Program-made: the position numbers and the translations under genes | Assembly: GCA_053919585.1 (NCBI GenBank) | Contig: CM132786.1 | Direction: 5' to 3' (one strand) | Length of the DNA: 64,000 nt | DNA from: Euprymna scolopes | Lineage: Eukaryota | In this document: piece after piece, positions 1-64,000 of the stretch | Layout of the letters: each line of letters opens with the position of its first letter | Position numbering within the stretch: position 1 is the stretch's first letter | The notes under the pieces: model-generated | Told to the model about the DNA's origin: nothing | Seen by the model: only the letters and a program-made list of their open reading frames with translations | Databases searched by the model: none

Positions 1-60
1 TTACTTCAAGTAATATCTATCAGGACCTTTCATCTGATTTCTAATCAGTGTCTCATCTTG

Positions 61-62
<2 letters not shown>

Positions 63-117
<55 letters not shown>

Positions 118-131
118 ATGTGTGTGTGTGT
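63..131. repeat. (TA)n-(TG)n compound microsatellite; further (TA)n tracts at ~564-597 and ~654-687
   Basis: Directly visible. Many similar tracts occur across the window, e.g. 14882-14947, 17138-17202, 32474-32533, 38913-38980, 49729-49783, 53820-53866. Confidence 0.95.
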
Positions 132-556
132 CAGACATCTAATAGATTGCTCTATTAAAAGATAATACTTCCAACAAACCAATTCTATTGACATGTCGTA
201 ATCTATTGGACCATGCTCACGCTTACTATTAAAACCCCTTTGATAAAGTCTTCCCTTATTCTTTCTTTATCTCTCTTTATTCTCTTAGTCTACACACACA
301 CACACACCTATACAGTTATATATATATAAATGGGGGATAAAGAGAAAATAAAATATAGGATAAAAGGGGAAATAATTCGGTGAGACAGAGACAATATAAT
401 TACTCTCATGCGTTTGCCTTATTATCTTCTATAAAACCGACACTTCTATGTACGGTCTAGGATAATAATAATAATAATTCGTACACATATATATTTTAAC
501 ATATTTATCCTACGACAGTGAATTCGGAGAGGAATCTTTTTTTTTTTTAAATTGAA

Positions 557-601
<45 letters not shown>

Positions 602-649
602 TTATATATATTCTGTCAAATATTTTTCTTTGTGTATAAATAATGTAGA

Positions 650-688
<39 letters not shown>

Positions 689-1896
689 TTAAAAATTAAA
701 AAAAACAAAATTAACATATGTAGAGCAGATTTCATAACTTTCTTATAATATATATAAAACTGTATTCAAAATTGCAATAAATCAAAGAAAAGTGGCACAT
801 TAAAGCCATACGAGAACGTTAATATCATATCAAAAGGAAAATAATAGTTTAATTCACAAATAGACATTCTGTTCAACTCTGCACAAAAGATAAAAAGTTT
901 TTTCAAAGAGTTTTCGTCAACGGTATACTAATGTAACAACAATAACTTTTCACTTTAAGGTTAAAAACTGATGGTGAACGAAAGTTCATACCAAAATATA
1001 AACTAATCGTTCAAGGGAGTAACATTGAAATAATTATGGAAGCAATATCACGAAATTCATAGTTTGATAATGATAGTTTGATTTATCTTAGCTTTTTTAA
1101 TAGAATTAAGGTGCAGTGTCAGTTTTGTTACATTTTTGTCCTCTGTGAAATAATATCTTTATTAACATTTGTAATTTAACATTTTTCACATGCTGTAGAA
1201 GATTAGGTTAAATCATTTACGAAAGAAAAAAAGATTTTATGTTCATCACATCTAAACTCTAGTTGTTTTTTCTAAGATGCATATCAGACTAGAAACCGTA
1301 CTTTCTGAATAACTTTCAAATGTTCGACATATTTTACTTGCTTTTTTTAATATTTACTTGTAGTTAATCAAATCTCGGAGATTAATATTATCAGTTATAC
1401 TTTGCTTCATCGCATCCGTTATAAAACGAACATACAAAATAACTGTTCACTTGTTCCTGGATTCTGATTAGATATTATACACATAAGCATGCATATACTA
1501 CACTTAACAAAAATCTAATCTATTTTGATATATATTAAAACTTGAAACTAGTTTTATTCAGCAGAAATATCGATCGCAACTCTATAAATAACTATAAATC
1601 CCCCGAAACAGAGATCCAAAGTTAATTTTACGAAACGTTGCCTAACAGGAATTACGGAGGAAATAATATATTTGAGACGCAGTTACGATAATACATTGAA
1701 CTCGCACATAAATAAACTAAGAAATGATAGTATTGAAAACAAGCAGGTCCGCATTATTGAAAATTATGTTCTAGATAGATATTTTATAGATACGAGGAAT
1801 ATTAGACCGCCGGTGATTATTTTAGTGTAGTAATTGTATACAAGTAAATTCATATGATGTCTCGAGTCAAAATACATATACAACTCTTTGTAATAG

Positions 1897-2400
1897 AACG
1901 AGGAAGGTGGGCTGATCCTACCGTGCGAGAAAGCTAGTTACACCTCAAAGTATCCTGTACATCCATAAGTCCACTATTCACCTGTGTATCGAATATTGTT
2001 GTCACATTTAGGATGGTTTATATGCTGCTTGTCTCACTACTGAACAAGTTTTACAAGTGAGTCGCACACCTGATCAGCTCTGAACTGTAATCTCAACTTC
2101 AATCTCTGTCTCATCGACGAAATATTGCGACCCTTTGCCTTTCTACATGTATTTTAATGACGAATGCACCGACGAGCCACACCCACATGTACCTCCTCGA
2201 CGTAACAACACCCCCACCAAGAAGCAAAATCCCACCCTACACAGAAGAGATCCCTTGATGTAAGAAAGCCTTTTACTCCAAAAGTCTCTTCCCAAGAAAT
2301 GTTAGACTGTGGACCTCTCTTACAGGATGCTGCTTTCCTAAACATACTGACATGCAAATGTCTAAGCGTAATGTGAGCATTACCCTCACACAATCTCTCC
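1897..2400 (+). mobile_element. Decayed 3' RT fragment of a CR1/L2-group (Daphne/Crack-like) LINE
   Basis: Manual translation RKVG*SYRARKLVTPQSILYIHKSTIHLCIEYCCHI*...LQSLSHRRNIATLCLFYMYF closely parallels the 55414-56043 ORF (RKVGSLYRARELLTPESIMYLYKATIRPCMEYCCHIW...LQPLSHRRNVASLCLFYKYF). Contains stops and frameshifts. Confidence 0.85.
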
Positions 2401-4619
2401 TCGTGTCACGGCTGTTCAGTGTTCTAGCATTTCTCTTAGGAGACCACTGATCTCACTTTTGTATAGTTTTCCGCATTCTTATGAAATATTTTATACTCAG
2501 TTTTATTTTATATGAGAGTTTCGGTCTAGGGCTTGACTCGTACCAGTTGATTTCGACGGTCGAACCATTTGGATATTGATCTGATTTCATATGCACTGCA
2601 NNNNNNNNNNNNNNNNNNNNNNNNNNNNNNNNNNNNNNNNNNNNNNNNNNNNNNNNNNNNNNNNNNNNNNNNNNNNNNNNNNNNNNNNNNNNNNNNNNNN
2701 NNNNNNNNNNNNNNNNNNNNNNNNNNNNNNTCATCTAAAAACGGAACTTTTATATAGCATCTACTTCGTTCTCAACCTCTACCATTTATAAAGATGTGAT
2801 CGCCCCATAATTGATCATTTAATATGGCAAATACGTTGCAAACCTCAAGTCTTTGTAGAAATGTGATCATTGCGTTATTGAGTATTCAATATATATATAT
2901 TTACTTAATACCGGGAGTAACGAGGCATTATTAGAGACATGAGACACTGGCTGAGGTGAAAGCTCGGTAAAACTAAACTGACTTTTTATTTTGACCTACG
3001 TTTATCTGGTTATACCTCAATGTAACTTGATAAGTTGTGTTTAGGATCTATTCTCATACGAACAATACAAACAATTATTCAGGCGCTTGTCTTTTTTATG
3101 CTTTTTCCCCGCATGGCATCGTTTAGCAAAAAATTATTAAAGATATAATCAGAAAATGGAAATATATTGATGTTTACCATTACATATAATACACTTTTTT
3201 AACATATATATACAGTCTCGCTCTGGTCAATTTCTAATTGACTGAGTTTACCTCTGTTTTTCTGATTGTCCGTCTGGCTATTTGTTGCTCACNNNNNNNN
3301 NNNNNNNNNNNNNNNNNNNNNNNNNNNNNNNNNNNNNNNNNNNNNNNNNNNNNNNNNNNNNNNNNNNNNNNNNNNNNNNNNNNNNNNNNNNNNNNNNNNN
3401 NNNNNNNNNNNNNNNNNNNNNNNNNNNNNNNNTCTCCACGAAAAGTCAATGAAACCCGCGTGATTATTAAAGAGTTCTCAATGTATTACATAATATGTAT
3501 ATACATTATTTAGTATACAAACATTATTGGTCATATATAGCCATGCATGTTTCAGTCGAATCCCAATTCAGGTATAACTGTTAATTCGACCAAAATCGAT
3601 CAATATTGAAACGGGAGTATAAAATTTCATTAGTTTTAAAAGGATATCCGAGCGTTGTTTATACTCTGGAAGAAAGTGATGCGTATACTTAGTGAATCTA
3701 TTTAGTACATACTTAATAACATAAATCACACTTCCGTTTTCTCTCACACCCAAAATTTCATTTTTTTCATCACACATCCGCACAGTAGAATTTTAAAATG
3801 TTACATTCTCCTGATAGTTACTAACTTCTAGTTTACAATTACCAACAGTTTTATATATTTTATATATTTTGTTTTAATTTATTTTCGAACAATCTGCCCC
3901 TTCCACTAAATTACTGGAATAATTTTAGTATTATGGTGGAAGTAACCTATGATTCCTACTAAAAACTACTCAAAACCCAATAAATACCGGTAGATGAAAC
4001 TGTAAGGTGTCGGACTATACCCGGTGTAATAACGTAGGTCATTATTCGGACACAACAAACAACACACGTATTGTAGGCTTTGCAATTCATATTTTGTTTC
4101 TTTACTTTGGCATTCCGATTTTCTTTGCAATTATGAACAGAGCTATAAAATTACGTAATTTCAGAGGTCATTCGAATTTAAAATACCCTCAACATACACG
4201 TACAATGCCAAGAAAGTTTGCAGAAAATACTGACAGAAAGGAGAAAAACAGCAACAGGCGAAAACCAAACAAGTGAATGGACATATAAATTCGAAGTTCG
4301 AACTCGTGAAATATAAGGCATTTTTCATATATTTCTCTTCTCTTTTCTGTGCACTGTCACAACATATATATGAATCCGTACACATTAAAAAAAAAAATAC
4401 GTAATATTTTTCTCTCGTGTCATTAAATAAATGTGTCAGCGAACATTTCTTTCCTTACAAAAATACATTTGTGCCGTGAAAAACATTTGTGTTAATGGAA
4501 ACAATTTAATTTAACGTTTCCCATGTTGTTCTCAAAATACTAAAATCTGGTTAATTTGAACAGCGTTTTGTTAATTCCGGAAATCCATTATTTTACCTAT
4601 TATACAAACATGGGCGGCT

Positions 4620-5200
4620 TACAGAGTACATCTAAACTATTATTACAACTGCAAATTAACCAGCAAGAACAACAACATCATAAACAGCCTCATCAACAAC
4701 CATTACATAAACAGCAGATACACCCAGATAAGAAAAAAGAACAACACCAATTACTTGAACACCGGAAGCCCCCAAATAACGCTGCGGAAAATAAGATACC
4801 CAGCACAACAAATAAGTAACAGTATAGAACTAGGATGAAAAATTCCAGTTGACCACTTGATAAATCCCAAAAACATAACAAAATAAAATTCTAGTATGCA
4901 CACACTACAAATAAAACCGGGACTATTTACAGAGAAAACAAAAAAAACCTCATCAGTCAGAACGATAAACTGAACAACGTACTCAAAACAACAAAAACTT
5001 TGAAACGGAAACACCAACCCAAAACTTAAAACACATCCTAAATTTCGCAAAACCCAATTTCTCAATAATTTAGTGGTCTTACATAAGAGCAACATAAAAT
5101 AAAACAGGGAAGAAACATTTATATGGTTCAAAAGAAAGTAAACAAACGCAGTGGAAATAATTTCTAGATAATGCCAATATTCCAAACAGGCAATTACGTT
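4620..5200 (+). mobile_element. Possible highly decayed Penelope-like element (RT thumb to GIY-YIG C-terminus)
   Basis: A/C-rich strand bias. Fragments such as IINSLINNHY and HILNFAKPNFSI...REETFIWF loosely resemble the PLE L..NGY and H..(N/D)F...KIL...E..I motifs. Confidence 0.3.
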
Positions 5201-8200
5201 TACTTACCTACACAGCAATAAAAAAAGATTCACTCCCAACATTTACAGAATATAATATCGACACACAAACAAACGTAGTGCAAAACACACTCAACGCAAA
5301 TACATATACATATATACACCTCAGAACATGAATTAGAACCGACACATACAAATATGCACACGCGAGCTCACACGTACGACAACACACGCGGACACAAATT
5401 TCCCCTCATTAATGAAACACTTTAATCAATACCAACCTTACGTATAAAAGAGACTAACAACCCTACGAAATACCAGGAATCAGAGTGTAGGATCTGACAA
5501 ATACTACCCCCACCTCGTCTACCTCGAGTCGTGAAAGAGAAAACATTCGTGAGTGAGACAATTCTTTAGGGAACCATCATTTTTCCACTCACTAGAAACC
5601 AATTGTATCTAAATCTATCAACGTGAGGGCGTAAAAAATAAACACCTACAGAAATACCATATGTTTATTCATAAATACTGCTTTTTTGTATCAACAAGCT
5701 TAATTATCAAATTATAAATATTACAAATATCCCAACTGGCTTAGACTAATATGTAAATCTCCATAGAAATATATTAAAATCGAAAAATCCAATGTGAATG
5801 ATAACCAAGAAATGAATTCCAGACAAACCCTACTCAAATTATGAGACAGAACACGCATTACAGAAACCAATAAAAGGAAATAGACACATATATAGGCACC
5901 GTCCATCCTTCCCAACAGAGGAACCCACGCACATATAACACTTATATGACCTACGCGTTGTTTAGCTTTCTAAACGTATCCATTTATATATGCCATTCTT
6001 ATTTCATTCATATTTAACGCATCAAACGAAGGTTACAATGTCATATATATAGAGGCTTAGATTGTAAAAATGTGTTCATATAAAAAGAAACTGTTTTTAT
6101 ATGAAAGTGAAAAATAATTCTCTTTTTTTTCTTTTTTTTTCTTTTTTTTTTGCTTAATAAACCCAATCTAGGCTCGGTGCCACTTCGATGTAGGGGGCTA
6201 TTACAACTCTCTCTTCGGACCAAGATCAAGGCGTTGCATCTGTTCTTTAGATGACCCACAAAAAGTTCGTGTTCTCTCTCAGTGGAGAACTCTTTCAGGA
6301 CTGAGACAATCTGTGGTTTTGTTTCTTTTCTCAACGTTAAAAACGAACCTTGTGCCTTACTCTGTTCCATGGGAAGGCATTGTAAATAGAAACTAGAATT
6401 CTCTTTATTTAGAGAATCAGCGGACGTTCCTGAAAGTGCGTACACCTATAAATTTCACAATTAAGATGGTTGCTTTTTTTACACGTAAATCTCTTCGACT
6501 ATAAAAAAAAAATCAGATAAAAAAAATGGAAATCGAAAAAAAATATCATTATTTTACCGTCGGAGATTATTTTTCAATCATAACGTTCTCCTAAATTGAA
6601 CACGTATTCGTGACTACCACTGAATAAACTATTGTCACAAAATTTTACTAGGTTATTGTCACAATTTACGTGGTTAGTTTAGTAAACTGTTATAATAAAA
6701 AGTGATCACTAAATTTTGTTATTAAATCAAATAATTAAAGCAATAAAACGTGGACGATGTTAGTTTTTGATTTAATGTTTTGCAAACGTAATAATAACAT
6801 TTTCTGTTCAGAAATAAATAAATAAATAAATAAATAAAAATAAAATAGAATAATTATGAGAATAAAACTCGGACTTGTTTTTTTAATGGAGAAGGCAATT
6901 GTATTGAAAATCTAAACTTGGGCGATATATTTATTGTTTTATTTAATGTAGAACGCACATTAATTTTTTATTAATTGCGGACTATTATGCTTATCTTTTC
7001 TTAGGTATTTCACGACGTTGCAGCAAAACTATTCCTCTGGACTTGTCAGGTGGTAACCGCGACGGTATAGGACCTCTGAATCTCCTGACTGCATCCACTG
7101 AAATGTCTGCTTTCCGTAGTTCCAGATGTCTCTCCACGTTTTGACCAAGTAATCTCTGACCGGTTTGGGTTAGGAGTTAAACCGCTATGTTCAAACAATT
7201 CTCACCTATACTAATTAAAATTTATATTTCTGCACCTCATAATATATATCCACTCATTAGTTATAATATTTGTATTTATTTTAATATATGTTTTATGGTT
7301 ATTATAAGAGAGTATACACAGAAAACAAATTAAAGTCTGAGTTACAACCAATCTTCTACTATCTTTCCATAACTTTGCACATGATTTTACTGTCATCGGA
7401 ACAGCCATTTAGCATTGGTATTTAGTTAGTACATACCATTGGTCATCACTAAAATTTAATGGCTAAAAGCTTCCGTAAACTACCTGTTATGTTTCCCCTC
7501 GCTTAGAGGGATTCTGGTTAATGATGTCTTCATTTGGTCATTTCATCTTTCTTTACTCTCCTTGTATATTTAAGCAAGTATCAATTATTAATAACATTTT
7601 TCACAGGTTAATTTATTTTTTTGCTATTTTTGTTTCTATGTGATATAGGTCTGTGTCATGTTCATTCGTATTCAATGTTTTCCTGAATATTTCATCTGTT
7701 TGGATTATTGTTATTCTTTTTATCTACTCAGCCCTCCCGTTTGATTTAAATATCTCGTACATTGTGTCCAATGTTTTCGGTATTGTTAATATTGCTCTTG
7801 CTATTATTTATATAATTTTTACTTCCTTCATTTACTTACGATTTACAGATCTCTGGAAGGTTCTGCTTCTCTGTGTTCATGATACTCATCCTGTGATCTG
7901 TTTAAACAACTAAATCTGCGATCAGACGTTACTTTCCTATTTTGTGTTTCTATAAAGATATATGTTTTGTTCTGGCTTGAATGGGTGTATCTGTTTGTAT
8001 ATTTTTTATCCTATACGGTTTTGTGAATTACTTTAGAAATATTGCTGGTAACTTTTAGTAGTAGAATTTATCTAGTAGTTCAAGTTACAGTTGACTGCAT
8101 GCTACTTTACTGATTTCTGTATTTGTCGTATTGTATTCTTTTTGGCCTAGTGTAATATGATCGGGACAGGGTTACATATATTTTGATGAATGTATATAAC

Positions 8201-8399
8201 TGAATGTTGGAAGTCTATTTACTGTTTTTATCGTGTTAATGTAAGTAAAACAAGTGTATAAATACTTATATACGTTTTATAATAGATATTTTTGTAAATA
8301 TAATCTTATTGTATGCGGAAGTCCTTAGCGTTTACTATCGTTTAGTCCTTAATATTTATGAACTAGATGTCCGTATGAAATTCATTGAAGTGAACAACA

Positions 8400-8720
8400 C
8401 TCGCTGAACACATACTTGTGGTGGTTTCCATCTGACCAATGGGAGAAAGATACCTTATCAAAAATTAGTTCTTATTTGATGGGTCCTCAAAGGCTGCAAT
8501 GAAGTTCACAGCAGGCAAAATACCAATAGTATCGTGCTGTATATTTAGTAATAAATATTCCTTCAATTGTTTCCCCAATTAGAATGTTGCACACTTGCTT
8601 ATAGTTCATTTTGACGATATCATACGCCGGACAGATTTACAGACGCCATAGAGTTCGTCCCTTTTAGACCTTCCTCTCTTGTACACCCCTACTCCTTCAT
8701 TATAACTTTGATTTCTCTGA
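8400..8720 (-). mobile_element. Possible decayed Tc1-like transposase remnant
   Basis: Minus-strand pieces resemble the VWG..G.G and DLSPIE regions (YLSPIGQM at ~8430-8455). Heavily frameshifted. Confidence 0.3.
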
Positions 8721-9799
8721 CTACACTTTACATGCATATATAAAACTATTTTCCTTTGAATTACGGCATTAATGTACGTAGACTAAAGGTGCATCGAATG
8801 ATAGTTTGTCCTATAATCAATTTGATATTATATTGTCAGCTATTATAAAATATGTTTGTTTAACTAATAAAAGTCATTCACGTTGTCCATAATGACATGA
8901 CAGCTAGCCAGAGTCTTGTGGCAGTTTCTCCACTAATAACTGCCTTCCAATTTTTTTTCTCACTACGTTTTAACCAATTAATAAGGTTTGGTTAAAATTG
9001 GAGCCGTTATCTGAAGAATGTTCATCTGGAACGGGCATCAAAAGTTGTGATACAACAACAAATATCGAAGACAACAAATATTAGGGATACATTTACATGC
9101 CATCATTTCTATCTCGTCGTATTTAACTACCAACATAAATCCTGAGGTTGAGTTGACCGAAATGTAAATAAACAACACGAATGATGATGAGGATAACAGT
9201 TATTTCAAATGATTCCAACAAATTATTAAAAAGAAAACAGATATTATTATAATAATCGTGATGTTTATGTTGGATATTTCTCTTTGAATACCAGGTTAAT
9301 CCCTTTGATTTAGACATTTATGTTATATCTTCTAAACATGTCATTGTTTCTAATATGTATGCCTTTTAAAAATTGTGAAGGAACCTGTAAATTATGTATT
9401 TTACTATTTCGTTACAGTAAAAAGTGATATAATTATAACGGGAATCACATTGATTATTTTATATTTTCATAGTCCGATTTCCAAATAACAAGTATATTAA
9501 ATTTTCAAATAATCTCTTTTGAACCCTATATTGAGAGATCAGGTTTTGTAAATGTTATAGACAGTTTTTATTTTCATAGGATGTTTTTCATTGGTTAATA
9601 ATGTTAAATAGTCTCATAAGTTTAAGGTGAATGTGTTTAAGAAATTGGACTTCGTTTTATGCCTTTAGAAATCTCGATGAATGCTAATACTAAATCTTAC
9701 AGTTTATAAAAAATAACATTAAAATATATCAGCCGGAAAAAAAACTATCCAGTAAATGTAAAAATATTTTAATAGCACATTAAATTTAACTTTACATAA

Positions 9800-9914
9800 T
9801 GCAGCAAGTCCCTAACATCTGGGCAGGAGCTGCTAAAACAGCCTATCCTGTCTTGACAGAGTACAAAATAGACTTTGTGGTTTAGTAGAGGATGCCCTTT
9901 TCTCTTCCTTGCAG

Positions 9915-9959
<45 letters not shown>

Positions 9960-10399
9960 GAAGTGCCGCGGCGAGCCTATCCCTGTTTTATCGTTTTTCT
10001 CATGGCAGGTACTCGTCTGAGCTACAATTTCTGTTCCCCCCCTCGTCAATCCTTCTAGATAAACACCCGTCTTGCTTAAATAACTTTCAATATTTTCCCA
10101 ACTCATTATCTTTGCCTAAATCAAAACGTAGATTCCATGAGCAAAGCTCCTTTCTTAGAACTGCATGCCTGTGGAACTCTCTACCGCTTGCGTGTTTCCC
10201 TCCTGACTTCAACATGGATGTCTTCAAGTCCAACATAAACAAATTCCTGAAAAACCTCCCCCTTAAGGAATGACACTTTATCAAATCTCCGATATTAATT
10301 AATACTGCAACACTATCCCATTGGTAACTGTACACAAAATAATCCTTATCACCGGGTGGCTTCTGGGCCTTGATAAGTAGTGACCTCCATGTAAAAAAA
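9800..10399 (+). mobile_element. 3' end of a CR1/L2-group LINE with short A-tail and internal (CT)n expansion
   Basis: IWAGAAKT..LDRVQNRLCGLVEDALFSSLQP, then (CT)n, then RRSAAASLSLFYRFSHG...SSFLRTACLWNSLPLACFPPDFNMDVFKSNINKFL (ORF 9875-10273). Ends in CATGTAAAAAAA at ~10388-10399. Confidence 0.88.
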
Positions 10400-11332
10400 G
10401 TAGATCAGTTTCTGCAATCTTTCATGCTATTTATTAAAGGTTTCTATGGATGTGTATCCTATTAAACGCTATCTTGTAACTTACCTAGTCCGTGAAAACG
10501 TAAAAAGACATTCGGGTGTAGTTATACAATATCATTCTTGCATCCGAACTCATCATCTTTATCCGGTCATTTTTTCTCAGCCGTTCTGTATGCCAAACGA
10601 AAAAACGGTTTTTGAACAAATGATTATAGATATTTTCAGACAAGTACTAATAAACAGTTTACACATAAGTAAGAATTAAGGGAGTTACTTAAGTGTGTCA
10701 ATAAACCTGCATTTTTTTTCATACTTTGGGATCGAGTCTATAGTGTAATTAGTCGACCAGTAAAGAAGTAATTTTATTTTCAAGCAATATATTTGCAGCG
10801 TATGTTAATTGAACCCTGAACATCAAAAAGAAAACATTTCCCTTATATAGACTGAAGACAAGAACACGTGTTTTCAACGTGGATTAAATGAACAGTTCCG
10901 TTCGAAATTTTTGTTCAGATTTTCGAGTTCGACAGAAACATTGCTGACTTTGAACTATTATCTATAAGGTTCCGTAAAATATTAGTTGGTATTTTGGATT
11001 TTACAACAGACATACACACATTTATAGTTGTACATTTAATTATTATATAAGATTAAGCAGAAGAGCTTTGACCACTTTTATTAACATTGAAATATTCATT
11101 AAATGACTGTTAAAAGAAGAATTTAGAAACGTCACAATCTATTCGTTACTAGAATGTTTAGCACAGTAAAATTAAATAAATATCGAAATAGAATTCATAT
11201 TAAACTGCAGACACCCCAAACTGACAGCCTGCATTTTTAGATCCTTACCAGCGGGGAAAGGACGCCCGTCTTTGCTCGGTTGTAAATTACGCATAAATAT
11301 GATATTTTAATTTGTTCAGATTTTTATATATT

Positions 11333-12025
11333 AGTAGTTGTACCATGCTACGCGTTGCTGTGGCTCAAATTGGCGCAATGGAAAAAGTTCCAAAATGAGA
11401 AAAAGCATGTTTCTTATAGGTTCGTGGCTGTGAAATGAATCGAACAGGAAGTTCAGTTTTATCAACAGAACAGATTCGCAGTAACGGTTAAAAATATATT
11501 TATTTTATTTAATATTTCAATATTTTAATAATTCGCGAGGTCAATTTATTTTAATAACATAAAAACATACCTCGACTCTAAAGATGGGTTGTCTGAAAAT
11601 TTGAAATAAATTGGCAACGTAGAAATATGGTTTTATTCGTTTAGAACGAACCAACTTTACATTTTTTATATATATAGGTTATATAGTCGTTATTCAAAAA
11701 GTACAAAAAGCAGTGTTTTGGTGCTATCCGCATGAATTGAAACAAAACTGTAGCATTCAAAGCTGGGTATATTAGCACTGTACCAACGTGACTTGCATAG
11801 AAACTGATTATAAATTAAACAAAAACAATGAATGTACGAAATGTATAACTTTTCTTTCAATTTTGACCCCTTTTGAACCCATTACAAATTATTTTTAAAA
11901 ATTCCCATAAAACTTAATCATTTCAGACTCATAGCATCACTCAACGTATTTTAGTTTCGGGAGAAATAGAGTATGAGAATAAGGAGACAAACCGACAGAC
12001 ATAGTGCCTTTTATAGATAAGATAG
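11333..12025 (-). mobile_element. Degenerate non-autonomous Helitron-like element
   Basis: Left end TAGTAG followed by the hairpin CCATGCTACGCGTTGCTGTGG. Right end ...GACAGACA...TTTTATAGATAAGATAGA gives a 5' TC start on the minus strand. Same layout as the two cleaner elements at 22397 and 26756. Confidence 0.5.
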
Positions 12026-14881
12026 ACGTCTTGGACAATAGTATACTTGCGTATTAGTGGCGTATAATAATAAGTACTAGGAACAAAGTAAATGATATGA
12101 AGTCGATCCTGTGACAGGTTAAATCGTATTAGAGTGAACTGATATTTCGCCACCTGCATGATACGACGTACGTGCAGCGAGTGATCGATTAAGAGGATGA
12201 AGAGATTGATCAGCTGTGATGTTTGCCAATTACGCATTATGTAGGAGCAGGTGCCTATCGTTTTCGACAGCATCATTTTGATGCGTCTCTGGAGTTTGAT
12301 AATTGGAATCACCCGAAGAACAATCAACGCAAATAGTTTTTGTTTTCATTTACTTATATAGTCATTCTTTTCTAACTCTATTGTATAGTAGTCTTCTCAT
12401 GAACTTAACAAAACACACACACATACACACGCATACACACATACACACACATATATATATACACATATATATATGTGTGTGCGTGTGTGAGTGTGTGTGT
12501 GATGTCTGTGTGTAAAAATAAATGTTCTATAGTCGTCAGCGTAATTGACTTATATGATTTGTCTTCAAGCGAGTGATTAATTAAAAATTGTGGTTGGGGA
12601 ATCTATTGAAAATCGATAAAAAATATGTTGAAATCATTAAAAGCACTTAAGCCTGCCTTCCCTTTTATACTGAGTCCAATAGATTAATGCGAATCAGTAG
12701 GGCCTCAATGATTGGCATGCGCGGATCACAATGTGAGATGGCATGAATGACGATGTTTTTTTAACAAAATTATTAGGTCCTAGAGGTGTTTTTTCGTGGG
12801 GGGATGGGTCATATGAGGCTTTTCGTGGAGCATAGATGTCTATGGCAAATTTCTTTGGACACTCGAACAACACCTTCCAAAAGAAAAAAATGGATTGTAA
12901 GGAAAATAATATATTAATTACTGAAATATCTATATGGAAGTGATATAATTGCCTTCGATTTCTTCACCAAAATATACTTCCTTAGTGCATTAAAACAACA
13001 AGAATAGTTGTTAAATTTGTAATTGTATTCATAACAAGCGTGATAATTTTAGTGTGATTATTTATATTTCTGACAGCAAAACCACCTCTTTTATATTATT
13101 TAATGGTTACTCGAATGAATTGGGAAAATGTTTTATGTTTAAAGTTCCTTTAAATGATGATTGTCATAATTCATTAAATTTAAATTATTTGATTTTTATG
13201 GCACTCCACCAGTTGTTTAGGGTATTACATGCTAAAACAGCTGGTACTTGTGCATCTTTTGTAATAAGATGAAACTCAGCGTTCGGTCGGTGTTTCCCGA
13301 TATCTGACCTCAACAACTCGGATGTTGGTGTTGTTTGACGTAACATAGCGATCAACCAATCACAGCGCATCGCACGGAGTTTAAACTCAATGCGAGTGCG
13401 TGCTAGTGCTAATCCCGAGCAGCAGACGAGAAATTGAATAAATATTTGAAGTGGAAAAAATCAACAAACAACATCATTTCTTACATTTCGTACAGGCAAG
13501 TCAGTCAGGTAGAGAAGAACAAAACATGAATTTGATTGTCTTTGACCAACAGTTACATACACCGGATTCTGTAATTGAGTTTTCTCAGCAGAGGACTCTA
13601 CTGGAAATAAAAAAAATATGCACTGTGCAACATACGAACACAAGTGTAGCCTAGAAAAAAGGGGGCATTAGGCGGCTACGGCTGCAGATGTGCGGATATT
13701 AAATGTCGGGAATAAGAACTTTTTAAATAAATCTCGTCCAAAAAAGAACTAACCCTCCCACTTCTTTTCTACTTTTTACCAGAAAATACTTAAAAATGCG
13801 TGAACAAAGAAGTTTCTAATCCTCATCATAAGCGGAAGAAGCTAAAATGGCACATGGGACTTTTAAAAAAAGAAAAGTATTTAAAATATTCCTTGATAAA
13901 CAAAAAGAATAAAAAGTTGTAAAAAAACAAAAAAGTGTTCCTCAAAATCTTTTAAAATATAAAATTATAACATTTTTCAACAAACTTTTTAAAAATCTTG
14001 TTAGTTGGAAATTTTTATAGAAAACATTTTCTAAAATGTGTTTATTTGACAAAAATTACTTATAAACTTTTATTCACACAATTAAAAATGAAAAATTACA
14101 GTAGGTTTTTCTTTCTTTTATGCATTTAACATTTTGCTATTTTATTTCATGTAGGGTTGTTATGATTTCATCGGCAGCGCTCGGGATAATCCAGTTGCTG
14201 GGGCATGTTTAGGGGACAACAGAGCGAACGCTTTGTTGCGTCTGGTTCAAAGTAGGCACTATCCCCACACATTCATTTTGCAGAGAATGATTTATGCTTA
14301 CATATCTTTACATTTTGAAACATTTATTCGGTGTATTTTTTGTGTTATCTGGCAAATGCGTTATGATATTTTTTACTATGGACCATCTCATTGATGTTTG
14401 CAAACTTTACGCAGTTACACCGATGTTTACTTAATTTTAGATCAGGAAGCCAGTAAATACATAAAGCTATATCTGGTATAACCAAAAACTCCAAATGTTA
14501 ATATTCTATTAATATAATAATGACCGATAGAATCTCATAACTAAACATTAAGCAACTTTTATAAACTACTTCTATTTCGCATTAAGTACAGAGGGACTTT
14601 TTAAATGACGTTATACATAATTATTATTTTTTAAGAAGGCAACGCGATGTAAGTTTATGTTTATTTATCTTTAAATATATAACACAACTTTTCGTTGTGG
14701 AATATTCGAGTGAGATATGGGTAAATTAAATTTTTTTGTCACAAACGCACGTAAATTGCATGATATTTATTGGGCGTTTAATGCAAAGGAAGGTCTTGAT
14801 TAATTGAATTTACATAGAAAAAGCTGGCGGAGGATAACTCAGTGTATCTAGTCGTATGAATATATAGTAAAGATGCTTTAT

Positions 14882-14950
<69 letters not shown>

Positions 14951-16016
14951 GAATATTATAACTTTTCTGTATGCTGTAAAAAAAGAGATATTAATACCTT
15001 AGGGGAAACGGAACAAGTTATTGCAAGATCGATGTAATGAATTATCTTTAAAAAAACCTAAATACATAATACTTAATCAAGAGACAATAACTGTTTGAAT
15101 TGATCTGGAAGATGTGATATTTAGAGGTCCGCTAGAACCCTCTAGGGTTAGTCTAGGAACGAGCTAATCGCACTAGGTTATTCAAACATTAAACAAACAA
15201 CAGTGCAGAATCATCCATATGAAGATTGTGTAATGAAACGGGAAAAAACTTGCACATTTCATATAACGATATCCTATGCCATCGCAACATCAAAATAGTA
15301 AATTGAAATGTAATAATGCTACTGATTAAACTGTGATGAGAAGTGACATGAGCATAGACCAGAAAAATACGTCAAAACGACATTATCATAATTCTTGAGG
15401 GCATGCGCATAAAAAATTGATAAGAATCTTGAACTTTTCATATTTCACAAATAAGAAATACAACAATTACGAATCAGAATGAACATATGTGGAATTAATA
15501 AAAACTGATTTTGCACAAAAAGGTCACTCTCTACCAGCACACATGCACTCGCTTCCCCACCATACATATATTTGCTAAATAAATGTGAACGATTCTAAAC
15601 CAAATGAATTACCATTTAATTGTTAAACATATAAATACACCACATACGCAATACAGGCTCGTCAAGTATCCATAAAAAATAAACAAATATGTACAGAATA
15701 CATTGTTTCTATCTGCTCCTGCATCTCTTGTTGAAGTGTTATTATTTGTTGATAATGTTATTATCTCAATGGGAGATACGTTAACTAATGATAAACTGTT
15801 TTTCCTACATAGCTTTTATCTAAGAATAGCGTAAAATATTATGAAAATCAAGTTAGATATCAAGAATAGTGTCAGTCTATGATACTACAGTTTATCGAGC
15901 GTATAAATAAATCAGATGCACCATGAAATAAATAAATAAATTATTTAAAATTATAGTGCTATTTTGTAAATATATGTTCCATCTTATTATCTATTACTTT
16001 ACATTATCAATGTTAC

Positions 16017-16184
16017 CTGTAAGATACCAGAAGACAAGGAAATCGTGTAGAAAAACAAAGCAAAGTCATCGGGGATAAGAAGGAATTGCTACAAACTGCG
16101 ATGGCCCAAACGAACAGTAGACACCATAGACACAGCAATAGTAGATTAAGAACAGGCGCTACATTTGCAATCCCACATCGACGC
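16017..16184 (-). other. Candidate 168-nt symmetric exon of an unidentified gene or lncRNA
   Basis: Acceptor with a T-run and ACCTTAG|G, and donor CAG|GTAACA. Length is divisible by 3. Only one frame is open (RRCGIANVAPVLNLLLLCLWCLLFVWAIAVCS..., hydrophobic). No homology recognised. Confidence 0.3.
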
Positions 16185-16797
16185 CTAAGGTAAAAAAAAA
16201 TGTTAAAACCGAATGAACCAAACGGCTCGTACTTTGAGTCAACTGTAGTCGGCATTAGTATGGTACTTATGATTACAAGAAAAGTAGAGCCCACATACTT
16301 ATTATCATTGCAGTTAGTTTGGAGACTAAACATCAATATACAATGGTCCTAATACTATGAGCCTATGTGTCAGCTCAGCCGCAAATCAAGAAATATGTGG
16401 CGATAGAAGAAATAACCTCTTAAATTGCTAGAATAAGTTAATAGATTGATAACATCGTCGCAAACGAACAGGTCACATTTCTGCACGGAGCACTATCAAT
16501 CTGTATATCTATATAGCTTTTGTGAAACAGAATTGCGCTTATACTATAAAATAATAATGACATTGCTATGACTGTGATGCATGATCGATATGTAAAGAAT
16601 ACATATTCAATATTCACATTGCATTTTAGATACGATGAAATCTNNNNNNNNNNNNNNNNNNNNNNNNNNNNNNNNNNNNNNNNNNNNNNNNNNNNNNNNN
16701 NNNNNNNNNNNNNNNNNNNNNNNNNNNNNNNNNNNNNNNNNNNNNNNNNNNNNNNNNNNNNNNNNNNNNNNNNNNNNNNNNNNNNNNNNNNNNNNNN

Positions 16798-17070
16798 TCC
16801 AAGATGTGACCATAAACTACGATCAGTATTGAGGACCCAGATTGCGGGCTTTGAGGAGTGTGGAGCCACCCTTTAATTACCATTGCTCCCAGGTCCACTC
16901 TGACCCGGAGTGGTAGTATCTGTTAGGGTCCACACTATGGGTTAAATAGAAACTGATGTTAAAACAACAAATATATTATATTAAAAAAATATTCTTCAAA
17001 ATCTGTGGATTCGGCATTAAATAACCCGAAAAGGGTTGATATGCTGTAAAACAAAAACAACCAACCAACA
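16798..17070 (+). mobile_element. SINE-like dispersed repeat (5' head probably within N-run 16644-16797)
   Basis: Core GCTCCCAGGTCCACTCTGACCCGGAGTGGTAG...GGGTCC..CTATGGGTTAAATAGAA and tail GGCATTAAATAACC...GGTTGATATGC..TAAAAC(AACC)n match a repeat I recall as abundant in octopod genomes. This is recollection, not a search result. Confidence 0.6.
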
Positions 17071-17134
17071 TGCATGCCATATATGCAAAACGGCATCGTC
17101 AAATAGACATAAAACAGACGCAAAGACGTACAGA

Positions 17135-17205
<71 letters not shown>

Positions 17206-17379
17206 GTGTATTTTTGCTTTTGTCAGCAATCTGGCCGTTTTTTTAATATTAGAATACGTCTACCTACGGGATTTCATATATGCGTCTGGGCTATTCGATA
17301 AATTATAAACGAGATAGCTTTTTACGCCTCATATTTTTACATGTTATTCAACTAGCAGTTGATGAACCCTCTTTGTTTT

Positions 17380-17700
17380 TTTGAACCTGTATAAGAAGAA
17401 GTGCTTACTTCACATATTGATTCTTGTTCCACATCATATACCATTTCAAATTCTACAGCTGAGATATGTGTAACTGTAGAATTTGCATTGTTATAGTCAA
17501 TTGCTCTTGTGGTAATTTCTGAGATGAACTATCTTTTCAAAATATTTATCATAAAGTCTAAAATTCCATTATCTGTACATTCTTAGGATAGTTGGTATGT
17601 CTGTCAAAATTATCATAAAATAACATTTCCTTTTTGTCAAAGTAGAGTATGAAGTATTGGATATCCATGGTTCTGTATGATAGTATCTATTTTTATTTCG
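17380..17700 (-). mobile_element. Possible decayed Penelope-like fragment
   Basis: Minus-strand frame reads IIQNHGYP ... MVYDV...C...SYTG, matching the order of the PLE NGYP and GIY...C..YIG motifs. Several stops. Confidence 0.35.
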
Positions 17701-18849
17701 GCTGGTTACTTTTTCAAGTTAAATTCGAAATAATATCTCCTGTCGGTAAAACTGTAGTGGGCGTATCTTAAGGACTGATACTAAGTTTGGCAGACACCAT
17801 CGGAAAACGATTACCTCTTCTCGAAATCTCAACAAGTTAAAAATGGCTTTTAATGTCCGGCACTGGAGGCTAGTTGTTCAAATTTGATTACGACGTCAAA
17901 CAATTCCAAAATAAAATTATGAATGACAGAAAAACGATATTTCCCCTTTAGCAATGACTGACGCAAATTGTGTCTAACTAGTGTTGTGCGTATTTACTAA
18001 GTAGAACAAAATATCATATATTTTTATTTCCCTGTTTAGTTCTTTAGTTTTATTAGAGTGTTTATGAGAGTGTTCTGTTACTAGTCATGCTAGTAGTTCG
18101 GATAGCACTATTTATTAATAGTTATTAATTATTAGTAAGCGTTAAGTATACACAGGGACGGATCCGGTAACAAATAAACACGAAGAAATTATGATGTTCT
18201 AGTATGCAATATATAAAGACAGAAGATGGGTGCGGACCTAGATGATCTGAGTAGTGATTTCAAATGTAGGAAGATATATTGTAATTCTGCAAAAAACATG
18301 TAACTATTTCCATATATAGTATATAATAGATAATGTTGTTAAATTTTATATGGCGTTAATCTAGTCGAATAGGGGCTAAGTTTGAATATATTGTGTCATT
18401 ACATATAGGATAACACGACATCTAGCAATAAAGATAGCAGCCTCTGCCTCTTAGGTTATTGAGAAGCTTTGATTCGATTAAATGTTTTGAAAAAAAAAAC
18501 TCTTTCTAATATTCCAGTCATTAGCGGTTTCTTTCTCTGGCTGAGTAACAAATAAAAAATTATTTTACGTAAATTGTTTCACACTGTGGGTCAAACTACA
18601 TTCCTTATCTAATCGCCACAGTATTATATCTTTTAAAAACGTTTCCCGAAATGTGTTTCGAAAAACATTACCATGGAGTCACAACCTATCAAGGCCATTA
18701 GGCGACTCACGAATAAAAGTTTAGTAGTGTTGATAGTGACCGAGAAAAACATCGTTGTATTCGTTAGTAGTGAGACTATTGTATAATTTTATTTTTAAGG
18801 AGACCGATCAACAAGAACTGGTTTACATTTAAGACGAGGAGACCGTATT

Positions 18850-19400
18850 GTAGTCAACGGGAAAACAGTTAATCATTCGACTAAGGACAGTTCTAGGAAA
18901 GCATCGTTGTTCAGAGAATGAAACTTTAGATTTTGACACAGTTATAGAGTGGAGAAAATATTTGTAGTTGCACTTTCTAAACGAGTGTTCTATGTGAAAG
19001 CTTGAAAGGAAAGGGCCAAGAATTGGATCTCTGTTGAGCACTTGTCATGAAAATTACGTCAGTGTAGAGTAACTCTTGCAACCTCTTTTCTGTGAAAAAG
19101 TGATTGCAAAAAAAAGCTACAAAACATGATCGCCTACTAGATTTCGAAGCGAATTTGCAACTCGTTTAAAGCAGAACTGATCGTCCATACAGCTCTTATC
19201 TAGATGTTGAAAACGTGCTCAATTCTTCCACGTTAAGAAATGTTGGTTAGCTACTGGAGCAGTGGAGTGATACAACTATTTTCCAGTTAAATTGGTAAAG
19301 GATTTGATGTATGTGCTCTTTTAGTCCAGGAGTGAAGGTTAATTCAAAAGCTTCTAAAAGCATATTACATTCTCAAGATGCGAGCCATTCATTGAAATTA
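18850..19400 (+). mobile_element. Very decayed CR1/L2-group LINE fragment
   Basis: Residual ARIGSL and related motifs of the same family as 55414-56480. Confidence 0.35.
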
Positions 19401-20074
19401 GGACGTTTTACAGGTATTTTTCGCATATTGCTCTTAAAACTGAAGATGAGAAGAGAGAAATTCAGAAAGACCTTTCATTTCCAGCCTTTAAATTATTGCA
19501 GGAGCTGTTAGGGTCGTCTGCATAAATGTCTAGATAATTATATGAGAATGTGATTATGGAAATAATTGATGAAGACATGTGAACTCGTAAAGACAATGAT
19601 GAAACCCTGAGAGGCGTTAGGGTCTATAATATGAGTTTCTTATTTCTGTTCCTCAACGAGTATTCGTATAAACGTATTAGAGAAAAACGATTAATTTTAA
19701 AGAGGGCATTTCGAGTATATCCGTAGCAGCCCATTTTTTTTAAGCATATCATTATGCAATGCGCTATTACAAGCTTTCTAAGTGTATGTTACACACGTTT
19801 TGGGAATATTTGTGTAATGTAAGCTCATAAAAGTACTTGTTTTATTTAATGTCTTTTTAACACCCTTAAATATAAAAAAACACCTTTATTTGTTAATGCC
19901 ATGGTCAATTGTTTATTAGAAAAAAATGTGACGTAAATTTTTAATGATCGTAAATAAATTTTAAAAAATATTATTTAATAAAAATAATTTCAATACATTT
20001 TATGTGCAGTTGGATGTATATTTTAACCTACTGATCTTTAGTTAATAGGTTTTGGAGAATGAAGATGGAAATTA

Positions 20075-21085
20075 TAAGTTATTTACTACTAGCCAGTGTC
20101 GGACGGAGGCAGATCATAACACTTATAATTTATTTATCGCCAGAACGTGTTGTATAAGTGCAGGTCACAATACTAATAAGCTAGCATGTGTTTGATAGGT
20201 GTAGATCCAAATAATAACAAGTTAGTTATAGCCAGCCAGTGTTTGGTCGGTACAGATCATAATAATGAGTTGTTTTTTGTAAGATACTCTTTCTGCTCGA
20301 TACAGATAACACAGTTAAGTCTGTTGTCCCAAATCACTCTCGCCTGTGCGCAGATCACATTACTCATCAGTTAGTTATCGCCAGACAGTATTTGGTTAAT
20401 GCAGATCACAATACAAATAAGTTGATAACCGCCAGCTAGTTTAGTCGGTGAAAATCACAATATTAATAAGTTACTTTACGCAAGCTAGTGCCCGGTCGGT
20501 GGAAATCACAATGCTAATCAGTTTATTATTTCCAGCCAAAGTATGGTAGGTGCAGATCACAATTATAATTTAGTTATCGCTAGCAAGTATCTTGTCGGTG
20601 CAAATAACAATACTGTGACTTATCGCTAACCAGTGTATTGTTGGCGAACATAAAAATAATGTACATAATCGCCAGTCATCGTCTGGTCGGCGCGAATCAC
20701 AGAACTGATAAGTTATTTATCGTTTACCAGTGTCTGGGGCGTAAAAATAACAATGGTAATAATTTAGTAATCGGCAGCCAGTATTTGGCCGAGGCAGATT
20801 ACAATATCATGAGTTAGTTGTCAGTAACTAGTGTTTGGTGTGTGCAGGGCAATACGTGCAAGTTATTTATTGCCAGCCAGTGTCTACTCGGCACATATCA
20901 CAATACTATTACTTTACTTATACTTAACCTCTGTCTGATCGGCATATATCAATACTAGTATGTTATTTATCGACAGGCAATGCCTGGTAATCGAGGATTA
21001 CAATACTAATGAGTTAGATATCTTAAATCAATCGTTAGTTAGAGAAGTTAATAACACTTATAAGTAACACCTCGTAAGCCAGTCA
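20075..21085. repeat. Diverged minisatellite, ~52-bp unit, roughly 19 copies
   Basis: Approximate consensus AGTTATTTATCGCCAGCCAGTGTCTGGTCGGTGCAGATCACAATACTAATA, recurring throughout. Confidence 0.9.
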
Positions 21086-21696
21086 TGAAAAAAATTCATT
21101 CTGTTGAATTCTATATTTACATATTATTTCTTTATTGTTCAATATTAATTATTTGCCTTATGATTATGAATAGAAAAATATTATTATTTTAAACATTTAT
21201 ATTGGTTAATTATTCGAATTTAAATATTACTCCATGTCAATGTAATATAAGATGTTGATATCATATATCTTATTAATTTAAAAATATATTCATTTTGGTA
21301 ATTCTAAAACTCAACTGACGAGTTTTTATCAGTATTTGAAAAATGAATATATTCTTCCTGATTTAGAAAGACTCGTTTTATATATTCAGGTTATCATTTA
21401 GATTGAGACTTCACATTTTTATCTGTATGTGCATGTCGTTTGATAGTATTTTATGGAAACATATTTTTCAGTGAACAACACAGTCGTTTTTACGTTTTTT
21501 TTTTCATATTTAAAATGTCTTTGTAAATTCCTTCAAATGTTAATATGATGGATTATATCTCATAATTAGATGAAATGTCGTTTCAAGTAATCATTTTTAT
21601 TGATTAAATAGAAAGGATTTTGTATCTCCATTTTAAAATCTTCATTTAATTCTGCTTCATAAATAAAATAAGTATGTTTTATTAATATAAATATAT

Positions 21697-22300
21697 AGAA
21701 TGAGAGTTTAGTAGAAACGTTGTTTAAATTTGAATAAAATAAAATACGCACAAATTGCGCTTGAAACCAAATAACAACGTATTATTAGGAAAATAAACAA
21801 ATATTTTACTTGTTTGAAATTCATCACAAATATATTCCGGAGATAGACCCCATCTACCGTGTGATGTTTTGTTTCTGTTTTTCCCTCTTTTCTTCTGGAA
21901 ATATATTTGTGATAAATTTCCTTAACTTGTGATTTGGTTTTCCAGCGCACAGGATGCGTATTTTATTTTATTCAACTTTAAACAAAGATTCTATTGAACT
22001 CTCATTCTTGAGGTTATTCTCGTGTTACCTCCCCACAGTTCAAGCATTTCAAAATACAACCGCCAGTTACAACGTGCCGCTCTATACAAACATACTTCCA
22101 AATTTACAACATGGCAAGGAAGAAGAAACGAAAAAACAACAGAAACAAAACAACACACCAATATGAGGTCTACCTCCGAAATATATTTGTGATAAATTTC
22201 AAACAAGTAAAATGTTTGTTTAGTTTCCTGATATTACGTTGTGATTTGGTTTCAAGCGCACTTGATGCGTATTTTTTATTAATAATATAAACATTGTTTT
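21697..22300. repeat. Foldback structure: unit A (21697-21895) followed by two inverted copies (21895-22010 internally deleted; 22120-22300)
   Basis: GCGCTTGAAACCAAAT...TTGTTTGAAATTCATCACAAATATATT is reverse-complemented at 22180-22260 (AATATATTTGTGATAAATTTCAAACAA...ATTTGGTTTCAAGCGC) and at 21899-21950. Confidence 0.85.
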
Positions 22301-22396
22301 TTCTTCAAAAACGAAGACACATTTTAAGCTAGTACATAGTTATTATGAAGGAAAGGATGCAATAATTCAGCAGTATAAGTTACAATTTATAAAATA

Positions 22397-23602
22397 CTAG
22401 CGGGGGTGTACCCGGCGTTGCCGGGGGTTTGTAGGTGTGTGTAGTGGGGGATAAGTAATAACCCTGAAACGATCGGAAAAACCAAAACAAAAACAAAAAG
22501 CGAAAAAAAAACAGCTGTGTGTATAGGGGGGGAGTAAACTAAAGAATAAGCGAAATAAAAAAACATAAAGAAACGTTGCCCGCGTGTCTAAAGATGTAAA
22601 AGAAAAAATAGTTTCGGTCGTGAGGCTGGATTGAACCCGGGAGCTTTGACGCGAAAGTAAAACAAACTCCAACGACTTAACCAGGTAGGCCAAGATTAAG
22701 AGGAATTTATTATAGTGTTAAAATAAGGGTTATAAAGCGAGTAAAAGAGGTTTGATTGACATATAGCCACTAAATGAGGTAATCGCGGGCGCGTTACGAG
22801 ATGACGTCGCAGTATTTTATTTTTTTACGTCACATTAGCGTTTATTAAATTACGTATTTCGTGTTCTGTCTAGACATCTCTCTCTATCTGCCTCTCTCTC
22901 TCTTTTTGTGTTTGTGTATGTCTCTCTGTCTCTCTCACTTCGTCTTCCTTACTGTAAAACTGTTACTAAAAAAGAAAACGGCGTTTGGCTTTTTTTTTTT
23001 TTTGTAAAAACTTCGATCGTTAATATTTTTGTAGGTCATTTTTTTTTTACTTCACATTTTTGGCTTGTAATTTTTCGTTTAATTATCGTATCTAACTATT
23101 TTTAATGTGCTAATAACTTTGGTAACGTTGTGATCGCGTAGAAGTTCATAGTTTAGCTTGTGTGAGGGTTATATTTTTTTACCGATAACAACAATTTTAA
23201 AATTTAAAATCCATACTGCCATTAGAGCTTGCTGACGTCAAAATCACGTGACATGACTGAACGGGTTTTAACAAGTTGACCCAAAATAAACGGCCCGTGT
23301 ATAATTTATGTAGAAGAGTTGGCGCCCGTATTTTTGGGGACAGTTATAAATCGATTAAAAATATGTAATATTTAACATTAAAATGCCACTTTTTAGGGGC
23401 CCTCCCCTGCAGAAAATCGATAAGTAGACGTATTTCTGATAGTCGTTTTTGGCTAATTTTTCGATATTTGTCGTCCGGAGGGTGCGGCTTTAATATGATA
23501 CCAAGTTTGTGAATGTTTGTTCCGTCGGTCAAAAGTTCTTAGCAGACACACCAACATACATACATACATACATACATACATTTCCGTTTTTACACATATA
23601 GA
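22397..23602 (-). mobile_element. Non-autonomous Helitron (~1.2 kb)
   Basis: Minus strand begins A|TCTATATG and ends CTAG|T. Subterminal GC hairpin CCCGGC-GTT-GCCGGG at 22411-22425. (CATA)n near the 5' end. Inserted in an AT dinucleotide without TSD. Confidence 0.85.
22615..22695 (-). other. tRNA-like segment (Pol III A and B boxes) inside the Helitron
   Basis: Minus strand has TGGCCTACCTGG (A box, 22692-22681) and GGTTCAATCC (B box, 22637-22628) at tRNA-like spacing. No complete cloverleaf. Confidence 0.55.
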
Positions 23603-24882
23603 TAAGAGGAATTTATATTCAGTTACTGTTTATTATTGGTTGGATTGAGTCAATGAATCAATATAATATGTCTTTACACAAAGACTCTGTATAGTATTCA
23701 AAGATGATATCAAATTCAAATTCAAAGCTGATATCAAACCCAAATTCCAAGCTGATATACAACACAAAAATATTGCCTTATAGTCTATGGATACTAATAC
23801 TGCAAATTTACAGGCAATATTAATTTAAAAGAGAACTATTATAATGAGAGTAATGCCAGAATAAGTCATGTAATGATAACCACCAAATCCTAGGACATCA
23901 ATTTCAACATTGTAACAATAACCATAACATTTTAATGTTCATATATTTTAAATAATAATAATAATAATGACAACTTATATTACAAATGCAGACATAGCTG
24001 TTCATAATAAGTTTATAATATTTATGCCATGAAGTATATATTTTAGCAAGTGGTGTCACCTCATCTGCCAATATTCTGCAATTTTAGTTATTTTTTAACC
24101 TCATCCCACAAATCGCCTTTCTTAATGATTCGTTTCATTTTATTACCACTATGAAAAATTCCAATTTTTTTACATTTTCCATGTTTCAATCATGCCAAAT
24201 TATCAGATTATCAAGAAAAGATAGTCACATAAGTAATACTAAACATTTACAAGTCAGATTGTTTACATTCTGATCTCGAGAAAAAAAGTGAGACGTCACA
24301 ATATTTCTACAGCTTGTAAATATATATCTCATGTCGTGCTATGTATTTGTATACAAAAAATATTTCTTTTTAATACATGCTCTGACCAGAACTTATATTG
24401 CACTAATTATTCTATTAAAGACAATTCTATGATTGGCATATCAAGGTATGTTTTCAACTACTGTGGTATTTCCATGGCTTCTGCTCGCTATTATTGTTAT
24501 TGTTATTGTTATTATGGTTAGTACTGGTGAAATTTATATTGTTATTATTATTGCTTTTCTTCTTCAATAAGCTTAGTATCTTGCGTTCTATGTGAAATGA
24601 TCTTATATTTTTGTGTTTATTGATCGTTGTATTAATATAAAACAATTATCATGTTGTATTATCCATCATTTGTTACAAGTTGGTTTTGGCAATCATTTTT
24701 TGTCACTTTCTTCGAATCCCGAATCAACACTGAGCAACGAGTAGGTTTGTTGGCATATAAAATACGTCTTATATAAAAATAGTGCTTAAAACATTTCGAA
24801 TAGAGGAATTAATTTAATTAATATAAATGTATAAGATCTATATAACTATGCTACTATATATATGTGGGTATATATGTATATA

Positions 24883-24920
<38 letters not shown>

Positions 24921-26755
24921 AATTGTTGAAAAATAGAATCATAAATTTTTTGTATTATATTAGTTCTAATATTTTACTGTTTGACTCATTTTTTCACATT
25001 AGTNNNNNNNNNNNNNNNNNNNNNNNNNNNNNNNNNNNNNNNNNNNNNNNNNNNNNNNNNNNNNNNNNNNNNNNNNNNNNNNNNNNNNNNNNNNNNNNNN
25101 NNNNNNNNNNNNNNNNNNNNNNNNNNNNNNNNNNNNNNNNNNTTGTGTTTCTTTTGTTTTTATATTCACATAATCTGCTAAATATGTCTTACCGAGGGAA
25201 AATTCCCCTTTATTGTCACATATCGTCAGTGAGCTTTATGAAGGGGATAAAAAACACAAACAAAATATTGAACTATAAATCAAAGCCAGCTGACATATAT
25301 TACTGTTCAAGGCTAATATTGTCTGCATTCAACCCAGGGGACATGCTCACAATCCGCTCTATTTCGTTGTTCTCGCCTGCTTTGCTCGTGATTGACGATA
25401 TGGAACACCGATTGATCCGTAGATTAATTTTAGATTGCATTCGTTGAGGAAGCATGCGTGTCGTTCTCCTACAATGGCGAGGAAACATCTACTGCATTGT
25501 ACATTTAAATATTCTTGTTTTACCGTAGGGGCAGAGAGAGATATAGATGTAGAGAGAGAGAGAGAGAAAGAAAGAGATACAGAGACAGAGACAAAGAAAG
25601 AGAGAGAAACTCGGATTTCAATGCTAGAAAATATTACGTGTAGGAGAAGTTGGCATTCATTGATGAATGACCAAGAAAAGGTGTTATCGGAGTAGATACT
25701 ACATAATGTTCTTAGATAAATCTGATATTATATTTAAAGTCTTTGGTTTGACATTTCAACTGACTTTGGATCATTAAATGCATGAAAAAATATACGTTTT
25801 CTTAAACAAAATCTGCCGTTATTTAACTATCGTGTTTAGTAAATCAGTAATATAGATAAACATTTAACTGGTATAAGATATATTTCTCTGGAAGTACAAT
25901 TCTTATTTTTTTTGCAAAATATTACGAATAGTATAATGGCATAAGAAACGAGGACAAACTACCGCGTTTCATACGTGTATTTTTATAAACAAAATTATGT
26001 ACATAATTCGACATACATATTACCGAGTTCGACGAAAATAAACTTAAGTTCAGAGATTACGTTTCCTGATGAGTCCGAGGAAGATATTCCTGATCACAGC
26101 AGCTATTCGAATAATCTTGTAAAAATTACATTTATACTTTTTCCCTAGAACTCACCCCTTATTTAAATAGTAATGGCGTGTGAAATCTTATTTGGGTTCT
26201 CGCCACCGTCAAACTAAGTAACTCACTTACGTGAATGTATGTTGGTTAATTCCAATAAATCTCTCATATGGGTGTTTGTTATTTGGTAGTTTTTCATTGG
26301 TTCAAAAAATATAACTTCTTTAAATCGCAAAATAATTGGAAGCATACTGAGAGTATGCTTTACTATTACTCTATCAGTTTAGATTTTAATTTGAATGAAT
26401 TTAGTATTGATTCGATGATGATGCTTTGATGAGCAGCTTTACATTCATTACCAGGTTTATGACTTATAAAGTGGCATAAATTAAATGCGATTCATTTATG
26501 AATTCGGAAAAAAAATCACAGTTCGTTTAAAAGGAAATAATAACTAAAGGTATGTTCTAAGCGTGGACTGTAAACCAAGTTACAATTATCAATATGAAGT
26601 CGTATTTTTAATTGCCATACAATATAATGCCGCGCACAATGAAATACTCTACATTAAAAGCACATGTGAAAATATTTTATTTTTTATGTAATTGCATTTT
26701 ACAACTCAGTAATAAGATTAGTATTGCTGACATGCACTTTATTTTTGAGATTATA

Positions 26756-27451
26756 CTAGCGGGGGTACCCCGCTTTGCCTGGGTGATTCGAGGTGTGTGT
26801 TTGTGCGTGTCGAGGGGTAAATCAGATCAAAATCAAAAATGAAGAATAAGCGAACGCACGTATCCTGTTAAAATATTAGAAACACGAAACAAAAATAAAC
26901 AGTAAACGTGATGTAAAAAAAAGGAGCGCACAATGTTATAACTTCCTTAAAACATTGGAAAAAAAAACAGTGAACGCGATGGAAAAATAAAAAAGAAAGG
27001 AAAAAGACATAATAACCCTGATTCAATATTCAATTTTTTAAATCGAAAACAAAAAACCAAAATTATCTGACATCTCGCCTTGAAGATACAATCTTAAGCT
27101 AACGACGCTGCTATTATAGCGACTTGTCTATGACCGCGTGAGTTAAATGAGGTCGGTTTTGTTTTATATTTTAGCTAATTCAAGAAATAACGTTTTTGCG
27201 CATGCATGCATTGCTAAAATGCCATGAAAGAACGATGTTTTGCTAATCCTCCCTGTAGAAACGTGCCTAGTTGGTGGTGAAGTAATTAATGTTTTAGCCA
27301 CTTTTTCGATATTATCCTTTTACTAGTCAAACTTTAAAATGATGCCGATCTCGTAAAAATCCTATCGCATCTCTGGAAATTTTTGCGGTACATACAAACA
27401 TACATACATACATAGATTTAAACAGAGTTTTGCCTGTTATATTATAGAAGA
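26756..27451 (-). mobile_element. Non-autonomous Helitron (~0.7 kb), related to 22397-23602
   Basis: Same left terminus ATACTAGCGGGGGT with a GC hairpin, (CATA)n, and a right end reading A|TCTTCTATAATATAA on the minus strand. A partial copy of its interior follows at ~27500-27700. Confidence 0.8.
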
Positions 27452-28019
27452 TGATAAAGAAATTCTTATTTCATTCTACTTGGAAAAACACACTTTGAAA
27501 AATATTTTAAGGTAAAACCGGAAAAACAAAAACAATAGAAACGGCGAATGTGAGGGAAAATAAAACAAAACGAAAGAAAAAATGCCATAAATAACGCTGT
27601 TTCAATATTAAAACTTTAAAAATCGAAAAAATATTTGATATCTCGGCTCGGACGTGAAATCTTAAGTTAACGACGTTGCTAGGGTTGTTCATGTTCTTGC
27701 CGGTTTTTATTAGAATGTAAATATATTCAAGTAATGTTATCTATCGGTGCAGCTAGGTGTGGGATAGACAACGTTTTCACCGCCCCCAACAAGACACATA
27801 ACGATCACCAGACAACGTGATCAACTCTAGCAACGACGATATCACCCAACCTGAGCACAAATATTTTTTCAAAACGCAATGATAGTCCCTCAATTATGAA
27901 TCGAGATTCCGTGTCTGTAAATGTGAACCCAGCATCAAACGTCTTTCCTCTAAGACATACAAAACATCTTGTACGTTAGAGTAATGTAAAATAACATATA
28001 ATAATTTTCCTAGATACTC

Positions 28020-28410
28020 TAGCAGTCTAAATAAATTCTTGTAATGGTAGCTCTTATAATGAAGGGATCACGAATAAGATATGATAGAGCATATTAAAGG
28101 AGACACTTGACTAAAATAACCTTACGATTATTACAAACACATCATCTGACAAGGAGGGAGATTCATGATTGAGAAAATGTCGGATTATAATGGTGGTAAA
28201 CATGCTATTAAAATGCTTATGTAGAAAACCTACGATAATGATATTCCAAATTTAAACCCAGCTGATCCACGAAAAAATATTTCAAATTCTAGCTTTATAG
28301 ACCGCAATATTCCCAAACATTTTCTAGGATAATTTTAAAATCCTAACAAAGATGTGTCCATTTAAACATAACATTTAGCGATTAATTAAACTGAACATTT
28401 TGTTTGAGCA
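28020..28410 (+). mobile_element. Possible decayed GIY-YIG region of a Penelope-like element
   Basis: INSCNGSSY...ILKE...DNFKILTK follows the C..SYIG.T...RIKEH...NFKIL order. Many stops. Confidence 0.3.
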
Positions 28411-29517
28411 CTAAATATGGGAAGTCCCATTTTTCATCCGGTAAAACTCCGTCTCACGTTAATAATCTTTTTCTAGTATATCGTTATTTGTATCCCCTGC
28501 AAAACTGAAATAGATACCACGCTCTAGCCTAACACACGCTCAATGATATTCACACCTATCTGTCTGCGAATTTATTTAAATATATATTATATGAGATACT
28601 ATTTATTTCTTAAAACTTCTCGCCAGTGAAAAATTATTTTTCTTGACTGGTTTCAAACATACTACAACATGGGCGTTTTAAGTCTAATATTAATCAGTTC
28701 TAGAATAACCGCCCTGATAAATAATTCAAATTTCCTGAATCTCGACCATGCCTATTAACAAGAGAGCTGTCTTACCGTCCATTTTATAATAATTTACGCT
28801 GATTCTTGACGAAACGAAAGTACACTTATTCCCGTTTTAAATTCACTGCCGATTCTGGAGTTTGAAAGAATTATTTCTCGTGTTCGACCAAAAGATGTCT
28901 GAAGTTAAAAATATCCAACTGAAAAAGGCCACATATATGGGCTAAAAAACTTTCGATAATAGCTGTACTACTAGAACTGTAGTACGTATGGATAAAAAAA
29001 TACAATATACAAAGAAAAAGCCTTAGACGTTAAGAGATGACATCATAATAAACACATACAATATATCTGAACATTCATTGAAACATTTAAACGATCTTTC
29101 CGTGTGTGTTCCTGTAACTGGTTACTATGCGTATGAAACGTCAAGCATTGGGGCATTAAACTGTTGCTGTTTCGACTGAGATATGCTCGAAAATGAAATA
29201 ATCATCTAATTATTATTACGTGCAATAGCATACTCCTTAAACTCTTATAAACTCATGTAGACGTAGATTAAAAATATTTTTACATAAAACAGGTTAGCTG
29301 GTTTGTGATCTTATTTTGTGATCAACATTTTCTTCTTTTCCTTGTGCCAAAGACAGTACTTAATAAAATTTATAGATAAAGAAAATACTACAGACAAATT
29401 TATACGTAAGAATATGTTTTTCTATTGTAGAAAAGGAAAAGAGAACATATATAAATATATATTTATATAAATGTATATATATGTATATATATACATTTAT
29501 ATATATATATATATATA

Positions 29518-29860
29518 TTAATTTTATTTATACAAACATTAATGGCTACATATGTGCATACATGTTTCTGTAATCACCCCCGTTGGGGGATTACGTCTTC
29601 AGGCCAAGAATTACCGTCGAAAGTGATATTTCCACCAAATACATTTTCCTATTTCGTTTATCAAGTTAGAATGCAACCTGGGTGGGAGTCATAAAAACGG
29701 TAAGAGGATGAGTGAGGTCTTTGAAGATAATAAACATCTTTTTCATATCCCTCCCCCCCATCCAACCTAACTTTTGGTTTTTATGGCATAAGGTACTTGA
29801 GAATGTAGTTTTTTTTGTCTTGGAGTCTGTAAGTTAAGAACCTTAGCTATGGTCAACTAA
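29518..29860 (-). repeat. Left inverted pLTR segment
   Basis: Reverse complement of 32887-33229, highly similar. Example: AAGAATTACCGTCGAAAGTGATATTTCCACCAAATAC versus GTATTTGGTGGAAATATCACTTTCGACGGTAATTCTT. Confidence 0.95.
29543..29606 (-). ncRNA. Type I hammerhead ribozyme, core motifs intact
   Basis: Minus strand: UGGC CUGAAGA C-GUAAUCCCCC-AACG-GGGGUGAUUAC-A GAAA CAUGU-AUGCAC-AUAUG UA GCCA. Stem I UGGC/GCCA, core CUGANGA plus GAAA, cleavage triplet GUA. Confidence 0.8.
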
Positions 29861-31130
29861 TAACAGAGAACAATGAGCAAAAAATGGGCAAAACGACTTT
29901 TTCGGGGTATCAATTTAATCGCTGGACTATGCAGAGGCAACATAATTCTTTGGACTTTATATCATTTATAATTTAACAAAAGATAATATCATTGATGGAA
30001 GGGACATGGTCTTATATCGTGATGATGGGCTGATAATAGTGAAGAATGCTACAAGTGTTAAATGTGATCAGATTAGGAGAGCAATCCATAGGGACATGAA
30101 AGATTTTGGGCTAAAAGTAGAAGTTAATGCTAACTTAAAACAGGTTAATTTCCTTGACATTACTTTAGATCTGGATTCAAATACTTATAAACCATATATT
30201 AAGGATAATGCTAATCCTATTTATATACACCCGCAGTCTAACCATCCACCATCCATTATTAAACATATACCGTTATCTATTGAAAGTAGAATAAGTAACA
30301 ATTAATCTAATGAAGTAATTTTCAATGATTGCAAAGCTATTTATAATACAGCACTTAAAAATAGTGGGTATAAGGACGTAGAGATAAAATATAAAGAAAC
30401 TAACGCTAGCATAAATGGATCTAGAAATCGTGGTAGGAAAATTATGTGGTTCACACCCCCCTTTAATATTATGTTGAAAACAAAACTTGGTACACAATTC
30501 TTACAAATTATTAACAACTATTTCCCACCAAATAATATATTACATAAAATATTTAATAAAAATACATTAAAATTAAGTTATAGCTGTAGTGATAACTTAG
30601 AAAGGATTATAAAAAAGCATAATGGAAGAAGTTTAAAGACGACTTATAGAGAAGGTGAAAATACTAGTGCAAACACTGCGGTGAATAAATGTAACTGTAA
30701 AAAGCCTGAGGAATGCCCGATAAAAAATGAATGTCAGACCTCATAAGTGGTATACCAAGCTAGGATATTCCCGCTCGAACACCCAAGGGACGAAAGATTC
30801 TACATAGGGAGTAGCCAAATGACTTTCAAAAATAGATTCTATGGGCATACACGCTCGATGAGCAATCAAACATATGAAAAGGACACTTCCTTATCGTTAT
30901 ATTACTGGAAATTAGTTAGAGAAAATAAAACACCTAGAATAGAATGGAAGATTATTAGGAGGGCCAATACTTGCCACTCATTGATCTCACCATGTCCATT
31001 ATGCTTATCAGAAAAAACTTGAGATAACTAGGTTTAAAGACAGGGAAAAATATTAAATATTAAACAAGAAACTGCTATATTCTGCAAGCATTTCAGAATA
31101 CAATTACTTAAAGAACTCAAAATTAGTAGA
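29860..31130 (+). pseudogene. Penelope-like (Naiad) RT plus zinc finger plus GIY-YIG endonuclease, inactivated
   Basis: Collinear same-frame ORFs 30006-30305, 30444-30746 and 30747-31022 are separated by single TAA stops. Motifs: DYAE..FFGLYII, LYRDDGL, VNFLDITLDL, YIHPQSNHPPSI, ALKNSGY, WFTPPFN, KLSYSC, CNCKKPEECPIKNEC, VVYQA...FYIGSS..FKNRFYGH, CPLCLSEK. A frameshifted LEIT..ILNIKQE..FCKH tail follows. Confidence 0.93.
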
Positions 31131-32469
31131 CAATAACAAATATAAGTACAACTAACCCCCATTAAATAACCCCCACAAAGAGGATAAGTGAGGTCGCAAC
31201 TATGATCATACCCGTATGGGTTACGTAAGACGCTTAATATTCTACTTCATCGAGCAGTTATAATATTACTAACCGAAATAAGTACCTGTATGAAGGTATA
31301 TTTGAACCAAACGAGTAATAGATTGTTTTGAGTGAACCTCGTAATAATGTATGCATATGGATATTTTTGGGTGTGTGCATGTATGGATATAAGATCTTTA
31401 TATACCCGGGTAGGAAAAATAATAAAAAAAGAATGAAGAAATAAAAAGATGAAAGAAAATAAGGAATGAAGGGCGAATAAAAGAAAAGGGGATAAGGAAA
31501 TTAAGGTGAATAAACAAAGATGAAGAGAAGTACTACAATATATAAGCTTGTATACTCGGATTGTATAACCTAAATACTCTGATTTCTGTCATGTGTTATT
31601 ATATATTATTATTGTATCGTTATACATCTTATATATATCTGCCTAACCATCGAAAGAGTGTTTGCTTAATATCAAGATAGGCTATGAACTTCATGCTGAA
31701 TTCAATATAAATTTTTACGTAGTATATATTTTTACGGAAAAAACCTACAACTTAGGAAAATGTAACAAGCGGGTGGGGCCATGAAATATAACTATGCCTG
31801 TGGAGTTTGATAGAAAAAGGGAATTAATATAGTAAATGTATTCATGTCTGTTTGTAATTTAGAGGTCTCATTTGGTGGCAGGGGACATGTATATGCATAT
31901 ATATATATATATATATGTCTATATTTGTGTGAGTATGTATGTATAAGTGTATTTTATATCATGCATGTAGGTTTGTTTAGTTATATATATGTGTATCTAT
32001 ATATCTGTTTGTACGGTTGTATATGGATGTATTTGTATGTGTGCATGTATGTATATGTATGTATATGCATATATATTTCTGAAATATTAGAATAAACTGT
32101 CTCGTATATGATTGTTGTACCAGTATAGATTACAAGAATGTATGGATGCCCGAATGCTNNNNNNNNNNNNNNNNNNNNNNNNNNNNNNNNNNNNNNNNNN
32201 NNNNNNNNNNNNNNNNNNNNNNNNNNNNNNNNNNNNNNNNNNNNNNNNNNNNNNNNNNNNNNNNNNNNNNNNNNNNNNNNNNNNNNNNNNNNNNNNNNNN
32301 NNNNNNNNNNNNNNNNNNNNNNNNNNNNNNNAGCATACTATTGCATATATGAAGGGGTTACCACGCAACAGAAGTAAAGAAAATGCCATTATTTGTATCT
32401 GTATGTATGTATGTGTGTATACATGCGCGTTTGTAGCAAAGTGTAGGCATTTATAAGTATATTGATATA

Positions 32470-32539
<70 letters not shown>

Positions 32540-32886
32540 TGTGGGGTTTAGATAACTTTCGTGTTTTATGTTTATTCATATTTGGTTTGTTTATTTGTTT
32601 TTATTTTATTTTATTTTTTATTTTTTTTATTTATTTTTATTTATTTTTTGTTTTGTTTTATTTACCTTAATGTAATTTTAACTCAATTCCTGCGTAGTTT
32701 TAGAGTTATAGCCTAGCTTCAGTACGTGTGTTGTGAGTAAAATAAAAGCGTACAGCATGGATTCGCTTTTGAATATATGTATTAACGTGAGTGTGTGTGT
32801 GTGTGGCGGTGTCTGTGTATGTGTCTGTTGTGTGTGTGTAGCAGGTATGTGTGGGTGGATGTAGATTAAAACGCACCGGCCAGTAC

Positions 32887-33229
32887 TTAATTGACCATAG
32901 CTAAGGTTCTTAACTTACAAACTCCAAGACAAACAAAGTAAATTCTCAAATACCTTATGCCATAAAAAACAAAAGTTAGGTTGGATGGGGGAAAGGGAAA
33001 CGAAAAAGATGTTTATTATCTTCAAAGACCTCACTCATCCTCTTACCGTTTTTATGACTCCCACCCAGGTTGCATTCTAACTTGATAAACGAAATAGGAA
33101 AATGTATTTGGTGGAAATATCACTTTCGACGGTAATTCTTGGCCTGAAGGCGTAATCCCCAACGTGGGTGATTACAGAAACATGTATGCACATATGTAGC
33201 CGTTAATGTTTGTATAAATAAAATAATTA
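32887..33229 (+). repeat. Right (sense) pLTR segment
   Basis: Inverted partner of 29518-29860; ends in AATAAAATAATTA. Confidence 0.95.
33140..33202 (+). ncRNA. Type I hammerhead ribozyme, core mutated (CUGAAGG)
   Basis: TGGC CTGAAGG CGTAATCCCC-AACG-TGGGTGATTACA GAAA CATGTATGCACATATG TA GCCG. Same fold as 29543-29606, with A9->G. Confidence 0.72.
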
Positions 33230-33316
33230 TACCTGCTCTGTTCACTCATTGAGCACTATTTTTGTAGACACATGTTGTTTCATTGGATGTACTTCTAGGA
33301 AACTAAACTCTACTGG

Positions 33317-33378
<62 letters not shown>

Positions 33379-34021
33379 ATGTGGTTGTGTATGTGTGCGT
33401 GTTTTATTTTTCATTACCGTTTTATCTGTTTGGCTACATATGTTTCAGATGTTCGATTATGTATTCGGTCTAACAGCCTCGTCAGGGCTTACAGAAGTGG
33501 CTGTTAGTATTAGGAAGGAGAGTTTTAGAACAAATATGAACGAGAAAAAAGATAGAGAAAGAGGGGGTCGAGGTAGGAGATAATAAGGGGGCGGGAGACA
33601 GGTATTGACAATATTTCAGTTCTGAGGTTTAAGATACATTAGATTGTATTGTGTGTAGGGGTAGCAGATTAAGGTAGGCGTGGACGTGGGTTGAAATATA
33701 TAAATATAGTGAGAGGGAGGTAGAGAGATGATGGTATATAAAGAAGATAAAGGGGAGTAAGGAGGTGAGAGGGGAAGCTGCAACTTTAAATTTTAACTGC
33801 CTTTTCCTTGTTCGGTGAGGTATATCAAATAGGTGAGAGAAAGATAGAGGGAGAGCGAGAAGGAAAGAGAGGGAGAGAGAAAAAGAGGGAAAGGGTTAGT
33901 GTAGATGTCATATTTTGACAGGTACAGTGCTCATTTAAAGCTTTTCTAGTTGCTATATGTCGACTTGTCCATATCAGTTTACAATTGGTTGTTTTTTATA
34001 ACGTTGCATGCGAAAACACGC

Positions 34022-34055
<34 letters not shown>

Positions 34056-36289
34056 CAATATTTGCGCACCTCTACACATCGATATACAAACACGTACGCA
34101 CACACATACATATAAACAATGTATATGCAGACATGCCTTGATCCATATGCAGATATACACCCACATACACACGACTCTTATACACATATATACACTCACA
34201 AACTGTCAATTGTATTTGACAATCATAAACAGCAAAAACATTAGTTCATAGCAGAATAGAAATTTTCAAACATATTTTTCCGGCCGTTAAAAGAAACATA
34301 TTCATCACTACCAGACTAATCACTAGCGGTTACTTTTGCCTTTCTCTTATAAATATTTTGAGACTTCCTTCCCGTCCTGTAACCTCTCTTTCGAGAGTCT
34401 GTGCTGCTTTATTTTTTTCTTATTCCTCTTACCCGTCTTTTTGCAATCTCTGCAGACATTTACCTGAGGTCAGAATCTCTGCATACAGCTGGTCATTTGT
34501 CTGCCTGCATTAGTTTTTCTTTCAGGCCTTGCCTGCACTTTTTCCGCTTCCTCATGCAGAAACACTGTATATCGTTCTTTATTAGACGTGGAGTCAATGG
34601 AGAACATTGCAGACTGATGGATCATCTATTAATAAGGGGAAAAACAACAATAGAAAAGCACATATGCACATTGTGTTGATTATAAAGGACAACACATCTG
34701 CGCTTATTGTCCGGATGGATGTGAGTAGTCTGATGCTAGTGCGGGTGAAAGCCGATCTATCAGTTCTGCAGAGTCATACACAGAAGGTATTATCTCAAAA
34801 GGGTCCCATTTAATTGCCCCACAACTATTAAATCGTGGCTTGATGTTGTCTCCTGAGAAGCAATTTGATTTTCATAAGGAATGGTTGGGTAAAAAGTCTT
34901 TATTTATAGATATGGCATGTGTCTGCTGGGAAACCCAAACATTAACAAAATATAAAATAATTAAGAATTCATTTGTAGAAAATACCAGAAGAAGCCAATA
35001 TATGTAGAAGGGAAACCGTGTTTCATGATAAATACTAAATAGTTTTTTTTTGTGCTGGAATGGAATTTCCCCATACACTTCTTAATCTGGCAAAAGATAA
35101 TTACAATATCACCACACTTCAAAACTTTTTCATCTCTCTATGTTGGTGTTATACATAATTCACAGTAAATAGCCTACTTATAACAATAGCAAAGACAACA
35201 ATACAAGAATATAGAAACCTCAAATGTTCCATTACATAATCATGGAACTGGATTGTGTCGCGGGATGAATTGATCTTCCCTGTAAATAGCAGTCCGTTCT
35301 AGTACTTTGAATAAAATCAACAAATACACCAATAACCTGCTTGTTTATGAAGTACGGACTTATATTCTTTTAACTGAAAACATTACATAAAGACTATGAA
35401 ATTGCCCTAGGTAATCCTACTCACAAGTTGATATAATTGAAACAGAATAAATAAGAAAGCTTATTGAAATAGTTTTCAGTTTTACACAATGAGTAAGATA
35501 TTTCATCTTTATTCTGTACCGACAAATGCAGGAGTGGCTAATCGATAAACAATTGCTCGAATTATATTTATGCTTAAAATGCACATTAAAAGTCTAATAT
35601 AATATATTATTTTATTGTGCATATAAAACAGCTATTTATATTTATAGTCTTAGACACAAGAATAATGCAAATTTAATTTTTTATTCACTATAAGAGTGTT
35701 GGGGGATATTTTTGTCTATTTCCTGAAAGATGAAAGTAATTATTAATTGAAGTCGACATTTATTTATTTTCGCATGATGGCTTATAATATTTAAGCTTGG
35801 GAAATATTTTTTTTCTAACTGACCAATTTTTATGGGGCGAAAAATAAGTTAAAATAAAAACACGGAGTAAGTGTGTAGTCTCTATTCAATAGAGCGTATA
35901 CTAATATTTTGTTTACCACATAATTTACTCATATAATATAACATCTTTCATTTTATTAATCACTTTTTTCTGTTTTAAGCATAATACTTTTATTAAATGT
36001 ACGTATTTACTCAGTGGTGATTGTTGCCAAAAACTTTATCGGCGTAAATATTCGCACACACAATTTAAACGGGATTTTGTTTAATATATAAAATAGTACT
36101 TTCCTTCCACTGTTTTTTATAAGCATTATTACTTAAAATCTCATCCTATTTCATTTTTTATGTTCGCAATATTATATAACAATTTCGTCAGTATTAAATG
36201 ATACTAGCGTCTGTTTATAATCATTTATGAGTGTACTATTATCAGAAACTATCATTAATATGTATATTTACCCAAAATGTAAATATAAG

Positions 36290-36290
<1 letters not shown>

Positions 36291-36356
<66 letters not shown>
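36291..36356. repeat. (AAT)n microsatellite
   Basis: Directly visible. Confidence 0.95.
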
Positions 36357-36357
<1 letters not shown>

Positions 36358-37125
36358 TTAAGAGTTTAGATATATGAGAATAAGTTAAGTAGGTTTATTA
36401 ATTAAATTAAACAACAGTCAAGGGATGATCCCTGCAAGATTGGAAATTAATAGGGCATCCAATACTGTTATAAATAGTTTATAATATGCTTCAAAATTAT
36501 TTTGCTCTTTATTAGTTGTCTATGTTAATTCTGAAATATTGTTTAACTTAGTAATGGAATTGACTCTCCTTAAATGTGTTCGACTTATTGTTTGGTATCG
36601 AAATAAACTAAGGGGATTAATGCACTTACTGACAATATCACAATAACATTTTTACTAAACTTTCATAATTATTCTTAACGAACAGTGTTAACGCTAAAGT
36701 TTTTAAATGACGACAAGTCATCGATGTTGTCATCATAAACAATTCCCTATTCAATGATTTTGCTTTCAATAAAAAAAGTCTAAATCATTTTTCTACATGC
36801 GTAAATCTATTTTATATTAGAATAAATATTTTCATAATCTTGATTTGTTTGAATTTGTTTTAACGTTTTTTTTTACATATTATTCAATACTAAAAAACGA
36901 TTAAAAAACAACCAAGTCTTGCTAGGATTGCTAAACCCGAATCCATACGGACTTTTCCGTTTTCATTATCCTTTTCACTGAATTTATTTATTTATTTATT
37001 TATACTCTATACGTTCTACCGGCGAATGCATGTTATTTCTGCATAAAAACACTTAGATTTGAAAACAGTTACTCAATAAAAAACACAAATAATAAGTGCA
37101 TTATTCACTTAATCCCCATATAAAG

Positions 37126-37172
<47 letters not shown>

Positions 37173-37649
37173 TTGTTCTATTTGTATCTGCCTCAATTGC
37201 CATTTAGCTGAAAATAGTCAAGTGTATTTTACGAAAAAATATGAGCGTGTTTCTTTCCCTTACAATAATCTGTACATTGTATCCCACTTTACAGCTTCTA
37301 TTTTTTTACTTATAAGTCACCGCTTACCAAGACCAAAGAGCAACTAAACTATAAACTTTAATGAGTGTAAGATTATTTGTAAGACAGCCTAATCATGATC
37401 AGTAATGGTGAAACCTGGGTGTATTTTAGTTATTAAAGAGGAACGTCCAATAAAACTCCAGAATTAGAATTTGTAAATTATTAAGTTATAATGAGCCGGA
37501 AAAAAGCTCCACAATACCTTGTTACGCAGGCTGACAGTTCTACTGGAAAATAAACGTTTTTCATGAGATTCGCATTAGTTGATTACGGGGTAGTGTATGG
37601 ATGAAAGTTATTGACAGTTGCTGGTGCAAAACAAGTATTTGTTAGCAAC

Positions 37650-38330
37650 ATTTTACAGGAGGATCCATAGACTAGAGCCCAGCCCCGCAGTGTCCAGGAT
37701 AGTAAAATAGAGAAGTAAGAAGACGAAAAGACGGTTTTGTACGTTGTCAATCCAAGTAAGAGTACACATAGAAAATCATTGAATCATGTAACAGCAGTAG
37801 TCAATTCTAAGTAATATTCGGACGTTTTACAGGCAGAGCATAGAGTAGAAACTGAAATAGTTTCTAGTGCATAATCTCTGCAATATTTTGGTGATTATAG
37901 ATTAAAACGCTTCTAATCTATAGCATTCATTTAATGTTAGGAGAAGAAATCAATCGTAAACGTCCATCAGATAAAGTTGCTTCTTCCAAACGAGAGTCAT
38001 TCCTTGTAAATAGGGCCAACTAAGAATTTGGGATAACTGGTGAAAATGAAGAAAACACATAATTTTGGATGTACTCCCCTCTGCATAGATATCGATTAAA
38101 GAACACAAAATAGTATTTGAGAGGCCGTTGATAAAGATCAGGAATATACTAGGTCCGGAATGCATATTTAAGGTAATCTACGGTTAAGACCATGGGAATT
38201 GAATAACTGCTGACCACCGACTACTTTAATACAATTTTGAAGAGAAATGATTTGATGTTTGAAAGGGCATTTATTGCAATTTTGTAGGTGGTAATCTTGT
38301 GAAATAGACATTCATTTCCTACAATATCTG
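37650..38330 (-). mobile_element. Decayed CR1/L2-group LINE fragment
   Basis: ORF 37950-38165 SGPSIFLIFINGLSNTILCSLIDIYAEG corresponds to degenerate GP.LFLIFINDL...YADD. Confidence 0.65.
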
Positions 38331-38909
38331 ATGATTTATATATGTGAAAAAATATTTTTTCTCGAATCGAAAGCGCCACTAGATCGACTCTATCATGTTA
38401 TTGTCATCCGAAGAATAGAAAGTATACTTCATATGGTTAAAATGTTATTCATTATTTTGATGATGTTTAAATAAGTATTTCTTTATCTATGTTTGACTGT
38501 CAATTTTCTCATTGCAACCAGATCTTTGGAACTCCATTATTATTTCATTTTTCTATAATATCATTTTCTGATGGTTAAACTCTATAACTAATCAAATATA
38601 CATCACATATATCATTCTAAATGTTTGGTGTTGGTTTCATCAGCTCTTACAATGCCTCTGTTTAGAATTTCATTACAAGTTATATTATTCTCTAAATTAA
38701 AAAAAAAGTTTTACTTGAAAAAAAAAAATTGAAGATCAGAATTATTTTTTTAACGATGAAATAACGGGTTGTCCAACTGAATAACGCCATGTTGCAATTA
38801 TATGTATCGTCACACGTATCATAGTGCATTTTAAATATGAACGTTTTTCTTAAAAAATCGTTAAACTTTGTGACTGAATTGATAATGTTGTTTTGATTAA
38901 AGAAAGATG

Positions 38910-38983
<74 letters not shown>

Positions 38984-39964
38984 GTATGGATAATGAAGGA
39001 ATCTGCTTTAATACCTACATCGTCGGAAGATACACCGGACACAGCTATATATATTTGAATGCAAGTTACTTAAACGTATTTTATCGCTACTAGTGTACGT
39101 AAAAAACATTCTGTACACATTAACATATCGAGAACGTGGATGATGCAAGTGTTTATATACCTTATGTTTTCAATGTAAAATATTAACTGTTCCGAATATA
39201 ATTCATATCATTCTGTCTAGGTAAGCTGTACAAGTTGATCCAAAGTCATTTACCAAAAAAACCCGTTCGTTTCGTAGATTACAAGATTGGATTTGTTCAT
39301 AAAAGAAACTGTTGACTCATCAATACAGAAATAATTAAATGATGCGGCAATTCATTTTGCTTATTCAGTTCCTTTTTTATTTAGTGATGGTAATGCATCC
39401 TTATTTATTTAGTGATAAAGTTATCGTTTCTTGATATTATTTAGACTCATACTGACATTTTTTCAGCAGTATTATCATACATTCAATATTTCTAACGCGT
39501 GTCATCATTAGAGATTAACTACTGGAAACAACTTGTGAGTTTTTCTCCGATTCAAAGTAACAGTAATTTTTTCTAAAATTAAGAGGGTTATACGTATTTC
39601 TTACATAAGAAACGGTATACGTTCATTTTAGCAAAACGTATATTTATTTTTAGTCTTTAACTGCGGAAGAGCATTTGTATTCATTAGAGGTAGGGTTGCA
39701 GTAAACATAATCAATTCTTAAATGCACTTTTCCAGTGAGGGTTTAGGACTATTTTGGTGCGGTGCTGTTTTTTGTAGACGACACTATTTGTTAAAAGAAG
39801 AACTTAGTTAGATTAGCATTTTGCAATTTCGATTTTCTGGGGCACAGCTGTTTGTATGATGTTTATTGTTTAAATGTTATTGCAGTATTTATGATGCTAG
39901 GTATTATTTGCGGATTTGTTTGTTGGTTCCTGCAATCTATTATGTTCATTAACATAGCAAACAT

Positions 39965-41840
39965 TTTTATTATTAATATTGTTATTGAGCTCACAAGGTG
40001 CTTTCATACAGATCATCAAGGATCCTTCCTTGAAACCGGCCTGTGGTGTTCCCTGAGAGCTGAGTGATAACAAGTCTCCCAAGATTTTCCAGTATTCTTC
40101 GTTTCTTTCGTTAATATTTGCAGTTTAATTTGCATTATCGCAACAGATGCTTGCCATTAATTTATCGTTAACAATATTTATCGGTCTTCATAGGAATTTG
40201 AATGGCAATAGACCTCACCATTATCCCAGTTCTCTGTACTTATCCAGCGTTGATCTGGTCAGTTCTTTCTCCTCGGTATTTGCTTCGTCTTGACTACTTG
40301 GCGATTTGGTCTTTTTAAGGGAACAGGCAGTGATGTGGTAATAGGGTGGGGTTCGGTGTGAGGGTTGAGAACTTATAGATATGCGACTTCAATTGTCTTA
40401 GTTCTATGTGGCCTTTCATGCTTTGCATCTGCAGCAGTTTTTTTGGGGGGGCCGCGCGTTTTGCTAATATGTGTTAGTCTCCACATTCAATAGTTTACCT
40501 TAATATTTCAGCTGTGTTTATTATTGTTGTTCGCTGTCATTTCCCAGTCATTCCTTTGATTCCAATTTCTCCTATTCTTTTTTCAAAGTTTTTCTGGATA
40601 GTTTCTACATCCCCTACTAGTATAGGTAATATTTTGATTTTATTCGTCTACCATATCCCTTTCAACTCTCTGGCTATCTCTGTGTATTTGCTTCGTTTCC
40701 CTTTTTCTTTGATATTCACCCTATCTTCAGCTGGAACAGCAAAGTGTGTGATTTGAAAGCATTTTTCTTTCTTGTTAATTATTACGACATCCAGTCTTCT
40801 GGCTTTGGTGAATTTATCATTGTGTATGTTCATGCCTCGTAAGATTTTGTGATTCTCCTTTTCAGGTACTGTTGCCGGCTTATGTTTGTCGAACTTGTCT
40901 GTGCGTTTGAGATGAAATTGTTTGCATAATTCCAAGTGTACTGCTCTTCCCACTTGGTCGTGCCTGGTTTTGTATCCCTTTTTTGCCAGTTATATGCTAC
41001 ATTTACTATATGGCTTATCGTTTTTTCTCTTTGTCCACGGAATCTGCATTTGAAATTTTCTTGTATTCTGTCGACCTTTGCTTTGATGTAGTTGATTCAT
41101 TATCGAATTATCTTGTGATGTAGTTATTAGGGATTTAGTTTTTCAGTTTATGTGTCTTTTTCGCATCCATGTCCAAGTATTTTCGTGACTTTCACTTTTT
41201 GTCATCCTACTGAATCTTCTTGCTTGTTTTCTTCCTATAGTTTTCCTCTTATCCTTTATCTCTCTCTTTTCTGTTTTGTCGAGTTTTTCAGTGTTATTCG
41301 ATGCTATCATTATCCTTTTCTGTATTTTGCGTTATGTGTTTTCTAAGTTTCTTGTGTCATGCGCACAATCGTTTATATAAATTAGTCCTAGTCTGCCTTC
41401 TTTCCTTTTCACGTAGAGGCGGTCAACATAATCCTTGGAGTTCAGTGCAGTGTGCATGGTAATGCGTTTGCTGGTCTTCTGATCGAGCTGCCTCAGTTCT
41501 TTTTAGGCCCACCCTATGAACGGCCATTAGGGTCTTACTGTCTTACTAGTGGTACTGCCGATGTGTTTATATCTTTTATTATGTTTCTGCTATACGATTT
41601 TGTTTCTAGAATTTTCTTGTTCTCCTGAGGTATTCCTTTCCAATTGTCTCTTTTATTTCTGTGGCTTAGACGGTGCTTCTAGAACTCGCAGGTATTTATG
41701 GGTGTATTTTTCCCTTAAGGCCATAATCTCAGCTTGATTCCATGCTTTCTGTTTTCTCCACTTCTTTCAGTTTCTTACAATTAGTAATGCACACTTTTCG
41801 ACACCTAACTCCATTTGGATATCCTAGCTGATAATATTGG
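39965..41840 (-). mobile_element. Decayed non-LTR retrotransposon with restriction-like endonuclease (R4/NeSL-like)
   Basis: DIQMELGVEKCA, KYLRVLE, ELRQLDQKTSKRITMHTALNSKDYVDRLYVKRKEG, and ORF 40648-40953 (VHLELCK...ARRLDVVIINKKEKC.QITHFAVP...KE..K.SKY.EIARELKGIW; RPD...D..KY REL pattern). (TAA)-like tail at ~39965-39990. An apparent ~400-bp insertion lies at ~40105-40500. Confidence 0.88.
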
Positions 41841-42104
41841 TAGTGGTTATTATTATTATTATTATTAGTAGTAGTAGTAGCATTAGTAGTAGTATTAATA
41901 GTAGTATTAGCATTATTATATGCAATTGATTATATGTAATTAAATAGATAACGCAAGCACATTTACACATTTTAACTTTAATAAATCTGTCGAATACAAT
42001 ATTGTTAGCGAACGATTTTATATCATTATTTTTTTATATCCACTTGTTGTCAACTATAATGTGCGAATATATCAAACGATAGGTTTGCGTTTATGTCATA
42101 ATCA

Positions 42105-42161
<57 letters not shown>

Positions 42162-42946
42162 TTGAGATAATGAATCATATAACTGAATAGGCAAAGCTAA
42201 TATAGTTCCTCTAGTGATTGAAAGGTCTCAGAAGGTAATCATTGGTTACATTTTCAATCTGATGAATAGAATCTAGGAAATGATAAGAAATGGAGATAAT
42301 AGATCTTGGGGAAAATCAACTGCAGCAAGCACATTGGGGATGATGTTAAGGCAAAGTAATAAGCAAGATAATTAAAGCGAACGCAGACCAGTAAATAAAG
42401 ATATAGATTTGTGAGGAGGAAAGAATCTTTCAAATAAGCGAGGCACCTAGAAGCTGATTATATTCACGAACTCGATATTTCTCCCTGTTTAAGCTAATAC
42501 ATTTCACAACAAAGAAAGACCAGACATAGAAGCCGTTTAATTGTAAAAGCACCGGTTTTCTCGGATAAAGAATAGGAATCAATGGCTAACCCTATGTTAA
42601 TCACAAGGAATAAAATAGTAAGTTCTAACATGAGTTTATGAATGCAGTCTGATATCCAACATTATGTTTTGGATAGTAGTTTTGAGTTCTTGTGAAGATT
42701 AGTCAAACCGGAGAAGCTTACTTTATTATATAAATATATACCATGCACATTAATTGCTCCGCAAAAACGGAAATATTAATAAAGTTCCCAAGCTTGTTTG
42801 GTGTAAAACCAATATATAGTTTACCACAAAGTGTCAATAATGACGGGTTAACACAGGTAGTATAATAATGAAGACTTTACACACACACATACGTGCACGC
42901 ATAAACACCTCCTCCCACACACACGCATATATATATATACATATAC

Positions 42947-43004
<58 letters not shown>

Positions 43005-45022
43005 GTTTTATTTTTATTAAAGTATTTTTCTGCTAAGTTACAGTATTGTTTCAACTACCCGGCCGTTGTTTGTCCGTCTGTAGCTTCCTCAGATTTTATA
43101 GAAAAAAAGTTTTTTTTTTTTTCTGTAAAAGTCTGAGAAACCTACGGTAATAACAAAAATAAAACGCATATTTGTTCTGCAACAGTATTGAACACATTCT
43201 TCNNNNNNNNNNNNNNNNNNNNNNNNNNNNNNNNNNNNNNNNNNNNNNNNNNNNNNNNNNNNNNNNNNNNNNNNNNNNNNNNNNNNNNNNNNNNNNNNNN
43301 NNNNNNNNNNNNNNNNNNNNNNNNNNNNNNNNNNNNNNNTTAGGTATCGGATTTTAATGACAGTTTCGGTAGAGGGCATGTTTTTAACGCCAGTTAATCA
43401 TAATATATTTTTTTTAATTTTCGATTACTTTTTTATTGTATTTAAAAAAGTATAGTTTAAAAGAGTATAGTTTAAGTTAATTTCTCCAAGAAAAAAAAGG
43501 GTATGAAATAAAAAATAAATGGAATAATTTCATATCGAATCTGAAACAAACCTACATTTCACGTAGAAAATCATTATGCAATATTTCGTGCAAGAAAAAT
43601 ATAAGTTTTCTGGAATTATTTACAAGTTGTCATTTACCGTCTTACCGAGCGAATTTTGGGGCACAAGAACCGCCCTTCCTACATCAAAAATGCATAAAAC
43701 TTAATAAAATCCATTAATTATATTGCAGACAATTTATGCATTTAAAAAAGTTCGCATTATTATTCATTAATGTTAATACAGAATTACAATTGGTAAAGAA
43801 CACAATTTTAAATTATTGAAAAAATTACACACTAAAAATACAGATTACGTTAAATTTATCATAATGTTTACGTAAATTTAAACTTGATAAACACAAACAG
43901 GCTGGAAGTTAAAGACAGGCGGCAGTTGTGCCAAATAGATAGGTTTTCTTTTCAACTCTGTGCATCCGTATTGACTTATATGGAATGTTCGTATCATTTA
44001 CGCCATTTTTAAATTAAATTATTTTTCTATGTTTCTGTTTTTTCATTTTTTTGTTTACTTTATTTTCCAAGATTATATGGACATTAGCTTACGTTGGTGA
44101 TTATACGTTCATGCGTGCAATAGAAATATTAGAAACTTACATGCAAAGAATACGTTAAAAATGTAAGCGTAAAAAAGTAGAAACAATTTTTCAATTATAA
44201 TTTTCTTTGTGAAAATATTAAATAAAAATGCTTAATTGAATGATGTTATTGGTAGTTCGAGAAATTAATTTTCATCGAGTTATATCGATTTCGTTAATAC
44301 GGACTTTAGGGTGTTTTTTCGTAAGGTTCCCGTAAAACGTATTTTATTTTTATTTAATTATTATAAATTGCGATGATTTATTTACATAAAAAAACAAAAA
44401 TAATTCTTGGGTTTTTATTTACTACTAAAAAACATAACTTTAGTAATGGTATTTTTGGTTTAAACAAAATAATACATTTTCACTAACATTTAAATAAAAA
44501 TAATTAGTTCATTATATTCCGCCATGAACATTTGTTAAATAATGAGAATTTCATTAGAATTGGTTAATTTCCTGACTTTTGGTGAATTCTTAAGTAAAGG
44601 GAGGAGTCAAAACGTTTATACATTTTGAGCATCGGCATTCATTTTGCCCGTATCTACTGTTCGTAAACAAGCGGTTTGAGAACTATAAAAAAGGTGAACG
44701 GACGTTTTTTTTTTTAAATGCACATTTGTTGAGGTTGTGATAGAACGAAACAGGATTGTATGTGAATGACTACAAATATATTTTAAACCCTTCTCTTTGG
44801 GTGGAGTACTGTCGTAAATAATCTAACCGGCTACATAATAGGTTGTAAAATAGAAGGCTCGCTGTTGTTTTTGTAAACAAGCGGTGTGAGCGCTATAAAC
44901 ATTGCTGGACGAATCAACATTTGTGGAGGTAATTTACGGGCGCCGCAACCCGTGTGTCGATGGGTACAACTGCCGACTGCCAAGGCGATGGTTGTAGGTA
45001 AATTTCTGGCTCGGGAAAGGCG

Positions 45023-45052
45023 CTAGTCTGATGAGTTGTGATACAACGAAAC
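45023..45052 (+). ncRNA. Partial hammerhead ribozyme motif (remainder under N-run)
   Basis: CTAGT CTGATGA GTTG-TGATA-CAAC GAAAC, then Ns. Exact core, 4-bp stem II with canonical G10.1-C11.1, and GAAAC. Confidence 0.7.
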
Positions 45053-45394
45053 NNNNNNNNNNNNNNNNNNNNNNNNNNNNNNNNNNNNNNNNNNNNNNNN
45101 NNNNNNNNNNNNNNNNNNNNNNNNNNNNNNNNNNNNNNNNNNNNNNNNNNNNNNNNNNNNNNNNNNNNNNNNNNNNNNNNNNNNNNNNNNNNNNNNNNNN
45201 NNNNNNGCGATCATGGAATTCTGGGCGTTTAATATCCTGGAGAAGTGTTACATGATAAGGGCTGTCCCCTGTTCATGTAAGTATAACATTAGAGAGATTA
45301 GTTAAAATGAAAATAAGAGAAAGCAGAAATCGAACCCTGGACATAAGTTTTAAAGAACAATAGGTTTAAATGGAATGTCCAGTAAATTGTTAAT

Positions 45395-46069
45395 TGGGAT
45401 GAAATAAATAATAAATAAACTATTCAATTGTTAAAAGAATGTGGATAATAAAATATGAGTTAAATTAATTAGATATGTAGGTTAAATTCCTTTGTGGAAA
45501 CAACACAAGAAAAATAGGTTATTGGGAAATCAATGTCGGAAACGTGCAAAGTCGCGCATGTTGAAACACGTGAATTTTGCTCACGTGGCCGGGATGCATG
45601 GATTTCTCAATATAGAAGGTGGGAGTTAGTTGGGTAGAGAGAGTCAGGAGACAGTCAGAAGGACAGTCAGGAGAGACAGTCAGGGGAGACGGTCAATGAG
45701 AAAACTCAGAGACAGGCGCACGTCTGAAGCGAGACGTCACTTCAGAAACTAAAATGTGAAACTTTGAGTTCTTAATGAGGAAATTCCGACCGGTCGTAAG
45801 GAAATAAATTCATCATGTGTTTGTGATAAAACTCAACTTTGTGTTTGTGATTTCTACAAAAAGGTAAATTGTATTGTATTGTTATTATATGTCTGTGTTA
45901 TAAAATGTCATTACATACACATCTCTCTCTCTAAGATACAACATCATATGTAATAAGACAAGAACTCTCACTAAGACTCATATCTTTACTAATAAGAACT
46001 CACGTAACATACGCGCACAAGTGGTATCGTCTAATAATACTAATAATAATAACTATATAACAAATCTCA
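45395..46069 (+). repeat. 5' LTR (~675 bp)
   Basis: Differs from the 3' LTR at 3 substitutions and one 5-bp indel that I could see. Internal GAGACAGTCAG sub-repeats at ~45640-45700. Confidence 0.93.
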
Positions 46070-46072
46070 ATT

Positions 46073-46090
46073 TGGTGTTCGTGAACCAGT
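46073..46090 (+). promoter_or_regulatory. Primer-binding site, possibly degenerate tRNA-His type
   Basis: TGGTGTTCGTGAACCAG lies 3 nt after the LTR CA and loosely resembles TGGTGCCGTGACCAGG. tRNA identity uncertain. Confidence 0.5.
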
Positions 46091-47716
46091 TGCATCAGCG
46101 ATGCAGAAACCGAACCTGGGGTCGATACCACGAAAAAGAAAAAAAGACACACAACGTTTTAAAAGGGTCCAACATAATTTTTAAAAAATAAATAAATAAT
46201 ATCACGGAAAAAGAAAAAAAATACACGATCACAGAATTCGAAAAAGAAAAAGAAACACAACGTTTTAAAAGGGTCCGACATAATTAAAAAAAATGAATAA
46301 AATAAAAAATAAATAATACCACGGAAAAACAAAAATTACACGATCACAGAAATGCGAAAAAAAAAAGAAAAAAAAATTGAACACACACGCACACAGAGAA
46401 CAAAAGATACAAGAAATATTATAAAAAGAAAAAGAAGAAATATGCCGTAAAAAGAAATTCGTAGTAATGGAAAAAATAGTAAACAAGTCACCATGAGTAA
46501 TTCATTGATAAATGAATTGGTCTTAAAAAAAAACACACACACATACACGCAAAGGCAGAGATTGTGTCACCCATTATTATTGTTTTGAAATTTGTAGAAG
46601 TGTCATTAGAAAATCTGTGTCAATATGAAATCGTTTGGACGAATTGTTGAATTTAATCTGTCAATCAAAACCGGAATCTTTGAAAGGTCGCATGTACTCT
46701 CTGAAACAGGTGTAAATTGTTTGGAAATGCATTTTGTGTTCATAGTGAACTTTTCGGCTTTTGTGTGTTCATTTATTTTGTTTTTGAAAAAAAAGGGACA
46801 ATTGTTTTGGACAGACGGTTGAATTGTGGTTTGTTACAGATGATTTTTTGTGGTAAAAAAAAAAGTTATAACTGTTGCAAAATGTTTAAATGTATTAAGG
46901 TATTTTTTTGTTTTTGAAAATGTGTTTATGATGTTGAACAAATATTGTAAATTGTCTTATGTATGTAATGTTATGATTTTCACAGCAAGAATTCAAAGTT
47001 ATCCGTAAATATACATTAGATTAAGACGTATGGTTGGCTTACAGATTCAGTTAGACTTTCAGAAGGGGGGGGGGCAAGAATTAAAATTACGTAAACGGGT
47101 ATTTGGAGAGTTTTAGATGTGATAAGCCGTAAGAAAGATGTTTTGTTTTAGCATTTGGTTTTGTTTTTTTTGTTTTTTTAGAGATCTTAAAAATTTTTCT
47201 CCAAGAAAAGTGACTTGGTAGGGATTGATAAGCACAAGAAGTGCCCCTATACGAAAAATTTGGGAACCTGGTTAATTAAGTGCTCAAAATAAGCTGGTTG
47301 CACGTACCGACTCCAAGCAAAGTAGTAAGTCTTGGCTTAATTAATAAACAGGCGTTGGAAAGAATACGAAAATTCTTAAGGGGACCAGTAAACCGATGAG
47401 AGGTAGTCCCGAGGCAATCACATATAGCTTAATGAAGTAAGAGACAGGCAAAAATATGTCGTAGATTACGTAAGAAAGATATAACCTTGTATTTTTTTAG
47501 AGAAGCATGAATGTGGGATATATCTGCTGGATCTTGGAAGCCCTGGTGAGAGAAAAGAAAAATCACAAAAAAATCGGGCAATTAGATAGAATTTAGGCGC
47601 AATTAAGGTGTTGGGCGTGAAACGTGTTAGTTAGTTAGGGGTGATATTTCTAAATCCTCGTCGAAGTTTCAAGAATCCAAGCAAGGAAATCCGATTGAAT
47701 CCGTATGAGAGAAAAT

Positions 47717-48379
47717 TGGGATGAAATAAATAATAAATAAACTATTCAATTGTTAAAAGAATGTGGATAATAAAATATGAGTTAAATTAATTAGATATGT
47801 AGGTTAAATTCCTTTGTGGAAACAACACAAGAAAAATAGGTTATTGGGAAATCAATGTCGGAAACGTGCAAAGTCGCGCATGTTGAAACACGTGAATTTT
47901 GCTCACGTGGCCGGGATGCATGGATTTCTCAATATAGAAGGTGGGAGTTAGTTGGGTAGAGAGAGTCAGGAGACAGTCAGAGGGACAGTCAGGAGAGACA
48001 GTCAGGGGAGACGGTCAATGAGAAAACTCAGAGACAGGCGCACGTCTGAAGCGAGACGTCACTTCAGAAACTAAAATGTGAAACTTTGAGTTCTTAATGA
48101 GGAAATCCCGACCGGTCGTAAGGAAATAAATTCATCATGTGTTTGTGATAAAGCTCAACTTTGTGTTTGTGATTTCTACAAAAAGGTAAATTGTATTGTT
48201 ATTATATGTCTGTGTTATAAAATGTCATTACATACACATCTCTCTCTCTAAGATACAACATCATATGTAATAAGACAAGAACTCTCACTAAGACTCATAT
48301 CTTTACTAATAAGAACTCACGTAACATACGCGCACAAGTGGTATCGTCTAATAATACTAATAATAATAACTATATAACA
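47717..48379 (+). repeat. 3' LTR, lacking the terminal ~7 nt
   Basis: Matches the 5' LTR up to TATATAACA and then diverges; AATCTCA is missing. Confidence 0.9.
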
Positions 48380-49318
48380 GAAGAAAATATGTCGATCATT
48401 TATAATCAGCTGTACGAAAAAAAAATGAACTAATTTGGTGAGCCCGGGCTGATGATCAGATGACATAAATTTTTTTAGTTCTGTTGCCCAGTATGCCAAA
48501 AATCATTTAAATTAACGGTTAGACGGCATTGCATATATAGTTTGCTGTAACAGTAAATAAGCCATCTGCTTATTTTATACAAATAGTTGCGTGTTCAAAT
48601 AATCAGGTAGAGTTAGTCCAATAAAGCAGTAATTTTCCAAATATAATCCTCAAATACCTCATCTAATGTACTAAAAAAAAACGCTTATAGAAAGAATGTA
48701 ATATAGTAGATGTGACAAAATGCCTGATACATAGCACAGTTTCAAAGTCATTAATCTATGCATCTCTTCATTGTCAATATATCAACCAAGACAATCCCAT
48801 ATTTTTTAACAGAAACACGTGCATGTCTGATGTCATAGCGACGTAAACCATGTTTGTGACATTTTGATAAAATTTGTGAGGCGCTAATATTACAGTAGTC
48901 TCGTTTATTGTTGAAATGACGCGTTCCTTGTTGAATGGGTCATTCGTTTAATTTTGTGCATTCCGAAGAGTTCAACCCTATGCAGATATTGTTTACGGCC
49001 TTTTAGAAAGTTTCGATTTATTGCGGAATTTCTGTGCAGTAGAAAAATATTAGTATAAGGTGCTGGCTTTTCATATCACCCCTAATCACACGTGTATCTC
49101 ATCATGATGCCTTGGACTGGCTTTTACGTGAATTAAGCGATGTATATTTGATGCTGCACACTGTTCATTTGATATGAATAGTGAGCGTGTGCATAGAAAG
49201 GGGATGTGAAATCTGTCAAATATGTATTGCTATTAGTCCCTATAACTGCTTATTCGATTTGAGTCACTGTATATTTAAATCATTACGAATAAAAACACAC
49301 AGACACACAGACACACAG

Positions 49319-49383
<65 letters not shown>

Positions 49384-49566
49384 AAGAACGCATAGCATAG
49401 ATTTTACCAAGCAAGCTGGATCTAAAAAAAACTTTCATATCCTTTTTCTCCAAATCCTCCTGCTACAGGACTTCTGATAAATTCATTATTTTGATTTTGA
49501 CTTTCCATGTCTCACTTACTTTAGCAAATAGTGTGCATAACTTTATAAGTGTTTGCTAATATTTTC

Positions 49567-49614
49567 TCTCCTCTGATGAGATGGTAGACATCGAAACCCT
49601 ATAGGTTAAGGAGA
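49567..49614 (+). ncRNA. Minimal type I hammerhead ribozyme
   Basis: TCTCCT CTGATGA GATG-GTAGA-CATC GAAA CCCTATAGGT TA AGGAGA. Perfect 6-bp stem I, exact core, 4-bp stem II, near-palindromic stem III, predicted cut after A49608. One C.U mismatch at 15.2/16.2. Confidence 0.85.
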
Positions 49615-49725
49615 TTAATTTTCTAAAGCATTCTTTGTCTTGCTAAGAATAATAAAATTCTTTGCTATGAAACTCAACCACTTCATTTCATTTCAATGGG
49701 AGTTTTTTGACATTCATTGAATTAC

Positions 49726-49786
<61 letters not shown>

Positions 49787-50019
49787 TGAATGGGGGCGGT
49801 TTACAATAATACTCGGATTAGCTAACTTTCAAATTTAGTACGATGTGATTATATAACACTGCCTATTTTATGTCTGGTTAATTTTACGCACGCTATAAAC
49901 CTTTAATAGATGTAAATTTACGGGAATTATTCTGGTTGAAAAGATGCAGAAGCGGTAACAAATTTTTAATTATAGTCATTTATTTTCTTTGCTTATGCAT
50001 ATGAATTACAAAATATATA

Positions 50020-50215
50020 AACCTTCCCCAAGAACACTCGCCTTGATGGAGGGGAGTTTAAAACCTGGCGTTACGGTTATGTTGATCTGAAATACCAGCA
50101 AGGATGTACTTGATTCCGAATATTTCCCATATTTTGATTTCCCGTTTTGGTTTCACTCATAAAGTAAATTTTAAAGTGTATAAGGATTATTTGATACTGT
50201 AGATTTTCATAATTG
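50020..50215. repeat. Old dispersed repeat, second copy at ~62805-62995
   Basis: Shared GATCTGAA.A.CAGCAAG...TTGATTCCGAATATTTC...ATTTGATACTG.AGAT.TTCATAAT. Confidence 0.75.
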
Positions 50216-50353
50216 TACCACATTTTCAACGGAAGGAAGATATAGCATATGAGAACTACTTGGAATCAAGTCTCTTCATTTTGTTATGTCTGATCATTTG
50301 TTAGAAAAAGCAGCAAGATTCATTGTCAACTCGATCAAGGCCAGAGGTTTTAG

Positions 50354-50417
<64 letters not shown>

Positions 50418-51005
50418 TGTGTGTCAAATTATAGAGAACATAACATTTTTGTACAAGTTTCAAAAACTTACAGGTAGGTTCATATCAAACGCTTCGGAAA
50501 CGTTGGCAAAGCTAAGCTGCGCATATTGTGAAACTTTGTTACTGTTCCGCGCAATGTAACAACTTGCCCTCGTAATTGCGGAATCCACATTATTTGAGGT
50601 GTGTCAACTTATAAACAACGCAGTTTGTCTCGTCAATATAATGGTCGCAAAGTTAGATTGAGTAGTTCTAAAACGCGTCCTATTACAGAACAGCTAGCAA
50701 AAAAGTAAAACTACCCTCAAAAATGATAGGAAGGTAGCACCAAAGACCCTACAAAGGTACGTAAGCTGATAAAGGAAAATCTAGAGTTGTCTCACGCTGT
50801 TCTCTACTCCAAATTAAACATGAAGTTAAGAAACCTGGGCAGGCAAGTCGAGAAGCTTTCCACCAAGCCNNNNNNNNNNNNNNNNNNNNNNNNNNNNNNN
50901 NNNNNNNNNNNNNNNNNNNNNNNNNNNNNNNNNNNNNNNNNNNNNNNNNNNNNNNNNNNNNNNNNNNNNNNNNNNNNNNNNNNNNNNNNNNNNNNNNNNN
51001 NNNNN

Positions 51006-51765
51006 TGCGTTTATAATATGAGCTGGCTGATAAGGGGCAGTTTTCGTAGTCGGCTGGGGGCTACAATATTTTCTTGAAGTAGTAGGGCAAATGGATGTAA
51101 GAGGAGAACAATTGTGACTTTTGCTATAAAGGCATCAATTCTTTCAATCCTGGAAGAACATCCCTGTGGAGTGAGTTACCGGATCATGACTATGATGCTA
51201 CCTCCGGTATGTGATCGTTATACAACGCTTTTGAATGTCTATGCACCCACTTTTGGTGCAACTGAAGAAGAAAAGATTGATTTCTACCTTGCATTGTGCA
51301 GCGTCGTAAGACACAAGTGTAATAGCAATGATCTAATGTTGTTGCAGAGTTGTTCAGAAATGGGTTTTCAAATCGGTAACACACATTTGATACCACTTGA
51401 ATGCATCCTGGTTCCAAACAATGGCACTTGAGAGACTATGTGTTAGACAGAAAACGTGAGATAAGGGATATCTGCAGGGTTCCTGTAATGCTTGGTGCAG
51501 AGGGCTTAACCAATCACGCTTGGTACGTGCAAAGGTTAAGTTTATTGTTTAGTCGACTATGAGTGGACCTGGTGTGGCTATCCCAAACAATTTAATGTTG
51601 ACTGTCTAAGGGAGAGTATTGTGAGGGGGGCAGTTAAGGAGATGGAAGAGATTGACTGTGAAAACTCTTGGGAATCTGTCTATGAGGTATGTGAGAAGGT
51701 ATTAGGTTATTGTGAGAGTAAAAATCAAGATTGGTAAAGTGAGAATGGTACTGAAAGTCAGACAT
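51006..51765 (+). mobile_element. RTE-clade LINE, 5' (AP endonuclease) part, decayed
   Basis: GYNIF*S...VTFAIKASI, RIMTMMLP...TTLLNVYAPTFGATEEEKIDFY..L, HPGSKQWHLRDYVL, VLGYCESKNQDW. Probably extends upstream through the N-run. Confidence 0.88.
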
Positions 51766-51779
51766 GTTTATTAGATTAG

Positions 51780-52140
51780 TAATAATTATTATATAATAGA
51801 TATTTATCTTTTACGCCATTAATAGTTATTTATCTTTTATTCCATTAGTTATAGTTATACAAATTATTTATATTTCATTTTATTTGTAGTAATTATAATA
51901 TAATAATATGTATCTTTCATCAAATTAGTGCCAATAATTGTAATAATTTGTTATCTTTTATTCATTAAATAATTATCGAATAATTATTTTCTGCATAAGT
52001 AATAATGACAATAATACGTATTTTTTCTAATAATCATAAAAAAATAGTTATTTATCTTTTATTCCATGAGGGGTAATAATACTATTAAAACTATTAATTA
52101 TTTAACTTTTATTTCACTAGTAATAATAATAATTGTTAAC
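51780..52140 (+). repeat. AT-rich degenerate minisatellite (TAGTTATTTATCTTTTATTCCATTAG-like); reverse-complement array at 58895-59420
   Basis: Motif recurs here; CTAATGGAATAA.AGATAA recurs at 58895-59420. Confidence 0.7.
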
Positions 52141-53814
52141 TATACCTAATTCTCTTTCCTTTGTATGAATTGAGCTTACATGTATTTTATTGGACGCATG
52201 TATCTACCTTTTAATTGTACATATCTTTGCTTTATCTCCCCCTTTCAACCAGCACATTAGCTAGACAACAGAGAAACTCTGACCAAATTATGACTCTGTT
52301 AGCACGCGCAAATTCCTGTTGCCTTTTCTTGACACGTGATTGATATACTATTCTTCGTTGTTTATTCCATTCGGTCTCTTATATTTCGCCATATTCTTCT
52401 ATTTGTCCCTATTTCCCTGATGGACAACCTCCTCTCTTCCTTTAATCGATTTTAATTTCGTTTCTTTCCTTCTTAATCTTTGATTTCAAGTCAAACTATA
52501 AATATAATCTAACTCCCCCATCTCTTTCTTTTCCATTTCCCTTTTCCATCTCACGTCTCCTCCCTCTGTATATGCAGCACCCATATGTAATTCATAAAAA
52601 TCTTTTCTTTCTACTTTCTTTTCGCTTAGATTGTCTGATAAGATCGGTAGAATAAGTTTATTTTCATGTGAATTGAAATAACGTGTAAATATTTAAGCAA
52701 AAATCACCGCTTTTCAAATAATAAAACAAACATATTTAGCTTTACTGATGTATTGACCACTTTTCCCTATATCTAATTATAGTCACATAGTATATATCTT
52801 GCCCTTTTCTTCTTCTTAGGAGAAAAGGTTTGCTTCTAAACTCAATGACCCTCATTCTTACTTTTAGTGTTCTTACTGTTTCGATGTGAGAATAAAGTCT
52901 ATGTAACNNNNNNNNNNNNNNNNNNNNNNNNNNNNNNNNNNNNNNNNNNNNNNNNNNNNNNNNNNNNNNNNNNNNNNNNNNNNNNNNNNNNNNNNNNNNN
53001 NNNNNNNNNNNNNNNNNNNNNNNNNNNNNNNNNNNNNNNNNNNNNNNNNNNNNNNNNNNNNNNNNNNNNNNNNNNNNNNNNNNNGCGCGTTTACTTCTTA
53101 GCCATGGGCAGAGTGATACCAGTGTATACGACAATAATATGTAAGGTCTCAACGAAACATTTGAATTGTAACAGTCATCTATAATGTAGAGGAGTGTGTT
53201 TTCAATGTGTTCTATATTGTTTAGATTGTAAATAGAATTGGACGGAAAGTTTATTTGACAGCAATATGGCTTAAATCGAAACGTGTTGTTTCGTAGAAGA
53301 GGATTAAAATATAATCGTAGTAAGATCTGTATTTCTGAGCCAGGGCGATGCAGATTTTATCCATGAACAACACACATAATAGAAGGACAATTATACGTTG
53401 CATATTCAATATTTGCAATACAAGAAATGTTAAAAAAAGGTTAAACAAAGTTCAGCCATAGTTAATGACATGCCCCTGTTGATGTACATATATAGTTGCC
53501 ATTTCTCCGACTTCCCTAGATAAACCCACTCTATAACGCATGTGGCTAATTACTCGGCGGCCGTAACAGTAGTCTATATGGTCCCAAAATCCTAAACCTT
53601 AACTGTTGAAACATATCTGTTATCAGCAATGTGAAATTTTGAATTGCCTCAGTGATCAACAAGTCGATGTAGCGAAGAGTTTATACTGCTTAGTACAAAT
53701 AGATAATAAATTTATTTTAAATCAAGTTAAAAATATACAATCTCTCATTACCCGGTTCATACCTGCTTATTCGCTTCTTCCAAAAATGGGTATTTAGAAT
53801 CATTTTAAATCTAA

Positions 53815-53872
<58 letters not shown>

Positions 53873-54239
53873 GAGAGAGAGAGAGCTATGTTGAGATGTA
53901 GTTATTCATGAGAAAGAAATAAAATCAAATAATTCCGCAACGATTCTGAAAGAGTCGTACACAATACCAATGATTACTTGTATTATATTAGGATTATCAA
54001 TTTCCGTTCTCCTGCTTTCCAGCTGACTACAATCTGATTGTCTTAAAGTTCAACAAAAACAAGTTCTTGATGAGCCGTTCAACTACATTAAAAACAATTA
54101 CCGAATCTCCATTGCTAACGATTACTATATTGTGCAATTGACTACTGCGCACTTTTAACCTTTATTCTAGAGTGGGCTCTGGTCCTTGATAAATTGTGAT
54201 TCCTATGTAAAACATATTTATGTACCTTTATAACGTGTA

Positions 54240-54324
<85 letters not shown>

Positions 54325-54639
54325 TCCTTTATAACTAATGTGTACTGTGTTAATCGATTTATCGCAGATTGTTAAAGTATCAATATTTCATTAAATGTAC
54401 GTTACACCAAAATAAAAATTAGATCATCAGACTTCCTATTAAGGTTAAGAATTTCCAAAAATCTTATTCAAATTCATGCGATATTCACGAAGTTATGACA
54501 TTTTATTCTTTATCGAAGAATTTTCACACTCCGTCGCTTTTTTGCAGCCCTCTTAAAATGTTGTTATAATGCAAACATACAATGTATTTTCTTGTGAACT
54601 TTCTGTCAAATAATAATAAACATATACCAGCTATGGACC

Positions 54640-56960
54640 TCATACAAATTCATTATTTATCGACATATCCACTGTTGTTTAATAACTTAAAACATCGTTT
54701 TGCCTCCAGATGATGCCGATAGTATTATCTTAAAAAAAGGTTTTGGCTCCAGCAACATCAATTATGCTCCTCCACAAGTACATTCTGCTCTCTTCCCTTA
54801 TGAACCCCCATTTTTAATATTAACGAGATATATCCAATCGGGTAAAGATCTGGAGAACACGGTGGCCAGGTTATGAGAATTTCCCTAAAGAATTTCCTTG
54901 ATTAAAGGAAGGATGCAACCGCCTCAAGCAAAATGGGATGCTACATTGTCATGTATAAAAATCATCTGAAAGCAACGTGGCAAGGGTAGGTCGTCTAGCC
55001 GTGTATACAATTGATTATCTAAAAAGGATATGTACGCATTGCTCGTAAGCTTTACGCCCTCTGGCGTCCGGAATGATCCAACCAACTTTTCCCCAATGAT
55101 TCCCAGCCAAAACATAACGCCGCCACCTCCTTGTTGGCGCTGCACTCTGTAACGCCTCGAAGTTCTGTTCGGGTTGCAAACTTTGGTCTATCTATCCGGT
55201 CCGTCAAGAGTAGCTTATGCCTCAATCTTAAATAGGACCTATTTGAAATCCATTTTTATGCAATTCTGTGCCCAACCCATTCGTTTTTCCCTATGTTGTT
55301 TGCTCAATGGAAGCATTGGAAGAGTTTTTTTTTTATTACATTTTCACCTCAAACAAGGCAAATTCCCACTTTGGTGTAGGGGGCTACTATCAGGGGCAAC
55401 AACTACTGGGGTACTATGTACGGATTTGGGCAGCAAGATGTCGGTTCACGTTACACTTGAACTTCTGCACGTCAGTACTGTTGGGGAAGCAAGGACCTGG
55501 AATGGAATTCCAGAGTCTAGCGGTTCTGGGGAAGAAACTATTGGAGTAAAAAGATCTTTTACATCTAGGGATCTCTACAGTGTGAGGGTGGGATTTAGCA
55601 GCCTGTCGGGTTTGTCGAGGGTGCTCACGTCGTGGGGGCACAAGTGATTGCATTTCGTCAGAGCATTCACCACTAAAATACTTGTAGAAAAGGCAGAGGG
55701 ATGCAACATTTCGTCGATGGGACAGAGGCTGAAGCTTAGATGCCAGTTCAGGGCCTATAAGATTTGCGACTCTCTTTTGAACCTTGTCAAGGAGCGAGAG
55801 TCTAGTAGCAGATGTACCAGCCCAGATGTGGCAGCAATACTCCATACATGGGCGAATGGTGGCCTTATAGAGGTACATGATACTTTCGGGTGTTAGTAGT
55901 TCTCTAGCACGGTAGAGAGATCCCACCTTTCTTGCAGCGGCCCTGGCAATGCCTTCAATATAATTGTTCCAACTCATGTGTCCTGTGAACGTTAGGCCAA
56001 GGAGTTTGAGAGATGGACTCTCAGATAAAGAGTCGTTGGCCATTGCTATGGTGGTAGGGAGGGTTTCTTGTAATTATTGAATGAAACTAGTTTAGTCTTG
56101 GCAGCATTGAACGCGACCAACCACTTTTGTCCCCATTCCACTACAGATTGGAGGTCTTCCTCTAGTGGTTCTGCCATTTCTTTAGAAATGTGTTCATTCG
56201 TCTTTCTGTCGTGCCTGCCATAGAGTGTAGTGTCATCAGCATATATACCTATCTCAGAGGCAATTTTGTCGGGGAGGTCATTTATGAATATCAGGAACAA
56301 TAGAGGTTCAAGGATAGAACCCTGGGGCACCCCCGCATTTATATCATATTGTTTAGATGTACGACCGTCGAGGACAAGCTGGATTTTTCTCTTATCTAAA
56401 AAGGATTTAATTATGTTAAGTATTCTACCAGTGATACCGTATGATCTGATTTTCCTGAGGAGACCCTCATGCTATACCCTGATGTGCCTTGCAATCTCAT
56501 TTAACACATTGTATCGGGACTATCAGGATCTTGAAGAGATTCCAGATTTTGCAAAAACGAAAGCACTGGTGTTGTTTTTGTTTCGGTTGATTATTAAGGA
56601 CTTTTCTGAATATCCCCATCATCAGTTTTCTTGATGCTCTTATTTTGTTCTGGGTTTGGTGTTCGGGTTGTTCAAGAATGCAGTCAGGGATTTTGGAGCC
56701 CATTCCAACTCCCTTGCAAAGTTTTGGATGAACAATCATTCTGCAGGTCCAGCAATTATACTTTGCTTTTCGATAACCTTTATTCGTTTGATTTGTCTTT
56801 GGCATTGTAAAGATCTGCAATTAAGCGATGGTCAGTAAAATTTCTTTGATAATAAATAAAATGCCATAACATCGTGACTATGGCATAAATTTGAATACAA
56901 TTTTGGGAAATTACTAACCTTAAACAAACCCTTTGATGGTACAATCTTTATTTTTACGCA
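54640..56960 (-). mobile_element. Decayed Tc1-family transposase split by a LINE insertion
   Basis: N-terminal part 56480-56960 ends ...LNEIARHI. It continues at 55320 with PLSKQHREKRMGWA...DFK*VLF...ATLDGPD, QRQQGGGGVMFWLGIIG...GVKLTSNAYISFL...IFIHDNVASH, WPPCSPDLYPIG. Confidence 0.88.
55325..56481 (-). mobile_element. 5'-truncated CR1/L2-group (Daphne/Crack-like) LINE with poly(A) tail
   Basis: RV*HEGLLRKIRSYGITG...AGVPQGSILEPLLFLIFINDL...YADDTTLY...WLVAFNAAKTKL, then ORF 55414-56043 (LLGLTF..MSW..YI...IRPCMEYCCHIW...FFPRTARLWNSIP). AATAAA plus an A-run at ~55325-55337. Confidence 0.93.
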
Positions 56961-57062
56961 TATATAGGGAAATATTGATATTTTACTAATCTGAAAACAC
57001 TGATTGACGCAGTTTATACATATATATATATATGTATGTGTGTGTATGTGTGTGTATACATA

Positions 57063-58892
57063 TGGTGGCAGCAAATTCGATTTCGATTGTTGCCATTACT
57101 TGATATAAAAATGTAAAACATGAAGACAGATCAATGATGAGCTGCACGAAAGCGGCTTTTGAGCTCTGCAAACTCTGGCATTCTTTGGCACACATGGTGC
57201 AGAGATGGGCGCCAGTAGCAGCATGTGCTTGATGGTAACCTCTGTGAACATTCAAATGCTGTTTCAAACCGCCTGCTGTTTTGCACGTCCACCCACAGTT
57301 GACACATGTTCGAGCTGGCAAGGCAAGACTGTTTTGTGGTCCATTGCGCGAATGAGCAAATGGTGGCTTATCAGATCAGCTCTGCTCAAACATAATCTCC
57401 CGCACGCCTCACACTCCAGACTAATTTGGCACCATAGCTAATCAACTGCTTTTTGCAAATTCCCTTTCCATATATAACGCTTCATTCGTGTATTCTGGAT
57501 TCGATCAATCCTAAACTTGTCCACACTTCACCTCAAGGCCCTTCTCCACTCTCCACGATCATCCATCTCACATTTTAAAGGTGGACCTCAAACAATACTT
57601 GAACCTAATTTCAGGCTTTTGAGTCAGACGCTTCCTTTCGGCAAGCTCGCCGTAAAGGAGTTGTTTGAGAAGTGCACTCTGACATCCTTACCACAGGACC
57701 ATTACATCTCACTCTATGTTTGATAATACGTGCTTCAATGCTTAGACATTGTGAACCTCAACATCACTGATATACATTTGCCAGCACACACCTAAGTTTC
57801 GCAGTAGGCACATCTAGTGAAACCGCTCAAGACGTCTAAAATTCTTCCTGTATGTTGTCCAAGTCTCACAGGCAAAGAGAAGAGCATGCGGCATAAATGT
57901 TGATCTTTGTTTTTAGTGGGATACCACAACAGCTCCACAAACACTTTTCCGAAAGCATCGTTTGCTTTGCTGATCCGTAACGATACCTCGCCATCGATGG
58001 CACCGGACATAATTAGTGTGCTACCCAAGTATAGAAACATAGACTATCCTCGACCCATAGACATAAATTGCATGATCCTACCGAGAACCTTACCGATTAC
58101 TGACAGCAAAAACATGCTCCGATAGTTTCCACATTCATCACCGGCACGCTTTCCTTTTTATAGCACCACCATAAATGTATCCCGACAATCCTGTGGAACA
58201 CACTCATCACGCCAAGCAATATTCAACATCCTGGTGAGAGGGCACCTCTGCCACGATATCCAGACCGGATTGATAGGAATCAACCTAACAAACTCATGAT
58301 CAACATAAGAAGGCCTGTTCAGGAGGGCATCAAAATGCTCCCACCATCTCTCGAGCGAAGTGAAGTGATAGGTGATCTAGATTGTCTGTAAACCGCAAGC
58401 AGTAGTCTGCATAAGACCTTGGTGTTGTTAGTATCCGAGGCATACTGTATTTCCTCAGCTTTCTGTCTCCACCAGTCATCCTGAATTTTTAGCAACCTCA
58501 CTTGCACTTCACTTTTGATTGCCTTAAAATTCTCGCTCAATCGAACTCCAATATATGCATGCCTTAAACTAGCAGAACCTGACTTTCAGTACAATTCTCA
58601 CTGAATCAGTCCTGATATTTACTCTCACAATAACCTAATACCTTCTCACATACCTCATAGACAGATTCCCAAGAGTTTTCACAGTCAATCTCTGGTTTCT
58701 CCCTCACAATACTCTCCCCTAGACGTCAACATTTAGTTGCTTTGGGATAGTCACACCAGGTCCACTCATCGTCGGCTTCACAACAACCTTAACCTTTGCA
58801 CGGACCAAGCGTGGTGGGTGAAGCATACTACAACAAGCATTACACGAAAACCGCAGATATGCCTTATCTCACGTTTTCTAACTAACACATAG
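57063..58892 (-). mobile_element. RTE-clade LINE, 3' part (linker, RT remnants, C2H2 fingers), internally deleted
   Basis: KSEVQVRLLKIQDDWWRQKAEEIQYASD, VPQDCRDTFMVVLYKK, FLYLGSTL...IDGEVSLRISKANDAFGK, CVNCGWTCKTAGGLKQHLNVH...CTMCAKEC. Microsatellite tail at ~57016-57062. Confidence 0.9.
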
Positions 58893-59113
58893 CTATCATA
58901 ACATAAATAGCTATTATCTTTAATTACTTATAGAATTAGAGATTAACATTAATATTGTAAAAGTATTACTAACTGAATAAAATATAAATCACTAATATTT
59001 TATAATTGTTACCAATGGTATCAAAGATAATCAACTATTCTCATTATTATTATTATTAGTAGTAGTAGTAGTAGTAGTAGTATATTGTGGTTATTATTAT
59101 TTTGTTATGAGTA

Positions 59114-59144
<31 letters not shown>

Positions 59145-59729
59145 TTACTAAGGGAATAGCAGATAAATTGTTAGAATATAAAAATTTTAAATAAAAGATA
59201 AAATGAAGTATGATTATTAAGATAAATAAATATTAATTTATAATTACTTATAATGGAATAAAAGGTGAGTGACATTTGCTATTATAATTATCACTAATGG
59301 AATAAGAGATAATTATATTATCATTTATGGAAGTAATATGATCAATGGTACAAAATATAAACAACTAATATTTTATAATATTACTAATGTGATAATGGAT
59401 AATACCTATTATTAGTAGTAGTAATGAAAGAAGTTTAAGATAATCTGCTTAAATAAGATGGTGTTTAANNNNNNNNNNNNNNNNNNNNNNNNNNNNNNNN
59501 NNNNNNNNNNNNNNNNNNNNNNNNNNNNNNNNNNNNNNNNNNNNNNNNNNNNNNNNNNNNNNNNNNNNNNNNNNNNNNNNNNNNNNNNNNNNNNNNNNNN
59601 NNNNNNNNNNNNNNNNNNNNNNNNNNNNNNNNNNNNNNNNNNNAAATTCGTTGTCTTTCTCACTGAATTGAATATACAATTTTCAGCTTTTTTATAGAGC
59701 ATTTAGAAAACAAATAAGGACAGGGTAGT

Positions 59730-60110
59730 ATATATTCTGTTTCAAGCAGTAGATGAAATGAAACGAGCTGTGGTAATTGAATGTACAAACAGCCCGTGGA
59801 AATGTCCAATATTATTGGTGAAAGAGAAAGACGGCAGTAAGATGATTTGTGTAGAATTTAGGGTATTAAATAAAACCACAAAGAAATATATACGAGCACT
59901 ACAAGTTATTGCCGGTATTTGCATCTCGCTTCGTCAGCGAAATACTCCTTGAAATTAGATTATTGGCTGGTTAAACTTAATAAGAACAATGAAGAAAAAT
60001 AGCATTCACTTGCCACAGGGGTTTATTTCACTTTAATGTGGAGACGTTCCGACTCACAAACGCTTCCGTAGTCGTCCAGGAACTAATGTTAATAGTTTAA
60101 TAGAGAGACG
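59730..60110 (+). mobile_element. Ty3/Gypsy reverse transcriptase remnant
   Basis: VDEMKRAVVIECTNSPWKCPILLVKEKDGSKMICVEFRVLNKTT...AFTCHRGLFHFNVETFRLTNASVVVQELM, matching SPW..P..LV.KKDG..R.CVDYR.LN and G.F.F.VMPFGL.NAP. Confidence 0.85.
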
Positions 60111-60667
60111 AAGTTTTTGCCTGACCGTAGTTGAATTATAGATTTATAGTCTTCAAGACAATGGGATACAATTTAAAACAAGTGTATATATCATTATGTT
60201 GCTTACGCAAATATAATTTAAACACATTTTTATTTTGTTTGCTGCGTTTCATTTCTTTTAATAACTTTTTTGTTTAGATACGTGTAATTGTTATTTTGCA
60301 TTAATTTAAGGTACTTTTACTGTTATGCATAACATAGTATTATTGTATTTGAATTTTTAAGCCGAAATATTTAATTCCACATGATGTATATCTTTTTTCA
60401 AACTTTTTTATAACCCTAACATTAAAGCGTCAATGCATAGTGGTTCAACATTCGGATGTGAGAGATTATACTATTTATGTTTTATAAAGTAATAATATTT
60501 TTAAAAGTGTGCATAAGCTGCGAATAACACTGTGTAAAAGCAAAGATAAGTAAAAAAAAAGATAGATAAGTTAATAAAAGCTAATTGTAAAATAGACTAA
60601 TACATATAAATATATATATGTATATATATATATGTATATATATAACTACTTCATTTAATTACATACA

Positions 60668-61460
60668 TTAATATACGAAAGATGAATTTATGCGTAAACT
60701 TCAACAGTGTTCTATACATAGGCAGAGCTAGATAGTAAGTTATAAAAATATATTTGGCGATTAAGCTACACAGAATATTCCGCGTTTGATCCACGCTAGG
60801 ATTCTGCCAGATGAATCCTGGCGTTGATAAATATTGTGTGTATCTTAATCGCCATATATNNNNNNNNNNNNNNNNNNNNNNNNNNNNNNNNNNNNNNNNN
60901 NNNNNNNNNNNNNNNNNNNNNNNNNNNNNNNNNNNNNNNNNNNNNNNNNNNNNNNNNNNNNNNNNNNNNNNNNNNNNNNNNNNNNNNNNNCACATAAAAT
61001 TAATATATGACATATGAATTTCTGCGTAAACTTCAACAGTGTTCTATATGTAGGCAGAGCTAGCTAGTAAAGTATAAAATATATAAAATATATAAAATAT
61101 ATTAAGCTACACAGAATATTCCGCGTTTGATCCACGCAAGGTTTCAGCCAGATGAATCCTGGCGTGGATAAATATTTNNNNNNNNNNNNNNNNNNNNNNN
61201 NNNNNNNNNNNNNNNNNNNNNNNNNNNNNNNNNNNNNNNNNNNNNNNNNNNNNNNNNNNNNNNNNNNNNNNNNNNNNNNNNNNNNNNNNNNNNNNNNNNN
61301 NNNNNNNNNNNNNNNNNNNNNNNNNNNNNNNNNNNNNNNNNNNNNNNNNNNNNNNNNNNNNNNNNNNNNNNNNNNNNAAATTAATATACGAAAGTATGAA
61401 TTTATGCGTAAACTTTAAGCATTTACTTCCAAAGTGCTCAATACATAGATAGAGCTAGTT
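60668..61460. repeat. Tandem array (2 longer units plus 1 partial, ~330-380 bp spacing) containing a ~110-nt hairpin
   Basis: TTAATATA.GA...ATGAATTT.TGCGTAAACTT recurs at ~60668, ~61000 and ~61381. Hairpin at 60750-60859. Confidence 0.8.
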
Positions 61461-61464
61461 AGTA

Positions 61465-61800
61465 GATGATTGCGAAAGAAAACCCGTATAAAAAGAAACA
61501 TTATGTAGGTATGACTTCCTTAGATGTCAAAACTTCATATTATAATCACAAAAGTACATTCAACAATTAAAAGACACCGTATGAAAACAACGCTTGCAAA
61601 TAAATATTGGGAACTCAAGGAAACCAGGCATTCGCCGGTAGTCGAATGGAAAATAATCAGACCAGCTAGCACGTTTAGTGACCTAGACGACTCATGTAGA
61701 TTATGCATAAAAAGCTGCTATCCTGTACTTTAAAGAACCCCAACATCTATTAAACTGTAGAAGAGAAATAGCGAACAACTTTCTTCACAAGTGAAAATTT
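61465..61800 (+). mobile_element. Second Naiad-type Penelope GIY-YIG fragment
   Basis: HYVGMTSLDVKTSYYNHKSTF...KTTLANKYWELKETRHSPVVEWKIIRPASTF...CRLCI...AILYFKEPQHLLNCRREI parallels 30747-31130. Confidence 0.85.
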
Positions 61801-63444
61801 ACTCTATGATAGCGATACAAAATAGTTTTAAAACTAATAAAAACAATAGAAAGTAAACAAATAAATAAATTAAATAAACATTTATATGCATAAACGATCA
61901 TTATAAATATATTTACTAATAATAAAACTGATTCGACATACTTTTTTATAATGTCAATTGAAAGAAAAAATATATTTATATTTTCAGTTGTCACATAAAT
62001 CATAAAATGTAAATTATGAGATAAACGTTTGTAAAAAACAAATTCCATTTACAATCAATGATATTTAAGTAAGTCTGTTAGTATTAGCAAAACTGCAACT
62101 GTAATATTAATATTAAATAAATTATTTTAAATAATCAAGTCTCTATCAAATTGTAAAGGGACGGATATACTTCTATTTAAAAACGAAGAAAATAACAGGG
62201 TGAAACAAAACATAATCGTTGTTTAGGAATGAACCATAATCCAGTCAAGGACAGCAAAAATTGATATAAGTAGGGGTAGATATATGTGTAAGCGTAAAAT
62301 TTGGTGCACGATGCTCTATGAAGTTCTTTGTTAGGTAAATCAGATTAACAATATTTTTGTTTTTTTACTAAAGAGAACCAAACAAATGCATATTGTGGAA
62401 AACACACAGCAGGAATTCGACTTGATAACTTGTGAAACTTATTAGAATATAAAGATCTTTGTGAAAACAATAAACATTAAAAAAGTAGAAGCAGATTTAT
62501 TAACATTATTATTGTGTATATAGTGTTATAATTAGGTCTCTTACTTTAACTGATATATATGCAGTTTTCAGATATAAAAACAGCGCTTAGAAATATACAA
62601 ATTTCAAAACGAGCTGGGATATCTGGTACATTAACATTAATAAATTGTCTGATTTCGATTCTTTTGTTATTTTCAGCACACCTTTAAATGTATATTGTGG
62701 CATTTTAACAGCTCTTTGTCTTCGGAAAGATACTGCAACTTAGGCAATACTTCAAACATATGTATTTGTTTTTCTAGTTTTGCATATAAATTAGATAATA
62801 TCTGATATTTCCCCCAGAAATCTGGCCTTAATATTTAGGAGAAATTAAAACTTGTGTCTATGATCTGAATAACAGCAAGAGGAGAGTTGATTCCGAATAT
62901 TTCTCAAATGTTATATATCTACATTTTGATATTCATACATGGAGTAATTTTCACGGTGAATAAAGAATATTTGATACTGGAGATATTCATAATCGTGCGA
63001 AATCCAAAAAATAGATGAGCATATATCTAGAGGTAGGATGACAGCATATTCTTTTCATTGTTTTGACTCTCGAGCGTGTTGATATCTTAAATAAAGTGAT
63101 GTGGTTCTCGGCTGATTAACTGTGTCTAATTGGGCTGGATATACACTAAAGGGTCAAAACAATAATAAAAATATTCTGTTGCCATGGCCCGAGATGACAA
63201 TTTTTTTAGGATCAACACTCTGTCTGCTGTTACTTCAGATCATTTGAACCCATATCAGCAGGTTTTAGTCTCGACTGCATACATTGCCANNNNNNNNNNN
63301 NNNNNNNNNNNNNNNNNNNNNNNNNNNNNNNNNNNNNNNNNNNNNNNNNNNNNNNNNNNNNNNNNNNNNNNNNNNNNNNNNNNNNNNNNNNNNNNNNNNN
63401 NNNNNNNNNNNNNNNNNNNNNNAAATTATAGACGCATAAATATG

Positions 63445-63505
<61 letters not shown>

Positions 63506-63688
63506 CTTTAGCAGCATTCTGACTAATGTTGGTTTAACCCCGACACAAAATATGTTAGCAGAATATGAAGTTCACAAATGGGACCATTTCACATATATAG
63601 ATATCACTCTTACAGACGTTTGCGAAATGTAAGTAGTGTTTCAAGAGGAATCGACGTTCTCTCCCATGTAGCGCCTAATATTTTTATT

Positions 63689-63766
63689 GTCTCCCATTTT
63701 TACTGACCAGACTCAACGTTACTTAACTTCAGTTACATGACGAGACTCCGTGTGTCAACCTCATTA
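63689..63766 (-). pseudogene. 5S rRNA-derived segment (pseudogene or SINE3-like head)
   Basis: Minus strand TCTCGTCATGTAACTGAAGTTAAGTAACGTTGAGTCTGGTCAGTA...ATGGGAGAC aligns by eye with animal 5S TCTCGTCTGATCTCGGAAGCTAAGCAGGGTCGGGCCTGGTTAGTACTTGGATGGGAGAC (box A to box C). Confidence 0.7.
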
Positions 63767-64000
63767 AAATAATTGAACGTATCATAATTCATACTTAGGA
63801 CAATCGAAAAATAAGATGGGCAGATAGATAGTTATGGATTTTAGGTATATATACATGTTCTCACAGTGTCCTTACTATTTTAACTTTTTAAAACATTCTG
63901 AACCTTCTCATGAAGTAGTTATACTGTTTTCTTTGATGAAAAGGGAAATCCACCTTGTTTATTGATTTAAAAACTTAAATAACAACTGAGATATCACATT

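What the first reader, a model, noticed from the sequence alone, without database searches (positions are those of the whole stretch)
49381..49728. ~345-bp non-coding unit with a minimal hammerhead, embedded in a (TA)n tract (solo pLTR or retrozyme candidate)
Seen: the unit is bounded on both sides by (TA)n and holds a near-perfect HHR (49567-49614) with AATAAA ~40 nt downstream. Its sequence is unrelated to the HHR at 29543/33140. Stem III CCCTATAGG(T) is one change from the palindrome ACCCTATAGGGT. Established: palindromic stem III lets minimal HHRs cleave as dimers; small non-LTR retrozymes and PLE pLTRs are of this size; some PLEs favour microsatellites. Inference: a second ribozyme-bearing family, possibly mobilised by PLE RT and possibly forming circular RNA.
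Basis: partly seen in the sequence, partly recalled or inferred. Interest (0 to 1): 0.75.

Follow-up and report, generated by a model that had tools for sequence, protein, structure and literature searches.

The report
Truncated Penelope-like retroelement end with hammerhead
The 348-bp stretch is a dead, front-truncated copy of the tail end of a very abundant Penelope-like jumping gene (Hydra clade) that lands in (TA)n microsatellites and carries that family's hammerhead ribozyme motif. This is the known pattern for the class, so the finding is real but ordinary.

Summary
Window 49379-49729 is a discrete repeat copy between two (TA)n runs, and 49567-49614 has every conserved hammerhead core base.

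It is not a self-contained 345-bp unit. Other copies run further 5' by variable amounts. ORF-bearing copies join the same sequence to a roughly 890-aa RT plus GIY-YIG protein. That protein carries the published Hydra-clade motifs: RWK, DKT, YRDD, CxCx5C, CxxC-E and N..CxH.

- **Copy number:** an HHR 28-mer occurs 2,722 times in the genome.
- **Target site:** 25 of 28 sampled 3' junctions lie in (TA)n.
- **Two 3' end classes:** with or without a 147-nt tail, matching the PLE tail signature.
- **Partner copies:** 12 of 30 copies have a head-to-head inverted partner.
- **No tandem arrays** were seen, so it is not a retrozyme.
- **The "defect":** U at 16.2 is the family's own state, not decay of this copy.

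A covariance model built only from hammerheads of 21 unrelated metagenomic Hydra-like elements ranks this motif first in the window (E about 6e-4).

The scan has already reported the same element class elsewhere in this genome. Verdict: a new member of a known kind, of low to moderate interest.

The parts
49343..49380 (.). Upstream (AT)19 microsatellite, preceded by a (CA)n run; the 5' part of the target site
   Evidence: TA run of 38 nt at the 5' flank
49379..49729 (+). 5'-truncated, tail-less copy of the 3' end (pLTR sequence) of a Hydra-clade Penelope-like element
   Evidence: About 95% identical to at least 40 scored copies out of 1,952 candidates. Homology to longer copies begins and ends here. 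The same sequence lies directly upstream of the PLE ORF in L038 and other loci.
49567..49614 (+). Type I hammerhead motif. Helix I is 49567-72 with 49609-14. The CUGAUGA core is 49573-79. Helix II is 49580-92. GAA is 49593-95. Helix III is 49596-49607. The predicted cleavage site is after 49608 (register A, UUA) or after 49607 (register B, GUU).
   Evidence: Descriptor scan. Model R1, built from relatives, gives the top window hit at 49569-49612 with 21.7 bits and E 5.9e-4. The 48-mer is identical in 22 of 45 sampled copies.
49651..49656 (+). AATAAA hexamer, present across the family's copies; a possible polyadenylation signal, untested
49730..49783 (.). Downstream (AT)n microsatellite; 3' junction of the 'short' (tail-less) class
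   Evidence: 25 of 28 true 3' junctions in the sample abut a (TA) run of at least 10 nt

Best explanation
Window 49379-49729 is a dead-on-arrival, 5'-truncated insertion of the last ~350 nt of a high-copy Penelope-like retroelement (PLE) of the Hydra clade, sitting in a (TA)n microsatellite.

At this locus the hammerhead is a passenger with no function.

**Shown at family level**
- The element is about 5.1 kb: a 5' UTR of about 185 nt, a roughly 890-aa RT plus C-terminal GIY-YIG ORF, and a 3' UTR of about 2.3 kb. The last 348 nt of that UTR is this unit.
- Insertions are 5'-truncated at variable points, often with a head-to-head inverted partial copy.
- Insertions lie in (TA)n.
- They end at either of two sites 147 nt apart, which is the PLE 'tail' signature.
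- The hammerhead lies 115-162 nt before the end-to-start junction. In partial tandems it therefore sits upstream of the next copy's 5' UTR.

**Inferred**
- The GIY-YIG nuclease with its CxCx5C linker nicks (TA)n.
- Reverse transcription starts at two internal A/U-rich sites of a read-through or multimeric RNA.
- The hammerhead trims such RNAs, probably weakly, and as a dimer through its CCUAUAGG palindrome or with protein help.
- Cleavage is not required for insertion.
For: **Repeat and truncation**
- The unit has 1,952 candidate copies, about 95% identical.
- The 28-mer has 2,722 exact copies against 0 for the control.
- 5' starts vary widely. 18 sampled copies have the short end and 12 carry the tail. 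12 of 30 have an inverted partner. 25 of 28 3' junctions are in (TA)n.

**Link to the coding element**
- In L038 the unit's 3' part plus the 147-nt stretch runs straight into the ORF.
- The long non-coding copies match the 3' UTR that follows the ORF in 7 or more loci at 87-94% identity.
- L037 shows a partial tandem with an upstream pLTR of at least 1.4 kb.

**Protein**
- More than 1,393 homologues at 35-44% identity.
- Alignment A1 and the translations show RWK, DKT, YRDD, CxCx5C, GIY..YIG, CxxC-E and N..CxH. These are the Hydra-clade diagnostics of Craig et al. 2021 (PMC8557442). That paper also reports (TA)n insertion and universal HHRs for the clade.

**Hammerhead**
- In 80 metagenomic relatives, 41 descriptor hits are on the sense strand and 1 is antisense. 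They lie about 110-190 nt after the ORF, with an AC..palindrome..GT helix III and mostly A17.
- Model R1, built from 21 of these, scores the window motif top at E 5.9e-4 and also hits the family's other copies.
- The homodimer is predicted 8 kcal/mol more stable than two monomers, through the 8-bp palindrome.

**Tail**
- Frangieh et al. 2024 (PMC11167929) show two internal RT start sites producing the PLE tail. They also show a protein-assisted HHR that is dispensable for insertion in vitro.
Against: - Transcription, cleavage and circles are therefore untested.
The alternative register needs a bulge next to the cleavage site.
- Rfam hammerhead models do not report the motif even at E 10. They also miss all 18 relatives tested, so this silence is uninformative.
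- Pfam does not call RT or GIY-YIG on this family's ORF.
- None of 11 sampled ORF copies is intact.
- No sampled copy begins at the predicted cleavage site.
- The element is about 5 kb, whereas described Hydra elements are under 3 kb.
- Clade placement rests on motifs, not on a tree with reference sequences.
- Copies were sampled by best match, not at random.
Confidence: 0.87

Rival explanations
1. The identity is the same (a PLE 3' end), but the hammerhead-like motif of this family is catalytically dead. On this view it is a relic fixed in the master copy with a broken 15.2-16.2 pair, and it plays no part in the element's life cycle.
For: - U at 16.2 is the family state, while C15.2-G16.2 is invariant in 21 of 21 relatives.
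- No insertion begins at the cleavage site.
- The fold energy is no better than shuffles, z = -0.51.
- Published PLE hammerheads cleave poorly in vitro (PMC4209133) and are dispensable for insertion (PMC11167929).
- Naiads proliferate without HHRs (PMC8557442).
Against: - All 11 core bases, G10.1-C11.1, a 6-bp helix I and a 4-bp helix II are intact in the family state. The 48-mer is identical in 22 of 45 sampled copies.
- An alternative register restores a canonical C-G/A-U helix III with a cleavable GUU site, and it is the predicted MFE fold.
- The 8-nt palindrome is perfect.
- The family reached thousands of copies while carrying this motif.
Confidence: 0.25
2. It is a separate non-autonomous, retrozyme-like element. 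Its transcript would self-cleave, circularise and be copied by a PLE reverse transcriptase in trans.
For: - Most copies are non-coding.
- The size matches animal retrozymes.
- The palindromic helix III suits dimeric cleavage.
- The 147-nt tail, a copy of the element's 5' start placed after its 3' end, would also arise from a circular or multimeric template.
- A 2026 preprint derives animal retrozymes from PLE pLTRs (10.64898/2026.07.22.740005).
- Two long non-coding copies start at the same point, about 140 nt after the stop codon.
Against: - No head-to-tail arrays: among 100 listed copies there is no same-strand neighbour within 2 kb, only 6 head-to-head inverted pairs.
- 5' ends are variable, not fixed.
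- The sequence is contiguous with the ORF and 3' UTR of coding copies at the same identity level.
- No insertion ends or starts at the ribozyme site.
Confidence: 0.06
3. It is an unrelated SINE or MITE that happens to contain a chance hammerhead-like string.
For: - It is short, non-coding, high in copy number and flanked by TA.
- By chance alone, hundreds of descriptor matches are expected in 5.9 Gb.
Against: - No terminal inverted repeats or discernible target duplications were seen.
- Copies extend into a PLE 3' UTR and ORF.
- Relatives carry hammerheads at the same place and on the same strand, 41 to 1.
- The model built from those relatives picks this site first in the window.
Confidence: 0.02

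Closest known systems
Hydra clade of C-terminal-EN Penelope-like elements (Craig, Yushenova, Rodriguez & Arkhipova 2021, PMC8557442)
   Same: - Single ORF with RT then GIY-YIG.
- RWK motif, and DKT in place of DKG.
- CxCx5C linker, with CxxC and CxH around the conserved E and N, and no CCHH between GIY and YIG.
- Insertion into (TA)n.
- Canonical-core hammerhead in the pLTR.
- Partial tandems and inverted 5'-truncated partners.
- An aquatic-invertebrate type of host genome.
   Different: - About 5.1 kb rather than under 3 kb, because of a microsatellite-rich 3' UTR of about 2.3 kb.
- A 95-residue N-rich insertion between GIY and YIG.
- Thousands of copies.
- Helix III is not the clade's usual AC..GT 10-mer and has U at 16.2.
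- Placement rests on motifs only, with no tree.
Minimal and canonical type I hammerheads of metazoan PLEs (Cervera & de la Pena 2014, PMC4209133)
   Same: - Type I topology in the pLTR.
- Helix I of 6 bp and helix II of 4 bp with G10.1-C11.1.
- A short helix III with palindromic sequence that allows an extended dimeric helix.
- Expected low monomer activity.
   Different: - The palindrome is 8 nt (CCUAUAGG), flanked by a C.U mismatch.
- Activity is untested here.
Poseidon PAc 'tail' and internal RT initiation (Frangieh et al. 2024, PMC11167929)
   Same: - Two alternative 3' junction classes that differ by a stretch also present at the element's 5' region.
- AT-rich targets.
- The hammerhead is not reflected in insertion ends.
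   Different: - The tail is 147 nt rather than 30-40 nt, and it lies in the 5' UTR rather than inside the ORF.
- Both junctions here sit next to A/U-rich RNA that could pair with a (TA)n primer, whereas PAc shows no homology to the nicked DNA.
- Nothing was shown biochemically here.
Animal non-LTR retrozymes (Cervera & de la Pena 2020, PMC7229834; Li et al. 2026 preprint)
   Same: - A type I hammerhead with palindromic helix III in a unit of a few hundred nt.
- An evolutionary link to PLE pLTRs.
   Different: - No tandem arrays.
- Variable 5' ends.
- Contiguous with a coding PLE.
- No circRNA evidence.

Membership tests
Hydra-clade Penelope-like element | RT domain followed by a C-terminal GIY-YIG endonuclease in one ORF | tested here: met
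   L038 ORF: FDI..Y.SI and GLYRDD motifs, then VVY...YIG..R..H. It aligns over these with 15 homologues. Homologue P0001 hits Pfam GIY-YIG. Pfam itself is blank on the query.
Hydra-clade Penelope-like element | RWK motif at the N-terminus, and DKG changed to DKT | tested here: met
   NVRWKAY and VPADKTKN. Both are conserved in A1. The criterion comes from PMC8557442 section 11.
Hydra-clade Penelope-like element | CxCx5C linker, CxxC and CxH flanking the conserved E and N, and no CCHH in the EN | tested here: met
   CNCLNKNEC, CNLCISE and N..CKH. All are invariant or near-invariant in A1, and relatives have only about 8 residues between GIY and YIG.
Hydra-clade Penelope-like element | Insertion into (TA)n | tested here: met
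   25 of 28 3' junctions abut a (TA) run of at least 10 nt. The window copy has (TA)n on both sides.
Hydra-clade Penelope-like element | pLTR / partial tandem structure, inverted 5'-truncated partner, optional tail | tested here: met
   Upstream partial copies in L037, L038 and L046. Inverted partners in 12 of 30 copies. 12 tail-bearing against 18 short ends.
Hydra-clade Penelope-like element | Short element (<3 kb) | tested here: not met
   About 5.1 kb by adding the natural copies' segments. The metagenomic relatives have units of 2.39-2.49 kb. The source paper calls this feature 'generally' true, not diagnostic.
Hydra-clade Penelope-like element | Groups with reference Hydra RTs in a phylogeny | not tested
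   No reference (Repbase) sequences were available to the tools.
Hammerhead ribozyme, type I | Conserved core: C3 U4 G5 A6 N7 G8 A9, G12 A13 A14, A15.1-U16.1, H17 | tested here: met
Hammerhead ribozyme, type I | Three helices around the core, with helix I open | tested here: inconclusive
   Helix I (6 bp) and helix II (4 bp) are clean. Helix III has either a C15.2.U16.2 mismatch or, in the MFE register, 3 clean pairs plus a bulged A in helix I.
Hammerhead ribozyme, type I | Recognised by a covariance model | tested here: inconclusive
   Rfam gives no hammerhead hit at gathering or at E 10, but it also gives none in 18 relatives. A custom model from 21 relatives gives 21.7 bits, E 5.9e-4, and the top window hit. 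E-values are rough, and the training set was picked by my own descriptor.
Hammerhead ribozyme, type I | Self-cleavage | not testable with these tools
Animal non-LTR retrozyme | Head-to-tail tandem arrays of HHR-bearing monomers | tested here: not met
   No same-strand neighbour within 2 kb among 100 listed copies; there are 6 inverted pairs instead.
Animal non-LTR retrozyme | Circular RNA of monomer length | not testable with these tools

The most novel reading that the evidence does not exclude
This Hydra family copies from a hammerhead-processed, circularised or multimeric RNA.
- The 147-nt tail would then be the reverse transcriptase running across the end-to-start junction.
- The two A/U-rich start sites would be chosen by pairing with the nicked (TA)n.
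- The imperfect palindromic helix III would make cleavage dimer- or protein-dependent.

If so, this would be a PLE whose integration is microhomology-primed, unlike the one PLE studied in vitro.
Probability: 0.1. Interest if true: 0.6.

Novelty: new member of a known kind. Interest (0 to 1): 0.22.

Why it matters
Taken alone, this locus is an ordinary transposon fragment and should be annotated as such. It is not a gene, not a retrozyme and not a regulatory ribozyme.

At family level it has modest value:
- It documents a Hydra-clade PLE that reached several thousand copies in a 5.9-Gb animal genome, with an unusually long 3' UTR and a long (147-nt) tail.
- It supplies thousands of natural (TA)n junctions that could test how PLE reverse transcription is primed.
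- Rfam's hammerhead models miss this whole class of PLE hammerheads, so genome scans that rely on Rfam will under-call them.

Tried and rejected
**Searches that gave nothing useful**
- Rfam at gathering and at E 10: no hammerhead hit. It is also blank on 18 relatives, so the silence is uninformative.
- Pfam on the ORF and its halves: blank.
- PDB sequence search: nothing meaningful.
- Fold energy against shuffles: z = -0.51, uninformative for a 48-mer.

There is therefore no read evidence.
- I did not send L038:496-532 to any search, genome, paper or findings tool afterwards. It was still inside the files used for local BLAST and the R1 model search. A later own-genome search also used the homologous stretch of a different copy (L032:2250-2700).
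Loci could not be cut for the same reason.
- The look-up of sequencing runs found only partial holders, mostly of uncertain RNA/DNA status. I do not count this as expression evidence.

**Ideas rejected**
- That the 2.06-kb insert splitting the unit in L032 marks the unit as a deletion derivative of the coding element. It is one chimeric copy.
- That a (TA)n separates the tail from the ORF. The sequence is continuous.
- That insertions start at the ribozyme cleavage site. None does.

Selection on the motif cannot be read from within-family copies, because they are dead on arrival.

Full report
**1. The observation**

- An (AT)19 run ends at 49380, and a second (AT)n run begins at 49730.
- Between them lie about 350 non-coding bases.
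- At 49567-49614 the string reads: TCTCCT, CTGATGA, GATG-GTAGA-CATC, GAA, ACCCTATAGGTT, A, AGGAGA. That is every conserved hammerhead core base, a 6-bp helix I, and a 4-bp helix II closed by G10.1-C11.1.
- AATAAA follows at 49651-49656.

A strand-blind descriptor finds exactly this one site in the window. The descriptor requires helix I of at least 5 bp, CUGANGA, helix II of at least 4 bp, GAAA, an insert, U16.1 and H17. Only 1 of 200 dinucleotide shuffles contains any site. In a 5.9-Gb genome that background would still give hundreds of chance hits, so the case rests on context.

**2. It is a repeat, and not a 345-bp unit**

The 348 bases have 1,952 candidate matches in the genome. All 40 scored matches are about 95% identical. 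A 28-mer across helix II, helix III and helix I occurs 2,722 times, against 0 for the reversed control. In my sample, 28 of 45 copies keep that 28-mer, so the family probably has about 4,000 or more ribozyme-bearing copies. That total is an estimate.

In the 30 fetched loci:
- Homology continues upstream of the window's 5' edge by anything from a few bases to more than 900 bp.
- 12 of 30 carry a head-to-head inverted partial copy immediately upstream.
- 25 of the 28 true 3' junctions abut a (TA) run of at least 10 nt.
- The 3' end falls in two classes: 18 end where the window copy ends, and 12 carry 147 further bases before the (TA)n.

**3. The coding element**

One locus (L032) has a 2.06-kb insert splitting the unit. 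That insert is an internal piece of a longer repeat with a long ORF.

In L038 the unit's 3' part plus the 147 nt runs without interruption into the 5' UTR and ORF. Downstream of the ORF comes the same 3' UTR that makes up the long non-coding copies, at 87-94% identity in seven or more loci. L037 shows a partial tandem with an upstream pLTR of at least 1.4 kb. Genome coordinates likewise place the 3' UTR about 600 bp after the ORF fragments listed.

Adding natural segments gives about 5.1 kb: roughly 185 nt of 5' UTR, an ORF of about 2.7 kb, and a 3' UTR of about 2.3 kb whose last 348 nt is the window's unit. The 147 nt is therefore the element's own 5' start repeated after its 3' end. None of the 11 sampled ORFs is intact; the longest is 754 aa.

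**4. Which family**

Pfam and PDB searches are blank. The large protein search returns more than 1,393 homologues at 35-44% identity. One of these, from the bivalve *Solemya velum*, carries a Pfam GIY-YIG hit.

The translations and alignment A1 show RWK, VPADKT, GLYRDD, CNCx5C, VVY..YIG..R..H, CNLC..E and N..C.H. Craig et al. 2021 give exactly these as the diagnostics of the Hydra clade. They add that almost all Hydra families insert into (TA)n and that canonical hammerheads are universal in the clade (PMC8557442).

Differences in this family:
- It is about 5 kb long rather than under 3 kb.
- It has an N-rich insertion of about 95 residues between GIY and YIG.

I could not build a tree with reference sequences.

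**5. Is the hammerhead a real family feature?**

Copies within the genome are dead on arrival, so their identity says nothing about selection. I therefore fetched 80 metagenomic loci encoding relatives.
- The same strand-blind descriptor gives 41 sense-strand hits and 1 antisense hit.
- The hits lie about 110-190 nt after the ORF.
- In contigs holding two hits, the spacing is 2,386-2,486 bp, which is one element length.
- Their helix III is typically AC-palindrome-GT followed by A17.

In a curated alignment of 21 of these, helices I and II covary heavily, and A15.1-U16.1 and C15.2-G16.2 are invariant. The 100% pairing there is partly by construction, because the descriptor required pairing. 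The strand and position bias is independent of that.

A covariance model built from those 21 sequences, none from this genome, gives these results:
- The window motif ranks first in 64 kb on both strands, at 21.7 bits and E 5.9e-4.
- The hammerhead of the window's other Hydra-type element ranks second, at 29543-29606 and E 0.009.
- It also finds this family's other copies.

Rfam misses all 18 relatives tested, so its silence on the window means little.

**6. The helix III question**

Among the first 100 listed copies, position 16.2 is overwhelmingly T, with a few A, one C and no G. The mismatch therefore belongs to the master copy and is not decay of this copy.

CCUAUAGG is a perfect 8-nt palindrome. 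A homodimer is predicted at -30.8 kcal/mol, against -22.8 for two monomers. This fits the dimer logic described for metazoan type I hammerheads (PMC4209133).

Whether the motif cleaves is unknown.

**7. Mechanism**

*Shown:* (TA)n targeting, variable 5' truncation, inverted partners, partial tandems, and two 3' end classes.

*Inferred:* the two end classes correspond to two internal start sites for reverse transcription, as demonstrated for an Anolis Poseidon element. There the stretch between the two sites is the 'tail' (PMC11167929).

In this family both junctions sit just before A/U-rich RNA..ACAAUU|UAAU.. and ..GAAG|AAUAUUAA... Pairing with the nicked (TA)n is therefore possible, but it is not shown.

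No sampled insertion begins at the predicted cleavage site. This agrees with the in vitro finding that hammerhead cleavage is not needed for insertion.

**8. What could not be done**

- The run search showed only partial holders of uncertain kind.

Expression, cleavage and circular forms are therefore untested.

**9. Verdict**

The thing is a typical truncated insertion of a Hydra-clade PLE.

Earlier notes of this scan reached the same class for other DNA of this genome.

It is a new member of a known kind, of low to moderate interest.

Noticed in passing
window 43035-43096 (-), with (TA)n at about 42980-43010: A third hammerhead-like motif (CTGAGGA ... GAAACAATACTGTA). It scores E 0.027 with the relatives' model and is followed about 50 nt later by a (TA)n run. 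It is probably another truncated Hydra-type PLE end from a different family.
   Followed up: partly
window 29543-29606 (-) and 29880-31091 (+): The other hammerhead in the window also matches the relatives' model (E 0.009). The adjacent ORF is 30-33% identical to this family's protein. This is a second, distant Hydra-type family in the same window.
   Followed up: partly
L032:2785-5185 (+) = G000:C2:130134284-130136684: A chimeric copy: unit positions 1-136, then 2.06 kb of internal ORF sequence (N-terminal domain to mid-endonuclease), then unit 141-348. It looks like template switching or an internal deletion during copying.
   Followed up: partly
L038:1051-3312 (-), residues ~543-640 of the ORF: An insertion of about 95 residues, rich in asparagine, between the GIY and YIG motifs. 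It is absent from all 15 aligned relatives. Part of it aligns to the linker and GIY region, suggesting a decayed internal duplication.
   Followed up: no
L032 and L033 (reverse strands, about 7276 and 7409): Two long non-coding copies begin at the same point, about 140 nt after the stop codon. Seven of 30 shorter copies start within 8 bp of each other (L007 coordinates 1408-1415). These may be preferred truncation or template-switch points, or sub-families.
   Followed up: no
L047-L126 (metagenome contigs): Many contigs of 2.4-2.8 kb hold one complete Hydra-like element. Several hold two hammerheads one unit apart (2,386-2,486 bp). Rfam's hammerhead families detect none of the 18 contigs tested, so Rfam does not cover this class.
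   Followed up: partly
G000 contig C1-C2 list: 12 of the first 100 ribozyme 28-mers lie in minus/plus pairs 163-473 bp apart.
   Followed up: partly
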